Assembly (NCBI GenBank): GCA_963669175.1
Contig: OY769902.1
Coordinates: 736,001 to 800,000, forward strand
Direction of reading: 5' to 3'
Source of the DNA: a bacterium
GTDB taxonomy: Bacteria; Electryoneota; Electryoneia; Electryoneales; Electryoneaceae
DNA: 64,000 bases
In this document: positions 1 to 64,000 of the stretch, one piece after another
Layout of the letters: each line of letters opens with the position of its first letter
Numbering within the stretch: the stretch's first letter is position 1
The notes under the pieces: model-generated
Seen by the model: only the letters and a program-made list of their open reading frames with translations
The model's database searches: none
What the model was told of the DNA's origin: nothing
Program-made: the position numbers and the translations under genes

Positions 1-1
1 C

Positions 2-325
2 TCGATTCTTACCCTGATCCTTATGCCCAAATTGACCGATGGCGGCTTGGACCGTGTCGTTGTCCGCTTCTATTTTATCGTGGACAAAGATTATTCAGCG
101 AACCATTACAGTGAACTGGTGCAGCACATCATGACACTGAATGGCACCTACAATGTCGGTATCTGGAGTCTCGACGAAGACAAGGATATCGTGTTCGAAG
201 GCTATATGACCTTTGTCGACAAACTCGAGATCAAAGAGTTTAAAGCCTATCTGAACTGGTACGAATCCGCCATCCAGGAAGTCTTCGGCTCCAATTCTGA
301 CCTGATGCAGATCCTGGCCGACTGA
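2..325 (+). CDS. Partial hypothetical protein, possibly YbjN-like (T3SS-chaperone fold), 5' truncated
   Basis: The frame is open from the window edge. The pattern LNGTYNVGIWSLDEDKDIVF resembles YbjN-family proteins. A terminator follows. Confidence 0.5.
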   Translation, partial: SILTLILMPKLTDGGLDRVVVRFYFIVDKDYSANHYSELVQHIMTLNGTYNVGIWSLDEDKDIVFEGYMTFVDKLEIKEFKAYLNWYESAIQEVFGSNSDLMQILAD

Positions 326-375
326 TTTTCTGAAAGGCTACGCCTGGCTATTCAGGCCACAGATGCGATGATTCT

Positions 376-402
376 ATCCCGCTCTCCGGAGCGGGATTTT
401 TT
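376..402 (+). terminator. Rho-independent terminator
   Basis: ATCCCGCTC-TCCG-GAGCGGGAT hairpin followed by a T tract. Confidence 0.8.
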
Positions 403-773
403 GTTGGCATAGTCCCGAGCGGGGGTTCAGGGATTGGTCACCTTGTCCCGATGCGCTCAATGTTGCGTCACGTGGCATTGCTTCATCAGAGTATTCCTGA
501 ACCTGTCCAAGAGGAAGCTATATCACTTGCGGATCGGGCCACCCAACGTATGTAATATCATGTTGTTGAAGTGAAATGTGAGCTTGCCACAGTCCAATTT
601 TTCCTTTCACAATCCCGACTCACTTTTAGTCGCGTGATAGATTGTCACTTCAGCACAGTATCCAACTTGAAACGATAGTGTCAGATGAAGAGGGGCCCAA
701 AAACTGGACAGTAGTTTAGTTGATGGTTCCGCCCTACATTGAAGGACCGTAGGTTCTTCGGAAGGAGCGGAAG

Positions 774-1082
774 ATGAAGCGATCCCGCAGAAAGTTAACC
801 GCGCAGTTCAAGGCATCGGTAGCGCTTGCCGCCGTCAAGGGTGACAAGACGATTTCGGAACTGGCCTCGCAGTTCGATGTTCACCCCAACCAGATCGTAC
901 AATGGAAGAAGCAGTTGCTTGAGCAGGCGGAAGGTCTTTTCGCTGGCAAGCGTGGTGTGCATCAGGATGATACCGCCGCAGAGATCAAGGAGCTGCATGC
1001 CAAGATCGGTCAGTTGACGATGGAACGTGATTTTTTATCACGTGTGCTCGGACCTGGGGCAAGGCCGAGCGTAAAACGATGA
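774..1082 (+). CDS. IS3 transposase OrfA (HTH)
   Basis: KTISELASQFDVHPNQIVQWKK helix-turn-helix and KIGQLTMERDFL leucine-zipper end. Confidence 0.93.
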   Translation: MKRSRRKLTAQFKASVALAAVKGDKTISELASQFDVHPNQIVQWKKQLLEQAEGLFAGKRGVHQDDTAAEIKELHAKIGQLTMERDFLSRVLGPGARPSVKR

Positions 1083-1906
1083 TCACGCCCACCGAGACAC
1101 TCCCGGTCACGAAGCAGTGTGCCTTGCTGTCTGTTCCTCGATCAACGGCGTATTACAGGCCGAAACCGTTGAAGGAGCGAGATTTGACGCTGTTGCGCCG
1201 GTTGGATGAGTTGCACTTGGTTTATCCTTTCGCGGGGTCACGGATGTTGCGTGACCTGTTGCGTGGCGAAGGTTACAAGATCTGTCGGAAGAAGGTGCGT
1301 CGTCTGATGCGTATCCTGGGGATCTATACGGTGTATCCGAAGAAGAAACGCACCAGTCACCCCGCACCGGGACATACGATCTTTCCCTACCTGTTGCGTG
1401 GGTTGACGATTGACCGTCCCAATCAGGTTTGGTGTACTGATATCACGTACATTCCGCTTGCACGAGGCTTCGGATATTTGGTGGCGATCATGGATTGGCA
1501 CAGCCGTAAAGTGCTGTCCTGGCGGCTGAGCAACACGATGGATCACCTGTTTTGCGTGGACGCGTTGAACGAAGCGTTGGCGAAATATGGCGCACCGGAA
1601 ATTTTCAATACTGATCAGGGCGCACAGTTTACCAGCGTGGCGTTTACGTCACGGTTGCAGGATGAAGGGATTAAGATCAGCATGGACGGCAAAGGCCGCT
1701 GGGTAGACAATCGGTTCATCGAGCGTCTGTGGCGATCCCTGAAACATGAGGATGTGTATCTGAAATGTTACGAGACCTTGCGTGAGGCAGAAAAGGGTAT
1801 TGGAGAGTATTTTACATTCTACAACGAAAAGCGACCTCACCAGGCGCTGAACAGTCAAACACCAGATCAAGTATACTGGCAAACACAACGAACAGAAGCA
1901 GCATGA
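1079..1906 (+). CDS. IS3 transposase OrfB (rve DDE integrase core)
   Basis: WCTDITY, FNTDQG and [11 protein letters not shown] motifs. It lies in the -1 frame relative to orfA. Confidence 0.95.
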
Positions 1907-2044
1907 CCCAAACAGGAACCATCACTTAAAACTGATAAATACATGTCCAAACTACGGGGGCCTCTTCAAGATACATCACGTGTGAGTCGGGCCACCCGGG
2001 TGGTTTTTATGTATATCGAACACGAATAAACAACAAGGACTTCG

Positions 2045-2070
2045 AGATCCCCGGTCAAGCCGGGGATGAC
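2045..2070. repeat. REP-like palindrome
   Basis: GATCCCCGG-TCAAG-CCGGGGATGAC. Related GTCATCCCGG...CCGGGAT units occur at 45491 and 50549. Confidence 0.6.
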
Positions 2071-2121
2071 ATATGTTGTAGGTTTTTCAGAACAATTCCG
2101 AGCTTTTTATATTTACAGCTA

Positions 2122-2170
2122 TCCAACTTTTTCAACTTTCAAACTTTAGAACTTTCCAACTTGTCAAACT
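2122..2170. repeat. Degenerate ~8-nt tandem repeat (AACTTTNN)
   Basis: CCAACTTTTTCAACTTTCAAACTTTAGAACTTTCCAACTTGTCAAACT. The same motif occurs at 40090-40126 and 61334-61372. Confidence 0.7.
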
Positions 2171-2370
2171 CAAAGAGAGACATGCCTCCCGTGCCATGAC
2201 TTTTGCCATTGGAAGAAACAATTCCCACCCCCGGCGGTGTACTTTATTGCCCCGGCGAGAGACCTGTTGATTCCTGCAAGAATAGTTCAGCACGTTCTTC
2301 TTCTGGTTCATGTTGACTAATTTGTGTACCTTAGCTGGATTGAGACGAAAAACTCTACGGCGACAACATC

Positions 2371-3687
2371 ATGACAGACTCTGCTGCATCAAAGAATACA
2401 GGCAACAACGGAGCAAGCGTGTTCGATTGGGTGTGGAATACCCTTAAATCAATGAAGACAGCCATTATCATCCTGCTGATCCTGGCTGTTGCATCGGTGT
2501 TCAACCTTTTTGCCAACGAATTCATTGTACCGACCGACGGCACAGTGGAAACCGCTGCGCAGGTCTATGAACACAGTTACGGGGGACTTCGTGCCGATCT
2601 GCTCCTCGTCTTCCAGATGTATAACCCCTACCGTTCATGGTGGTACACCGGGATGCTGGGAATATTGACCCTGTCCCTGCTGGTCTGTGTCATCGAACGG
2701 ACGCCAATTGTCTGGCGCAGGATGACCAGACCACGTTTTATCGAAGAGGCGGAACGCTATTCTACCCTGGACCCGCACGTTGTCATTGTTGGCGATAGCG
2801 GCCTGCTGGAACGGGCGAAACAGGCAATTGGAAAGAAACATTATCGTGTACAGACACGTGATGACGGAGAAGACACCATACTGCTGGCCGGAAATCGATT
2901 TGCGTGGGCCAACAGCGGTCCCTGGCTGGTGCATGTGGGATTTATCCTGCTGGTGATTGGCGGAGCGATGATCGCCCGTGGTGAATTGCGCGACCGTGCC
3001 GCTGGAATGCCCGGCGATATGCTGGCCCAGGATGAAAGCCGTTGGGGATTCAACGTCCGTGTCGATGATTTCCAGATCGAATATTACCCGCTTGGTGTTC
3101 ATCAGTGGGTACAGGTTGATCAGAACATGATTGGCCGAATTGTTGAAAAACATGACAACAACACTTTCGACGTGGAAATCATGTCACCTAGTCGTGATTT
3201 CCTGACAGAAGTTCCGGCGGAACGCATTCACAACCATTTTGACATGCGTTCACAAGGTGGCGGACGTCTGGACCAGGGGAACATCTCCGATTATATCGCC
3301 ACGCTGACCGTGATCGAAAACGGACAGGAAATCAAGACCGAACGTGTGGAAGTAAATGCCCCGCTTCGGTATAAGGGATATCGTTTTTACCAGTCCAGTT
3401 TTGATGACCGCAGGCAGGATGATCAGGGCCGCTGGATGACCATCCTGAGTATTCGCAAGGATCGTGGCGCCCCCTTTGTCTGGGCCGGAATCCTGGTCGT
3501 ATCGCTGGGCTTGTTTGCCGGGATGTATTTCATGCCGATGCAAATAGCCGGACGATTGGAAAGAAACGGTAAGAACTGGCGGCTGTACCTGGCGGCGCGT
3601 TCGCCCCAGGGAAGAAAACTCCCGGTTGGAGAGTTCGAGAGTATCATCGAACAGATCGGCGGGACAGTGCAAACGGATAAAACATAA
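2371..3687 (+). CDS. resB: Cytochrome c biogenesis protein ResB/Ccs1 (System II)
   Basis: N-terminal LKSMKTAIIILLILAVAS, YRSWWY, conserved His in WLVHVG, VNAPLRYKGYRFYQSS, C-terminal TM segment. Lies upstream of ccsA. Confidence 0.88.
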   Translation: MTDSAASKNTGNNGASVFDWVWNTLKSMKTAIIILLILAVASVFNLFANEFIVPTDGTVETAAQVYEHSYGGLRADLLLVFQMYNPYRSWWYTGMLGILTLSLLVCVIERTPIVWRRMTRPRFIEEAERYSTLDPHVVIVGDSGLLERAKQAIGKKHYRVQTRDDGEDTILLAGNRFAWANSGPWLVHVGFILLVIGGAMIARGELRDRAAGMPGDMLAQDESRWGFNVRVDDFQIEYYPLGVHQWVQVDQNMIGRIVEKHDNNTFDVEIMSPSRDFLTEVPAERIHNHFDMRSQGGGRLDQGNISDYIATLTVIENGQEIKTERVEVNAPLRYKGYRFYQSSFDDRRQDDQGRWMTILSIRKDRGAPFVWAGILVVSLGLFAGMYFMPMQIAGRLERNGKNWRLYLAARSPQGRKLPVGEFESIIEQIGGTVQTDKT

Positions 3688-3701
3688 CCTGGAGAATATA
3701 G

Positions 3702-4226
3702 ATGAATAAGAAGGCCGGCATTTTCATCCTGATCCTGGTCGTCGCGGTTGGAGGAATCTGGTTCCTCGGGCAGAAACCGAAGGCCCCCGAACAAACCGCC
3801 GCCCCAAGCAGTTCTGGCGCCATGCCGCCCGGGCATGGGCAGTTCATGTCAACCGAGCTTCCCGAGGTGGACGAGGTGACCATTGATGTGCAGGTCGCGC
3901 CGGAACTAATCGTGGAAGGTGTCACATTGACTCCGGGAAAGACGATCAGATTGCAAGGTTCCGATCTGTCCCTTCGTGCAACAGAATTCTACACTCATTG
4001 GAACTGGGACCAGGGCGCCATCAACCTTTCAAAACACGAGAACAACCCGGCAGTAAAAGTGGAAGTGTTGAAAAACGGCACAGTCCTGTATTACGGTTGG
4101 GCATTCAAGCAAATGCCTTTCTTCCGCATGAGCAGCCATAAGGGTGAAGATGTTGGCGAGCAGCTTGCTTTCACCCTGATGGAATACAAAGGGTTGACAT
4201 GGCCATCCGGTGAGGAGGCAAAGTAA
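3702..4226 (+). CDS. Membrane-anchored periplasmic protein (DUF2155-like) in the cytochrome c biogenesis operon
   Basis: N-terminal TM segment, MPPGH motif, NNPAVKVEV...GWAF pattern. Its stop overlaps the ccsA start. Confidence 0.6.
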   Translation: MNKKAGIFILILVVAVGGIWFLGQKPKAPEQTAAPSSSGAMPPGHGQFMSTELPEVDEVTIDVQVAPELIVEGVTLTPGKTIRLQGSDLSLRATEFYTHWNWDQGAINLSKHENNPAVKVEVLKNGTVLYYGWAFKQMPFFRMSSHKGEDVGEQLAFTLMEYKGLTWPSGEEAK

Positions 4227-5539
4227 TGGACAGACCCGATGCACTGTTGTATTCCGTTTCATTCTACCTGTACCTGGCCTCCTTTGCCTCGTATATCCTG
4301 CACATTTCCCTGAAAAAGGACTTGATGGGGAAGTTGGGTACAATCCTGGCCGGGGTTGGCCTGATCCCGCACACCATCGCGTTCGGGATTCGCTGGGAAA
4401 TGAAGGGCAGTGTTCCCCTGGCCAATATGTATGAATACATGGGGATGATGGCCTGGATGGTGGCTGCCGGGCTGGTATACTTCACGTTTAAACAGAAGAA
4501 CCACCGTATTGGTGTTTTCGTTTCCCCGATTGCCGTGATGCTGATGGTCGTGGCCTCCCTGCTGCCTTCCGATGTGAACCAGCAGCTCATGCCTGCGCTT
4601 CAGTCTACCTGGCTGGCGATTCATGTGTCCATGGCTGCGTTGGGTTCGGGAGCCTTCCTGATCTCTTTTGCCGGATCGAGTTTTTACCTGTTGAGCCGTC
4701 CGGTTGGTGACAGTGCAAACGAACGCAAAGCAATGAACCGGCAATGGATGAACTTCGGTATATTCTGGATCGCAGTGCCCTTGGTGGTGGCTGCTCTGCT
4801 GAAATTTACCGGGATCTTGCCTCCCACGGTTGAAATGGCCCAGGGACGGATGATGTCGGGCAGTGGTGTGACAGCTTTTGCCGTAGGAACCGGCGCCAGT
4901 GCGTTGTTCTGGGGACGTTTGGCTATCGGGCTCGGCATCGGCATGATTGTCGGTGGTATAGCCTGGCCGATTGTAAACGGACGTACTCGCGCCGAGGAAG
5001 ACAAGGGACTGGCCGCACGATTCTTTGCAGTATTGACCATCGCCCTGCTTCTAGCGGCTGTTGTCAGCGGATTTGCTATCCAGAGCGGATTTATCCGTGT
5101 TACCCCACGCTCTTACTTCAAGATCTTCGAGTTCTTCGGGCCGACACTGGTCATCTCGTGGATTCTAACCCCGATCATCAACTGGCTACTGCTGCAACTG
5201 GGTGGCGGTATCGGAAAGATCGGCGTGGGACGTGATATCGCAGAAGACATATCCTACAAAGCGGTTGCTATCGGTTATCCCCTGTATACAGTCGGCGCGT
5301 TGTTCGCCGGGGCGATCTGGGCGGAGCAGGCCTGGGGTACCTGGTGGAGCTGGGATCCAAAAGAGGTCGGAGCGCTTATCATCTGGCTGTTCTATACCGG
5401 CTTCCTGCATGCCCGCTATCAACGCCAGTGGAAAGGCGACCGCGCGGCGGCGCTGGTTGTCTTCGGAATGGTCATGGTTTTCATCAGCTTCTTTGGAAAC
5501 TACTTCTTCGGCGGGTTGCATTCGTTTGAAGTGACGTGA
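4226..5539 (+). CDS. ccsA: Cytochrome c biogenesis protein CcsA/ResC
   Basis: WWD domain GAIWAEQAWGTWWSWDPKE, PALQSTWLAIHV, terminal GLHSF. Confidence 0.95.
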   Translation: MDRPDALLYSVSFYLYLASFASYILHISLKKDLMGKLGTILAGVGLIPHTIAFGIRWEMKGSVPLANMYEYMGMMAWMVAAGLVYFTFKQKNHRIGVFVSPIAVMLMVVASLLPSDVNQQLMPALQSTWLAIHVSMAALGSGAFLISFAGSSFYLLSRPVGDSANERKAMNRQWMNFGIFWIAVPLVVAALLKFTGILPPTVEMAQGRMMSGSGVTAFAVGTGASALFWGRLAIGLGIGMIVGGIAWPIVNGRTRAEEDKGLAARFFAVLTIALLLAAVVSGFAIQSGFIRVTPRSYFKIFEFFGPTLVISWILTPIINWLLLQLGGGIGKIGVGRDIAEDISYKAVAIGYPLYTVGALFAGAIWAEQAWGTWWSWDPKEVGALIIWLFYTGFLHARYQRQWKGDRAAALVVFGMVMVFISFFGNYFFGGLHSFEVT

Positions 5540-5569
5540 TTTTCCGGTTTTATTTCTATCTGTAAATTC

Positions 5570-5597
5570 AAGGCGCGGCGTTGGTCGCGTCTTTTTT
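5570..5597 (+). terminator. Rho-independent terminator
   Basis: AAGGCGCGGC-GTTG-GTCGCGTCTT hairpin plus T tract after ccsA. Confidence 0.65.
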
Positions 5598-5606
5598 ATT
5601 GAATTT

Positions 5607-5740
5607 ACAGGATGGAAAGGATATCAAGGATAGACAGGATTGCTTGATCAGGGATGAATCACGTTTGTTAAATCGTTATTTATTTCAGTAGTTAAGCCTT
5701 GCTTTCATCCTTGACATCCTTTATATCCTTGTCATCCTGT
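5607..5740. repeat. Inverted pair of 9-nt-period AGGAT/ATCCT tandem arrays
   Basis: AGGAT at 5609, 5618, 5627 and 5636; ATCCT at 5707, 5716, 5725 and 5734. Confidence 0.8.
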
Positions 5741-5854
5741 ACATTCAATCAGCGAGTTCCTTCCTCGAAAGGGTTGACCTGGAATGGTATTTTGCCTGTT
5801 GCCAGTTTGCATGAGAAGCTCTATTTTCCGGGAAACAAAGAAAGCCAGCATGTT

Positions 5855-7669
5855 ATGGATGTTTTTCGCCGATTCGCCCACTACGTAAAGCCTTACTGGA
5901 TGCACATCGCGCTGGTGTTGTTGTGTACCGCGCTGTTTGTGGTGTTTTCCGCGTCGGCATACTGGTTGGGCGCATCGTTCCTTCAAGCCTTGTTTTCCGG
6001 TGAGCTGGTTGCTGCTGCGTCTCCCCCATCTATTACCGATCCCAACGCCTGGTTGAAATTTCAGACTCATCATCTATTGACTGGCACATCGCAGCAGGAA
6101 ACCCTTTTCCGTGCGGCCCTGGCCATTGTGATCGCTTTCGTATTGAAAAACCTGTTCAGCTACCTGCAACTGTATTTTTTCAGCTTCGTTGAACAGAAAG
6201 TGATAAAGGATCTGCGTGACGATTTGTTTGACAAACTGCTTCACCTGGACCTGGCCTTCTTTCAGCGCAAGCGTCGCGGCGATTTGATTTCCAACGTATT
6301 AAATGATGTAGAAGACTTAAACCAGGCGCTGAACAAGAGTTTTACCAAGAGTATCCGCGACCCTTTCAATGCGTTGCTGCTCTTTATCCTCCTGTTGGTG
6401 GTTAGCCCCAAACTGACACTTGCCGCATTGCTGGTAGTGCCTGCTGTGGGGTGGACAGTGCTGATGCTGGGACGATCAATCAAGCGCTATGCGGTCCATG
6501 TGCAGGAGGCGATTTCTTCTGTCACAACCCATCTTCAGGAAAGCCTGGGCGGAATTCGGGTAGTGAAAGCGTTTGCCGGCGAAACCTTTGAAAACAGACG
6601 TTTTCAGAAGTTGACCCAAAGTCATTACCAGTACGCCTTTGGACGTGAGCAATTAAAGCGTCTTGTTATTCCCCTGAATGAAATTGTAGGGGTGCTGATT
6701 ATAAGCGGCTTGCTTTTTGTTGGTGGCGATATGGTTCTGGTTCAGCGATCCATGAATTCGGAGGACTTTATCCGTTTCCTGGTCCTGCTTTTCGCCTTGT
6801 TGAATCCGATCATGAGTCTTGGGAACCTGTTTGCCAACATTCGCCATGCGGAAGCATCCGGCGGTCGTGTCTTTCGTGTGCTGGATGAGCCGGTTCGTCT
6901 TAGTCAACCGGACAACGCTGCGATACCCAAACAGTTTCAAGAGCGTTTCGAAGTACGGAATGTCTCTTTCCGTTACCAGGAAGATTTACCCTCGGTCATT
7001 GAATCCGTTGCTTTTACCATTCACCTGGGTGAACGGCTGGCGATTGTTGGTTCGAGTGGAAGCGGTAAGTCTACTCTCTTGAACCTGTTGCCGCGTTTTT
7101 ATGATGTAACGGATGGTGAGATACTCCTTGATGGTACTGACATTCGTGAGTTAGACCTTGCCGGTTACAGAAACCTGTTCGGTATTGTAACGCAGCAGGT
7201 TATCCTGTTCCATGACACCATTTTTGCCAACATCGCTTACGGCAATCCTTCAGCCTCACGTGAAGCTGTAATCGAGGCAGCCAAAGCAGCGTTTGCTGAT
7301 GAATTTATCAGTAAACTTCCTGAAGGATACGACACAATCGTTGGCGAGCAGGGTTCTTTATTGTCTGGTGGTCAGCGTCAACGGATCAGCATCGCCAGGG
7401 CGTTTTTACGCAAACCAGACATTATCTTGCTTGACGAAGCCTCCAGCGCACTGGACCCGGAAGCTGCGGCACAAGTGGAAGCGGCCCTGGAACGGTTGAC
7501 TGCCGGACGAACTGTTATTTCAGTAACCCACCGTATCAATACGGTTGAACATTTTGAGCGAATTCTGGTTTTAAAGGATGGACGTTTGATCGGGGACGGG
7601 CCACATAGAGAATTAATTCAAACATGTGAGCCCTACAGGAACCTTGCGATGACCCAGTCTGTTGCCTGA
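5855..7669 (+). CDS. ABC transporter, fused permease/ATPase (MsbA-like)
   Basis: TM domain, Walker A GSSGSGKST, signature LSGGQRQR, Walker B ILLDEA. Start moved to ATG 5855 because the upstream extension translates the repeat array. Confidence 0.9.
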   Translation: MDVFRRFAHYVKPYWMHIALVLLCTALFVVFSASAYWLGASFLQALFSGELVAAASPPSITDPNAWLKFQTHHLLTGTSQQETLFRAALAIVIAFVLKNLFSYLQLYFFSFVEQKVIKDLRDDLFDKLLHLDLAFFQRKRRGDLISNVLNDVEDLNQALNKSFTKSIRDPFNALLLFILLLVVSPKLTLAALLVVPAVGWTVLMLGRSIKRYAVHVQEAISSVTTHLQESLGGIRVVKAFAGETFENRRFQKLTQSHYQYAFGREQLKRLVIPLNEIVGVLIISGLLFVGGDMVLVQRSMNSEDFIRFLVLLFALLNPIMSLGNLFANIRHAEASGGRVFRVLDEPVRLSQPDNAAIPKQFQERFEVRNVSFRYQEDLPSVIESVAFTIHLGERLAIVGSSGSGKSTLLNLLPRFYDVTDGEILLDGTDIRELDLAGYRNLFGIVTQQVILFHDTIFANIAYGNPSASREAVIEAAKAAFADEFISKLPEGYDTIVGEQGSLLSGGQRQRISIARAFLRKPDIILLDEASSALDPEAAAQVEAALERLTAGRTVISVTHRINTVEHFERILVLKDGRLIGDGPHRELIQTCEPYRNLAMTQSVA

Positions 7670-7717
7670 GGGCGCTTAAAACGGTATCCTCTGGTATCAC
7701 GGGATTGTATATGAGGG

Positions 7718-8836
7718 GTGGACATGCTGGATGATAGAGCACGTGTAGTTGTCATCTGTTCGAGCGACGGGTGGGCGGGGACCGAAAAATGGACCCTGCG
7801 GTCGTCCGAAGAGTTGTACAAGCGGAATCGTCGTGTTCTGATGCTGGTCCGTCGCCCAATCCTGTTCTCCGGCCGTGTAACAGTGAATGTCCCCTATCTG
7901 CGTGTACCCATGCGAAACGAAGCAGATATTTTTTCCCTTCGACGCATGGTGAGGCTGATCAAACGGAACGCGGACGTTGTTGTAGTAACCCGGGTGCGTG
8001 ACTACTGGCTGGGCGGTCTGGCGGCAAAACTGGCGGGGGTACCGGTCGTATTACGGCTTGGCGTTGTCCGTCGCCTGCGAGACTCCTACATCATGGATAA
8101 AATGCGGTACGGAAAACTGCCGCAACGCATCATGGTTAACGCCCAGGCAATTAAAGACAGCCTGGTTAAATCCCCCTGGATAGACCCGGATAAGGTTCAC
8201 ATTATCTATAACGGTGCGGATATCCGTGGCCATATCAGCGAAGAGAACCTCGGCTTTACCCGTCAATTGATCGGAGTGCCCCCGGATTCAACCCTGATTA
8301 TCGGTGCGGGACGGCTTGCGGTGGAAAAACGCTGGGAATGGCTAATTAAAGCCACGTCTATCCTGGTTGCCGAAGGCTATAATATTAACGTCCGTATTAT
8401 TGGACGTGGGTCTGAAGGACGCGATCTACAGAACCTGATCTTCGATTATAAAATTCAGCATCATGTGCAGCTTCCGGGTGAACGGCGCGATTCACACCTT
8501 TGGCTGTCTGCTGCCGACATTGTGGCCATGCCTTCCGAAAATGAAGGCATCTCCAACACGCTTCTTGAGGCTATGGGCGCTGAAGTGCCCGTGCTGGCCA
8601 TGAAATGTGGAGGGAATGCAGAGACTTTCACTGACGGAGAAAACATTTCCCTTTGCGAGATTGATGACTTTGACGATTTTGTCAATCGTTTGCGCATCCT
8701 GGTAAAAGACAGGGAGTTGCGTGAACGAATCGGTAAAGCCGGTTTCGAAGTAGTGAAAGAACGCTTTTCCTGGGAAAGAATGACCGATGAATACGAGGCT
8801 TTACTGGATCTGACCGCCAGTGAAGGTCGGAAATGA
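7718..8836 (+). CDS. Glycosyltransferase family 4
   Basis: GRLAVEK and PSENEGISNTLLEAM (EX7E) motifs. Confidence 0.9.
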   Translation: MDMLDDRARVVVICSSDGWAGTEKWTLRSSEELYKRNRRVLMLVRRPILFSGRVTVNVPYLRVPMRNEADIFSLRRMVRLIKRNADVVVVTRVRDYWLGGLAAKLAGVPVVLRLGVVRRLRDSYIMDKMRYGKLPQRIMVNAQAIKDSLVKSPWIDPDKVHIIYNGADIRGHISEENLGFTRQLIGVPPDSTLIIGAGRLAVEKRWEWLIKATSILVAEGYNINVRIIGRGSEGRDLQNLIFDYKIQHHVQLPGERRDSHLWLSAADIVAMPSENEGISNTLLEAMGAEVPVLAMKCGGNAETFTDGENISLCEIDDFDDFVNRLRILVKDRELRERIGKAGFEVVKERFSWERMTDEYEALLDLTASEGRK

Positions 8837-9924
8837 AAATCGCTTTCCTGAATTTCGCCCGCGACTTTGGCGGCGGCGAACACTGGACTATTCTTACAGC
8901 AGGCGGCTTGTCGGAACATGGGCATCAGGTGCTGCTGCTGGGACGTTCCGGTTCAACCTACCAGAATCGTGTCAACCAAGCTGGTTTGCAATACATGAGT
9001 GTCCCTGCTGGTCCGGATTATAACCCGATCACGATCTTATACCTGCTTCGAATCTTCCTGTACTTTCGCCCGGATGTTTTGATTGTCTCCCATAACAAAG
9101 ATGTTCGTAACGGCGCTGTAGCGGCATTATTTCTTGGTATTCCCGTATTACATCGTAACGGGTTCCCCATATTAAAGGATACCTGGCGACATCGTTTGAC
9201 CTATGCACTGACCAATCGGATCATCACCAACTCCCAACGCATCCGTGATCAGTATGCCGATATTCCATGGATTGATCCCAACACAATTGATGTGGTTCCC
9301 AATGGGATCGACCCACCGGAAACCATCCGGGATAAGCAACAGGTACGGTCGAACTTGAATCTCGCCCAAGATGCCTTTATTGTCATGTTCGCAGGACGGC
9401 TTACCACGACCAAGCATGTGGATGATCTGATAACAGCGATGAAACTAATGCCGGAAACGTCATCTGTACGGCTTGCCGTAATGGGTGACGGCCCGGAAGC
9501 CGAGTCCCTGAAACAACAGGCCGCAAACCTCGTTACATCGAACAGGGTCGTATTCCTGGGCTATCACGACGATGCTGCGGATAAACTGATGGCCGCTGAC
9601 CTGGTAATCCTGCCGTCCGACGACGAAGGAATGCCGAATACGCTGATGGAAGCGATGGTGCGCAAGATTCCGGTAGCAGCTACACCAGTTGGCGATGTAC
9701 CTTATCTTCTGGATGAGGGCAAAGCCGGCTGGTTGTTCCCGGTTGGATCACCGGAAAAGATAACTGAGCTGCTTGCGTCGCTGGAAAACCATCAGGATCT
9801 CCTGGACGAAATGGCCTCTGCGGGTTTTAAACAGATTCGTGACCATTTTTCCTTTTCCGACATGATCAGTGGCGTAGAACGATCCTGCAGGAGAACGATT
9901 CGAGTCCGTCGTGATCGTACGTAA
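8833..9924 (+). CDS. Glycosyltransferase family 4
   Basis: FGGGE, VVPNGID and PSDDEGMPNTLMEAM motifs. Confidence 0.9.
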   Translation: MKIAFLNFARDFGGGEHWTILTAGGLSEHGHQVLLLGRSGSTYQNRVNQAGLQYMSVPAGPDYNPITILYLLRIFLYFRPDVLIVSHNKDVRNGAVAALFLGIPVLHRNGFPILKDTWRHRLTYALTNRIITNSQRIRDQYADIPWIDPNTIDVVPNGIDPPETIRDKQQVRSNLNLAQDAFIVMFAGRLTTTKHVDDLITAMKLMPETSSVRLAVMGDGPEAESLKQQAANLVTSNRVVFLGYHDDAADKLMAADLVILPSDDEGMPNTLMEAMVRKIPVAATPVGDVPYLLDEGKAGWLFPVGSPEKITELLASLENHQDLLDEMASAGFKQIRDHFSFSDMISGVERSCRRTIRVRRDRT

Positions 9925-9942
9925 CATGAACCGGAATAGATC

Positions 9943-11022
9943 ATGGCTTCATTTCCACTGCTTACACGCGCCTGGTGGCGTACATTTGTCTTTCGCCTGA
10001 TCGGCGCATTGTCCTCAACCAAACATGTTTCCGGTACACCGCTTCCGGAAAAACCGAACCGAATCCTGGTTTTGACACCTGTTCTGCGTGGTGATTATAT
10101 CGTGCTTTCACCGCTGATTTCGGGATTGCGAAAGCTGCGCCCCTCATCTGAACTGGCCGTCGTCATCACACGTCCAAGTCACGACCTGGCCCAAGCAGAT
10201 CCCAATGTTGACAAGGTTATTCTATATAACAAGTTGCCTCGCTGGTTTCACTCAATACATGAAGTGTTTCGTTATCATCCGGATATTGTCGTGCTGCCGA
10301 AGGGCCATCCGGCGTTTACAGAAACCATGCTGGTTCTGCTGTCTCGCGCACGTTATCGTGTCGGCTTGAGTCACCCCCATCACAATTCTTTCCTCACCCA
10401 TGCGGTGGCGCATCGCGGGGAACGTGAACACCGGACCACAGCCTATGCGCGCCTGTTGAAACCGTTCGGCGCAGATCCGGCGACCATCAGCCGACGTCTG
10501 CATATCGGGGAAGACCCTGTCGGCGAAACCAAGGCGACAGTCTGGTTCGAAGATCATCCCGGTCCGTGGGTGGCGTTGAATCTTTCCGCAGGCGCATCGA
10601 CCCGCCTCTGGCCTCTGGAACGCTGGTCACAACTGATTGTGCAACTTCATGATCTGTATCCAAAATTGCGTTTTCTGACACTCGGCGTCGGCCCACAAGC
10701 GGAAGAATGCCAACAACTGGCGGAATCATTTGACTATGTGGAAACCATAAAGACAGGCTCATTCCTTGAGGCGGTGGCGTTTGTTGCACGTTGTAGCCTG
10801 CTGGTCAGCCCGGATACGGGAACTGTCCACGCTTCCGCTGCGCGACAGGTGCCGGTGTTCGTTCTTTACAACGGCGACCGTGAAAACTACATCCGTTTCT
10901 CCCCCGCTTCTGTACAACATGATTGCGTGTTCGCGGAAGAGGGCCAGGATGTGAATAGCTTATCCGTTCCGGACGTTTTTAACAAGCTTGCGCCATTTAT
11001 CAAAACACTGGGAATCGAATGA
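9943..11022 (+). CDS. Glycosyltransferase family 9 (heptosyltransferase-like)
   Basis: GD..LSP N-terminal motif, RLWP..RW, SPDTGTVH. Confidence 0.88.
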   Translation: MASFPLLTRAWWRTFVFRLIGALSSTKHVSGTPLPEKPNRILVLTPVLRGDYIVLSPLISGLRKLRPSSELAVVITRPSHDLAQADPNVDKVILYNKLPRWFHSIHEVFRYHPDIVVLPKGHPAFTETMLVLLSRARYRVGLSHPHHNSFLTHAVAHRGEREHRTTAYARLLKPFGADPATISRRLHIGEDPVGETKATVWFEDHPGPWVALNLSAGASTRLWPLERWSQLIVQLHDLYPKLRFLTLGVGPQAEECQQLAESFDYVETIKTGSFLEAVAFVARCSLLVSPDTGTVHASAARQVPVFVLYNGDRENYIRFSPASVQHDCVFAEEGQDVNSLSVPDVFNKLAPFIKTLGIE

Positions 11023-12989
11023 ACGAAGAGCAACCTCTACCCGTATTGCTTGTGGATGAAGGACCGCCGCAGATATCCCTGTACGCTTACCTGCTGATGG
11101 CTGTCTGGTTGGTTGCGCTTGTGATCGGTGTCGTATTAACTGATACGTATTTCTTCTATTACATAATGATTGGGGCAACACTTCTGGCAATTCTTGCCAC
11201 CGTTGCAGGTTGGTTGTCACTTCCACGATACTGGTTCTTAGCCTTGTTGTTTGTATTCTGGAATGTCTTCCCCACCTTGTTTGAATTGCGATCGTCCAAC
11301 TTGAGCTACTATCGACTGGAAAGCCTGATACCATTCCTACTCCCCTTGATGTTCCTTATTGCATACCTCCTTCTTGTCCGTGGTTTCTGGTTCTTTCATC
11401 TGACATTCATCCCAATCTTTTTCCTTTGTATTGCCATTCCTGTCTCCATGCACAGGATCAGTGGACGTTGGTATAATTCCACCTTCGACGGCATTCCTTA
11501 TCATGGTCTCGGGGCTTACGCACATACGCTTTGGATAATCATAAGCACCCTGCTTCTTTTCCTCTTAATCCGGACCTACTACAAACGAATGCGCTCCTGG
11601 AAGCATCAATGGTATTTTATTTCACTCGGAACCCTACTTTTTCTCCCCCTGATTGCCAGTATGGTCCGGGTTACCATAGACATCTCTATAATTCACGACT
11701 TGGCCCCTTGTAGCGTATTTTTATTTACGGCTTTTATTGCATTGGTTGAGATCTATATCAGGCGTGATTCAACCCTTCATCCACGTGAAAGATTGACCCC
11801 TTTGCGTGGATATCTTGAAGAAATCGCTCTCGCTGCCAGTTCTTCGCTGAATTTTATCTTTCGTAAGGCACCTGAACCGATTTCTTCAGACTCCAAAACT
11901 CCTCGATTTGATGTGCATCCTTTGCGCAGTGACCCACACGGTAAACGTGTATACAGCCCCTATTTACCCGGAAAACCTGTATGGGTGCCGGTCTGTATGC
12001 ACATGCACTCAAACCGATGGGAAGGCAAGTTTACCGTAAAAGAAATGCTGGATTATTACCAGGCTTGTGGAGCTGGAAGTGTTATCATTACTGAACATAA
12101 TCGTATTACCCAAGCTGTTCATCCGGTCGCCGGCCCCCCCACATACGAACACGGCTGGGGCCCGCATCATCACCATGTTTTAGCATTGGGCGCTGAACGG
12201 ACTTTCAGCGACGCCTACCCCCTCGGAAGCGGCTTTGAACAGAAGCAAAAAACTCTGCAAACCTTGCGCAACCATTCTCGTTTTCTCGTCCTTGCTCACC
12301 CGAATCATCACAACGCCTGGACGTTTGATGATGTCAAAAAACAGGATTACGATGCTCTTGAAATCTTCAACAAATCCTGTGAATCGCTTGACCATTGGCG
12401 TCACGCTTTAAACACCGGACGCGTTGTCTGGGGAACAGCCGGGGATGATTGTCATGATTTACGCAGTCGTCATCAAACCGCAAAACGCTTTCTCCTGGTG
12501 GATGCGCGATTGACAAAACAAGAGCTCGAATACCTTGATTCTCTCACTCATACAAGTGGGGTATCAAGTTGTGAGTATAAACTTTTACCGCACGATTATA
12601 CTACTGAAATACCAGATACGGTAGCCTGCGTGGCACAGGAAAGCGACTATGGATTTAATACTATTTCCCCTGATACTCTCCTGCTATTGCTTCACCTTGG
12701 ACGTTTTGTATCTGTACAGATCAAGGATCGCTTTATCACGAGATCACTCCAGGAAGCTTTGTCAATTATGATAGAAAACATTGAACGCACTGAAGAAAAT
12801 CTGCTGTCGTTTCATTTGGATCATCAACCTGATACAGTTTCTATTATCAGTGACTTCGAGGCTGATTGTACTCAGAAAGAATATACCTATTCTTGCCTGA
12901 TTGGCACTCCGAGGGCCACATCATACTGCGCTGCAACGATTAGTAAAGCAACTACAACCATTGCACTGAACCCTGTTATACGCTACTAG
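11019..12989 (+). CDS. Multi-TM membrane protein fused to a PHP-like metallohydrolase domain
   Basis: About 7 hydrophobic segments, then PHP metal ligands HMHS, TEHN, AHP, LEIFN, GDDCH. Confidence 0.7.
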   Translation: MNEEQPLPVLLVDEGPPQISLYAYLLMAVWLVALVIGVVLTDTYFFYYIMIGATLLAILATVAGWLSLPRYWFLALLFVFWNVFPTLFELRSSNLSYYRLESLIPFLLPLMFLIAYLLLVRGFWFFHLTFIPIFFLCIAIPVSMHRISGRWYNSTFDGIPYHGLGAYAHTLWIIISTLLLFLLIRTYYKRMRSWKHQWYFISLGTLLFLPLIASMVRVTIDISIIHDLAPCSVFLFTAFIALVEIYIRRDSTLHPRERLTPLRGYLEEIALAASSSLNFIFRKAPEPISSDSKTPRFDVHPLRSDPHGKRVYSPYLPGKPVWVPVCMHMHSNRWEGKFTVKEMLDYYQACGAGSVIITEHNRITQAVHPVAGPPTYEHGWGPHHHHVLALGAERTFSDAYPLGSGFEQKQKTLQTLRNHSRFLVLAHPNHHNAWTFDDVKKQDYDALEIFNKSCESLDHWRHALNTGRVVWGTAGDDCHDLRSRHQTAKRFLLVDARLTKQELEYLDSLTHTSGVSSCEYKLLPHDYTTEIPDTVACVAQESDYGFNTISPDTLLLLLHLGRFVSVQIKDRFITRSLQEALSIMIENIERTEENLLSFHLDHQPDTVSIISDFEADCTQKEYTYSCLIGTPRATSYCAATISKATTTIALNPVIRY

Positions 12990-13623
12990 GATTCATGCTG
13001 TTTACTCCCTAACCAGCGTGTAAACCGTTCTGGATAATTTCCTGAATTAGAAGCGATCACTGTGTATTCTTTGTGAACCTGACACGGTTATCAATGCAAG
13101 AAAATGCCCATGCGAGGAACACTGAATGATTCTCAAAGTGCAAAAGTAAATACTAAGGAAAAATGTTAATAAACAACAAATACAATCCAAAATACCAGAA
13201 AAGGCCATAATTGACAAAAGGTATATGAGGACAGATATTGACATAACTATTTAATAAACAACGCATCAATGTGTGTAATAGTTGTACGTACAAAAATCAC
13301 TAACACTATCACACCAGTTTTACAAAAACCCCTTCACAGGAAAAATATAGCATACAATACAATGATATTTATGGCCATATCGATCTAGCGATTGTTGGTG
13401 AAAATGCTCATCTGAATACGCCAACAATGGGAATTTTATATATTGGGAGTCTTAAAGGAAAATACGAGGCAAGCAGAAGATGTATACTCAACTCATCTGA
13501 AAATTTCCGTTCTTAATATTGGTCCATCCTGCGTGAAGGCCATTAATGAATAATACCAGTGTATTCTAGTAGTGTTTGTGCAACAGGGAGATTATTCTCT
13601 CGGAGAATTGCTGTTCACTACAT

Positions 13624-13653
13624 AAAGAAACCTGCATCTCTGCAGGCTCTTTT
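13624..13653. terminator. Probable terminator downstream of the minus-strand genes
   Basis: AAAGAAA-CCTGCA-TCTC-TGCAGG-CTCTTTT. Confidence 0.55.
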
Positions 13654-13702
13654 CCTTCATAGAAGTGAATAGGCTATGCTACTATTATCTGAGCTTTTAA
13701 CG

Positions 13703-14260
13703 CTATAACCGCCATGAACGCTGCAAGCGATTCAACACATTTGATCCTCCGGGTAAATCAGTTGTCCACGCTTTTAACATATAAAAATTCTTCTTCTTCT
13801 GATAGACTATAACCACCTTGTATATAGCGCCCGAACGCAATGAATCAACCTCTGTTTCACCCGGAATATAGTCTTCGTTCTGTTGCACAGTACCAAGGAT
13901 AAACCCACCAACATCAGCATTCGCTTCGTCCAGAAGCTTGCCGTCAACAGGACGATACCAGGGTTGTAATCCTTCTTTTTCTGCAAGTGCCATTAAACAG
14001 TTTTTTACATTATTGCATGTTTCCGGATTAAGAATTTCAGCCATGCCATAACAAGAAACTGTTGTGATACACTCAAGGAATGCTGTGCCATTTTCATCGG
14101 TAGAAACGACCCAGGGATCATTGGTTTCAAGGTGTCCGGCCTTGCCAAGATTCACACGATGAGTGTCATCTTTGCCCTTTGAAGCGGCAATACCGGAAAG
14201 AAAAAGGAGACCAACAGTGCAAAGCAGAAGCAGTATTGAAGTGTGTCTATTGGTCAACAT
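13703..14260 (-). CDS. Hypothetical secreted protein
   Basis: 185-aa ORF with a signal-peptide-like N-terminus. It overlaps the stop of the upstream gene. Confidence 0.6.
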   Translation of the reverse strand: MLTNRHTSILLLLCTVGLLFLSGIAASKGKDDTHRVNLGKAGHLETNDPWVVSTDENGTAFLECITTVSCYGMAEILNPETCNNVKNCLMALAEKEGLQPWYRPVDGKLLDEANADVGGFILGTVQQNEDYIPGETEVDSLRSGAIYKVVIVYQKKKNFYMLKAWTTDLPGGSNVLNRLQRSWRL

Positions 14261-14861
14261 GTTGTTCTTCCTCTGTTGGCTTTTGGATGGAATCGATCAA
14301 TCGGGCCACAACAACCTCCGGATCATCGAACGAAGGGTCATAAGTATCTGCAGAAATTACAAGTATATGATATTCATAGCGTAAGCCAATGATAGCGTAC
14401 GTTCTTGAATCCAGCAAAGAACCGTCGGCACGCTGGTTTTGTTGCTGGTGCCTGATAATATAGCCACTCAGCGCTTCTGTACGCGCTAACAATGCGCTAT
14501 CTACCGGAGTCGGTTCTATTGTCAGTTTGGTTAATTGTTTCAGCCTGTTTCTTACAAACGTGGCCGGAGATTTTTTATGGGCAGAATCGGCAACCTGGGC
14601 AACCATGATGCGAAAAGCGCCGTATTCAGCATTTGCAAGCCATTGTCCCTGTTTATTTACCTGAGCAAACACAGAGGTCGGCAACTCAAGCTCTATCTGG
14701 AAGCTATCCAGAACTACGGGGCCTGTTGTGACAACTCCCGATGGCAGGCTGGCTTGCATGATTTTCGCATATTGATTATCACAACTGGAACATCCTGCGC
14801 CGAAGATCGTACAAAATGCGATGGCACAACAGATGACAACGGGAAAGAGGAGTTTCTTCAT
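14247..14861 (-). CDS. Hypothetical protein, probable lipoprotein
   Basis: MKK plus hydrophobic stretch plus GAGC lipobox-like motif. AAGGAG RBS upstream. Confidence 0.65.
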   Translation of the reverse strand: MKKLLFPVVICCAIAFCTIFGAGCSSCDNQYAKIMQASLPSGVVTTGPVVLDSFQIELELPTSVFAQVNKQGQWLANAEYGAFRIMVAQVADSAHKKSPATFVRNRLKQLTKLTIEPTPVDSALLARTEALSGYIIRHQQQNQRADGSLLDSRTYAIIGLRYEYHILVISADTYDPSFDDPEVVVARLIDSIQKPTEEEQHVDQ

Positions 14862-15120
14862 CCAGCTTACTCCTTATAAATGGTGAGTGTTATGCTCTGT
14901 TAACCTTCTTTCAGGGTTTGCCATGCCCATATGGGCTCTCGCATCAACTTGTTTATCAATAGGATACAAAATACATTTTATTTAGGTGGCAAGCAAGCAA
15001 ACAGTGCTCGCGTTCGTCTCGGAGTTCTGTTGCATACGTACATCCTCATCTCTATATTCCAAGGCTTTAGGTCAAAGAGGGAATCTTTGATTTCCGTGAT
15101 AGACGAAACAGGACAGGATC

Positions 15121-15264
15121 ATGAAGAGGACATTCCAGCCGCATAACCGTAAGCGCAAGAATAAGCACGGCTTCCGTGCTCGCATGGCTACCAAGAGCGG
15201 CCGCAAGGTGCTCCAAAGCCGTCGTGCCAAAGGCCGTAAGCGTTTGACTGTCTCTGACAACTAG
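15121..15264 (+). CDS. rpmH: 50S ribosomal protein L34
   Basis: Translated by hand (absent from the ORF track): [47 protein letters not shown]. Confidence 0.97.
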
Positions 15265-15265
15265 A

Positions 15266-15624
15266 GTGAGCGAAACGCTTAAAAAAGAAGAACTTCTGCG
15301 TGGACGCGATACGTTTCGAAGGCTGCTGCGCGAGGGTGAAAGGGTACACAGCCGAGGCGTTACCCTTTTTTTTTACCCTCTTCAAAACGGCGGTTCGGGA
15401 CGATTGTGCCCATAAGATCTTTCGGCGGCGCGATTCAAAGAAACTATGCGCGACGCCGGTTGCGGGAGTTTTTCCGTAGAAATAAAGAGCTCTTTCCGGA
15501 TAATACAGATTGTATTTTGCGTTTCTACTCTCCCCCACACGACTGGGATAAATGCCTGGGCAAGCTGCGGGGAATGTTAAGCACTGCCAGAAAGAGAATC
15601 GCTGATAAAGCAGCGAATAGTTAA
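15266..15624 (+). CDS. rnpA: Ribonuclease P protein component, split by a frameshift at a T9 run (15366-15374)
   Basis: GTG start gives MSETLKKEELLRGRDTFRRLLREG... The -1 frame continues RFGTIVPIRSFGGAIQRNYARRRLRE (RNR motif). Canonical position between rpmH and yidD. Confidence 0.85.
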
Positions 15625-15642
15625 AATGGTCGGGGCCAGGTT

Positions 15643-15954
15643 GTGAACAGGTGGTTATCCAGGTATGTCGCAATACCTTTCTTGAAGATCTATCATTGGA
15701 TCGGATCGCCGCTTTTTTATGCCCTGGGCAGTCGTTGCCGGTTTTATCCATCATGCAGCCATTACGCGGAAGAAGCCTTCCGCGTCCATGGATTTTCCAG
15801 GGGAATAGTGCTTTCCACGGTCCGTCTAGCCAAGTGTAATCCATTGCACCCGGGCGGATATGATCCTGTGCCGGATCCCAAAGAGACTTCGAAACACGCC
15901 TCCTGTAAGCCGCCGACCATACACATTGAGACAAGCCTGATAACGAAGCGATAA
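15643..15954 (+). CDS. yidD: Membrane protein insertion efficiency factor YidD
   Basis: [11 protein letters not shown] and [14 protein letters not shown] motifs. Confidence 0.95.
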
Positions 15955-15958
15955 CGTC

Positions 15959-17779
15959 ATGGACCGTAAAAGCATTTTTGCCATGTTGCTGGTAGGGTTA
16001 ATCCTGATTCTCTGGAAGCCCTATGTGGACTGGGTAAATCCGCCTGCAGAAGAGGAAGCCACAGAAGCTGTCACTTCTGATGTGGCGCATTCAACCAGAC
16101 CGGAAGGATTGGCAGATATACCTGAATCACAACCCCCGGCCAGGGATCAGGCTGCCCCTGTTGCACCAGTACCAACCACCCCAGAAGACACGGATACAAC
16201 AGCTCAGGCCTGGTTTACGGCGGATCCTTTTGATGCCGGCGAAGATGTTGTTATTGAAACACCGCTATACCGTGCAACCTTTGATACTCGCGGTGCGAGA
16301 ATTACTTCCTGGATCATTAAACCGACAGAACCTTATCTCCATAAACCACCGGTATTGGACTTGGTTAGAAGTCGTGATCAGGACCAGAATCTAACTCTTA
16401 CCGCAGAAATACGTGGTCAGCGACGCATCTTCAATACAGGCACAAAGCTTTTCGAGGCCAGCACAAAGAACCTGGTTTTATCTGAAACAGACAGTTCCGG
16501 CACGGTTGAATTTACCCTGTTCTTGGGACCAAATACCTGGTATCGCGAAACATATGTGTTCCACGCAGATCGTTATGCAGTAGATATCTACCTGGAAAGT
16601 AATGGTTTCGGCGCTTTGACCGGCGCTATGCAGGTTGCGTTTGGCTGGGGTGGCGGTATGGCACACACTGAACCTGACACCGCCCAGGATTTGTACTACA
16701 CCGAAGCTTTCTACCTGATGGGTGGCGAAAAAGAAACCTTCAAAACCAAAGGCAAGGAAGTTGACGAAGAAATCCCCATGGGTAACACACGCTGGGTAGC
16801 GCAGCGTTCCAAATATTTCCTTATGGCCCTGGTGCCAGAAAAGCCTGCCATGGGCGCACGCATGTATACCTGGCCAGATGAACGCTACAAGGGTAAATAT
16901 CTACCGAAACTGTTCGAAACAGACCTCTTGATCGGAATTCCCCAGGGTGATTTGAATCGTCATATCACCATGTATTTTGGCCCACTGGAACAACATGCTA
17001 TCACGGCCGTTGATCCGACTCTTGAACAGACCATGTCCTGGGGTTGGCCGATTATTAAGCCGTTCTCGAAGATTATTCTCTGGACTCTGATCTTCCTGCA
17101 CAAATATATCCCGAATTACGGCCTTGTGTTGATCCTGTTCTCGATCATGATCAAGCTGATTGTATGGCCCTTGACCCACAAATCTTATCAATCCACCAAA
17201 CGCATGCAGATGCTTCAACCTTTGATGAAGCAGATCCAGGCAAAGTATAAGAGCGACCCGCAGAAGATGAATGCCGAAGTGATGGGCTTATATAAGACTT
17301 ATAAGGTGAATCCCGCGGGCGGTTGCTGGCCGATGTTGCTTCAGATGCCGCTTCTGTATGGTCTGTTTATTGTCTTCCGCTCTACCATTGAATTACGCAA
17401 TATGCCTTTCGTGTTGTGGATCAATGACTTGTCCCAGCCGGATGTATTGTTCAACCTACCGTTCTCTATCCCGCTTTACGGCGATCATGTGGCGGTGTTG
17501 CCGTTTGTGATGGCGCTGTCTACGTTCCTGCAAATGCGCTCCACAACGACTGATCCGAACCAGAAGATGATGGCCTACATGATGCCGGGTATGTTTATCT
17601 TCCTGTTTAACCAGTTTCCAAGCGGTCTAACCCTTTACTATACCCTGTTTAACCTGTTAAGTTGGGGACAACAGAAGCTGATGAAGGTTTCGGATCCGGG
17701 TATGGAGAAAGCAATTGATGACGCCATTGCTGATCTGGAGAAACATGGCAAAGGGAAAAAGGGTAAAAAGAAGCAGTAA
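15959..17779 (+). CDS. yidC: Membrane protein insertase YidC
   Basis: NYGLVLILFSIMIK, NPAGGCWPMLLQMP, WINDLSQPD, PSGLTLYY. Confidence 0.97.
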   Translation: MDRKSIFAMLLVGLILILWKPYVDWVNPPAEEEATEAVTSDVAHSTRPEGLADIPESQPPARDQAAPVAPVPTTPEDTDTTAQAWFTADPFDAGEDVVIETPLYRATFDTRGARITSWIIKPTEPYLHKPPVLDLVRSRDQDQNLTLTAEIRGQRRIFNTGTKLFEASTKNLVLSETDSSGTVEFTLFLGPNTWYRETYVFHADRYAVDIYLESNGFGALTGAMQVAFGWGGGMAHTEPDTAQDLYYTEAFYLMGGEKETFKTKGKEVDEEIPMGNTRWVAQRSKYFLMALVPEKPAMGARMYTWPDERYKGKYLPKLFETDLLIGIPQGDLNRHITMYFGPLEQHAITAVDPTLEQTMSWGWPIIKPFSKIILWTLIFLHKYIPNYGLVLILFSIMIKLIVWPLTHKSYQSTKRMQMLQPLMKQIQAKYKSDPQKMNAEVMGLYKTYKVNPAGGCWPMLLQMPLLYGLFIVFRSTIELRNMPFVLWINDLSQPDVLFNLPFSIPLYGDHVAVLPFVMALSTFLQMRSTTTDPNQKMMAYMMPGMFIFLFNQFPSGLTLYYTLFNLLSWGQQKLMKVSDPGMEKAIDDAIADLEKHGKGKKGKKKQ

Positions 17780-17805
17780 CCGGCAGGTTTGATTTAGCGT
17801 GCAAC

Positions 17806-17840
17806 ACCCGGCCGGATTATTTTGTGGCCGGGTTTCTTTT
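17806..17840 (+). terminator. Probable terminator after yidC
   Basis: ACCCGGCC...GGCCGGGT followed by TTCTTTT. Confidence 0.6.
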
Positions 17841-17849
17841 GGGTAAAAG

Positions 17850-19190
17850 ATGAACTATTCGACGACAGATACGATTGCGGCAATTTCTTCCGGGCAGCAC
17901 CCGCAAGCTATTGGTATCATTCGTCTTTCCGGGCCGGAATCCTGGACTATCGCGCAGCAACTGGTCGGATCGGACTCGCTGTTCAGTGCGCAAAAGGCAA
18001 CACAACGTGACCTGCTTGAGGCTGACTCTTCACTACTTGACCAGGCTGTAATTCTCCCCTGGAAAAGCCCACATTCTTATACTGGTGAAGATATTATAGA
18101 ATTGATGTGTCATGGTTCCCCGGTTGTTCTGCACATGGTTCTGGACAGGTGTATTAAACTTGGCGCACGTCAGGCCGAGCCGGGCGAATTCACCCTGCGT
18201 GCGTTTCTGAATGGCAAACTGTCGCTGGACCAGGCAGAAGCTGTTGAACGTCTGATTGCTTCGAAGACTACCGCTTCGGCTCAAAGCGCCGTGCGTCAAT
18301 TAAACCGCGGGTTACGCGACCGTGTTGCAGCAATCTATGAAGAGGCGTTATCCCTTCGTACCTATATCGCATCATCGATTGATTTTATTGAGCAGGAACT
18401 GGAGCTGATTTCGCCAGCTCAGGTCATTGATATTATTACCGATGCGAACAGTCGCATATCTGAATTGATCAAGCAGTATGCTGCGGGCCGGGTTTTGTCA
18501 CAGGGCGCCACTGTTGTGCTGGCCGGACCTCCTAATTCCGGAAAAAGCACATTGTTAAATACGTTGAGTGGACAGAACCGTGCCATTATCAGCGATATCC
18601 CTGGAACCACACGTGATTTCATTGATGTTGTACTTGATTGGGGTGGTGTTCCGGTTAGATTGATTGATACGGCAGGGCTCCATGAAGCTACCGAATCTAT
18701 TGAAACTGAAGGTGTTGGGCGTGCCAGGGACTTGATGAATACGGCGGATGTTGTGATCTGGCTGAAATCGCCTCCAGAATATCAGGATATACCGAAAGAA
18801 TTGGATGCATCGGCTGTTGTTTTCCCCGTGTTGTCGAAGTGTGACCTGGATGAGGTAAATGAACTTACCTCTGACAACCTGTTGAAGGTCAGCGGAAAGA
18901 CCGGGTTTGGCCTGGCAGAGCTGCGTACGGAAATCCTGAACCACCTGCTATCGGGCTATGATCCTTCGGACGTGGTGGTTGCTGAACAGCGTCATCATGA
19001 TTTACTTATCTCGGCAAATAGTGCCTTGCTGCGCGCTGAAAAGTTGGTATCCATAAGTAATCTGGATCAGGCGGAACTGATTGACACAGAACTCACCACC
19101 ACCCTTGAATCACTCAACGGGATTCTCGGGGGCAACCACACCGAGGAATTGCTCAATTCCATATTTTCTCGTTTCTGTATCGGGAAGTAA
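17850..19190 (+). CDS. mnmE: tRNA modification GTPase MnmE
   Basis: DTIAAIS, GPPNSGKSTL, GTTRD, DTAG, terminal FCIGK. Confidence 0.97.
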   Translation: MNYSTTDTIAAISSGQHPQAIGIIRLSGPESWTIAQQLVGSDSLFSAQKATQRDLLEADSSLLDQAVILPWKSPHSYTGEDIIELMCHGSPVVLHMVLDRCIKLGARQAEPGEFTLRAFLNGKLSLDQAEAVERLIASKTTASAQSAVRQLNRGLRDRVAAIYEEALSLRTYIASSIDFIEQELELISPAQVIDIITDANSRISELIKQYAAGRVLSQGATVVLAGPPNSGKSTLLNTLSGQNRAIISDIPGTTRDFIDVVLDWGGVPVRLIDTAGLHEATESIETEGVGRARDLMNTADVVIWLKSPPEYQDIPKELDASAVVFPVLSKCDLDEVNELTSDNLLKVSGKTGFGLAELRTEILNHLLSGYDPSDVVVAEQRHHDLLISANSALLRAEKLVSISNLDQAELIDTELTTTLESLNGILGGNHTEELLNSIFSRFCIGK

Positions 19191-19192
19191 GA

Positions 19193-19208
19193 TGTTTCAC
19201 GTGAAACA
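19193..19208. promoter_or_regulatory. parS site (perfect consensus)
   Basis: TGTTTCACGTGAAACA within a 20-bp perfect palindrome (19191-19210), intergenic. Confidence 0.9.
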
Positions 19209-19330
19209 TCTCCTATCTCCTGTTATTGTTTCATTCTCCCAAACCTCCGGGTTCCCTCCAAATCTCATTTGCGGCAACCCGGGTAAAGTTGTACCTTGTG
19301 CGCCTTGACAAGCGGAGAAAGCTGACGGTC

Positions 19331-21187
19331 ATGATTGAAGTATTGGTAATAGGAGGCGGCCACGCCGGGGTAGAAGCGGCCGCAGCAGCAGCACGCGTTG
19401 GGGTTGACGTCACCCTGATGACGCAGGATCGTCATGCCCTCGCGCGCCTCTCATGTAATCCCGCCATGGGTGGCACCGCCAAAGGACAACTCATCAAGGA
19501 AATTGATGCGCTCGGTGGTGTCATGCCTCTCGCGACCGATCTCTCCGCGATTCAGTACCGCATGTTGAACCGTTCCAAAGGCCCCGCCGTCTGGTCGCCA
19601 CGCGCCCAGGTTGACCGCGATCTCTATACAACCGAACTCACACGTCTGATTCACGACCGCTACCCGGACATGGCTATCCTTGAAGATGAAGCAGTCGCTA
19701 TAAAAAAGAATGATGACGGCAGCTTTGTCGTGTCTGGTAAAAGCGGAAGCATCGTTCAAGCCAGCAAGGTTATTGTCTGTTCCGGCACTTTCCTTGGCGG
19801 GCTGGTGCATATTGGCCGACGGCACTGGGAATCCGGACGCTATATCGAAGAAGCCTCCACTGAATTAACCAATTCCCTTGAAAAACTGGGATTTCCGATC
19901 CGCAGGTTCAAGACCGGCACACCGCCACGTATTATCCGTGACACCATCGATTTCAGCCGCCTGGAACGTCAGGATGGTGACGAAGATCTCTGGTTTTTCA
20001 GTCACGAATCGACAGAACGTGTGTTGCCGCAATATCCCTGCTGGCGAGCCTACTCCAGCCCGGAAACACACGCCCTGGTCGCAGGAAATCTTGAAGATTC
20101 TCCCCTGTTCAACGGAACGATAAAATCCATCGGACCACGCTACTGCCCATCATTCGAGGATAAAATTGTCCGATTCCCGGACCGGGACAGGCATCCTTTG
20201 ATTCTGGAGCCTGAAGGGTTAGACGACAACTGGTATTACCTCAATGGTTTTTCCTCGAGTTTGCCGGAAGAAGTACAGCTTGCTGCCATTAGAACCGTTC
20301 CCGGGCTTGAAGAAATTCGTTTTGGTCGTCCCGGTTATGCCATTGAATATGACATGGTTCCACCGGAAGAGTTGAAACGTACACTTGAAACACGTCGTAT
20401 CCCCGGTCTGTATCTTGCCGGGCAGATCAACGGCACTTCCGGGTACGAAGAAGCTGGTGTTCAGGGATTGGTTGCGGGCGCAAATGCCGCGTTAACCTTT
20501 CGGAAACAGCCAATGTTGACCTTGGGGCGCGAAGATTCTTACACCGGTGTTTTGATTGACGATTTGCTGACCACCCACCCGGACGAACCCTATCGCATGT
20601 TCACCAGCCGCGCCGAGTTCAGGCTGTTATTGCGCCAGGATAACGCTGATGAACGACTTGGCGAAAAGGCTTTTGCTGCCGGTTTGATTTCAGAAGAACG
20701 GATTGAAGGAATACGGAAACGTGTTTCAGATCGCGATGCCTGGGTGGATATGTTGCGGACTCTGAATATCGCGCGAGGACAAATCCTGGAGAATGATCCA
20801 GAGCCGGAGCGTGTGGAAAAGGCTTATCACCTGGTGAAACGTCCGGATGTTACCCTGGCAATGGTTCTGGATCAGGTTAATGGCGAGAGCGCTTCGCTTT
20901 CCTCGGAACCTTCCGTACTACGCGCTGTAGAAATTGAGATTGTCTACCAGGGATATTTGGATCGTCAGCGTCGTGAAGTAGAACGGCTTCGGGCTCAAGA
21001 GAACAGAAGTATTCCCCCATATCTGGATTTCAACACGCTTCCGGGATTATCAGCGGAAGCACGTGGCAAGTTGTTAAAACACCAGCCTGAGACTATCGGA
21101 CAGGCTTCACGATTGGCTGGAGTAACGCCATCCGATATTGCTTTGATCCTGGTTGCATTGAAGAAGTTGGAAAAGGAGAACGTGTAG
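19331..21187 (+). CDS. mnmG: tRNA uridine 5-carboxymethylaminomethyl modification enzyme MnmG (GidA)
   Basis: GGGHAG, SCNPAMGG, GPRYCPSFEDK, GQINGTSGYEEA, YRMFTSRAEFRL. Start set at ATG 19331. Confidence 0.97.
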   Translation: MIEVLVIGGGHAGVEAAAAAARVGVDVTLMTQDRHALARLSCNPAMGGTAKGQLIKEIDALGGVMPLATDLSAIQYRMLNRSKGPAVWSPRAQVDRDLYTTELTRLIHDRYPDMAILEDEAVAIKKNDDGSFVVSGKSGSIVQASKVIVCSGTFLGGLVHIGRRHWESGRYIEEASTELTNSLEKLGFPIRRFKTGTPPRIIRDTIDFSRLERQDGDEDLWFFSHESTERVLPQYPCWRAYSSPETHALVAGNLEDSPLFNGTIKSIGPRYCPSFEDKIVRFPDRDRHPLILEPEGLDDNWYYLNGFSSSLPEEVQLAAIRTVPGLEEIRFGRPGYAIEYDMVPPEELKRTLETRRIPGLYLAGQINGTSGYEEAGVQGLVAGANAALTFRKQPMLTLGREDSYTGVLIDDLLTTHPDEPYRMFTSRAEFRLLLRQDNADERLGEKAFAAGLISEERIEGIRKRVSDRDAWVDMLRTLNIARGQILENDPEPERVEKAYHLVKRPDVTLAMVLDQVNGESASLSSEPSVLRAVEIEIVYQGYLDRQRREVERLRAQENRSIPPYLDFNTLPGLSAEARGKLLKHQPETIGQASRLAGVTPSDIALILVALKKLEKENV

Positions 21188-22086
21188 TGGCTTACAATAA
21201 ACCGTCTGATCGCAAATCTCGCCCCCAGCGGTCGAGGGACGGAAAAGACGGCAGACGTCGTCCCAACAAAAATGATAAAGGCGGAAAGCCTTTTCATAGT
21301 GGGACCGGCAAAGGCGTAAACGGTCCCAAACCGGAGCGAAAAGAGAACAAACCAGTTCAGGGAACCGTTGCGCCGGTGAAGAAGCGACTTGTACGTAAGG
21401 GTGGCGCAGCTCCTACGGATCCTATTCTTGAGTTGTTCCATACACCGGACCCAACACTTGATATGGAGACGATCACTACCCTGGTTCGGGAAGCAGGTGT
21501 CGAAGAGGTTGAAGAGCTACCCGAAAAGTATCTGAAGTATATTTCTCTCATTATCGAAATGAACGAGGAAATCAACCTGGTTTCACGTGCACGAACACAG
21601 TATGCAGCTCTTTTATCGCTTCTGGACAGTCTGACCGGTGCAATCAAGACAAGCCATCTGATGAACGAAGCCAGTCTATTGGACTTGGGCAGTGGTGGTG
21701 GTTTTCCCGGGATCGTATGCAAACTTTACGCGCCCGGTCTACATGTAACCTTACTGGATGCGCGCCGGGCAAAAGCGTTAGCCTTGAAACAAATATGTAC
21801 AGAGCTTGGGCTGGATGATGTTGTCGTTGCTCATGATCGCGCAGAGACTTTCCCGGACCATGAGGAAAGCAGGTTTGATCTTGTGACAATCCGTGGGGTT
21901 GGTTCTCTGAAAGAGACTTTGCCTATGGCCAGGCCACTCTTAAAACCTGAAGGAACAATCCTGGCCTGGAAGGGGCCGGAGGGGTTGCGTGAATTTCAGG
22001 ACGGACCACAGGAAGAATTTGACCTGATAAAACGTCATCATCTCACTTCGATCCGAAGCCTGTATGAGATCAAACTGAAAAGTTAG
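21187..22086 (+). CDS. rsmG: 16S rRNA m7G527 methyltransferase RsmG (GidB) with a basic N-terminal extension
   Basis: INLVSR, LDLGSGGGFPG SAM motif, RAE, WKG. Follows mnmG. Confidence 0.9.
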   Translation: MAYNKPSDRKSRPQRSRDGKDGRRRPNKNDKGGKPFHSGTGKGVNGPKPERKENKPVQGTVAPVKKRLVRKGGAAPTDPILELFHTPDPTLDMETITTLVREAGVEEVEELPEKYLKYISLIIEMNEEINLVSRARTQYAALLSLLDSLTGAIKTSHLMNEASLLDLGSGGGFPGIVCKLYAPGLHVTLLDARRAKALALKQICTELGLDDVVVAHDRAETFPDHEESRFDLVTIRGVGSLKETLPMARPLLKPEGTILAWKGPEGLREFQDGPQEEFDLIKRHHLTSIRSLYEIKLKS

Positions 22087-22088
22087 AG

Positions 22089-22104
22089 TGTTTCACGTGA
22101 AACG
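22089..22104. promoter_or_regulatory. parS site (15/16 match)
   Basis: TGTTTCACGTGAAACG just after the rsmG stop. Confidence 0.8.
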
Positions 22105-22118
22105 CTCGCAAGTATAGA

Positions 22119-22367
22119 TTATTCCATGCCGGGGTTGATTCCATCCTCGGTTTTTTCTTGGTATAACCTGTCATCGTGAGGGTAATGAGGTTCGTAATCG
22201 TCTTCCAGAATCCTGGCCACAATCGTTGAAATCAGAGCCACTACAATGGAAATCACCACCACCAGCATAAAGCGCTTTGTGTCTGTGCTGATCTTTGACC
22301 ACCAGCTTTTCTTCTTTCTAGTCTTTCTTCTTTGTCGGTACGTACTTTTGCTGCTTGGGCGTGGCAT
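22119..22367 (-). CDS. Small single-TM hypothetical protein
   Basis: 82 aa: basic N-terminus, one TM helix, acidic tail. GGAGA RBS. Last gene of the minus-strand run. Confidence 0.6.
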   Translation of the reverse strand: MPRPSSKSTYRQRRKTRKKKSWWSKISTDTKRFMLVVVISIVVALISTIVARILEDDYEPHYPHDDRLYQEKTEDGINPGME

Positions 22368-23853
22368 TCAGGATTCTCCCGGTCAAGAACGAAATCTGAT
22401 GAGGCTGGATTGGTTGCTCTTCCTCCAGCTCATCGTCGCCACGTTTTTTACGTTCTTCCGCTTCCAGAAGTTCCGGCAACGCAACGACAAGCGCTAACAG
22501 AAACCAGAATGGTTCCATGACACGCACAATTATAAATGTATTAGCTCCAACCGCGTGGAGCAACAGCCCCCAATACCCTGCGATGAACCCCATGATCATG
22601 CCATGATATAGCGGATATTTTTTGTAGGTTACCATATCAAGGCTGCGTTTCGCCGTTCGGTGGATGGAAATAAGGAGACCAAAGAAGAAGAGAAACCCTA
22701 TGGCTCCTGTCTCGGCCAGTACGCGGAAATACTGGGCATCTTTGAAGCCGACACCGGTAACCCCCCACCCGAAGAAAGGACGTTCCGACCATTGCGCCAG
22801 TGTTGTGGACCAGGATTGGATACGTTCCGATGTAGAAGGGTCCAGTGATGTGTCCCCTACTTTTACAACGTCATCGCGTATCTGGTTTTCCGGTGAAAAA
22901 GTGTACTCAACGCGATTCCAGACTGATTCCGGCATGATGATCGGGAGGAAAAGCATGGCCACCATACACAGCGCAATGATCGTCTTGCGTTTTTCCGAAT
23001 AGTAAATCAAGCCGACTATGGCAGGAAACAACGACATCCAGGAAGATCTGGACAGTGTATAGGCGAATGGGATAAGCATTATAAATACGGCGGCGGCCAT
23101 CTGGAAAAGCCGTTTTGCGCGTTTCTGCCCGGTCATCATCCCCATTACGACAGCCATGATTAATACCAGGTACCCGCCAAGCGTGTTGGCCTCTCCCCCC
23201 TCCCCTTCGAATGGTGCGGACACACGAACCCCGCTGGGAATCTGGCTCATTGCATACAGGCTGACTATAATTGCTGTTACAATAATTAACTTAACATATC
23301 TTCGCAATGTTTCCATATCTGTTACGTGTGATATAACCATAAAGTAAATTAAATAGTATTGAAAATATTTAACATTATATAAGATACCTATTAAAGGCTT
23401 TACATCACCAAAAAATACGCCTAGAATGGTAGAAAAGAGGCTGGCGCCTATATACAGGAAGATTGGACGATTAAGAGGCGAATGCCTGAATATTCCCAAA
23501 TCTTTATTCACAGCCGTTTTTATCAGCCATGAAAACATGATCAATCCCAGCATCAGGTCATCAATACGAACGACAACCCCGCGATGCGACATCTGCCCCT
23601 GCCCCCCGGCGGAACCAACATTGAATTCCGGGGACAACAACATGGAGAGGATTAGAATAATCAGGGCAAAATCGGTATTCAGGAAGGCGAACAGAAAAAT
23701 TCCCATCCCGAGCACAACCATGATCGCCAGGCCTTCACTCATACCTACAAGGCTGCTGACTCCAAAGGCGAGCACCATCAAGACGAGGAAACCAGCTATG
23801 GCAACCAGACGTGTGTTTGGTCCGGAGATGGTATCACTGCCTGGCAACGGCAT
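22318..23853 (-). CDS. O-antigen ligase/polymerase (Wzy_C) family protein
   Basis: About 11-12 TM segments. EANTLGGYL, TLSRSSW, RPFFGWG, YFRVLAETGAIG. Confidence 0.85.
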   Translation of the reverse strand: MPLPGSDTISGPNTRLVAIAGFLVLMVLAFGVSSLVGMSEGLAIMVVLGMGIFLFAFLNTDFALIILILSMLLSPEFNVGSAGGQGQMSHRGVVVRIDDLMLGLIMFSWLIKTAVNKDLGIFRHSPLNRPIFLYIGASLFSTILGVFFGDVKPLIGILYNVKYFQYYLIYFMVISHVTDMETLRRYVKLIIVTAIIVSLYAMSQIPSGVRVSAPFEGEGGEANTLGGYLVLIMAVVMGMMTGQKRAKRLFQMAAAVFIMLIPFAYTLSRSSWMSLFPAIVGLIYYSEKRKTIIALCMVAMLFLPIIMPESVWNRVEYTFSPENQIRDDVVKVGDTSLDPSTSERIQSWSTTLAQWSERPFFGWGVTGVGFKDAQYFRVLAETGAIGFLFFFGLLISIHRTAKRSLDMVTYKKYPLYHGMIMGFIAGYWGLLLHAVGANTFIIVRVMEPFWFLLALVVALPELLEAEERKKRGDDELEEEQPIQPHQISFLTGRILNATPKQQKYVPTKKKD

Positions 23854-23858
23854 GATGA

Positions 23859-26180
23859 TTATCCCCTGCGACGGCGCTTACGGCCGCCACCAAGACCTTT
23901 GATACGATCCAGGAGGGTACCTTTACGACGTGATCCTTCACCAACAATCTCGTCCTGACGGCGATCGGTGGAACCGTAATAACGTCCGTAGTAGTAGTGG
24001 GAACCGGAGTATCCGGCGATATTAGCTTTCAGGTCGTTTAACACAATGCCCAGCACTGTTGCGCCAACCGCTTCCAACTGCACCTTGGCACGCTTCAGTG
24101 CGGCGCGTGGCACTTTCCCGGTACGATAGATCAACACTGTCGCATCGGCACGGTTAGCCAGGATGGACGAGTCTGTTACCGGCAATACCGGCGGGCAGTC
24201 AAGCAATACCAGGTCATATTCTTCGCGGGCTTCATCCAGGAACGCTTTCATCCGTTTCGAACCAAGCATTTCCGCCGGGTTGGGCGGAATACCACCACTG
24301 GTAATGATGTGCAGGTTTTCCATGCCCGGGGTCATCAGGATTGAATCCATCCCAAGACCGCCGATCAGCATATCCGTCACACCTTTAACCGTATCATGCC
24401 AGTCCATACGCCCCAGCACGATATCCGTCACACCATTTTCCTGTTCCAGCCCGAATGTTTTGTAAATCGTCGGACGACGCAGGTTGCATCCTACAAGCAG
24501 GATCTTTACACCGTCCTGGGCGAGCGTAAGGGCCAGGTTGACCAGTGTGGTCGATTTACCTTCCTGCAGGGCCGCAGAAGTCGCTACAATCGTCCTGATG
24601 GGACGATTAATGGAACGGAACTGCAATGTAGTACGCAACGTCCTGTAGGCTTCGGCAACCGGGTCTTTGGGCGCAAACTGCACAACGAGACGCGCAATGG
24701 ATTCCAGGTGCGGATTCTCTTCCATTGCCGGGTTGCTTCTCAGCAGACGGTCAATCACAGAATCAATATCAATATTGGGAATGACACCCAGTACAGGCAC
24801 CTGCAGGTATTCTTCCACATCTTCAATCGTACCGATGGATGTGTCGAAGGTTTCAAAAAGCAGTGCAAGCACAAGACCCAGCATCAAGCCGATCACGATA
24901 CCAACGCCCAGTGTACGGCCCATATTGATGTTGATCGGCTTTTCACTAAGCATGGCTGGACGCACGATCACAACTTCTTCGGCCTGGTCAGCTTCCCTGA
25001 TCCTGGCTTCCAGCAATTTTTCACTCAGGAAATCGTATTGCTCCGCACGCAGGTCAACTGTACGCACCAGTTGCACATACCGCCGTTGCGTCTCCGGAAC
25101 CTTATCCAGAATACTCTCCTTCATGTTGATATAATCCTGCAGAGAATCCATCTGCATGACATACACATCAAGGTTGCCACGGACTTCATGCCTTAGGTCG
25201 GCCAGAAGCCTTTCGATACGTTTTTCCAGTTCCACCAGGAGCGGGTAATCCGGCTTGTAGCGTTCCAGCATATTCCGTTTCTGGATCTCAAGCTGAATCA
25301 ATTCATTGTTAAGAATGCCAAGCGGTCCATCACCCTGTGGTGTACTGATCCAGGTCAAGGTTATGGTATCGCCTGCGCTGATTACAACACGTGGCGGTAC
25401 GCTTGATGTATCACTCCACATCATCGGTTCGATGACCGGTTTCCCGAGACGCAGATCGATCTGGTCCAATTGTATCTGGAGTTCTTTGATATCGGCTTCA
25501 ATGATCCGCTCTTCTTCTTTGAGCTGGATCAATTCTTCCATGCGGATACGAACATGCTCATCAACAACGGGGTAAGGATTCTGTTCCCGGAACCATTTTA
25601 GAGCAAGTTCGGCGTTCTGTAGCAGTGAATCGGAATGGTTTACCTGGCGTTCGATAAAGACACGTGTATCGCGGTCCTGCTTGGCTTTCTGAGCCTTATG
25701 ACGATATACAAATTCTTCCGCCAGGTACTGCGCCATATCTCGCGCTTCACGCGGATCGCTGGATGTCACAAAGATGTCAATGATATTAGTTCGGCCGCTC
25801 CTTTCGGTGCTGACCTTACCTATCATATTATTAATTCTTCGAGATAAGCGTGGATCATTACGCACATCCATGCTTGTCATGGTAGAGTCGACAATATCCA
25901 TTCGTCGCGCAACTGCTTCCATTACGGGGAAGCTGCGTATCAACTCCTCCGCCGTCTCGATATTATCCCAGCGGGAATACGTCAGGCGTTGAAGCAGAAG
26001 TCCGGCAACGGTGCTGGTTTCCTCGATCTTCACCGAAGAAAAAGTAGTGTACAGCGGGATACGTGACTTACCGAAGAAGAAGCTGAACCCGGCAACCAGA
26101 ATCGTAGAAAAGAGGATCACCTTCCATCTGCGACGGAAGATCCTCTGGTAATCACGTAAATTCAGGTCGTATTGCGCCAT
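23859..26180 (-). CDS. wzc: Polysaccharide co-polymerase / BY-kinase (Wzc/GumC family)
   Basis: Wzz-like N-terminus, coiled coil, EAYRTLRT, Walker A QEGKST, LLDCPP, C-terminal Tyr cluster YYYGRYYG. Confidence 0.92.
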   Translation of the reverse strand: MAQYDLNLRDYQRIFRRRWKVILFSTILVAGFSFFFGKSRIPLYTTFSSVKIEETSTVAGLLLQRLTYSRWDNIETAEELIRSFPVMEAVARRMDIVDSTMTSMDVRNDPRLSRRINNMIGKVSTERSGRTNIIDIFVTSSDPREARDMAQYLAEEFVYRHKAQKAKQDRDTRVFIERQVNHSDSLLQNAELALKWFREQNPYPVVDEHVRIRMEELIQLKEEERIIEADIKELQIQLDQIDLRLGKPVIEPMMWSDTSSVPPRVVISAGDTITLTWISTPQGDGPLGILNNELIQLEIQKRNMLERYKPDYPLLVELEKRIERLLADLRHEVRGNLDVYVMQMDSLQDYINMKESILDKVPETQRRYVQLVRTVDLRAEQYDFLSEKLLEARIREADQAEEVVIVRPAMLSEKPININMGRTLGVGIVIGLMLGLVLALLFETFDTSIGTIEDVEEYLQVPVLGVIPNIDIDSVIDRLLRSNPAMEENPHLESIARLVVQFAPKDPVAEAYRTLRTTLQFRSINRPIRTIVATSAALQEGKSTTLVNLALTLAQDGVKILLVGCNLRRPTIYKTFGLEQENGVTDIVLGRMDWHDTVKGVTDMLIGGLGMDSILMTPGMENLHIITSGGIPPNPAEMLGSKRMKAFLDEAREEYDLVLLDCPPVLPVTDSSILANRADATVLIYRTGKVPRAALKRAKVQLEAVGATVLGIVLNDLKANIAGYSGSHYYYGRYYGSTDRRQDEIVGEGSRRKGTLLDRIKGLGGGRKRRRRG

Positions 26181-26198
26181 GGATTTTCTTCTCCAGCG

Positions 26199-27026
26199 CT
26201 ACCGGGTCAACAGAATCGTTAGGGTTACAACTTGCAAAACCAATACGGCCACCTGTGCAATTCGGACAGCCTTCACAAGGAAGGTTTCGCCAACAGGATG
26301 CGCATACACCTGGTCACCATTGATTAACAGGATATCCTGGGACACATCACCCAGGTTATAGTAGGATTCCAGATCGATCAGGATTCGTTCACCTGTATTG
26401 CGAAGCACCCAGATTTCCCGTGTTTCAGCCTCGGGCAACAAGCCACCATGATCAGCAACGAAGTCTGTCAATAACTGGGGACGAGGTAGAGGGTAAATTC
26501 CCTGATGTACAAAAGCCCCCAGAAGTGTCGCATTGTGGGATACGTAATCCATGATACGGACAAGGACAACCGGGGCAATGATATACCGGTCCAGTTTCGT
26601 ACGTATCAGTTGTTCAAGTTCAACCGGAGTTCTTCCTCCGGCAACCACATTTCCAATCAGGGGAACAAAGATGGTGCCGTCATCCTGAACAACAACATCA
26701 ACCGGACGGCCGTCATCTTCAAAATCACGCCTGTCATAAAAAACAAGGCGCAGTTTATCTTTCGGGCCAAGCGGATAATAACGGCTGGCTCGTTCAACAC
26801 TATCCTGTTGCTCGACCACTCTTTCGATGTACTGAATGGCTTGAACGGTATCAGGTGGGACCACCTCGTCAAATTCAAGCTTCCAGTCCATAAAAGTGGT
26901 ATCAATATCGCGGTCCGGTTCCGGGATGTCCGTAATCTGTTCCTGCCCCAGGAGAAGATAAGGCACAGCTAACAGCAATACGAAAACCAGTACGAACTTA
27001 GCCAGTATTTGTTTCGCAGACGCCAT
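26199..27026 (-). CDS. wza: Polysaccharide export protein (Wza/OPX family, SLBB domain)
   Basis: YPLGPKDKLRL, VQDDGTIFVPLIGNVVAGGRT (Poly_export motif), LINGDQVY. Start probably MASAKQ at 27026. Confidence 0.85.
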   Translation of the reverse strand: MASAKQILAKFVLVFVLLLAVPYLLLGQEQITDIPEPDRDIDTTFMDWKLEFDEVVPPDTVQAIQYIERVVEQQDSVERASRYYPLGPKDKLRLVFYDRRDFEDDGRPVDVVVQDDGTIFVPLIGNVVAGGRTPVELEQLIRTKLDRYIIAPVVLVRIMDYVSHNATLLGAFVHQGIYPLPRPQLLTDFVADHGGLLPEAETREIWVLRNTGERILIDLESYYNLGDVSQDILLINGDQVYAHPVGETFLVKAVRIAQVAVLVLQVVTLTILLTR

Positions 27027-27084
27027 CTTCCTCGACAAAGAAATGAAAACATACCCCGATTTGGCATAGAATATAGGCATCTTT

Positions 27085-27975
27085 TTATCTAAAAGCTAGA
27101 AGTTTAGAAAATTTTTCCCTTAATATTTCTGTGCTTGAAACTCTATGCAATACATTACTTAACTGCTGTAAAGCTAAAGTTTTACTGTCTGAATGATAGG
27201 TTAGTTCAAGTACATCTGTCAGGCGTATTCCCTCGTTTCTTATCGTACCATCCCCCAGCCCCTTGCGAAGCAGAACCATGCTCTTGACTTTGGTTTCAGG
27301 AATCCAGTTCAGGGTATCTGATTCAACAGCCGATTTTCCGTCTTTTTCAATATGTGACAAGGAAAACTGGGGATATCTTTCCCAAACATCCTGCATGGCC
27401 CGTGGTGGTTCTCCCATCCCCCAGGCAATGACATCATTGGCCTCTTCCCGCACTTCCAAGAAGACAAGATCATCTGCGAGGTATTCCGCACCGAGGTTCA
27501 GAGCATGAAGTACTGCACTGGTTTTTCCGGCCCCTGATGCCCCTGCAATCAGGATACCTTCACTATTCAGCTCCACCGCAGCAGCATGCATGGCACGTAT
27601 CCCAAACGGAGCCAGGGTAGCAACCAGGGCCGGAGCGATAATCTGGCGTGCGGGGCTGTCTGTTTTACGCCATGCGGATTCACTCAACACAACGCGGACA
27701 AGACGTTCCGGTTCTCGAATTTCTATGACAGGACCAATATGAGGGTGTACAAATAGAATTGTTGAATCATCACGAAAAGCTTCAAAGAGGGCATGATGGA
27801 AAAGAAAGGGCTCCATGTTAGATGTTGATACATCAAGTCGCCCGGTTTCCAGAACCATCTGAATATCAGGGTGAACTGTCTTGGGTTCTTCTATACCTAG
27901 CCGAAGGTTGAAAACAGGTACGCCATGACCACGCAAGATATCAAGGACGACCGCACCTATACGAACACGCTTCAT
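27085..27975 (-). CDS. HPr kinase-related (HprK-like) kinase
   Basis: HAAAVE, Walker A GASGAGKTS and YLADD, the catalytic motifs of the HPrK C-terminal domain. Confidence 0.8.
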   Translation of the reverse strand: MKRVRIGAVVLDILRGHGVPVFNLRLGIEEPKTVHPDIQMVLETGRLDVSTSNMEPFLFHHALFEAFRDDSTILFVHPHIGPVIEIREPERLVRVVLSESAWRKTDSPARQIIAPALVATLAPFGIRAMHAAAVELNSEGILIAGASGAGKTSAVLHALNLGAEYLADDLVFLEVREEANDVIAWGMGEPPRAMQDVWERYPQFSLSHIEKDGKSAVESDTLNWIPETKVKSMVLLRKGLGDGTIRNEGIRLTDVLELTYHSDSKTLALQQLSNVLHRVSSTEILREKFSKLLAFR

Positions 27976-28238
27976 GAACGCTCCACCAGAAAGCTTCTGT
28001 CGAGCAATTCCTTAATAAATCGTTCTATATCGTCAAGCACTACTTCAGTAACATCTATTCCAAGCCGTCGGCATACATTTTCAGCGAGCGCTTCCAGGTT
28101 TTCGGACTTGCCAATATATTGCCATATCAGGTAGGCTGTCCTGTTGACCACTATGTAGGATCCATCATCCTTGAGCAGCAGCAATCCATCATCAACTTCC
28201 TGGATGGCCAGATCCGGATTGGGAACCGGTATAGACAT
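27972..28238 (-). CDS. PqqD-family protein / RiPP recognition element (RRE)
   Basis: 88 aa. VDDGLLLL..., VNRTAYLIWQ, DIERFIKELLDRSFL is the typical PqqD pattern. ATGA overlap with the kinase. Confidence 0.88.
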   Translation of the reverse strand: MSIPVPNPDLAIQEVDDGLLLLKDDGSYIVVNRTAYLIWQYIGKSENLEALAENVCRRLGIDVTEVVLDDIERFIKELLDRSFLVERS

Positions 28239-28256
28239 AAGTATCCATCTCCCCCG

Positions 28257-29396
28257 TTACTTGGAATGCCACAGGACCGAACCCAGTGTTTTCGCACGGT
28301 TTTTCACATACCAGCCCAATGCAGGATCAGGATCATTCGCTTCCTGCAACACGGACACCGGCGGGAAAGCCGTATGCAGAAGATAATGAACCATTCCTTC
28401 CATATCATCCAATAAATCTGCCATTGCCAATACTCTTCTTCCTCCTCCCTGCCGCACCATATGCCCGTGTATCAGGTTACCAGCCGATCTCCTCTGTAGT
28501 GACCACGCGGTCCAGCGATCCATTGCGATATGCTGCAAGGGGTGTGGCTGTCTCCCATACACCATCATGGATAATTCAAGTCCCGTTCGAACTGCGCGGT
28601 ACACTTTCCATTCTCTGCACCTGCGATAAAATGAGTCATTCCGGATGTGTTCTTTCCATTCTTGAAGGGTAAAATGAAGATCGAGCAACCAATCCAGCCT
28701 GAAATAGCCATGACGCACGCTGTGAAGGGCGGCCAGGATCAAATGGTCCTCCCAGTGCGGCACACGCGCTTCTATTCCTTCGGATAACATGACGTGAACT
28801 GCTTTTGCGAACAGATCTTCCGGTGGAATCCAGAATGGTTCCGTGCGATCTACAGGCGCTCGATGAAGATCAACCGTAACCGGACTGGCAGGATGTTTGA
28901 AAACAGCAGCGAACCCATAATGGTCCTGAATCTCATTTGTTCTCTTCCAGTGTACTGTGGGAAGTTGTTGCCATCCGGCATTCTTGAAGGTAGCAGCAAT
29001 CTGCTGAAATTCACCCGGCCTGGTAATCAGATCAATATCACCCGGATTTCGCTGGTAAACTTCCGGATATACTTCCCCGAGCGCGAGACCTTTAAACAGT
29101 AGAACACTATCCGCATTAAAAAGCTTGTAAACGTCCTTCAGGGCGTTGCTGACAAGTTTTCTTCTGGCCTTGCCGGGAATTACCGTCTTATCCAGATAAT
29201 TCATTCCAGATGGCGAAAAACAGGTTTTCCAGTGATTGTTGTGCTTAATCCTGTCGCTTGCCAGCGCCCCGAGGCCATGATGAACCAGTAGACTTGTAAG
29301 CGAATCTGTTTCAGGAAATGGATCCGGAGGGAGATTGCCTGTCAGTAAACGCGCCACCGTATACAGCAATAATCGTTCTTCTTCAGGACTCTTCAT
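28257..29396 (-). CDS. Nucleotidyltransferase family protein (NTP_transf_5-like)
   Basis: LFKGLAL...YP...R..GDIDL, VDLH, H...H...RLDWLLDL. Confidence 0.85.
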   Translation of the reverse strand: MKSPEEERLLLYTVARLLTGNLPPDPFPETDSLTSLLVHHGLGALASDRIKHNNHWKTCFSPSGMNYLDKTVIPGKARRKLVSNALKDVYKLFNADSVLLFKGLALGEVYPEVYQRNPGDIDLITRPGEFQQIAATFKNAGWQQLPTVHWKRTNEIQDHYGFAAVFKHPASPVTVDLHRAPVDRTEPFWIPPEDLFAKAVHVMLSEGIEARVPHWEDHLILAALHSVRHGYFRLDWLLDLHFTLQEWKEHIRNDSFYRRCREWKVYRAVRTGLELSMMVYGRQPHPLQHIAMDRWTAWSLQRRSAGNLIHGHMVRQGGGRRVLAMADLLDDMEGMVHYLLHTAFPPVSVLQEANDPDPALGWYVKNRAKTLGSVLWHSK

Positions 29397-29423
29397 GGCA
29401 ATCCTGCTTACATGCGTAACATG

Positions 29424-29450
29424 AAAAACGCACCTTTACGGCGCGTTTTA
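29424..29450 (-). terminator. Stem-loop after the small peptide gene (partial terminator or stabiliser)
   Basis: Minus strand AAAACGCGCC-GTAAA-GGTGCGTTTTT. Confidence 0.5.
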
Positions 29451-29499
29451 TCGGAAAAGAACTCCTCTTATCCACAATTCTCCTGCTACAGCGTATTTT

Positions 29500-29637
29500 T
29501 CACGGACCCCAAGGATCCGGTTCGTCGCTGAAAAGACGAGCCTCAACGCGTCCCTCTTCCAGAATCTTCGGTGGTTCCCACTTGGGTTCCTGAGGGTCGT
29601 TGGACAAGTCCTGTGTCATGTCTTTTTCGTTCTTCAT
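29500..29637 (-). CDS. Putative RiPP precursor peptide, 45 aa, with a lasso-type leader
   Basis: Translated by hand: MKNEKDMTQDLSNDPQEPKWEPPKILEEGRVEARLFSDEPDPWGP. AAGGAG RBS at 29646-29651. W-x-x-P-x-I-x-x-x-G leader motif, upstream of the RRE gene. Confidence 0.75.
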   Translation of the reverse strand: MKNEKDMTQDLSNDPQEPKWEPPKILEEGRVEARLFSDEPDPWGP

Positions 29638-29681
29638 CAAACTGACTCCTTCTATCCTGCTTCACTTACTGACGTTGTTGC

Positions 29682-31787
<2,106 letters not shown>

Positions 31788-31790
31788 TTA

Positions 31791-32189
31791 TCACCTGGTC
31801 AACATCACCTCTCGAACCGTATTCTCTCGCGTAGCCAGATTAATCTTGTCCATCAATTCCTGCCGCATATAGTGAAGCTGGTGTCGCCAGCTATCATCCA
31901 ACACTTTTACTGTCAAACGTCCACGTTCAAGCTTTTCCGGAATAGTCACCCGCGCTATCGCATGTCCTACTATCTCTTCCCAATGAAGGAACAGATGTAC
32001 ATCTGTCAGCTTCTTCTCGTATCCGGCTTCCTGGATAAAATCTTTTATCGCATCATCAATATGAAATGTTTTATTTCTACGGGTGCTGTTAGCAGTGCCT
32101 GGTCCCGCACCAAACTTTTTATTCTTTCTCTGCTTGTATTTCCGTTCTGTTTCGGAAACTTCCCACGCTGTTCTATTCTTGAATAGCAT
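31791..32189 (-). CDS. DUF721 / DciA-family protein
   Basis: WEEIVGHAIARVT...LTVKV..DSWRHQL pattern, in the usual position before gyrB. Confidence 0.85.
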   Translation of the reverse strand: MLFKNRTAWEVSETERKYKQRKNKKFGAGPGTANSTRRNKTFHIDDAIKDFIQEAGYEKKLTDVHLFLHWEEIVGHAIARVTIPEKLERGRLTVKVLDDSWRHQLHYMRQELMDKINLATRENTVREVMLTR

Positions 32190-32197
32190 ATGTCAGA

Positions 32198-33310
32198 TCA
32201 GGACAGCCGTACCGGCATGATCAGCATCAGGAAGTCTTCACCCTCTTCCTGTTCCATCGGCTTGACTATACCTGCCTGTTTTGGTCCACCCAGTTCAAAA
32301 CGAACATCATCTGTCTTGACATGCTTCATCAATTCCAGGATATACATGGAATTGTAGCCGATTGTCTTTTCTTCGCCATCATATTGCGCCTGGATAGCTT
32401 CGTTACCGCGACCGCCCAATTCAATGTCCTCGGCACGAATTTCCAGTAAACCGGGTGTGATATGAAATACAACCTGGCGTCCGATAGGATTGGCAAAAAT
32501 CTGCACACGCTTCACTGCCTGCGCCAATGCCTGAACACTGACAGACATGGTTGTATCGTTATTGGTCGGAATCACACTTTCGTAGTGCGGATATTTACCC
32601 TCGATCAGGCGGCTGAAGATGGTTGTGTTCTCTAGCTTCACTTCAAGCTGAGTTTCACCGATAATGCACTTCACAGCGCCATCATCGGGCAGGTTACGCT
32701 TGATAAGATCCAGCGCCTTGACCGGAACAATAAGTTCACGCGGGTCGCCTTCAAACTTGAAGGTCTTGTCTACAACCTTGACCAGACGGTGACCATCCGT
32801 AGACACTGCACGCATCTCGCTGTTTCTGATCTGCATGAAAACACCGGTCAGCGCGGGACGCAATTCATCACGTGAAACAGCGAAGATGGTACGCTGAATC
32901 AGAGAATCCAGCTTGCCAACATTCAGATCCAGCTCGGTAGCGCCTTCAAATTCCGGCAGTACCGGGAATTCCTGCGCTGAAATACCCGGAACCAGATACT
33001 TACCTTTTCCGGCCTCAATGCTGAGGTTCAGGCTGTCATCTTTGACAAAAGTCAGATCAAGCCCATCAAGTTCACGTGTGATGTCCCCGATTTTCTTGGC
33101 AGGAACACAAAGGTTTCCATCTTCTGCTCCCTGGACAGTCACTTCCGTGAGAACAGAAATCTCCAGGTCGGTAGCCACCAGCGTCAGTGTATTCCCTTCC
33201 AGTCGCAATAACACATTGGAAAGAATTGGCAACGTGGTCTTCGTAGGCACTGCTGGAGCGACGCGGTTAAAGGCGTCAGCAAAATCCGTTTGGGCGACGG
33301 TGAATTGCAT
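32198..33310 (-). CDS. dnaN: DNA polymerase III beta sliding clamp
   Basis: LPILSNVLL, ATDLEIS, STDGHRL, SRLIEGKYP, LIMPVR. Confidence 0.98.
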   Translation of the reverse strand: MQFTVAQTDFADAFNRVAPAVPTKTTLPILSNVLLRLEGNTLTLVATDLEISVLTEVTVQGAEDGNLCVPAKKIGDITRELDGLDLTFVKDDSLNLSIEAGKGKYLVPGISAQEFPVLPEFEGATELDLNVGKLDSLIQRTIFAVSRDELRPALTGVFMQIRNSEMRAVSTDGHRLVKVVDKTFKFEGDPRELIVPVKALDLIKRNLPDDGAVKCIIGETQLEVKLENTTIFSRLIEGKYPHYESVIPTNNDTTMSVSVQALAQAVKRVQIFANPIGRQVVFHITPGLLEIRAEDIELGGRGNEAIQAQYDGEEKTIGYNSMYILELMKHVKTDDVRFELGGPKQAGIVKPMEQEEGEDFLMLIMPVRLS

Positions 33311-33394
33311 GGTTCCTCTCTTCGGTTATGATGGGTTGAACCGGTCCGCAACGTATTTAAACAAGTAAGTGTGAAAAACTCGTTGTTTTTTTTG

Positions 33395-33600
33395 TTCTGT
33401 GAATATCGTGAGAAACTCAAACCAAAATCAAGAAAATCAAGTATTTTTTTCGAAAATTTTGAGTGAATAACTTGTGAGTATTGTAATTCTTATTCACTCA
33501 GTAGTCAGTGGATAACCTAAAAACTCCGATTTATTCACTGTAGTTTACAGTTATTCACAAACAGTTAGAATAACCCTGTGAATAATTCTGGCTAAGTTAT
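33395..33600. promoter_or_regulatory. Probable oriC: DnaA-box cluster between dnaA and dnaN
   Basis: AT-rich, with TTAT(T/C)CAC(A/T) boxes on either strand at 33462, 33490, 33507, 33531, 33551 and 33577. Confidence 0.85.
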
Positions 33601-33746
33601 AGCTAAATCATTAGAAAACTGAGTTTCCGAATATATGAAATCCGAGAGTCAGGGTCAATGCAGAGAGACAGCCGAGCCTGTAATACAGTGAAATATCTAC
33701 CGGGGTTAACAGCCTGAAATTTCAGAACAAGAAGACTTCCAAGAAA

Positions 33747-35186
33747 TCAGGAAGCAAGTTCTAAAAAATGTGCGAGTTGCTGGTAAACAGTAGAAAACTC
33801 GGGGTCTTGCTTAATCCACTTGGTTACTGATTTTTTCGCATGCAACACAGTTGTATGATCTTTCCCGCCGAATTTTCCACCGATCTGCTTCAACGAAAAA
33901 GATGTATACATGGTCGCTAATGCCATAGCAACCATACGTGCTTTGGCAATCGGTTGTGTCCTTGTTTTTGCCAACAATAAATCCGCAGGGACACGATAAT
34001 GATCGGCTACCACACGCTGAATCGTTTCTATCGAAACCTTGCGCTCGGTCGTGTCAATCAAATCCGATAATGCCTCGCGGGCGGAATCCTTGTCAAACTT
34101 CTGGCCGGTCAACGTATTAAGCGCCAGTAAACGAACAACAGCGCCACGCAGATCACGGACATTTTTAGTAAAATGTTCAGCAATAAACTCGTAGACTTCG
34201 GTCTGTAGTAAACCGTCTTCCTGTTCCGCAATACTCTGTGCGATAGCGATCCGGGTATCAAAATCAGGCGGACCAATATCACAGACAAGACCCCAGCCGA
34301 ATCGACTGACCAGACGTTCGTCCAGACCATCCAGATCTCGAGGGGGACGGTCTGAACTCAATACGATCTGTTTTCCTGATTGATGCAGATAATTGAACAG
34401 GTGGAAGAACTCAAACTGGGTACGGTCCCTTTCCGCCAGGAACTGCACATCGTCCAGCAAAAGAAGATCAACACGCTGGTAACGCTGGTTGAACTCGCCG
34501 GCTCTGTTTTGCCTGATTGATTCAACAAAATCCTGGGTAAAACGCTGACTGCTGAGGTAAAGCACATGCAGCGAAGGATCCTTTTTCAACGCTTCATGAC
34601 CTATTGCCTGCAACAGGTGAGTTTTTCCCAGACCGACACCACCGTACACCAGTAATGGATTATAAGCCGTTCTGCCCGGAGAGTTGCCAACAGCATAACT
34701 GGCAGCACGTGCAAAGCTGTTCTGTGGGCCTTCAATGTAGTTTTCAAACAGGTATCGTGGGTTCAGACTTCCGTTCTTCTTTATTTTCGGAACTGAAGCC
34801 TGTATGTTTTGCTGCAAGTCTTGTGGTATTGGTGTTGTTGCGTGAATCGGCTCTTCACGGGAATCGCCGTTTGTGTTTAGAATGTATTGCAGGTTAGTTT
34901 CTGAGCCGAGATTCTCCTGAAGGATCGAGTCCAGCAGGGAACCATAGTGTTCTTCAATCCATTCGAAATAGAAACGATTTGGAACAACGATTGACAATGT
35001 CTTCTCAGTAAACCCTATCGGCCGAATGGAAGAAAACCAGGTCTGAAATGCCTGCGCGGGCACTTTTGGCTTGATTTCAGCACAAAGCCCTTCCCAGGCG
35101 GTAATTGCTTCGGGACTGGATTCTCCATTCACGGGTTTAGACAGGAGTTTTCTGGAAGCAGCAAATAGTGTTTCGTTCATGGTCAA
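33747..35186 (-). CDS. dnaA: Chromosomal replication initiator DnaA
   Basis: YNPLLVYGGVGLGKTHLL, LLLDDVQF, RLVSRFGWGL, GGKDHTTVLHA. Confidence 0.98.
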   Translation of the reverse strand: MTMNETLFAASRKLLSKPVNGESSPEAITAWEGLCAEIKPKVPAQAFQTWFSSIRPIGFTEKTLSIVVPNRFYFEWIEEHYGSLLDSILQENLGSETNLQYILNTNGDSREEPIHATTPIPQDLQQNIQASVPKIKKNGSLNPRYLFENYIEGPQNSFARAASYAVGNSPGRTAYNPLLVYGGVGLGKTHLLQAIGHEALKKDPSLHVLYLSSQRFTQDFVESIRQNRAGEFNQRYQRVDLLLLDDVQFLAERDRTQFEFFHLFNYLHQSGKQIVLSSDRPPRDLDGLDERLVSRFGWGLVCDIGPPDFDTRIAIAQSIAEQEDGLLQTEVYEFIAEHFTKNVRDLRGAVVRLLALNTLTGQKFDKDSAREALSDLIDTTERKVSIETIQRVVADHYRVPADLLLAKTRTQPIAKARMVAMALATMYTSFSLKQIGGKFGGKDHTTVLHAKKSVTKWIKQDPEFSTVYQQLAHFLELAS

Positions 35187-35192
35187 TGGTGT

Positions 35193-35298
35193 TTACTCAC
35201 TGTGGACAAAAAACGACAGAGCATCTGAATAAGTCGTTAAAACAGGTTAAAAAACTTGAATTTCGTGTTGTCCAGGTTGTGGGTAAGTCTGTGAATAA
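35193..35298. promoter_or_regulatory. DnaA boxes upstream of dnaA
   Basis: TGTGGACAA at 35201, TGTGGGTAA at 35278, TGTGAATAA at 35290. Confidence 0.65.
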
Positions 35299-35859
35299 AA
35301 TCTCTAAAAACCTTGATAACACATAAATTGAGCCGAACAGACTCTATATACGAGTTCACTCTTCGGTGAGTCAAGTGAGAAACCCGGCTGAACAAAATCC
35401 AAACATAAAAATTTCACCGAATCGCCTGAGTTAGAACAGCTTCTCAGATTATCAAAGGGAATACAATGCCCTCCGTTTCTTGCTTTGTCTCCAGAGCGTG
35501 GAAGACAATTGTTTTCTCGTAAGAAACTGTTTAAAAATGATGAGCAATGCGAAGTTTAATAAATTCAGCTAACAGTAGAAATAATAACAGAAATACTATC
35601 TTACAAAATATAAATAAGTTATGGAAGGAGTGATTGATCAATATGATCAAGAACACTAATCACTGATGGATAGAGTGTATATAATAACCGTTTTTCTGAC
35701 AAATCATGCAGAATCAAGGAATTAAAAATTTGACACACTAATTAAACTATTGTCTCATACAAGTGTCCAAACTTATGTACAAACATCATTGACTTTGCCC
35801 ATCAAGATTCACTGGAAAAATTGGGCATGATTCAGCTTACATGGCATGGAGGTGTTGTC

Positions 35860-37413
35860 GTGGTGTCGCAACAGGAACTGGCCGCTCAGGTACTGCATCA
35901 ATCAGAAAAACTAACCGCCACGTTAGGTATCGAAGAAAGGTGGCCGGTAGAACTCCTTGAGTATGTTGTTAAGTATGTCAATGCAGAAACAGGCATCTTG
36001 TTCGAAGTAGACAAAGCGAGTGGTTTACTTCGAGTTCGAGATACCTTTGGTCCGGTATCGGGAATGATGGAAAAGGAAATCAGCAAGATAGCTTCTCACC
36101 AGGTTCACAATCCCATGGACTTCTCCAGGTGGATGTTCACTGAATCGGCTGCACATCATTCCCAGCTTTCCTCCCTGAAAAGTGTACAAAATGGATTGAT
36201 CAGCAAACTGATCATTATTCCTCTCGTGCTGGTTAAGGATGAGCAGGCTGTGGGCGCACTTTACCTTGGGTCCGGTTCAGATCAAATGCTCCTTGATGAG
36301 GGAATAGAACGCATCCTGATTTCGCTATCCGGTCACTTCGGGGAATTATTCCGTATTCATCGGTCTCACCTTGCCCTGTTACGACAGAAATCGGATTTAT
36401 CAGAATCAGCCCCTGCGGGATCAGAAGCAATTGTCATCCCGGGGACCAGTAATTATGCACAAGGGCTGGAACGCGGAGCAAGGATCCTGGCAGATGCGCC
36501 TGTCACTTTGTGTCTGATCGGAGAAGCAGGCACCGGAAAACAGGAGCTTGCAAGGCAATTACACACGTGTAGTATCAGGCGTGATAAAAAGCTGATAGAC
36601 CTGAATATACAATTTGGCGCTAAAGAAGATCATCAGGCTTATATTTTCGGAACAACAAAAGGGCGGCCTTTTCCCGGAATATTACGAGAGTTACAGGGAG
36701 GGACTCTGGTTCTGCACCATATTGATCATATGTCCAGGTCTTTACAGAAGAAAATTGTGAATGTCCTGCAATCCGGTAAAGCGCAGTCAATAGGGGCAAA
36801 ACGAACCTACGCAGTAGATTTCCGCCTGATTGTATCGATAGAAGGAAAACTGGAGGATTTTGATTCAATATCTTCTCTGGATCCTTCGATGAAATTGTTA
36901 TTAAGCCTGTACCTTGTACACCTTGAGGTTTTACGCAACAGGCTGGAAGATATTCCGGAGCTGGTTGATTTCTTTGTGAAACAGGCGAACCGGAAATTTG
37001 GCAAGAGCATTCGTCATGTTCATCCGGAAATACTTGATGCGCTGTCCAGGTGGCACTGGCCCGGGAATCTCTCCGAATTGAAAAAGGAAGTCTTTGATGC
37101 TGTATTGCGTTCGCCCTCCTACAGGGACGAGTTGCGTATCAACGATCTTCATCAGCGCTTTTCAACCTTTTCTCTCCAGTCTATAGACCTGCTGTCGGAA
37201 GAGGGAAATACGTTAAAACAACAGATGGAAGCGGTGGAAAAGCAGATTATTGTAGCGCGTCTGGAAGCGACAGACCATAATCAATCCCTGGCCGCACGGC
37301 AACTGGGATTAAGTCGTCAATCCCTGATAAACAAGATGAACCGCTACGGAATCAAAAGTGGGCGTGAAGAGGCAAAGAAAAGGCGCGAGCTGGAGCAGAC
37401 AGCCAATCTATAA
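35860..37413 (+). CDS. GAF + AAA (sigma54-activator-like) + Fis-HTH regulator with degenerate motifs
   Basis: GEAGTGK, WPGNLSEL, NQSLAARQLGLSRQSL. GAFTGA is absent. The start is uncertain (GGAGG precedes GTG 35860). Confidence 0.85.
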   Translation: MVSQQELAAQVLHQSEKLTATLGIEERWPVELLEYVVKYVNAETGILFEVDKASGLLRVRDTFGPVSGMMEKEISKIASHQVHNPMDFSRWMFTESAAHHSQLSSLKSVQNGLISKLIIIPLVLVKDEQAVGALYLGSGSDQMLLDEGIERILISLSGHFGELFRIHRSHLALLRQKSDLSESAPAGSEAIVIPGTSNYAQGLERGARILADAPVTLCLIGEAGTGKQELARQLHTCSIRRDKKLIDLNIQFGAKEDHQAYIFGTTKGRPFPGILRELQGGTLVLHHIDHMSRSLQKKIVNVLQSGKAQSIGAKRTYAVDFRLIVSIEGKLEDFDSISSLDPSMKLLLSLYLVHLEVLRNRLEDIPELVDFFVKQANRKFGKSIRHVHPEILDALSRWHWPGNLSELKKEVFDAVLRSPSYRDELRINDLHQRFSTFSLQSIDLLSEEGNTLKQQMEAVEKQIIVARLEATDHNQSLAARQLGLSRQSLINKMNRYGIKSGREEAKKRRELEQTANL

Positions 37414-37519
37414 TTGTGTTGCAAAGAGCGGAAACAAATAGGAACGAATCAGTGATGATCCGTCCCATTTTTTTACAGCAAAACAAGTGTAACCTGAAAA
37501 TGCCACTGTAAGTCTATGA

Positions 37520-38170
37520 TCAATCCAACGCCGTCAATCCTTCACGAATCGCATATTTGGTCAGTTCGGCAACGCTGCGTATTTCGAGCTTGTCCATGAT
37601 CTGCTTGCGATGAGTTTCGATGGTTTTCACACTGACTTTCAGCAGTTCAGCGATCTGGCGCGTCGATTTTCCTTCCGCGAGAAGCTGCAGCACTTCACGT
37701 TCGCGTGGGCTCAAAACAGTAAACGCGGAAGCGCCGCCTTTCTTGACCATCTGGATATACTCTTTCAGGATGATATCGTTGATTTTACTGCTCAGGTAAA
37801 CCTGGTCTTCCTGCACCTTGCGGATCACCTGTACAAGTTCTTCAAACGCGGAATCCTTCAGCAGGTAACCGGCGGCGCCAGCCTTTAATCCTTCTACGAC
37901 AAAGCGACGATCCGAGTGCATGGACAGCATAATCACCTTGGCATAGGGAAAGTCATTGCTGATTTTCCGTGTCGCCTCAATGCCATTCAGTTCCGGCATG
38001 GATATGTCCATGATCACCACGTCCGGCTCAAGCTCTTCCACCAGCTTGATTGTGGTGAGTCCGTCTTCCGCTTCGCCCACGACTTCAATATCGGAATGAC
38101 GCTGAAGTAGAGTACGAAGGCCGTCACGAAACATCTTATGATCGTCTGCTATGACTACCCTTGTAGGCAT
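37520..38170 (-). CDS. NarL/LuxR-family response regulator
   Basis: ADDH, MDISMP, LSPREREVL, SVKTIETHR. Confidence 0.95.
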   Translation of the reverse strand: MPTRVVIADDHKMFRDGLRTLLQRHSDIEVVGEAEDGLTTIKLVEELEPDVVIMDISMPELNGIEATRKISNDFPYAKVIMLSMHSDRRFVVEGLKAGAAGYLLKDSAFEELVQVIRKVQEDQVYLSSKINDIILKEYIQMVKKGGASAFTVLSPREREVLQLLAEGKSTRQIAELLKVSVKTIETHRKQIMDKLEIRSVAELTKYAIREGLTALD

Positions 38171-38190
38171 ACTTCCTCCCAAAATACCGT

Positions 38191-39393
38191 TCAACAATGA
38201 AGCTGAATGACAACTCGAGTCCCTTGTCCCGGGCTGGAATCTACAATCATCTCGCCACCGAGATGCCTGATACGTTCTCGGATACTGAACAAGCCAAATC
38301 CACCGTCCTCTGAATATGAGGCTTCAAGGCGGTTCACATCAAACCCTATTCCAAAGTCAGTAATAGTTAATTGGAGCATGTTTTCTTCGAGACCTTTGAT
38401 AGAAATCAGAATGTTTTGGCTGTCCGAATGCTTAATAGCATTGGTAACCAGCTCACGCGCTGCGGTGAATAGCATCACCTTGATTTCATCCGGCATTTGT
38501 TTGTGAGTCAGAAATTCTTCAACCCGTATATGTACGCTATATTTACGGGAATACTGCTCGGCCAGCCACTCTAACGCAGAGGTTAAACCAAGGTCGTAGA
38601 GGATAGGAGAGCTGATTTCAAATGTCAGCGTACGTGTATCGCGAATTGTCTGGTTCAGCATATCCAGCGATTCTTCCAGCATGCTTTCCAGACCGGTAAA
38701 CACGGCCTCTCCCTGGAGAGAGGACAGTTTCATCTTGATAAATGCCAGGGACTGTCCGATCCGGTCATGTAACTCGGACGCAATCGCTCGCCGTTGTTGC
38801 TCTTCCGTAAGGGTCAGTTCTGACGCCAGCCGACGAAGCTGATTCTGGTATGCTTCAACTTTAGCCCGGGCCTTATGGTGGTCCTCAATTTCTTCCTGCA
38901 GTGCAAGGTTGGTCTCACGTAATTCTTTCGTCCGTTCCTGCACTTGGATTTCAAGCTGATCGCGGGCAAAGGTCAAGTCATTTTCGTCTCGGACACGCTG
39001 AAAATAGAAATTCAGCATCTCGGCAAGCGAATCAATCAAATGACGTTCTTCCAGCAGGAAAGGCCCTTCATGCGCTTCCGACATTTCCTCCAGATATGCT
39101 ACGGTTATTTGGCCGGTTTCCCCGGAACGAAGTGAAAAGGTTGCTTTCTGGGACCAGGGGGTCTCACGAAAGCCGGGAGAAGCGACCTCTATTTTATCGA
39201 AAAGAATCCTTCCGACAGTTATATGAGGATACTGCCACGCGTTTGGAAGTATATCAACCACTGCACGCACAACTTCAATCGGCTCTTTCTGACGATCCTG
39301 AATGATCCGAGCGGTGTTGTGAAGAGCGGTAAGCTCCTTGATTCGTTCGCCAAGTTCATGCAGCGTACGATCGTTGGGGATGTATTGAGCCAT
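38191..39393 (-). CDS. Cytoplasmic sensor histidine kinase (HisKA_3 family)
   Basis: IASELHDRIGQSL H-box, ELVTNAIKHS, DFGIGF, GFGLFSIRER. Confidence 0.92.
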   Translation of the reverse strand: MAQYIPNDRTLHELGERIKELTALHNTARIIQDRQKEPIEVVRAVVDILPNAWQYPHITVGRILFDKIEVASPGFRETPWSQKATFSLRSGETGQITVAYLEEMSEAHEGPFLLEERHLIDSLAEMLNFYFQRVRDENDLTFARDQLEIQVQERTKELRETNLALQEEIEDHHKARAKVEAYQNQLRRLASELTLTEEQQRRAIASELHDRIGQSLAFIKMKLSSLQGEAVFTGLESMLEESLDMLNQTIRDTRTLTFEISSPILYDLGLTSALEWLAEQYSRKYSVHIRVEEFLTHKQMPDEIKVMLFTAARELVTNAIKHSDSQNILISIKGLEENMLQLTITDFGIGFDVNRLEASYSEDGGFGLFSIRERIRHLGGEMIVDSSPGQGTRVVIQLHC

Positions 39394-39396
39394 GTG

Positions 39397-39840
39397 TTAA
39401 CTTCCGACAGGTTTTACGGTTACTAATCCTGATGATGTATCGAAAATAATTTTCCTACCGATCTTGTCACCGGTTTCGCTATGGGTGATACGTATGCCAT
39501 GTTCTACAAGGAACTGCCTGGCAACATTGATGTTATTGATGCCCACCCAGTCATTCATCTTTGGATGACTCCCGCCTCCCAGTACATGAGCAATCGTTGT
39601 TTTCAGGTTTCCACCGGCGTTTTGAAACTCACGCAACAGTCGTCTCATGGCCGGCTCCCCGTAATTGGCATCGGTCATACCAGGTAACGTCGCATAAGGA
39701 TGAACAAAATGGTTCATTCCACCCAGCTTTTGCGCTTTATCAAAAAGAAGCACGGATACGCAGGATCCCACAACGGTTATAACTTTGGTGGGTTGCAAAG
39801 CAATGTACACTTCACCTGATTTCAGGTATACGGTTTCCAT
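39397..39840 (-). CDS. cheD: CheD-family deamidase
   Basis: TVVGSCVSV, GGMNHF, VGINN, TG..GRKI.F..SSG.V. Confidence 0.85.
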   Translation of the reverse strand: METVYLKSGEVYIALQPTKVITVVGSCVSVLLFDKAQKLGGMNHFVHPYATLPGMTDANYGEPAMRRLLREFQNAGGNLKTTIAHVLGGGSHPKMNDWVGINNINVARQFLVEHGIRITHSETGDKIGRKIIFDTSSGLVTVKPVGS

Positions 39841-40029
39841 GAATTCCGGTAGCTGTTGATCCAGCCACAATATAGCTCATAAAACTCTTGTGAACAAAGG
39901 TTTACTGACATGACGGATTTATGAGATTAATCACGAAACAGCCTGTCCATCGGGGCTGACAAAACAACTTTCCAACTTCAGAAAGATTCAAACAGAAGGA
40001 CTAAACTCTATAATTCAATTAAAATAGAC

Positions 40030-40126
40030 CACCGCCGGGCAGTCACCTTCGCAAGCTACGGCGACTTCAAGCCGGCGGGGCCAATAAATAACTTTGGAAC
40101 TTTCCAACTTTTAAACTTGCCAACTA
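40030..40126. repeat. Palindromic REP-like element followed by an AACTTTNN tandem array
   Basis: CCGCCGG...CCGGCGG stem ending in GGGCCA, then AACTTTGG AACTTTCC AACTTTTA AACTTGCC. Confidence 0.55.
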
Positions 40127-40202
40127 TAAAAAGAGGGACAGATTCGCAAGGAATCTCCCCCTTCAATCAGTATCAACAATCAGTACCAAAACTGTTGTGA
40201 AT

Positions 40203-41171
40203 CTATTCCGCGGCAGCCTCTTCGAAGAAGCCTATTTTGCCATACTTGTCAATACGACGGTCGATCATTTTGTCGATATTGGCACGTTTCAGAACACGCA
40301 AATGCTTGAGGATCGTTTTCTTCAAACTGCTTGCAGAAGCATCCCAGTCACGATGTGCGCCACCTTCCGGCTCCGGGATGATCTCGTCGGTGATCTCCAG
40401 CTCATCCAGATCGTGCGAGGTTAGTTTTAACGCTTCTGCCGCTTTGTCCGCCATGGAGGCGTCACGGTAGAGAATCGACGCGCAGCCTTCCGGGCTGATC
40501 ACGGAATACACCGAGTATTCCATCATCAGGATACGGTCAGCGACACCTAACGCCAGCGCACCGCCGGAACCACCTTCACCGATGACAACCGCGATGATCG
40601 GGACACGGAGTTGACTCATCTCGAACAGGTTGCGTGCGATAGCTTCCGCCTGGCCACGTTCCTCCGCGCCGAGACCGGGATACGCGCCAAACGTATCAAT
40701 CATGGTGACCACCGGCAGGCCGAATTTTTCCGCGAGCTTCATAATGCGAAGCGCTTTCCGATACCCTTCCGGGTTGGGCATACCAAAATTGCGGTACATG
40801 TTCTGCTTGGTATTGCGCCCCTTCTGGTGTCCGATCAGGGCGATACGGAATTCCTCAATCGTGGCCAGTCCCGCTACGATAGCGTGGTCGTCGGCAAAAT
40901 GACGGTCGCCGTGGAGTTCTTCAAAGTCTGTCGTGATCCGTTCAACATAATCAAGCATGAAGGGACGGGCCGGGTGTCGCGCAATCTGCACCCGCTGCCA
41001 ACGTGACAGTTTGCTGTACACTTCCTGGCGTTTTTTCCTCGCCTTTTCTTCCAACTTGGCGATTTCGTCAATAATATCCACATCACCGGAAGAGGAAAGC
41101 TCACGCATTTCCTTGATTTTCTCTTCCAGCTCTATGATCGGCTTTTCAAAATCAAACACAAATCGAGTCAT
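40203..41171 (-). CDS. accA: Acetyl-CoA carboxylase carboxyltransferase alpha subunit
   Basis: FEKPI, ELHGDR, FGMPNPEGYRKA, AEERGQ, GEGGSGGA, ISPEGCASIL. Confidence 0.98.
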   Translation of the reverse strand: MTRFVFDFEKPIIELEEKIKEMRELSSSGDVDIIDEIAKLEEKARKKRQEVYSKLSRWQRVQIARHPARPFMLDYVERITTDFEELHGDRHFADDHAIVAGLATIEEFRIALIGHQKGRNTKQNMYRNFGMPNPEGYRKALRIMKLAEKFGLPVVTMIDTFGAYPGLGAEERGQAEAIARNLFEMSQLRVPIIAVVIGEGGSGGALALGVADRILMMEYSVYSVISPEGCASILYRDASMADKAAEALKLTSHDLDELEITDEIIPEPEGGAHRDWDASASSLKKTILKHLRVLKRANIDKMIDRRIDKYGKIGFFEEAAAE

Positions 41172-42862
41172 CGTTGCCTCATCTGAATGGTCGGTCGGTC
41201 TTTTCCCTTCACCCCGGCGAACCAGCCGCCGGCCACATCGATTGCCAGTAACGGCATACGTTCATCCCGGTCGAACCCATCCGGGATTACCTGGATCGCC
41301 ACTCCCTTTACCGGGTGTTGGGAAGCGATCCGGAAGATATCCTCATACGAAGCGGACGCGGAAGAGAACAACGCCTCCCGAATCCTGTGTTCACGGGATA
41401 CCTGCGACAGGTCTGTTGCCGTTCCCAGTACCGGGAGTTCATCAATCGTGTCCCCGAGACGCCCCTCGTCAAACACAAGCCATCCAACAACCTCAACGTC
41501 CGGAATCGCGCCCTCCCGAACCCTGCGGACAACTTCACGTCCCAGGCGATCCACGCCGGCGACAACGATTCTGCGCTTCTCCCCTGCGCCAAGCGCCTGC
41601 ACCAGCCAGCGCCAGACGGGAAGCAAAAGAATCGAGGCAACCCCGGCCGATGCGAGCACAACACGGCTGAATTGAATGGCTCTCCAAAAATAGGCGAGAG
41701 CGCCCACCAAGGCAAACCCGAATAACATGCCGAAAAATATGCGGCGAGGTTGAATGCCTCGTGAAGTATATACCCCCATTATGGCAAGAGCGCTACACCC
41801 CAAAACTGCGTACGCGATGCAAACCGCCCACATCTCCAGGGTAATCGGAGCCGGAGCCGGACCCCAAACCGTGGGGAAGTACGTAAACCGAATAATATAC
41901 CCCGTGACAAACAGGCCGAATATCAGTAGCATATCGATGAGCGCCGGTCCCCACAGGCCTGCGTTTTTACGCAACCTTGCGATAAACTCACCAACAAATA
42001 TGCCCAGCTCGATTACACTTCTGGCCAGCAGACCAAAACGTGAGTGTTTCCGGGTGAACAGGCGCATGGCATTGTAAAAATGCTTCTCCCGGTCAAACCC
42101 CTTCTGCTTTGTCGATTCACCCTTGTAATGGATAATCTGGGTGGTTGGGACATAATACAGTTTCCACCCTGCCTGCCCGATGGCCCAGCTCCAGTCCACA
42201 TCCTCACCGAACATGAAATAATCTTCGTCCAGCCCGCCGACTTTTTCGTACACTTCACGGCGAATCATCATGGCTGCGCCAGCAAGGATCTCAACCTCAT
42301 TGACCTCGTCCGGGTCGAGATGTCCCTGTTCATAGCGGTTGAAGAATTTGGATTTTGGAAAGACACTGCTTAATCCGGACAGCTTGCAAAACGAAGCCCA
42401 CACGGTTGGCAGGCCACGCTTACTGGTGACCTGGAAGGTACCGTCACGATTTAACAGTTTCGGGCCAACCGCCCCGGCATCCGGATGATCTTTCAGGAAT
42501 TGCACCAGTGTGGTCAACGAATCTTCCTGTAACAGGCAATCCGGGTTCAGGATCATCAGGAAATCGCCACGCGCCTGCTTCAGGGCCAGGTTGTTGGCTT
42601 TGGCAAAACCGAGGTTGCCACCGGCCTCAATCATATGAACGTGAGGAAATTGACTGCGAACCATCTCCACCGAATCATCGGCGGAATCGTTATCTACGAC
42701 AAATATTTCCAGGGACAGCCCGTTTTGGGCACGAAAAGTCGATTCAAGCGTACGTTGCAGAAAATGACGCACGTTATAGGAGACTATAACAATGGACAAG
42801 TCAATGTGTGAGGGGATGTCTTCCGAAGAAGGAGATCCATGTTGGGTGGACAGGTCGGCCAC
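41168..42862 (-). CDS. GT2 glycosyltransferase with a C-terminal TM region and a Rossmann-like (CoA_binding_3-like) domain
   Basis: SIVIVSYN, VVDNDS, NLGFAKANN, LNPD, FMFGEDVD, then 4 TM segments and IVVAGV. Confidence 0.85.
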   Translation of the reverse strand: MADLSTQHGSPSSEDIPSHIDLSIVIVSYNVRHFLQRTLESTFRAQNGLSLEIFVVDNDSADDSVEMVRSQFPHVHMIEAGGNLGFAKANNLALKQARGDFLMILNPDCLLQEDSLTTLVQFLKDHPDAGAVGPKLLNRDGTFQVTSKRGLPTVWASFCKLSGLSSVFPKSKFFNRYEQGHLDPDEVNEVEILAGAAMMIRREVYEKVGGLDEDYFMFGEDVDWSWAIGQAGWKLYYVPTTQIIHYKGESTKQKGFDREKHFYNAMRLFTRKHSRFGLLARSVIELGIFVGEFIARLRKNAGLWGPALIDMLLIFGLFVTGYIIRFTYFPTVWGPAPAPITLEMWAVCIAYAVLGCSALAIMGVYTSRGIQPRRIFFGMLFGFALVGALAYFWRAIQFSRVVLASAGVASILLLPVWRWLVQALGAGEKRRIVVAGVDRLGREVVRRVREGAIPDVEVVGWLVFDEGRLGDTIDELPVLGTATDLSQVSREHRIREALFSSASASYEDIFRIASQHPVKGVAIQVIPDGFDRDERMPLLAIDVAGGWFAGVKGKDRPTIQMRQR

Positions 42863-42864
42863 GG

Positions 42865-43590
42865 TCAGCTCCCGAACAGACTACCCAGACGCAACTTCCA
42901 CACCATCCATACTGCTTCGACCACAATCTTCTTGTTCATTTTGGAGGTGCCGATAGCTCGTTCCACAAAGACAATCGGGGTTTCAACCAGCTTGAACCCC
43001 TTTTTCCAGGCCATGAACTTGATTTCAATCTGGAAAGCGTAGCCGTTGGAACGAATCAGGTCAAGATTGATCGACTCCAACACCTCCCGGCGGATAATCG
43101 TATACCCGGCGGTCAGATCGCGGAATGGCATTCCGGTAATAATCCTGGAATAGACAGAAGCAAAATAGGACAGTAGCAAACGCTGTAACGGCCAGTTGAT
43201 AACATTGACACCGCTTTTATACCGGCTGCCAATGACAAAATCTGCGCCTTCATCAATACGATCCAGCATACGTGGCAGATACTTGGGGTTATGGCTCATG
43301 TCGGCATCGATTTCAACAACGGCATCAAAACCATCCGCGACAGCTCTTTTGAACCCTGCGACATAGGCTGTGCCCAACCCTTGCTTGGAGCTTCGCTGCA
43401 ACAGAGCGATCCGAGGGGTCGAAGCGGCCCGTTCTTTTACTATTTCCGCTGTTCCATCCGGCGAACCATCGTCAACGACCAGAATGGACAGACGTGGATC
43501 TGCCTCAAGGACATGATCTATGATTTTCTCGATGTTATCCCGTTCGTTGTACGTCGGAATGACTGCCAGAACCCGTTGCAGCTTGTTCAT
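42865..43590 (-). CDS. Polyprenol monophosphomannose synthase-like GT2 (DPM1 family)
   Basis: IPTYNE, VDDGSPDGT, DADMSH, GYAFQIE, FVER..G.SKM. Confidence 0.9.
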   Translation of the reverse strand: MNKLQRVLAVIPTYNERDNIEKIIDHVLEADPRLSILVVDDGSPDGTAEIVKERAASTPRIALLQRSSKQGLGTAYVAGFKRAVADGFDAVVEIDADMSHNPKYLPRMLDRIDEGADFVIGSRYKSGVNVINWPLQRLLLSYFASVYSRIITGMPFRDLTAGYTIIRREVLESINLDLIRSNGYAFQIEIKFMAWKKGFKLVETPIVFVERAIGTSKMNKKIVVEAVWMVWKLRLGSLFGS

Positions 43591-43677
43591 CGCTTTCCGT
43601 TGTTGTTCAGGTGAAAGGAGCTTGCACTGGTTTTATGCCGGACTACGTAAAATAGTTCCGGTTCGCTCAAATCGAAA

Positions 43678-44586
43678 CTAATTAAACGCTGCTTCCTGTT
43701 CACGATAGGCATGCAGGGCTTGCAAAACATCCTTGAAATTCATCTTCAATGCCGCTTCCGTATTATCAACAATCAAACCACTCTGCAAGGGGCGTGGAGC
43801 TGTCTGCCCAAGTAGTTTGGTTAATGTCGGTTTCATATTTTCCGTTGAAAGGTTATACAGTTCAGCTATCTGCTGTGCAAATTCATACCTGCTTAGGATA
43901 CCTCTTCCGGCCGCGTGGAACAAGCCTGTTTTGTTCAGTTCGAGGCTTTTTCGAATCGCCAGCGCAAGATCATCTACAAGGGTTGTGTTGCCGATCTGGT
44001 CTGTGACAATCTTGATCGGTGTTTTCTCCCGGAGTCTCATCACCAGCCAGGCGACAAAACTTGGCTTGAGGCGACGACCATGGCCGTACAGAACCATTGT
44101 TCTGAGTACTGTTGATCCCAGGCCAGGTTGAAGAGCGATCTGTTCTGCCGCCAACTTGCTGGCGCCATAATGCGATACGGGATTGGGACGATCAAGTTCG
44201 GAATACGGGCCTGCTTCACCGTCAAACACATAATCGGAGGAAATCTGGATCAGGCGTGAATCCCATTCTCCTGCAGCTTCTGCCAGTGTTTTTACGGCAT
44301 TCACATTGACAGTCCAGCAGAGATCTCGTTCCAGCTCGCAGGCATCCACATTGGTCATGGCAGCAGCGTTGATGATAATACCAGGCTTGATCTGCTCCAC
44401 CCGGCGCAGGATATCATCACGGTCCTTTAAATCGACCTGGTGGTAATGATAGTTCGCCAGCCCCTGGAACCAGTTTTCCGGATGTAAATCGAACCCATGA
44501 ATCTCGCCGAAATCATTCCCCAGGATTTCGAGCAATTTCTGGCCCAGCAGCCCATGACATCCCGTTACCAGAACCGTATCTCTCAT
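43678..44586 (-). CDS. rfbD: dTDP-4-dehydrorhamnose reductase
   Basis: TGCHGLLG, AAMTNVDACE, SSDYVFDG, YGASK, DQIG, RP. Confidence 0.88.
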   Translation of the reverse strand: MRDTVLVTGCHGLLGQKLLEILGNDFGEIHGFDLHPENWFQGLANYHYHQVDLKDRDDILRRVEQIKPGIIINAAAMTNVDACELERDLCWTVNVNAVKTLAEAAGEWDSRLIQISSDYVFDGEAGPYSELDRPNPVSHYGASKLAAEQIALQPGLGSTVLRTMVLYGHGRRLKPSFVAWLVMRLREKTPIKIVTDQIGNTTLVDDLALAIRKSLELNKTGLFHAAGRGILSRYEFAQQIAELYNLSTENMKPTLTKLLGQTAPRPLQSGLIVDNTEAALKMNFKDVLQALHAYREQEAAFN

Positions 44587-45044
44587 GGAAGCTTACATCC
44601 GTTGGCCATGAATTCGTCAATCTTTGCAGCTACGCTCGTGTCCGTTAATGCGGCAATACGTGCGGCGAAGACTGCCGCGTTTTTCGCCCCAGCTTTGCCC
44701 ACGCTCATCGTGGCAACGGGAACTCCACCAGGCATCTGCACCGTGGAAAACAGCGCATCCAGCCCGTCCATCATGCCGCCTGCCAGGGGAAGCCCGATTA
44801 CAGGCAAACGTGTCCGCGCAGCCAGCGTCCCGGCAAGATGGTTTGCCATACCCGCCGCACCGATGACCGCAAAGAAGTCTTCGTCCACCAGGGACGCTGC
44901 AAACTGGGCTACCTTGTCGGGATTACGGTGTGCGCTGTAGACATGTATTTCATAGGATACACCAAAATATTCCAGGAAAGGTAATGCCGCTTCGACAACT
45001 GTTCTGTCGCTTTCACTGCCCATTACAATCGCTACTTTTCCCAC
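44583..45044 (-). CDS. purE: N5-CAIR mutase
   Basis: MGSESD, SAHRNP, VQMPGGVPVAT. Confidence 0.96.
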   Translation of the reverse strand: MGKVAIVMGSESDRTVVEAALPFLEYFGVSYEIHVYSAHRNPDKVAQFAASLVDEDFFAVIGAAGMANHLAGTLAARTRLPVIGLPLAGGMMDGLDALFSTVQMPGGVPVATMSVGKAGAKNAAVFAARIAALTDTSVAAKIDEFMANGCKLP

Positions 45045-45252
45045 GATTTGCTCCTCCCTAAACTGTTCTTGTTCGATTTGTAAAATGTAAGCATCCAGAC
45101 GGCCTCATGCATCCCTTTTTACCAACACGGGATACACTCATTCTCGGGGTTGGGTGGCTGAGGATTTCGTGGAGGTGGGTCTGTCTTTCTTTGGGTGGAA
45201 TACTTCTGTTAGACTGATTTCGCTGTTTGAACTTTGAACAGGTCAAGATAGT

Positions 45253-45336
45253 GAAAAGGGGACTTTCACCTTTTCGAATTGCCTTGTCACGAAACATTTT
45301 TTTTCAGTGCGACGAATAGGAGGCAGTCACCTTTTC
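45253..45336. repeat. Inverted pair of GAAAAGG(G/T)GAC...CCTTTTC hairpin units
   Basis: GAAAAGGGGACTTTCACCTTTTC at 45253 and an inverted GAATAGGAGGCAGTCACCTTTTC at 45314. Confidence 0.55.
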
Positions 45337-45516
45337 ACTCCAGGCTCTCGTAGATCCAGACTTGCTCTCCACCCGCATCACAAGACGACGATTGACCAGT
45401 GTTGTCCGCATTGCGAGAGTGTCATGCTTCACATTCGGCAAGCCAGGCCATGCAGTTATACTTTGTAAACATGCTGAGATTTCAATACATGTCATCCCGG
45501 AAACGCTGCCGTTTAG

Positions 45517-45987
45517 CCCGAATATTTCATGAACGAAACATGGATAATCATCTTAACACAGTTCATATCAACACATTACAACTGATTCATACAGCATTTT
45601 TCAGGGGACAGTTTGCTCCGGTATCCCTTTGCGTGTCTATTCCCTGTTTCGCTGGCAAGATGAGGCTGAGTATCGGCAACCGCCCCGGCAGGGGCAACCT
45701 GTATTAGCCCCGGGCAGCCGCCGTCAGTTTGGCGGCTACCCGGGGAGATAATGCGCACCATATATTTACTCCGGAAGGAGTAACCTGATAAATATCAAAA
45801 GTATACAGTGGAAATATTCAGGCAACCCGCTGCCGGGGTTGGCAAGTAGCGTACATCCTATTCCCACCGTGAGCGCCAAACAGACGGCGCTGGACGGTGG
45901 GCTAATACAGAGAACCACTGCCGTGGTTCTTGTACTGGCCGTTCCATCAAGTATCACATTGAAATTGCCAGTGGTGAAATCTTCGGG
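45517..45987. mobile_element. 471-bp non-autonomous MITE-like insertion with IS1380-like ends
   Basis: Ends CCCGAATATTTCAT and (reverse complement) CCCGAAGATTTCAC. TTAG is duplicated at 45513-45516 and 45988-45991. An uninterrupted copy of the target lies at 50549-50598. Confidence 0.8.
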
Positions 45988-46097
45988 TTAGCGTTGTCCG
46001 GGATTTACTTCCTTGGATACTTCGCTACGGTTCGCTGGGGATGATACAGGCGGGTGAACCATCCATCCTTTTTCACTTTTTCCACTAACCACTTTTT

Positions 46098-47183
46098 TCA
46101 CTTGGAAAACAACGACTCATATTCCGCATATCCCTCTTCCGCCAGTTTACCACGTGGGATGAAGCGCAGGGATGCGGAGTTGATACAATAGCGCAACCCG
46201 GTGTCCGAATTGGAATCATCGAACACATGCCCGAGATGTGAATCCGCTCCTGAGCTACGAACTTCGGTACGCGGAACAAGCAGTTTATAGTCCTTTTTCG
46301 TGGTCAATGCGTCCTCTTCAATCGGTTTTGAAAAACTGGGCCAGCCTGTGCCGGAATCATACTTGTCCACCGATGCAAATAGCGGTTCTCCGCTGACAAC
46401 ATCAACGTATATCCCCTCCGCATGGTTGTCCCAGTATTCGTTCTGGAAAGGCGGCTCTGTCCCGCATTGCTGGGTTACCTGATATTGCATCGGGGTCAGT
46501 TTCGTCTGCAAATCCGCTTCACTCATCTTCTGCTCCCGGTTGAACTTGTAGGCGTTTTCACTTTGCCAGGTCTGTTCGATAAAACTCTCACGTCCAGAGC
46601 CTTTTTTGTAACGCTTATAATGAGTCGGATTTTTCTCGTAATAATCCTGATGATACTGTTCTGCCGGGAAGAAGGACGTGAACGGCAGGATCTTTGTCAC
46701 AATCGGACGATCAAACATGCCTGAATTCTGCAAATCAGCCTTCGATTTTTCCGCGAGACGCTTCTGTTCGTCATTGTGATAAAAAATCGCGGTTTCGTAT
46801 TGCGTTCCACGGTCGGCAAATTGACCATACTCGTCTGTGGGGTCTATGTTCTGCCAGAAGAGTTCAAGCAGATGTTCGTATCTGACTACCGATGGATCAT
46901 ACTCGACTTTCACCACTTCAAGATGACCGGTTGTTCCCGAGCAGACCTGTTCATAGGTGGGGTTATCCACATGACCGCCGGAATACCCGGCAAAGACATC
47001 CAGCACGCCATCCTGGTTATGGAACGGTGGCTCCATGCACCAGAAACACCCTCCGGCGAATGTCGCTTCCGCATGTTTTCTGTTACTCATGGTTTCACTA
47101 TCCTTCGACATGACAAATCCCGTGTAACCCAGGCTGATCACCACAACTGCGATGAGGGCCGCCCATATTGTTACGTGCTTCAT
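46098..47183 (-). CDS. msrAB: Bifunctional peptide methionine sulfoxide reductase MsrA/MsrB, exported
   Basis: Signal/TM N-terminus. [35 protein letters not shown]. Confidence 0.95.
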
Positions 47184-47384
47184 GGTTCTGTCCCTCCTGC
47201 AAGATACAAAGTACTCTATAATGTTAGGTACTCTTAATACAAATTTGATGCAGGGGTCGTTCCGGCGTTTCGTAGAATTTGTAGACTCTCAGGGATAGAA
47301 TTGTCTCATGAAAGGATGAGTCGTCATTACTTATCTCAAAACTCCTTTTATGGTGTGCGCAGGTCGCTTTGTCTTTTGGTTTGA

Positions 47385-47792
47385 ATGGTGTATCTTCAGA
47401 AAAACTATCCAGGGACTATGACCGAACAAATGGTGAACATACTGCGATTGGTGATGGCGGGGGTGAATGGACTCCTGTTTGCAGTCGGACTCTATATCGT
47501 GATTTACCAGCTTCGCTTGAAGCCGGCTCGGTGGCGTCGCCTGTTGAAACAACTGGTTGTGGAAGTGAATAAAAAGGAGCTGGGACTCACGGAAGATGAT
47601 GAGCCTGACGAAAAAGAAAGAAGAGAGCTGGAGGAAAAGCAGCAACAGATTGATAACTTGCATAAATTATTACGAAACCACTATCGAGAGACTCGATCCA
47701 TCGTTATCATTGCCTTTGGGGGGTTAATGATGGCGGTATCATTGTTTGCACTGGCCAATCTTCTCTATATGCCTTTTGATAGTTTCATGTAG
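47385..47792 (+). CDS. Hypothetical two-TM membrane protein
   Basis: Two hydrophobic helices around a charged coiled-coil loop. The start is uncertain. Confidence 0.6.
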   Translation: MVYLQKNYPGTMTEQMVNILRLVMAGVNGLLFAVGLYIVIYQLRLKPARWRRLLKQLVVEVNKKELGLTEDDEPDEKERRELEEKQQQIDNLHKLLRNHYRETRSIVIIAFGGLMMAVSLFALANLLYMPFDSFM

Positions 47793-47845
47793 CTGAGTGC
47801 AGCAAGGGATTAATGGGGGAAGTGACCAACTCACGAGGGGAGACC

Positions 47846-48274
47846 ATGGGCATTTCACAGCAGATTAATACTCCGGACGGCATAGAACGAGCTTTGGGCT
47901 CGAAAGGACGCATTGCCATCGTGGGGTTATCACCGAAAGCGGAACGCGACAGCAATAAAGTGGCGCGTTACCTGTTGGATAACGGGTTTGAGATTGTTCC
48001 GGTTAATCCAATGGTGGATGAAGTGTTGGGCTGTAAATCGTATCCATCGGTATCAGCTATTGTGGGCGATGTTGAGATTGTGGATATCTTCCGTCGCCCC
48101 GACGATGTGCCTCCGATTATCGATGAGGCAGTGCGGAAGGGCGCACGTACTGTATGGATGCAGCTTGGTGTTGTAAATGAGGATGCCGCACGTAGCGCAT
48201 TGGAATCCGGGTTGGATGTTATCATGGACAAATGTATCAAGATCGAGCATCAGAAAAGGAACGTGATCGGATAA
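47846..48274 (+). CDS. CoA-binding protein (YccU family)
   Basis: IAIVGLS, PVNP, VDIFR, VWMQLG, DKCIKIEH. Confidence 0.92.
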   Translation: MGISQQINTPDGIERALGSKGRIAIVGLSPKAERDSNKVARYLLDNGFEIVPVNPMVDEVLGCKSYPSVSAIVGDVEIVDIFRRPDDVPPIIDEAVRKGARTVWMQLGVVNEDAARSALESGLDVIMDKCIKIEHQKRNVIG

Positions 48275-48324
48275 CGAGTGGACCGGTAGTTTAACGATGA
48301 TCGGCACAGGGAGAAAATCCGTCA

Positions 48325-49833
48325 ATGGATAAAGAAGCTGTAACGAAGTACCTGCAAAAATTCATTACGGCCAACAGCCCTGATGTGATGGAGAAATTTC
48401 GTCACGGTGAATACGAAGATGTATTCGAAGCAGCCGCCGATGCCGGGCTGTTCAAACTTGGCGAAGAACCCAGCGCAGAGATCGATCAGTTGTTGATGCT
48501 GTGGGGGCGCATGAATTCAAAGGATCGCCGTTTTGTCGCCCTTATGGTGCACGATGAAATGCCCCCGGACCTGATGGACCCCGATCAATTCTTCTCTTCC
48601 AGTAACACGTCCAGCGATGAAGAGGCCGACGAAGAACCTGGTGAAGAGAAATCGTCCGACGATGATGACGATGATGAAAAAAGTGTTGATGATTTGCTTG
48701 CAGAATTCGCTGCCGATGATGACGACACCGAGGTGGACCCGGAAGAAGTAACAGCAACGAAAGAAGATAAAGAAGATCAACCTGCAGCCGGGAGTGGATG
48801 GGACTCACTGCAGGAACAGCTGGAAGAGCAGCCGGAACCGGAAGAACCTCTGGAGGAAGAGCAGGAAGCAGCCAAACCGGCAAAGAAACAGAAGAAAAAG
48901 GCAACAGAAAAGCCAGCCGAAGCAAAACCCCAGCAGGATACACCCAAGGTAAAACGATGGGTCGCACTGGAAAAGAAACTGGCGAATGTGAAAGACCTGC
49001 CTACGCTTCCCGGTGTGTTTACCGAAGTGCTCCGTATCGCGGCAGACCCGAAAAGTGATATTCAGAGCCTGCAACGTGTCATCGTGCAGGATCCAACCCT
49101 GTCCAGCACAATTCTCCGACTGGCCAATTCTGCGTATTATGGCATCGGGAAAGATATTTCGTCTCTGAACATGGCGCTGGTTGTCATCGGGTTCAAGGAA
49201 ATCTGCAACATTACCACGTCACTGTCTGTATTAAAAACCTTCCCGAAATCCAAGATGGGCAAGGTGTTCGATTTCGATGGTTACTGGGTTCACAGCGCGG
49301 CAGTAGCGGCGACATCGCGTGTGCTGGCTGAACGCTTTCATTCACGCTGGCGTGAGGAAATCTATCTCGCTGGGTTATTGCATGATATCGGGGTTCAATT
49401 CCTGGCAACTTATTTCCCGCAGGAAATGGACGACATTCTCACCTATACCGAAGACAACAACATCCCGCAATGGCAAGCGGAGCTGAAGCTGTATTCTACT
49501 GATCATGCCCGTGTCGGTGCATACCTGGGCGGCGTGTGGAACCTGCCGAAATCATTGCGCATGCTGATCCGCTATCACCACGAAGTCTGGCGAGCAGGTG
49601 AATACGAGTATGAAGCGGCCGTCATCCATGTCGCAAACGAGTTTTGCCACCTCGATGCGGAGCATAATTTCCACGGGTTTGATCCCGAATTGCTGGCAAA
49701 TCACCCGGCCTGGAAAATCGTTACCGATGGCAAACCGATCTCCTACGATGAAATCAATGAATTGCTGGAGAAAATGCAAAAAGAAGCGGACCTGGCAAAA
49801 GAGTTTATCATGAATACAATCGCCCAGTCCTGA
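48325..49833 (+). CDS. HDOD-domain signalling protein with an acidic low-complexity linker
   Basis: LPTLP, DPTLSSTILRLANSAYY, WVHS, AGLLHDIG, DHARVG, WNLP, IRYHH. Confidence 0.9.
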   Translation: MDKEAVTKYLQKFITANSPDVMEKFRHGEYEDVFEAAADAGLFKLGEEPSAEIDQLLMLWGRMNSKDRRFVALMVHDEMPPDLMDPDQFFSSSNTSSDEEADEEPGEEKSSDDDDDDEKSVDDLLAEFAADDDDTEVDPEEVTATKEDKEDQPAAGSGWDSLQEQLEEQPEPEEPLEEEQEAAKPAKKQKKKATEKPAEAKPQQDTPKVKRWVALEKKLANVKDLPTLPGVFTEVLRIAADPKSDIQSLQRVIVQDPTLSSTILRLANSAYYGIGKDISSLNMALVVIGFKEICNITTSLSVLKTFPKSKMGKVFDFDGYWVHSAAVAATSRVLAERFHSRWREEIYLAGLLHDIGVQFLATYFPQEMDDILTYTEDNNIPQWQAELKLYSTDHARVGAYLGGVWNLPKSLRMLIRYHHEVWRAGEYEYEAAVIHVANEFCHLDAEHNFHGFDPELLANHPAWKIVTDGKPISYDEINELLEKMQKEADLAKEFIMNTIAQS

Positions 49834-49938
49834 TTGGATGTAGTTGTCTCACCTGTGGATCGTGACACCTTGTCACAGGCGAAAAATGGGACTGATACCT
49901 TTTTATGTTCTCAAATGCAGGATAATTTTAGTGATTCC

Positions 49939-50258
49939 TCACAAGAATTTGTGCATCCGGGCAAAGTTGTGGCAGGTCTTGACGCGACATTCCGTTTTCG
50001 GCTTTCGCAATGTATTTCTGAATGCACATGATACTGAAACCACCTCTCGTCCTGTTATTGTCGCGTTGTGACCTGCCACCGGTATCAGCACCCTCGCTGT
50101 CGTCAGGTCTTGACGTGATGCCTGATGACGATCTATCATGCGAGATAGCAGCTGTGAAGTCGGACAGGTGTCTGAAATTGCGGAGAAGAACAAGAAAAAG
50201 GCATCACGTCAAGACCTGACGAAACGTGCTCGTCGATAATATGCACAAATTCTTGTGA
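49939..50258. mobile_element. 320-bp MITE-like element with perfect 18-bp terminal inverted repeats
   Basis: TCACAAGAATTTGTGCAT at 49939 and its reverse complement at 50241-50258. An internal perfect 24-bp IR at 50100-50123 / 50199-50222. Confidence 0.65.
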
Positions 50259-50548
50259 CCTGCCATTTTAATTACGTATTGATGAAAAGGTATCTGTACC
50301 GAATTTTTCGCTTTTTCCAGCTTGATTATCTCTTACGGGAAAATGTTGGTACAGTTACCTTTTTCGCAACACATTTTCTGGTAAAACTATCAATCAAATG
50401 CACATAATAAATAATATCAGCAATTCATAACACACTCGCTGGCGAAAAAGAGTAAAAGTCCCCATTTTCCGTAGGCATATACCTGTTTAGTTACCTCAGA
50501 CGGGTGGAAACCTACAGGGGCACCCGACCAGACACAAGCCAAAACAGT

Positions 50549-50598
50549 GTCATCCCGGAAACGCTGCCGTTTAGCGTTGTCCGGGATCTACTCCCTGG
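50549..50598. repeat. REP-like palindrome (intact copy)
   Basis: GTCATCCCGGAAACGCTGCCGTTTAGCGTTGTCCGGGATCTAC. An interrupted copy lies at 45491-46008. Confidence 0.75.
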
Positions 50599-50760
50599 GA
50601 CACTCTTGCTACAGCAGGAAGCTTGAAATTTGCCCCTGTTCCGAGAATGCCAGCCTCAAAAGTTGCTTCCTAACGCTTGCCGGCATTGTTCGGGAAGCCT
50701 TCCTCTTGTACATTGCACAGATTCTACAGCGACATTCAGCCAACAACATAGAGGATGTTC

Positions 50761-51930
50761 ATGAATACGTATACAGCAGTGGATTATTACCGTCTCGATG
50801 ATCTGTTGACGGAAGAGGAACGCCTGGTGCGTGACAGTGTGCGCGACTGGGTTTCCGATCGTGTTATTCCCAACATCGAAAACGCTTTCCGTGAAGGCAC
50901 GTTCCCTCGCGAATGGATTCAGGAAATGGCGGACCTGGGCCTGTTCGGACCGACACTTCCCGAGGAATACGGCGGTGCAGGGATCAACTACATCGCCTAT
51001 GGTCTTGCCATGCAGGAGTTGGAACGTGGCGACAGCGGCGTCCGTAGCTTCGCCTCGGTACAGAGCGCACTGGTGATGTACCCGATTTACACGTGGGGCA
51101 CGGAAGAACAGAAGAAATATTGGCTGCCCAAGCTGGCGCGTGCGGAGAAGATCGGCGCTTTCGGATTGACCGAGCCGGATTACGGCAGCGATCCGGGCGG
51201 TATGATCACCACCGCGAAGCGAGTAGACGGAGGTTATGTCCTCAACGGCGCCAAGATGTGGATCACCAACAGTACGATCTCAGATGTGATGATGGTCTGG
51301 GCCAAGCTGGACGGGAAGGTTGCCGGTTTCCTGGTGGAAAGCGACTGGGAAGGGGTATCCTGTCCGGAGCAGAAAGGAAAGTGGAGCCTGCGCGCCAGCG
51401 TGACCGGTGAAATCATTCTTCAAGACGTATTTGTGCCAGAGAGCCACCGTCTACCAAAAGCGAATGGGTTGGCATGTCCCCTGATATGTCTTGACCAGGC
51501 GCGGTACGGGATCGCATGGGGCGTCCTTGGCGCAGCACAGGCCTGTTATGACGACACTCTGAGGTACACACAGGAACGTGTTCAGCATGGCAAACCCATT
51601 GCCGGGTTTCAGATGGTGCAGGAACGTCTGGTCATCATGCTGACCGAGATTACCAAGGGGCAGTTGCTGGTGTATCGTTTGGGGCAGCTTCGTGACGCGG
51701 GCAAAGCGAGCTTTCGTCAGGTCTCGCTGGCCAAGCGCAACAACTGCCAGATCGCGCTGGAGGTGGCACGCACAGCACGTGATCTGCACGGCGCGAACGG
51801 TATCACTGAAGAATACCCGATCATGCGACACATGATGAACCTGGAATCGGTGTACACCTACGAAGGCACCCACAACATGCACACGCTGATTGTCGGGGCG
51901 GATATCACCGGGCTGGAAGCGTATCGTTAG
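50761..51930 (+). CDS. gcdH: Acyl-CoA dehydrogenase, probably glutaryl-CoA dehydrogenase
   Basis: ELERGDSGVRS, FGLTEPDYGSDPGGM, GAKMWITN, RHMMNLESVYTYEGT. Confidence 0.85.
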   Translation: MNTYTAVDYYRLDDLLTEEERLVRDSVRDWVSDRVIPNIENAFREGTFPREWIQEMADLGLFGPTLPEEYGGAGINYIAYGLAMQELERGDSGVRSFASVQSALVMYPIYTWGTEEQKKYWLPKLARAEKIGAFGLTEPDYGSDPGGMITTAKRVDGGYVLNGAKMWITNSTISDVMMVWAKLDGKVAGFLVESDWEGVSCPEQKGKWSLRASVTGEIILQDVFVPESHRLPKANGLACPLICLDQARYGIAWGVLGAAQACYDDTLRYTQERVQHGKPIAGFQMVQERLVIMLTEITKGQLLVYRLGQLRDAGKASFRQVSLAKRNNCQIALEVARTARDLHGANGITEEYPIMRHMMNLESVYTYEGTHNMHTLIVGADITGLEAYR

Positions 51931-51974
51931 GATGTGACGGTTATTGACACGCGACACACACCTGAGCAGAACAT

Positions 51975-52009
51975 AAAAACCCCCATCCGCCGGAAACGGA
52001 TGGGGGTTT
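51975..52009. terminator. Bidirectional terminator
   Basis: AAACCCCCATCCG-N7-CGGATGGGGGTTT between convergent genes. Confidence 0.85.
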
Positions 52010-52025
52010 GTTGGTGTCGGAACAA

Positions 52026-52721
52026 TTAGTCAGCCATGATAGTCCGGAAATAGTCTGACATACGTTGCGCACGATTCGCCAGGTCGCTCAGCGTACGAAT
52101 GACTTCCAGGGAAACATATTTTCGTTCAAACGGAATCGTTGAATTCGTTTCCTGCAGAATTCCGCGAATGAGACGGAACTGGTGACGGTCGGTAATGTGT
52201 TCCAGGCGTCCTATCTCAATGATAATCTCATTCATTTCTTCTGACATGGCCAGTTTATAGCCGGCTTTTATCAGATCGCACATTTTGAAGGTCAACGTAG
52301 TTGCCATTTTGGCCGTATCGATACCATGCTGTCCAAGCTCCAGAAGAAGTTGTCGGCTTGAATATTTGCCGATTTCCTCCGGCGCCCAGAATGGCTGAAT
52401 GCGCAATAGCATGGCCAGGTCTTCCACCTTGTTAGCCAAACCATCCTGCATCCGGACATATGTGAGCATGTCACCACGCGGGATAGGCATAAATACGGAA
52501 CGTGGAATACTGGCTCGCAGATCAACCTTTCTAGAATCTGCATCCTGTTCCAATTGGAAAATTTTCTCTGCAAGATCGTGTACTTCCTGATCCCGACTTT
52601 CAACAGCCGCGGTTAACAAGGGGTGCAGCATGTCCAGGCATGCGTTCACCTGCTCTGTGTGTTCCAGCAATCCTGTAACCGGGCTGGGGCCGCCAAGCAA
52701 TTTGGACAGCACGTTAATCAT
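52026..52721 (-). CDS. DUF47 / PhoU-like phosphate transport regulator
   Basis: LEQDAD, SVFMPIPRGD, QDGLAN, LEHITD, LSDLANRAQ. GGAGG RBS before MINVL. Confidence 0.8.
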   Translation of the reverse strand: MINVLSKLLGGPSPVTGLLEHTEQVNACLDMLHPLLTAAVESRDQEVHDLAEKIFQLEQDADSRKVDLRASIPRSVFMPIPRGDMLTYVRMQDGLANKVEDLAMLLRIQPFWAPEEIGKYSSRQLLLELGQHGIDTAKMATTLTFKMCDLIKAGYKLAMSEEMNEIIIEIGRLEHITDRHQFRLIRGILQETNSTIPFERKYVSLEVIRTLSDLANRAQRMSDYFRTIMAD

Positions 52722-53133
52722 CGTCACCTCCATCATGAGAGTCAGGTTGAATCTAACATTTCTTGAGAAATAAAGCAATAAGCTCATAGGGAGTTGTTAT
52801 CTTTTGGGTTAGGATGATGTTTCATGCAAACCCGGAAAAGAGTGCGCCTGTGAAGCCATTGGTCTTCAGGCTTTCTGTCCTGATCTATACAGCCGGGAAG
52901 TGTTAATTTATGCTAATCCTGACGATAACAATCCAGTGTAAGGATTCTGTTAGGATGGTGAGTTGTTATTGATTTTGTGGAAGAGGGGTGTCAAAGGCGC
53001 TGTATGTTTTTTCGAGCGTAACATCTTATATTGTTTTAGTTTGTAGAAAATATAGCGATTCCCATTATTAATCCGTCATATGGTCAGGTTCAATACCGGT
53101 GAAGAATCAACTACATAGTTGGAAAGAAGAGAT

Positions 53134-53324
53134 GGAAAAAGGGGACAGCCTCCTTTCCCTGGGGTAAAGCCTTCCCGCTGTAAACATGGACCGGGAAAGG
53201 TGGCTGTACCCTTTTTTCTGAGAACAGGCATGAAATACACGGAAAAGGGGACAGTTTCCTTTTCCATGAATACTTCAGGAATATTCTGCATAAGCGCGAG
53301 GAAAAGGATCCCGTCCCCTTTTCC
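53134..53324. repeat. Four 25-nt GGAAAAGGGGACAG-type units in alternating orientation
   Basis: Units at 53134 (+), 53194 (-), 53241 (+) and 53300 (-), with gaps of 35, 22 and 34 nt. Confidence 0.8.
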
Positions 53325-53444
53325 CGGCAATCTCTATTATGTCGGAATAAAATCGAGTTCCTATGTTAAACGACAGGCGCATCAAGTCGTGTTGGAACTG
53401 CTATCTTAGCAGTATTCCATTTTTCCAACACAAGGAGAAGCGCC

Positions 53445-54506
53445 ATGTCGAAGAACCAAGTTATTGCAGCGGACCGTTCATTGTCTATAGGTCTGGATGT
53501 TGATTCGCAGACTTCTTTCGCCGTTGTGCTCGACACCCAGACTGGTGAAGTGCTCTTTGAGAATCGGATCAAGCATGACTCAGCCGCCTGGGAACGCTTC
53601 TTTGCCCGTTTTCCCAACTGCCGCATGTGGGCGTGTTATGAAGCGGGCCTCACCGGCTTTGGCCTCTGTCGTTACCTGATCGGCCAAGGTGTTGACTGCC
53701 AGATCGCGCCGCCCAGCCAAGTTCCCAAAGGGGCGCAAGCGAAGCAGCAGAAGACCGATCATCTGGATGCCCTTACCTTGGCCCACATGTTCTGGACACC
53801 ACCTCGTACCTGGGTACATGTCCCCACAGAACAGGAAGAGGCGGATCGTCAGTTGTCTCGCACCCGTGACCAGGTGATGAATGATCGCGTTCGGGTCAAA
53901 AACCGAATCAAGAGTCTGCTATTGTTTCACGGTTTACAGTCACCGTTTCCGCCGCAACGCTATTGGACAAAGGAATACCGGCGCTGGTTGCGAACGTGTG
54001 ATTGTCTGGCCGCGACACGGATAGCCATTGATGTTGCTCTCGATGAGCTGGAGGCCATTGAACAGCAACTCAAGGTGATCACCAAAGCGATCAAGGCGAT
54101 GAATGCGTCCGCAACGTATCGGGACCGTACCCAGCGCCTGCGCCAGGTGAAGGGAGTGGGCGAGTTGACCGTGAACGCCTTCGTGACCGAGATGTATCGT
54201 CCCGAACGCTTCGCATCCGGTAAGCAAGTCGGCGCACATCTTGGCTTGACGCCGTGTGAATGGTCAAGCGCCAACACACGCCATATGGGACACATTACCC
54301 ACTGGGGACCGTCCCATCTACGAAAACTATTGGTCGAAGCTGCGTGGCGTTGGGTGCAAAAAGATCCGTATGCAAAGAAGAAATACGATGCGATCCATGC
54401 CGGGAAAACACGGAAAGTGGCGATCGTCGCCATGGCACGAAAACTAGCCGTGATACTGTGGGCCATGCTGGTCAAAGAACAAGACTACAATCCTGCCTGC
54501 GTATAA
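53445..54506 (+). CDS. IS110-family DEDD recombinase/transposase
   Basis: GLDVD, YEAG, KTDHLDA (RuvC-like DEDD). GVGEL, GLTP..WSS, LRKLLVEAAW, AIVAMARKL. Confidence 0.95.
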   Translation: MSKNQVIAADRSLSIGLDVDSQTSFAVVLDTQTGEVLFENRIKHDSAAWERFFARFPNCRMWACYEAGLTGFGLCRYLIGQGVDCQIAPPSQVPKGAQAKQQKTDHLDALTLAHMFWTPPRTWVHVPTEQEEADRQLSRTRDQVMNDRVRVKNRIKSLLLFHGLQSPFPPQRYWTKEYRRWLRTCDCLAATRIAIDVALDELEAIEQQLKVITKAIKAMNASATYRDRTQRLRQVKGVGELTVNAFVTEMYRPERFASGKQVGAHLGLTPCEWSSANTRHMGHITHWGPSHLRKLLVEAAWRWVQKDPYAKKKYDAIHAGKTRKVAIVAMARKLAVILWAMLVKEQDYNPACV

Positions 54507-54710
54507 CCCCAGCACTGCTGGCAGGTAGGTAAAGCATAGATTGTGATTGAATCGTCCGATGCCATTGGGAACACGCGACCCTGGTAGTTATTCTGTTGCT
54601 TGACAACGATTCGAGTTTAGGGCGCCGCTGTTCCGTGCGAACAAAAAACCTGTGCCACGAGCACGAATAGCAGAACGGCACATGGGACGATACAAAGGCT
54701 CTTTACACCC
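54507..54710 (+). ncRNA. Candidate bridge/seek RNA of the IS110 element
   Basis: Structured 3' non-coding end with 7-nt segments matching the left and right halves of the target and donor sites (see findings). Confidence 0.65.
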
Positions 54711-54852
54711 TTGACTGTTTACATAGCAGAACAGCTATATCTATCGACAAGGTACTTTGCTGTCGTGTTTTCAGGAGCAGACAGTAACCATTGCTGTGAT
54801 CCGGGTGTCTAACTATGAGTGGATCACCATGGAGTCGGATCAGGAGGAATAC

Positions 54853-55710
54853 ATGAGTCGCTCAAAGCAACTACTTATCGCCCTGGCAACAGGTGCGTGT
54901 CTTTTAACGGGATTATTGGCTGGGTGTGTCAAGCAGGATGGTCAAACAATTCAAATGCTTGGTGGCGCTATCAGCATTCGAATTCCGGAAGACTGGAGCA
55001 CAGAGTCCGAATCTTCCGATCCGCTGGAATTTTACCTCAAGCATGGTGATCAGACTCTGGCCAGCCTGGTCGCCGAGGCCGGTGAAGCGGTGACCCAGAA
55101 GTATCCTCAAACCTGGGACGAAGAACTGGTTACAGCACAAGGTATGAACTCGAGCCAGCTTGGCGATTTGGAAGAGATCTTTGCCCATATGCAGAAGGGT
55201 GTCCGCTATTTCGACCGTGACGATAAAGCAATGGCCTACCTTGAGGACGGGCCTGAAGGTCTGGACCATTTACACATGCGCTTCTATGATGATGATGAGG
55301 GCGCTGTACTCACGATGGATATCTCCTTGAAGCCTAAAACCATGAGCACCATGCGCGAGGCTATCATTGAAGTTTACCGAAATGTCCATGTTGATGACCA
55401 GGTCAGTGTGAGTGTGTCTTACGGCGACACCGAATCCAGCAACGCAAAACAAGCCCTGGACAATATGCTTGATCAGTACGACAAGCTTCTTGATCAGTAT
55501 AAACAGGCGCGTAAACAGGCGGAAAAGGGTATCGCCGGGGCTCAGGATGAAGCCATGAAGCTGTCTGACCAGATATCAGACTGGACTGACAGTTGGGATG
55601 ATAAGATGGATGAATTAAGCGAACAATTGACCGCGTCCGATCTGCTTGAAGTGACACGTGAATATCGAGACAAATTGGAAGAATATCGCGACATTATTAC
55701 GGGCGATTGA
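54853..55710 (+). CDS. Hypothetical lipoprotein
   Basis: AGGAGG RBS, LLAGC lipobox, C-terminal coiled coil. Confidence 0.7.
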   Translation: MSRSKQLLIALATGACLLTGLLAGCVKQDGQTIQMLGGAISIRIPEDWSTESESSDPLEFYLKHGDQTLASLVAEAGEAVTQKYPQTWDEELVTAQGMNSSQLGDLEEIFAHMQKGVRYFDRDDKAMAYLEDGPEGLDHLHMRFYDDDEGAVLTMDISLKPKTMSTMREAIIEVYRNVHVDDQVSVSVSYGDTESSNAKQALDNMLDQYDKLLDQYKQARKQAEKGIAGAQDEAMKLSDQISDWTDSWDDKMDELSEQLTASDLLEVTREYRDKLEEYRDIITGD

Positions 55711-55799
55711 CCCGAAAAGATTGTATCAATGCGATCTGATCATCTTGACCATCCCCTGACAGGTGGAGTAGCTTATTACTGGATATTCCTGGGGGTGGG

Positions 55800-56513
55800 A
55801 TGAAAAAACAATTGATGGCGGGTGCAGTCGTCTTCCTTTGTTTGGCGCTGGCCCTTCCGGCATTTGCCAACCTGAACGACATAATTGCCTTCGGAATTAC
55901 CACATCCGGACGGTATTGCCAGTACGGCGACAATTCCAGCCTGATTTCCAGCGGCGAGTACCACACAGACGCTTTTCACCGTAAAGGGATCGGCTTTGAC
56001 CTGCGATTGCTGATTCGTGATGATCTCGTTTTCAAATTTGGCTACAGACGCATGCATGCTGACGCTGGTGATGTGGTTGTGTTCCGCAGAGCCTATGTGT
56101 GGGATGAATATTACGGTGGTTACGATTCACGACTGGTCAGGCTTGACGCTGAAAAACTGGCTGACGTTCAGATCTATGAAATTATGCCCGGTGTCCGAAA
56201 CAGGATAGCTTCCTGGTGGTATTTCACCGTCGGAACAGGCCTAACCATTTTTCACGCGGAAGAACACACGGAGATCACATATACCGGGCAACTGGAAATG
56301 GAATTTCGTATCACTAACGCCTTCGGGATTATCGGTGATATCCAATATTCACGAAACATCCGGCTGGGGGATGAACTGGACACACTCCCAAGCAGTTACT
56401 ATCTCTACGAAGAAGACAACACCGACACGTATTACGCGGATGAACTGACATGGCTGGGCTGGGGATATAATGTCGGCATCATTATTTACCCGGGGTATTT
56501 ATTGAGTCCCTGA
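55800..56513 (+). CDS. Hypothetical secreted protein, possible outer-membrane beta-barrel
   Basis: Signal peptide ending AFA. Alternating beta-strand pattern with aromatic residues. Confidence 0.65.
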   Translation: MKKQLMAGAVVFLCLALALPAFANLNDIIAFGITTSGRYCQYGDNSSLISSGEYHTDAFHRKGIGFDLRLLIRDDLVFKFGYRRMHADAGDVVVFRRAYVWDEYYGGYDSRLVRLDAEKLADVQIYEIMPGVRNRIASWWYFTVGTGLTIFHAEEHTEITYTGQLEMEFRITNAFGIIGDIQYSRNIRLGDELDTLPSSYYLYEEDNTDTYYADELTWLGWGYNVGIIIYPGYLLSP

Positions 56514-56670
56514 CCCGACTGATCCTCTGTCTATTGTGTGGATTTAATAAAAATCAACATCTTGTTTGCAGCGCTCACCCCCTCCACTTTCCTCGCGTCT
56601 CCTTGTGTTAAGCGATGGCTTCTGCTTACGTTTCCCTGTTACAACGTGAACCTGTTTGATCGAGGATACA

Positions 56671-58125
56671 ATGTCCGAAAAACTGCTCTACGAATTGTCC
56701 CAGCCGGGGCGTCGGGGTGTCAAACTTCCGAAACTGGATGTGCCCGAAAGCGAAGCCCTGCCTGCAAGTTTGCTGCGTAGTGCGCCGGCTCCCCTACCGG
56801 AAGCCAGCGAGTTTGATGTGATCCGTCACTTCACCCGTTTGTCTACTCTGAACCATCATGTAGACAAGGATTTTTATCCCCTCGGATCCTGCACCATGAA
56901 ATACAACCCCAAGCTGAATGAAGCAATTGTGGGGATGCAGGAATGGGCCGGGCTTCATCCCCTGGCGCCGACATCGGCTGTACAGGGCGCCCTGGAACTT
57001 ATGTGGCAGCTTGGCGAAGCGCTCAAAGCGGTCACCGGATTTGACGCTGTCACACTGCAACCCCCTGCGGGAGCGTCCGGCGAGTTGACCGGCCTGATGC
57101 TGATGAAGGCGTACCACGCGGATCGTGGCGACCTGAAACGGAACAAGGTCATTATCCCGGATTCCGCACACGGCACCAATCCCGCTTCTATCGCGTTTGC
57201 CGGGTTCGAAGTGATCGAAGTTCCTTCAGATCCCGATGGCACTCTCGGCCCGGACGCGATCAGGGATGTTGTTGGTGATGATACTGTCGGCCTGATGATC
57301 ACCAACCCGAACACGTTGGGGATTTTCGAAAGTCGTATCCAGGAAATCGCCAAGCTGGTACACGATGCCGGCGGCTTGATTTACATGGATGGCGCAAACC
57401 TGAACGCCCTCATGGGAATCGCCCGTCCTGCGGACATGGGCTTTGATGTCATGCACATCAACCTGCACAAGACCTTTTCCACCCCGCACGGCGGCGGCGG
57501 CCCGGGCAGTGGTCCGGTAGTCTGCACCGCAGCGCTGGAACCTTTCCTGCCGGTTCCGGTTGTGATCAAGGGTGATGGTCTCTATTTCCAGGACTGGGAC
57601 CGAGCCAAGAGTATTGGCAAGATCCACGGCTTCTACGGCAACTTCCTGGTTCTGGTGCGGGCGCTGGTATACATCCTTTCCTGCGGTGGCAACGGTCTCC
57701 GTCAGGTCAGCGAGACAGCAATTGTGAATGCCAATTACATCCGTGTGAAGTTGCAGGAAGATTATCACCTGCCGCATCCGGAGCGTTGTCTGCATGAATG
57801 TGTGTTCTCCGCAGACCGCCAGGTAAAGGAAAATGGTGTCAAGGCGCTGGATATCGCCAAACGTCTGCTCGATTTCGGCGTACATGCTCCGACGGTATAC
57901 TTCCCGCTGATCGTGCATGAAGCTATGATGATTGAACCGACCGAAACCGAATCGCTGGAATCGGTAGATCATTTCATCGAGATTATGAAGCAGATCGCGC
58001 AGGAAGCGAAAGACGATCCGGAACTGCTGCAAACCGCGCCCCACAATACACCGGTGCGTCGTCTGGATGAAGCGGCAGCAGCTCGCAAACCTAACGTATG
58101 CTATAAGCCGGAGACACAGGACTGA
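56671..58125 (+). CDS. gcvPB: Glycine dehydrogenase (decarboxylating) subunit 2
   Basis: YPLGSCTMKYNP, SAHGTNPAS, DGANLNA, NLHKTFSTPHGGGGPG, IEPTETES. Confidence 0.97.
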   Translation: MSEKLLYELSQPGRRGVKLPKLDVPESEALPASLLRSAPAPLPEASEFDVIRHFTRLSTLNHHVDKDFYPLGSCTMKYNPKLNEAIVGMQEWAGLHPLAPTSAVQGALELMWQLGEALKAVTGFDAVTLQPPAGASGELTGLMLMKAYHADRGDLKRNKVIIPDSAHGTNPASIAFAGFEVIEVPSDPDGTLGPDAIRDVVGDDTVGLMITNPNTLGIFESRIQEIAKLVHDAGGLIYMDGANLNALMGIARPADMGFDVMHINLHKTFSTPHGGGGPGSGPVVCTAALEPFLPVPVVIKGDGLYFQDWDRAKSIGKIHGFYGNFLVLVRALVYILSCGGNGLRQVSETAIVNANYIRVKLQEDYHLPHPERCLHECVFSADRQVKENGVKALDIAKRLLDFGVHAPTVYFPLIVHEAMMIEPTETESLESVDHFIEIMKQIAQEAKDDPELLQTAPHNTPVRRLDEAAAARKPNVCYKPETQD

Positions 58126-58175
58126 GTTTACCAGAATCAACACCACTGACCCCAGAAGAACTTGCCCGGCTCGGT

Positions 58176-61010
58176 TTGAGCCGGTTTGTTGCGATTGATT
58201 TGGAAACGACCGGGGGCGATGCCTCCACTCACCGCGCCCTCGAGCTGGGCGCGGTTCGTTTTGTTGGGGGCAAGGAGACGGAACGCTTCAGCGAACTTGT
58301 CGCTATTGAAGGGCGTGTTCCGCCGGAAATCACACGTCTGACCGGGATCACCGACGCCGATCTGGATGGCGCGTCAACCATAGAAGAACTGATGAAGCCG
58401 TACATCGACTTCATCGGGGAAGATCCGGTTGTCGGGCAGAATGTCGGCTTTGACCTCGGTTTTATCCGTGGTGAACTGGCGCGCTTGCCGATGAACCAGG
58501 CTTTTGATTGGAATTGCGGTCCGGTTCATGATACCCTGGATATCTCTCGCGCTTTCTTCCCGACTTGGCACAGCTATGCCCTGAATGCGCTGGTGGAATA
58601 CTGCGACGTGACGCTGGATGGTCACCACCGCGCGGTCAATGACGCCGAAGCGACCGGGCATGTCCTGCTGAAACTACTTGCCGCCGCCCGTAGAACCCCA
58701 TTCGGTGAACTGAATGAAATGCGGCGTCTGGTGGGCGAAGATACCAGCCTGTGGGAGGTCATCGCAGGATTGGCATCCATCGGTAATGGTTCCCTGGGCG
58801 TGGCTACGCTCGATCCCTTGCCAGACAACAGGATCGGAAAATGGCGCAAGGGAGAGGATGGCGAAGAGACCCCGGCGGAACGTCTGAAACGATCCCGCAT
58901 GACCATCGCATCTTTCTTCGCTGAAGAAGGCCCACTGTCGAAAACGATAGAAGGTTTCCAGCCACGCGCCGGACAGGTTCACATGGCGGAAGAAGTACTG
59001 GATACCTTTACCGGTGAGGGGTTTCTTTTCGCGGAAGGCGGAACCGGAACCGGGAAGAGTTTTGCCTACCTGCTTCCCGCATTGTTACACGCAGAACGTG
59101 AAGAGAAAAAGGTGGTCGTTTCCACCTATACTCGTCACCTGCAAGAACAGTTATTCTTTAAAGATTTACCCGCCCTGAACGAAGCTGTTGGCGGCGGAGT
59201 GCGTGCCGTCCTGTTAAAGGGACGGAGCAATTATATCTGTAAACGCAGGTTCGAAGCGCTTACCTCTGATCCGACCAGCCTCAGCGCGGAAGAACGGATA
59301 TCCCTGCTTCCGTTGGTACGTTGGCTGAACATCACCCGAAGCGGTGACATCGGCGAATGTACCGGATTCCGTCCGGTTCGGGGTGTATGGCAACGCATTT
59401 CGGCTGAATCCGGGTTTTGTACCGCCCGTGTCTGCCGAGGACAGGACCACTGTTTCCTGCACAGGATTCGAACCAGCGTTCTCTCGGCGCATGTGGTGCT
59501 GGTAAACCATTCCCTGTTATTCAGCGATCTCGCCGCCGATGGCGGTGTCATCGGTGACTACCAGTGTGTCGTATTCGATGAAGCTCACCATGTGGAATCG
59601 GTAGCCGCCAATCATCTTGGCCTCGAGTTCAACACCAACCAGGTTCGTGGTGTACTGGGACGTTTATACGACAAACGCAGCGAAGGCGGCCTGCTGGTAC
59701 GTCTCGGCAATACAGCCTCCGCGTTGCTGAAATCCCCGCTGGAACGCGGTGACGCCGATGATGACCCGGTGGAAGAAGCCCTTGACGCCGTTAAGGAAGC
59801 CGATCGTCTCGCGCTGGATATCAGCAAGTTGCTCTACCAGGTGTTGAGCGATGATTCCGGACTGGATGAATCGGACTATTCACGACGCGTGCGATATCGT
59901 GATGGCAGTAAACTGATTGAACCGATTCGTGAAGATATGGCCGAGTTCAGGGCTGCATTGAAAGAGGTCGACCGGAAAATAGATGATCTCGTGGAAGAAT
60001 TGGGTGATTCCGAAGCGGATCTGGTGGACGGAGATGATCTCGGCGGCGAACTGAAACGGCTGCAGGGTGAACTGAAATCCATCTGCTATTCCCTGGAGAC
60101 CCTGACCGGGCCGGAACAGGCGAATGTCGTTTTCTGGTATGATTTGCCACGCAACCCCATGTTCCCGGTGCGCCTTTACGGGGCCCCGCTGGATGTGGGC
60201 GAAGTCTTGAAAGCAACGCTGTATGAACGGGCCAAAGCTGCCGTATTCACGTCCGCTACAATGACCGTAGCCGGGAAATTCGACTATATCGCGGGACGGT
60301 TGGGGATTGACGAGTTCCGTGGCACCATCTATGAATCCCCCTTTGACTGGAATGAACAGCTCTTTATTGCGATGGCCTCGTTCCTGGGTAATCCCAAGGG
60401 GGATGTAGACCGTTTTACCAAAGGTGTAGGACGTCTGGCTTACCGTCTGTCTGTCGAACTGGACGCCGGATCGCTGGTGCTGTTCACTTCAAACAAGATG
60501 CTGCGTGAAGCCTACGATTACGCCAAGACATGGATGGAACAGGAAGACTGGCTGTTGCTGGGCCAGAACCTGGACGGCGGTCAGGCAAACTTGCTGGAAC
60601 GATTCAAACAGAACCGTCAATCAACGCTTTTCGGGTTGGACAGCTTCTGGGAAGGCGTGGATGTACCCGGCGATTCGCTTGAACTGCTGATCGTGGCGCG
60701 CCTGCCTTTCTCTGTGCCCACCGATCCGCTGGTACAGGCACGCAGCGAAAAAATTCAGCGCGAAGGCGGTAATCCCTTCATGGAATACACCCTGCCAGAA
60801 GCCGCGCTGAAACTGAGGCAGGGAATAGGACGTCTGATCCGCTCCGTCGATGATATCGGCGTCGCTGTGATCTGCGATCCACGCCTGATCACCAGCCGTT
60901 GGGGCAAAGTAATCCTCGATTCACTGCCCGTGCGTCCGGTCGAATTCCGTGAGTATGACAAGCTGTTCCAGGTGCTGGAAGGATTTTTGAATGAGCCGGA
61001 AGAGGATTAA
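58176..61010 (+). CDS. dinG: DinG-family helicase with an N-terminal DEDDh exonuclease domain
   Basis: DLETTG and HHRAVND exonuclease motifs. GTGTGKS, KGRSNYIC, DEAH, SAT, FWEGVD, QGIGRLIR. Confidence 0.92.
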   Translation: MSRFVAIDLETTGGDASTHRALELGAVRFVGGKETERFSELVAIEGRVPPEITRLTGITDADLDGASTIEELMKPYIDFIGEDPVVGQNVGFDLGFIRGELARLPMNQAFDWNCGPVHDTLDISRAFFPTWHSYALNALVEYCDVTLDGHHRAVNDAEATGHVLLKLLAAARRTPFGELNEMRRLVGEDTSLWEVIAGLASIGNGSLGVATLDPLPDNRIGKWRKGEDGEETPAERLKRSRMTIASFFAEEGPLSKTIEGFQPRAGQVHMAEEVLDTFTGEGFLFAEGGTGTGKSFAYLLPALLHAEREEKKVVVSTYTRHLQEQLFFKDLPALNEAVGGGVRAVLLKGRSNYICKRRFEALTSDPTSLSAEERISLLPLVRWLNITRSGDIGECTGFRPVRGVWQRISAESGFCTARVCRGQDHCFLHRIRTSVLSAHVVLVNHSLLFSDLAADGGVIGDYQCVVFDEAHHVESVAANHLGLEFNTNQVRGVLGRLYDKRSEGGLLVRLGNTASALLKSPLERGDADDDPVEEALDAVKEADRLALDISKLLYQVLSDDSGLDESDYSRRVRYRDGSKLIEPIREDMAEFRAALKEVDRKIDDLVEELGDSEADLVDGDDLGGELKRLQGELKSICYSLETLTGPEQANVVFWYDLPRNPMFPVRLYGAPLDVGEVLKATLYERAKAAVFTSATMTVAGKFDYIAGRLGIDEFRGTIYESPFDWNEQLFIAMASFLGNPKGDVDRFTKGVGRLAYRLSVELDAGSLVLFTSNKMLREAYDYAKTWMEQEDWLLLGQNLDGGQANLLERFKQNRQSTLFGLDSFWEGVDVPGDSLELLIVARLPFSVPTDPLVQARSEKIQREGGNPFMEYTLPEAALKLRQGIGRLIRSVDDIGVAVICDPRLITSRWGKVILDSLPVRPVEFREYDKLFQVLEGFLNEPEED

Positions 61011-61015
61011 TAGAA

Positions 61016-61052
61016 TAATTGAACTATTCGATAATATCGAATAGTTCAATTA
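61016..61052. repeat. Perfect 37-bp AT-rich palindrome (18-bp arms)
   Basis: TAATTGAACTATTCGATA-A-TATCGAATAGTTCAATTA. Confidence 0.9.
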
Positions 61053-61333
61053 GACAAGGCTTAAGCTTTTATTTATAATGGACTTGTTTAATAGGTTTTA
61101 CATAAAAATGGCAACTGTCAAGTAATCCTTGACAGTTCATTTTGGCAATGTACACCACTGATTTTGAACTATTAAGTTTTGCTTGGCCCGGTGTGCTCGC
61201 AACCGGGTAGACGCAGGTCTCACAGGATGGTGGGACAATAGGATTGGAAGGATAAAAAGAAAATTCATTTAGCATGCTTTGTTGTAGGGAGCGAAAAACT
61301 GGAGATACCACGATAGGCCATTTTCGTCCACAA

Positions 61334-61401
61334 TAACTTTATAACCTTCAAACTTTTCAACTTTGTAACTTTCAGAATCCCGACAGCAAGCAGTCGGGCC
61401 A
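61334..61401. repeat. AACTTTNN tandem array plus an AATCCCGAC...GTCGGGCCA palindrome
   Basis: Same motif combination as at 611-2170 and 40030-40126. Confidence 0.6.
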
Positions 61402-61550
61402 GGCGCCACAACTCCATATTTTTTAAATAGTGAATCCGTTTCTGTTGTATTAGGGGCTCTTAACTCTATATTATAATCAAGTCATACTGCAACTCCATTC
61501 CATGTCCCGCATCCAACAGGACGATGCAGGTAACGACCGCGGGAGTGTTT

Positions 61551-64000
61551 ATGCGTACCCTTCAGAATACCCTTTTAGCTGGGTTCATATTCCTTGGTAG
61601 TATTTTCTCTGCACAGGCCATGTATACCCTGTGGGACGCCGACAACGGTGTTCCAATCAGGCAGGCGGCCCACGCGGACTGGATGCCGGGCGGTATGGCC
61701 AGCGACGAAGATGGCAGTGTTCTCGTGGCCTGGTCGGATGCTCGTGGGGGCTCGGTGCAGATTTATGCGCAGCTTTACGGCGCTGACGGTTCCCCGGCAT
61801 GGGATGAAGACCTGCAACTCTCCGGAGACACACGCAGCGAACGTCGGCCCGTGGTTATTTATCTCGGCGATGCGGAGTGGGCGGTAGGCTGGTACGCCTA
61901 CTTTTGCGGGCTGGGTTCGTGTGGAGTTTCCGAGATTCTCCTCCAGAAAATCGACAGTCAGGGCACGATTCTTTGGGAAGAAAACGGGATCAACCTGGTT
62001 GAAGAGCTGGCTATTGAAACCGATATGCGGCTTTTCCCATCCGCTGATGGTGGTGTATTTATTACCTGGCGAAATGATTTCAGGGTGCGTGCGCAAAGGA
62101 TTTCCGACGCAGGCAATCGTGAATGGGGAGACAGCGGCGTTTTGATTAACGATAGTTGGAATCATGGATACGCCACCACGGTAAATACCTCACAAAACTC
62201 ACTGGCGCTGGCGATCAGCTATGATGTTGATAGTCGTCAGCAAGTGTTTATTCAGCAATATGACTGGAATGGTGAGCCGGTTTGGAACGGAGAATATGGG
62301 GTACCGGTTTCCTACGATGAAGATGAACAATATGAGCCGGAAATCATTTCGGATGGAGATAGTGGCTTTATCGTAGCCTGGCACTCCGATCTCACGGGTT
62401 ATCGGGGAATTTATGGCCAGCGTTTCGACAATGGAGGAGATTTCCATTGGGATGAAACGGGCTGCCTGCTTGCCTTTCGTGAAGATGTGGCTTACCAGGA
62501 TATGGATTTGATTACAACTGACAACAACATCATCCTGGGAGCGAAATGGCGTGACGAGGAGAGTACCGACTGGTTGATTCAGCTTCAGAGAATGACCGTA
62601 GACGATCTCGAGCCCATGTTGCACTGGGAAGGTGACGGTAACGAGTGGGCAGGGATTTCACTTACTGTTCACGGTGTAAACTCGCTTGAGATACGTTTGC
62701 TTGATGACGGCGAGAATGGGGTTATTGCGGGATGGTCGGGTTCGATGGAAAATGGTACAACCACCCTGGGATTTCAGCATGTGGATCAGGATGGGGAAAT
62801 CCTGTTCAACACCCCCGTCATTCATTCTCCAACCACATTTTACAATCCACTTCAGCAGGACATTCGCATTTCGGGTGATAACCTTGCCGTTGTAACCTTT
62901 GATCAGAAGCCCGGTAACGGAGCGCTACACCTGGACTGGTATAACAGCACAACGGGACAGCCTTCTGATGTTGAACCTGACACACTTGTCAGCGGGATTT
63001 ATGGCAATGCTTTTGATGCCCGTCTGTATCGTTCCGGCGAAGCCATATTCGCCGCATGGTTGGACCGTCGTGATCTGCTTGATGGTGTAATTCCTTATGT
63101 TTCACGGATAGATCCGGAAACAGGAATGAGCACCTGGGGCCGTGAGTTGCGCTTAATCAACGGAATTCGTGTTGATGACGAGGGCGACAGTCTGTTTATG
63201 GAAGCCGAATCCTTACAGGTCGCGATAGATGGTCAGGGAGGAGGGTTCGCCGTTTGGAGCGCTGTTTCAACCAATTACTTTACCCGAACCCTTTTCGCGC
63301 AACGCTTTGACGAAGATGGCTCTCTATTGTGGGGTGAAGATGGTGTGGCGGTGACTACGGCCGATCCCGACGATTATTTCCATGAATTTGTTAATCCGCG
63401 CGCTGTTGCCACAGAAGATGGTGGCGTGCTTGTTTTCTATTTGCGTTACGGTGATGACTGGTCACTTGAGCTCTATGGCCAGAAACTTGACGAAGACGGC
63501 CAACCGGCGCTGGAGAATCCGAATGGTGTCTTAATTTCCTCGACACGCAATGATCATCTGATTCAGGATGTTGTTTCTCTTTCTGATCATAGCTACCTGT
63601 TGCTCTACAATATCAATTTCGGAGCCGGCAATTCAACCTTGTATGTGCAACGGTATGACCAGAATCTGAATCCACTCTGGGATGCACCAGTTACCCTGTC
63701 AGAGCATACCTGGTCAAACCCATCCGCTAAAGCGCTTGATTTTGGTAATACTGTAATCGTGACCTGGCGAGGAAATGGCGTGGATGATATGCGTCTCTTC
63801 GCCCAGAGGATGACGCCCGATGGCGAGCTGTTATTTGATGCGCCAGAGGCGTTAACCGATATCAATGTGAACCAATTCAGGATCGTGCCGCATGGCCTCT
63901 CTTTCTGGGCAAGCTGGGAAGAGGCGGAGGATGATTATGGCATAGCTGCCATGCGGTATAATTTGCTGGCACGCCCCATGTTGACTTCTATTAACGACGT
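61551..64000 (+). CDS. Large secreted repeat protein, probable beta-propeller, 3' truncated
   Basis: Absent from the ORF track, consistent with no stop in the window. Signal peptide MRTLQNTLLAGFIFLGSIFSAQA. Repeats such as DGSVLVAWSDARGGSVQIYAQ and DGDSGFIVAW...IYGQRFD. Confidence 0.8.
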   Translation, partial: MRTLQNTLLAGFIFLGSIFSAQAMYTLWDADNGVPIRQAAHADWMPGGMASDEDGSVLVAWSDARGGSVQIYAQLYGADGSPAWDEDLQLSGDTRSERRPVVIYLGDAEWAVGWYAYFCGLGSCGVSEILLQKIDSQGTILWEENGINLVEELAIETDMRLFPSADGGVFITWRNDFRVRAQRISDAGNREWGDSGVLINDSWNHGYATTVNTSQNSLALAISYDVDSRQQVFIQQYDWNGEPVWNGEYGVPVSYDEDEQYEPEIISDGDSGFIVAWHSDLTGYRGIYGQRFDNGGDFHWDETGCLLAFREDVAYQDMDLITTDNNIILGAKWRDEESTDWLIQLQRMTVDDLEPMLHWEGDGNEWAGISLTVHGVNSLEIRLLDDGENGVIAGWSGSMENGTTTLGFQHVDQDGEILFNTPVIHSPTTFYNPLQQDIRISGDNLAVVTFDQKPGNGALHLDWYNSTTGQPSDVEPDTLVSGIYGNAFDARLYRSGEAIFAAWLDRRDLLDGVIPYVSRIDPETGMSTWGRELRLINGIRVDDEGDSLFMEAESLQVAIDGQGGGFAVWSAVSTNYFTRTLFAQRFDEDGSLLWGEDGVAVTTADPDDYFHEFVNPRAVATEDGGVLVFYLRYGDDWSLELYGQKLDEDGQPALENPNGVLISSTRNDHLIQDVVSLSDHSYLLLYNINFGAGNSTLYVQRYDQNLNPLWDAPVTLSEHTWSNPSAKALDFGNTVIVTWRGNGVDDMRLFAQRMTPDGELLFDAPEALTDINVNQFRIVPHGLSFWASWEEAEDDYGIAAMRYNLLARPMLTSIND

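Follow-up and report, generated by a model that had tools for sequence, protein, structure and literature searches.

Does the non-coding 3′ end of an IS110-family element in the window, the 64,000-nucleotide stretch of DNA analysed here, encode an RNA that guides the recombinase, and if so, in what order do its guides lie? A sequence-only reading of the window had proposed such an RNA-guided element, with right-donor (RD), left-target (LT), right-target (RT) and left-donor (LD) guides in that permuted order. We compared the copies of the element and at least 50 metagenomic relatives, and used a covariance model and the occupancy of sites in the genome. The intact transposase, the AG core and a 3′ non-coding end with bridge/seek RNA anatomy all stood up to this analysis; the guide order did not. 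Very probably, to judge from the sequences compared, the RNA encoded at the 3′ end is a bridge (seek) RNA with the already-published IS1111 layout, in the order RT-LT-RD-LD.

The insertion sequence occupies positions 53358-54729 of the plus strand. The genome carries 12 copies, each 1372 bp long and at least 99.3% identical, with only 15 variable positions, and the transposase frame is open in all of them. Two sequencing runs, of unknown kind, agree with this copy number; no circle or empty-site joints were reported in the sequencing runs matching the stretch. All 12 copies have the ends TTCCTATG...CATAGC(A/G)G, so that the termini originally proposed are correct. A left copy of the AG core (53356-53357) is present at the left junction in 12/12 occupied sites, against a single TCG-AG-AAC in empty sites. 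The right core copy (54728-54729) is AG here and in 7 other copies and GG in the 4 copies at GG-core sites.

The left end is 87 nt long (53358-53444) and begins with TTCCTATG, the right donor, whereas the right end, 3′ of the transposase gene, measures 223 nt (54507-54729). Both ends contain subterminal inverted repeats (sTIRs), recognized by their geometry: CTATGTTAAAC on the left (53361-71) and, on the right, GTTTACATAG followed by C (54717-54727), where the left donor ends. The left repeat matches the reverse complement of 54717-26, CTATGTAAAC, at 10/11 positions with a 1-nt indel, and across relatives the 4 nt after CTATGT(T) vary in concert at both ends. The element is an intact, multi-copy IS1111-type insertion sequence of the IS110 family, an active-looking member of the IS1111 group.

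The gene between the ends (53445-54506, plus strand) encodes an IS110-family transposase/recombinase of 353 aa, as assigned from the open reading frame, Pfam and structure-database homologues. Pfam recognizes PF01548 (DEDD_Tnp_IS110, N-terminal) at residues 15-160 (65.7 bits against a cut-off of 29, E 5e-18) and PF02371 (Transposase_20, C-terminal) at residues 230-314 (71.5 bits, cut-off 21.3, E 8e-20). The layout is that of a DEDD RuvC-like N-terminal domain followed by a C-terminal Tnp domain with the motif GLTPCEWSSA. The protein resembles the ISCro4 (9t56) and IS621 (8wt6) recombinases (E 3e-9); the alignment to the PDB entries covers the C-terminal half, and the DEDD assignment rests on the domain-level Pfam match. 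In the alignment with ISCro4, GLTPCEWSSA stands opposite GLTPRRYESG: the serine of the S-G motif (IS621 S241) is retained and the next residue is A, a variation that section 6 of PMC11187229 mentions as TA/SG/TG.

The element interrupts the 3′ part (53120-53355, plus strand) of a dispersed, hairpin-rich repeat with about 76 genome copies, whose last bases, AAAATCG, are the left target. The 58 nt upstream of the element recur in more than 40 places in the genome, and the repeat hairpins at 53133-53333 gave only sub-threshold matches to miRNA models. A 21-nt left-flank probe with up to 4 mismatches allowed has 76 genome matches, 7 of them occupied by the element and 61 empty with an AG core. These 61 paralogous repeat copies bear out the previously reconstructed target, AATCG-AG-AACAGC. 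AG is followed by AA in 57 of them, and G+AACAGC is the commonest variant (28/61). Comparison of copies and empty sites places the right target of the window's own copy, AACAGCTA, at 54730-54737, where the interrupted repeat resumes. Three of the 12 copies have AATAACTA as their right flank, and two insertions with left flanks unlike either repeat family have the right flanks AATAACTAT and AATTTCTAT. Together, the 12 copies and some 70 empty sites amount to a specificity profile within one genome.

Four motifs had been proposed as guides, and all four are present. ATTCGAG (54609-54615) agrees with the left target at 6/7 positions and ATAGCAG (54667-54673) with the left donor at 7/7; GCTGTTC (54627-54633) and TGGGAAC (54566-54572) agree with the reverse complements of the right target (7/7) and of the right donor (6/7), respectively. 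In 5000 dinucleotide shuffles of 54507-54715, the two 6/7 matches had P values of 0.19 and 0.25 and the two 7/7 matches 0.009 and 0.008, and all four occurred jointly in 0/5000. Overlooked in that reading was TAGTTATTC at 54585-54593, which is complementary at 9/9 positions to G+AATAACTA (P = 0.0002, dinucleotide shuffles). The left-target and left-donor guides kept their places, whereas the right-target and right-donor motifs did not. The order becomes RT-LT-RD-LD because these two guides sit elsewhere than noted.

In the proposed fold, a closing stem would surround the remaining RNA. The long-range stem noted before is indeed present, formed by ATCGTCCGATG (54551-61) and CATGGGACGAT (54681-91) through 7 contiguous Watson-Crick pairs, one mismatch and three more pairs. 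The contiguous part, AUCGUCC (54551-54557) with GGACGAU (54685-54691), belongs to the minimum free energy (MFE) structure, and stems of other sequence at the equivalent position in about 16/49 relatives support it. Folding thus returned the closing stem, but the fold energy is no better than that of shuffled sequence (z = -0.83 and -1.23). A first closing-stem test did not discriminate (mean 7.9 vs 7.7); it used long segments, allowed G-U pairs and addressed the wrong region for the window, so that the window's stem was missed.

Within the closing stem, the target-binding loop would take the form of an internal loop above a closing stem of 10 bp, with the right-target guide on its 5′ side and the left-target guide on its 3′ side. 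The outer stem pairs GCGACCCUGG (54575-54584) with UUUAGGGCGC (54616-54625); both strands are in the MFE structure and in the model, with compensatory changes at 7/8 modelled pairs. The right-target guide, UAGUUAUUCU (54585-54594), complements the top strand of AG+AATAACTA, that is, core plus right target. It is followed by an inner hairpin, GUUG-CUUGA-CAAC, and a G (54595-54608; MFE and model), represented in the family by GUG..CAC hairpins of variable length. The left-target guide, AUUCGAG (54609-54615), has the same sense as the left target plus core and complements the bottom strand. Its match is 6/7 to AATCGAG and also to TTTCGAG and CTTCGAG, and never 7/7 at used sites. TTTCGAG and CTTCGAG are the left flank plus the donor-derived AG at junctions of the second site group; to the inferred pre-insertion TTTCG-GG the guide matches 5/7.

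The donor part would lie within a multiloop, as AAC (54647-49), then a hairpin (54651-65), then the left-donor guide (54666-73). The proposed right-donor guide, AAC(C/U) (54647-54650), would pair its AAC with the core G and the TT of the left end, a pairing of only 3-4 bp in this element. At 54650, 3 copies have C and 9 have U, and the majority T is also found in DNA contigs of the sequencing runs; the U could also pair with the core A. The donor-side hairpin, UGUGC-CACGA-GCACG, shows compensatory changes at 7/8 pairs in the family. The left-donor guide, AAUAGCAG, is identical over its last 7 nt to the right end, ATAGC plus AG.

Relatives carry the argument further. They were gathered by a DNA pattern with GAATAGCAG and the right end, which makes part of the model score circular. 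The left-donor guide is invariant in all of the relatives and shows no covariation with the donor end, which the search pattern fixed; it is likewise invariant in L035 and L031, both of which come from the protein search. Left ends were located by the sTIR; an earlier pattern, AGTTCCTATG with at most 1 mismatch, had found few, most relatives starting with TAACTATG. A protein-based scan of genome contigs yielded 3 relatives, too few for covariation, matches occurred in 3/61 genomes (the window's own, which is one of the three, plus 60 related ones), and the DNA-pattern search of viral contigs gave 0 matches.

From 39 metagenomic relatives, RNAalifold recovered both the outer stem of the target loop and the hairpin on the donor side, with compensatory changes at 15/19 pairs; in a model-fitted alignment of 50 sequences, 14/16 pairs show such changes. 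Paired cells in the 50 sequences make up 95.8%, compared with 76.1% in shuffled controls (0/500 reach the observed value) and at most 49% with the partners slid. The compensatory changes in these two helices point to a folded single strand as the object of selection. When the window was left out of the covariance model, the model still had one match in the 64-kb window, a full-length one at 54569-54678 on the plus strand (23.1 bits, E 2.3e-4; the E-value is rough, and only one of the 50 matches is weaker).

The homologs also provided the check on covariation between guides and flanks that the sequence-only reading had suggested. Of 53 relatives, 18 contain a complement of at least 7 nt to their own right flank, compared with 3.1% of mismatched pairs; most of these complements lie at -97..-128 relative to the left-donor guide. 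A match of at least 7 nt to the relative's own left flank is present in 13/25, compared with 5.6%; it lies at -67..-78 and its last bases are AG. These left-flank counts exclude L068, L071, L072, L088, L097 and L115, in which the detected left end is not preceded by AG. In the model alignment, the right-flank matches map to the 5′ side of the target loop and the left-flank matches to its 3′ side, where the window has UAGUUAUUCU and AUUCGAG, and the model places 54585-94 at the position of the relatives' right-target guide.

Covariation of the right-donor guide was read by eye over 9 left-end variants. Left end and pre-hairpin bases correspond as TAAC/UUAC, GTAC/UACC, TTTT/AAAAC, TGAC/GUCAU, TCAC/UGAC and TACC/GUAC (the last in L055), with poor fits in L060 (3/4), L080 (3/5) and L086 (3/5). 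At the place of the donor hairpin L035 has GCGA..UCGC. Another relative, L032 (35% identical), has a similar scaffold with GAUGCAG in place of AAUAGCAG; its right end was not located. With a common donor end and differing target loops, at least 120 metagenomic relatives constitute a naturally reprogrammed set of IS1111-type guides, and scaffolds of this type are less studied than that of IS621.

The use of sites within the genome points the same way. In the reconstructed pre-insertion genome, among sites with a left target of at least 4/5, occupancy climbs with the match of the right target to AATAACTA: 0/579 at 5/8, 4/91 at 6/8, 4/12 at 7/8 and 2/2 at 8/8. Sites matching AATAACTA at 7/8 or better are occupied in 6/14 cases, compared with 3/37 for perfect AACAGC sites (Fisher P = 0.008; the counts are small and copies of one repeat family are not fully independent). 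Site occupancy in this genome tracks AATAACTA rather than AACAGC. None of the sites with a perfect ATTCG is occupied; the 44 counted had right targets of 5/8 or 6/8, never above 6/8.

What, then, is GCUGUUC, the motif that had been taken for the right-target guide? Its place is the linker that joins the two loops. In relatives, the complement of the right flank occupies the 5′ side of the target loop. A complement of the element's own right flank of at least 6/7 occurs in the linker of 3/46 elements, the window's included, against 3% of mismatched pairs, and 7/7 in the window only. One reading grants the RNA two right-target complements, UAGUUAUUCU being ancestral and GCUGUUC a lineage-specific second guide or a handshake-like segment. 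The latter would aid the use of the abundant AACAGC variant or would act in regulation by pairing with the left-donor guide (GCUGUUC/GAAUAGC, at 54665-71, as in the MFE structure). We consider this distinctly unlikely. The sites with AACAGC do host 4/12 copies and require one mismatch and one G-U pair against UAGUUAUUC; chance rarely produces a perfect 7-mer (P = 0.009), and the L031 linker CUUAUGC resembles, by eye, the right-target guide CUUAUCGC of that element. However, the linker carries no family-wide signal, a single P of 0.009 is weak when four motifs and many registers were tried, and AACAGC makes up the majority of available sites, so that an occupancy of 3/37 needs no extra guide.

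Still less probable is that the permuted layout is right as first drawn, with RD at 54566-72, LT at 54609-15, RT at 54627-33 and LD at 54667-73. GCTGTTC matches the commonest target variant, G+AACAGC, at 7/7, and it fits the window's own right flank, AACAGCTA, better (7/7) than the right-target guide does (7/9). Likewise, TGGGAAC offers 5 contiguous pairs with G+TTCC, against 3 for AAC, and the fold leaves both motifs unpaired, in the multiloop or the linker. Yet the low count of linker complements, the position of the right-flank complement in relatives, the occupancy of AACAGC sites as against those close to AATAACTA and the two insertions with right flanks AATAACTAT and AATTTCTAT all speak against GCTGTTC as the right-target guide. 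TGGGAAC fares no better, being at chance level (P = 0.25): among 27 relatives with a defined left end, none has a core-proximal right-donor complement before the target loop. The 5-nt right-donor matches found in relatives are few and lie elsewhere (distal CATAG, TAAAA in L059 and TTACT in L111), and L035 and L086, which have a TTCC left end, show no 5-nt match in the segment before the target loop. We therefore regard TGGGAAC, which sits in the part of the multiloop that precedes the target loop, as probably a chance match and GCTGTTC as either chance or lineage-specific, and return to the order RT-LT-RD-LD given by relatives, covariance model and occupancy.

That there is no guide RNA at all, the protein picking the target and the matches being DNA-level features (protein-binding sites, end repeats or target remnants), is barely credible: the one RNA run with any of the stretch (share 0.08) contained two contigs of 151 nt from the transposase gene of a relative (with 4 and 2 differences) but nothing of the non-coding end, the fold energy is unexceptional, and Rfam 15 has no match in 54530-54735 (positions 53000-55000 scanned with an E limit of 10; the only overlap is mir-595 at 54489-54529, 15.5 bits against 70, E 7.8), but two helices are kept by compensatory changes in 50 sequences, the guide segments vary with the flanks across relatives while the protein family is constant, and related IS1111 elements, according to passages of PMC11187229, have been found by experiment to need and bind such an RNA.

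Nor is the order RT-LT-RD-LD unusual. Passages of Siddiquee et al. 2024 (PMC11187229) and of PMC13604230 already describe target matches of IS1111 seekRNAs in reversed order relative to IS621. The rule given for IS1111-type elements in the former is that the top-strand complement lies 5′ of the bottom-strand complement, and in the window 54585-94 indeed lies upstream of 54609-15. The two segments complement opposite target strands, overlap at the core and are set in a conserved folded scaffold (in the alignment fitted to the model), as in bridge/seek RNAs. The layout departs from the IS621 type: the RNA is encoded at the right end, and in each module the guides follow one another in the opposite order.

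We compared the element with ISEc11, ISPa11, ISKpn4 and ISPst6 by published description rather than by sequence. As described in passages of PMC11187229, these have a long non-coding region downstream of the transposase gene and subterminal inverted repeats (7-17 bp being the criterion for the IS1111 group), both of which are found here. Also shared with the IS1111 seekRNA elements of that source are a GLxPxxxxS(G/A) motif in a transposase some 340-350 aa long, a top-strand complement 5′ of the bottom-strand one with overlap at the insertion point, and a junction promoter made of a right-end -35 box and a left-end -10 box. Our element differs in its inferred host phylum, in its AG core and in targeting the ends of two dispersed repeats. 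The passages of PMC11187229 define target matches only, whereas donor-side guides are also proposed here.

With IS621, as presented in passages of Durrant et al. 2024 (PMC11208160) and Hiraizumi et al. 2024 (PMC11208158), the element shares a homologous recombinase (E 3e-9 to 8wt6) and a two-module guide design, in which the guides of a module pair with the bottom strand to the left of the core dinucleotide and with the top strand to its right. Common to both are a hairpin flanked by guides in a stem-closed loop and a short right-donor guide, which in our element is a proposed one. The core falls within the left guides and, at AG-core sites, within the right-target guide; the right-donor guide of our element would pair with the core G in every copy, but with the core A only in the 9 copies with U at 54650. 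In contrast, the IS621 RNA comes from the 5′ end of its element in the order LT-RT-LD-RD, the core is CT rather than AG, and the subterminal repeats are shorter than those found here. The donor guides of IS621 lie in a simple internal loop, ours, as proposed, in a multiloop, an arrangement that Durrant et al. remark upon for many IS1111 orthologues. Resemblance to ISPpu9 of Pseudomonas putida (passages of PMC12288879) extends to IS110-family membership, an invariant AG recombination dinucleotide and repetitive extragenic targets; ISPpu9 is, however, a member of the IS110 group that lacks subterminal repeats, and its circles, according to that source, create no new promoter. On the whole, the existing picture is left mostly unchanged, and what is probably a clean, multi-copy, natural IS1111-type RNA-guided recombinase is added to it.

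If it behaves like IS621 and ISEc11, the element would excise as a circle. Transcription, processing, protein binding, circle formation and the chemistry are all inferred here. The circle would join right-end TTGACT (54711-54716), a predicted -35 box, to left-end TATGTT (53362-67), a predicted -10 box, at a spacing of 17 nt, creating a promoter that would exist only on the circle junction. IS110-family junction promoters are described in passages of PMC12288879, and no sigma-70-like promoter was found inside the integrated element. The invariance of TTGACT in the family rows follows from the search, of whose pattern it was a fixed part; it is also present in L035 and L031, which are independent of that search. 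The RNA-bound transposase would then recombine the circle junction, ATAGC-AG-TTCC, with TCG-(A/G)G-AA(C/T)A(A/G)CTA sites, located where two dispersed repeat families end.

Four insertions lie at GG-core sites, and in 4/4 of them the donor AG is found at the left junction and the target GG at the right. A crossover 5′ of the first core base on both strands would give a donor A on the left and a target G on the right. It is conceivable, if rather unlikely, that the first base of the AG core lies outside the region of heteroduplex exchange and that GCUGUUC, as a second complement, widens the range to the AACAGC variant. If true, the cleavage geometry would differ from the two-base core described for IS621; the literature passages on strand cleavage state no cut side per strand from which the AG/GG outcome is predicted. 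The AG-into-GG insertions are themselves natural evidence of a tolerated mismatch between donor and target at core position 1, and they show which base each side retains.

The insertion sequence spans positions 53358-54729 of the window (+ strand, 1372 bp), with a transposase gene at 53445-54506 (+) encoding a 353-aa protein of the IS110 family (domains PF01548, E 5e-18, and PF02371, E 8e-20). This protein keeps the serine of the GLxPxxxxS motif and aligns over its C-terminal half to two recombinases of known structure, ISCro4 (9t56) and IS621 (8wt6), with E 3e-9. Twelve copies with an identity of 99.3-100% are present in the 5.45-Mb genome; the frame is open in all of them, and they vary at 15 positions in total, two of which (54650, C/T, and 54728, A/G) lie in the 3′ non-coding end. 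Two sequencing runs were matched to 53300-54800: X2 gave a 1373-nt contig spanning 53355-54727 at a depth of 287, compared with 19-45 in the flanking contigs, and X3 gave two contigs (53355-53642 and 53613-54709; depth 398) with a span as in X2. These depths agree with roughly 8-12 copies of the element; no circle or empty-site joint was reported from either run over this interval. The sole RNA run with any match contained fragments of a relative's transposase.

All 12 copies read LT-AG followed by TTCCTATG at the left junction and CATAGC-(A/G)G followed by RT at the right, where LT and RT are the left and right target and the dinucleotide is the core; the left end is 87 nt long and the right end 223 nt. 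Comparison of the ends revealed a subterminal inverted repeat (CTATGTTAAAC, 53361-71, and inverted GTTTACATAG, 54717-26), the four variable bases of which change together at both ends in relatives. When the right end meets the left, TTGACT, a 17-nt spacer and TATGTT form a predicted junction promoter, and a scan of the integrated element for a sigma-70-like site found none inside. Passages of PMC11208160, PMC11187229 and PMC12288879 give such end lengths, subterminal repeats and a junction promoter as IS1111-group hallmarks, and the element resembles this group in its end asymmetry, inverted repeat and predicted promoter. To judge from its sequence, it is a genuine and intact insertion sequence of the IS1111 type, probably RNA-guided, with the published IS1111 architecture. 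A sequence-only reading had called it an intact RNA-guided IS110-family element, and the domains, the 12 open frames, the ends and the relatives bear this out.

Protein searches returned few relatives, namely L031 and L035 (48% identity), L032 (35%) and L033 (32%). Searching metagenomic contigs with a DNA pattern, the conserved left-donor guide plus the right end, yielded at least 120 stretches, of which 80 were fetched. The elements found in this way have ..TTGACT-N4-ACATAGC-AG in common and differ in their flanks, in part of the non-coding end and in the start of the left end (TAAC, TACC, TTCC, TTTT, TGAC, TCAC, GTAC, GTTC and TCGC among relatives). Since GAATAGCAG and the right end were part of the search pattern, covariation of the left-donor guide cannot be tested with this set, which suits tests of everything upstream of GAATAGCAG.

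RNAalifold on 39 relatives gave a large loop closed by an 11-bp stem and, directly before GAAUAGCAG, a hairpin of 8 bp, with compensatory changes in 15 of the 19 pairs. A covariance model built from the same 39, the window excluded, had a single match in the 64-kb window, over the full model length at 54569-54678 (+; 23.1 bits, rough E 2.3e-4), and also matched L035 (E 0.008). In the model-fitted alignment of 50 sequences, which leans towards the model's own structure, 14 of 16 pairs showed a compensatory change, and paired cells made up 95.8%; the shuffles gave 76.1%, none of 500 attaining 95.8%, and sliding the partners gave 49% at most. The long-range closing stem drawn earlier (ATCGTCC, 54551-57, with GGACGAT, 54685-91) holds up in relatives: position-equivalent stems of other sequence (GAACC/GGTTC, ATCCAA/TTGGAT, TTGAATC/GATTCAA, CGTGAA/TTCACG) rank best, by our own reading, in about 16 of 49, and stems of at least 6 nt are found in 24 of 49 own pairs versus 26% of mismatched pairs. 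If this stem is present, the donor guides would lie in a multiloop, as a passage of Durrant et al. (PMC11208160) describes for many IS1111 orthologues.

The target guides covary with the flanks of the homologues. When the 150 nt before GAATAGCAG were searched for the reverse complement of each element's own right flank (core G plus 9 nt), 18 of 53 elements had an exact match of at least 7 nt, compared with 3.1% of mismatched pairs, and 12 of 53 had one of at least 8 nt, compared with 0.95%. Most of the strong ones are located -97 to -128 from GAATAGCAG (others in L035 at -83 and in L111 at -93), and the window's own 7-nt match, GCTGTTC, is at -38. For the own left flank, taken as 10 nt with the AG, same-sense matches of at least 7 nt were found in 13 of 25 cases versus 5.6% of mismatched ones, mostly at -67 to -78 and with AG as their last bases. 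The model alignment puts the two sets of matches on either side of the stem-closed loop (5′ and 3′, respectively), where the window has GUAGUUAUUCU and CGAUUCGAG; by this alignment, the right-target complement should precede the left-target match in the window's loop.

The sequence-only reading had named four guides, all present as described and found jointly in 0 of 5000 dinucleotide shuffles of 54507-54715: ATTCGAG for the left target (54609-54615; 6/7, P = 0.19), GCTGTTC for the right target (54627-54633; 7/7, P = 0.009), ATAGCAG for the left donor (54667-54673; 7/7, P = 0.008) and TGGGAAC for the right donor (54566-54572; 6/7, P = 0.25). It missed TAGTTATTC (54585-93), complementary in 9 of 9 positions to G+AATAACTA, which flanks 3 of the 12 copies on the right (P = 0.0002). 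Both left guides stand, and both right guides were misplaced. GCTGTTC falls in the linker that follows the target loop, and its assignment as right-target guide is not supported: a linker complement of the own right flank of at least 6/7 is found in 3 of 46 elements versus 3% of mismatched pairs, with 7/7 in the window only, so there is no family-wide signal. GCUGUUC fits the commonest target variant without a mismatch, and the MFE structure pairs it with the left-donor guide; that it serves as a lineage-specific extra is unlikely. As to TGGGAAC, in all 27 relatives whose left end is defined the pre-loop segment lacks a core-proximal right-donor complement; the 5-nt matches there are distal CATAG in several relatives, TAAAA in L059 and TTACT in L111, and L035 and L086, with the window's TTCC left end, have no 5-nt right-donor match.

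In the linker (54626-54646), GAAUACCUCGGAU is conserved among the metagenomic relatives, and the window has CGUGCGAAC (family alignments A2 and A3); GAAUACCUCGGAU resembles the left-donor guide region CGAAUAGCAG.

Occupancy was scored over all (A/G)G-core sites of the genome after removal of the 12 copies in silico. Among sites with LT 4/5 to ATTCG, those with RT 8/8 to AATAACTA were occupied in 2 of 2 cases, those with 7/8 in 4 of 12, with 6/8 in 4 of 91 and with 5/8 in 0 of 579; for AACAGC, the right target reconstructed earlier, the figures were 3 of 37 (6/6) and 4 of 191 (5/6). With LT 3/5, 1 of 2 sites at RT 8/8 was occupied. RT of at least 7/8 (6 of 14 occupied) thus differs from AACAGC 6/6 (3 of 37; Fisher P = 0.008), and in the first of two repeat families AACAAC/AATAAC flanks occur at 3 of 7 occupied versus 3 of 61 empty sites (P = 0.012). 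Occupancy and comparative data point the same way, on small numbers and with related sites within the repeat family.

On the donor side, the predicted left-donor guide AAUAGCAG (54666-73, +), whose last 7 nt equal the right end plus core, directly follows a conserved hairpin, UGUGC-CACGA-GCACG (54651-65, +), in whose place L035 has GCGA..UCGC. In the model alignment, judged by eye, the bases before the hairpin track the left end in relatives (TAAC/UUAC, GTAC/UACC, TTTT/AAAAC, TGAC/GUCAU, TCAC/UGAC and, in L055, TACC/GUAC), with weaker fits in L060, L080 and L086. The window has AAAAAAC-C there, and AAC alone pairs (core G + TT), so the right-donor assignment is the weakest of the four. Position 54650, the one polymorphism internal to the non-coding end and directly 3′ of the proposed right-donor guide, is C in 3 copies, the window's included, and T in 9 of 12; with U, the guide would read AACU, complementary to AG+TT, and could also pair core A.

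IS621 has the guide order LT-RT-LD-RD, with left guides pairing the bottom strand, right guides the top strand and both the core (passages of PMC11208160). The window element shares these strand rules and differs in that the right guide would precede the left in both modules. In all IS1111 members tested by Siddiquee et al., the right target guide precedes the left, in contrast to IS110-type ISEc21 (passages of PMC11187229; reversal restated in Table 1 of PMC13604230), which is exactly the order of the window's target module. The order RD-LT-RT-LD proposed earlier was wrong in detail, and permutation as such had already been published for IS1111 (PMC11187229, in the same passages). The donor-guide order of three IS1111 members may be shown in Extended Data Fig. 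10c of PMC11208160.

The 58 nt left of the window copy belong to a dispersed repeat (53120-53357; two long hairpins of the GGAAAAGG..GTCCCCTTTTCC type), the 3′ terminus of which is the element's main target. A 21-nt probe with at most 4 mismatches located it genome-wide at 76 places: 7 occupied, 61 empty with an AG core and 8 with another dinucleotide there. Of the 61, 57 continue AA.., typically ..AAAATCG-AG-AACAGCTATA; these sites and the junctions of the 12 copies agree with the empty-site and donor sequences reconstructed earlier. The repeat's hairpins have miRNA-model matches in Rfam, below threshold.

Four of the 12 copies lie outside these places, three where a second repeat ends and one at a site resembling neither family. 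The second repeat starts AGCCGGGTGCTAAG..GCCTGCTGAAGCAGGCT, continues with 1 to >8 tandem 18-nt units (GAATCAGCAA-A/T-AACTTTC) and ends ..TTTCG-GG-AAC..CTATA (in this genome, G000:C1, for example near 1214270-1214430, 2430180-2430400 and 4207990-4208110). Its empty terminal units read ..CTTTCG-GG-AAC..CTATA; the 40 probe matches include 10 GGAA and 2 AGAA terminal units, and of 25 other non-occupied matches 15 fall in internal tandem units (AATC/ATTC) and 10 continue differently. Terminal TCG-RG-AAC..CTATA, the element's target, is common to both families.

For the eight copies in AG-core sites both junctions read AG; for the four outside the first repeat the left junction reads AG and the right one GG, 4 of 4. 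The GG core is deduced for three sites from a repeat with mostly GG empty units and for one site without an empty counterpart. By this pattern, the base at 54728 comes from the target and the left-junction A from the donor, and a donor/target mismatch at core position 1 is tolerated. The asymmetry would fit a crossover 5′ of core position 1 and, equally, retention of one heteroduplex strand each time (1 in 16, this direction).

L031, the nearest named relative (the L036 stretch, ~540-1800, on a contig of a Calditrichaeota MAG), has decayed: a TGA and an internal deletion disrupt the transposase frame, and an insertion of ~230 nt separates the left-donor guide from the right end. The flanks are nonetheless still matched by the target loop (AUCCAG with ..TAATCC-AG).

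Sites of the form ..ACGTTAG followed by (G/C)CGC(A/C)AT.. hold many of the metagenomic relatives, among them L049, L083, L087, L098, L113, L121 and L124, with the left-target guide ACGUUAG. Some IS1111 members target attC, and the GTTAGGC-like words at these sites presumably resemble integron attC core sites.
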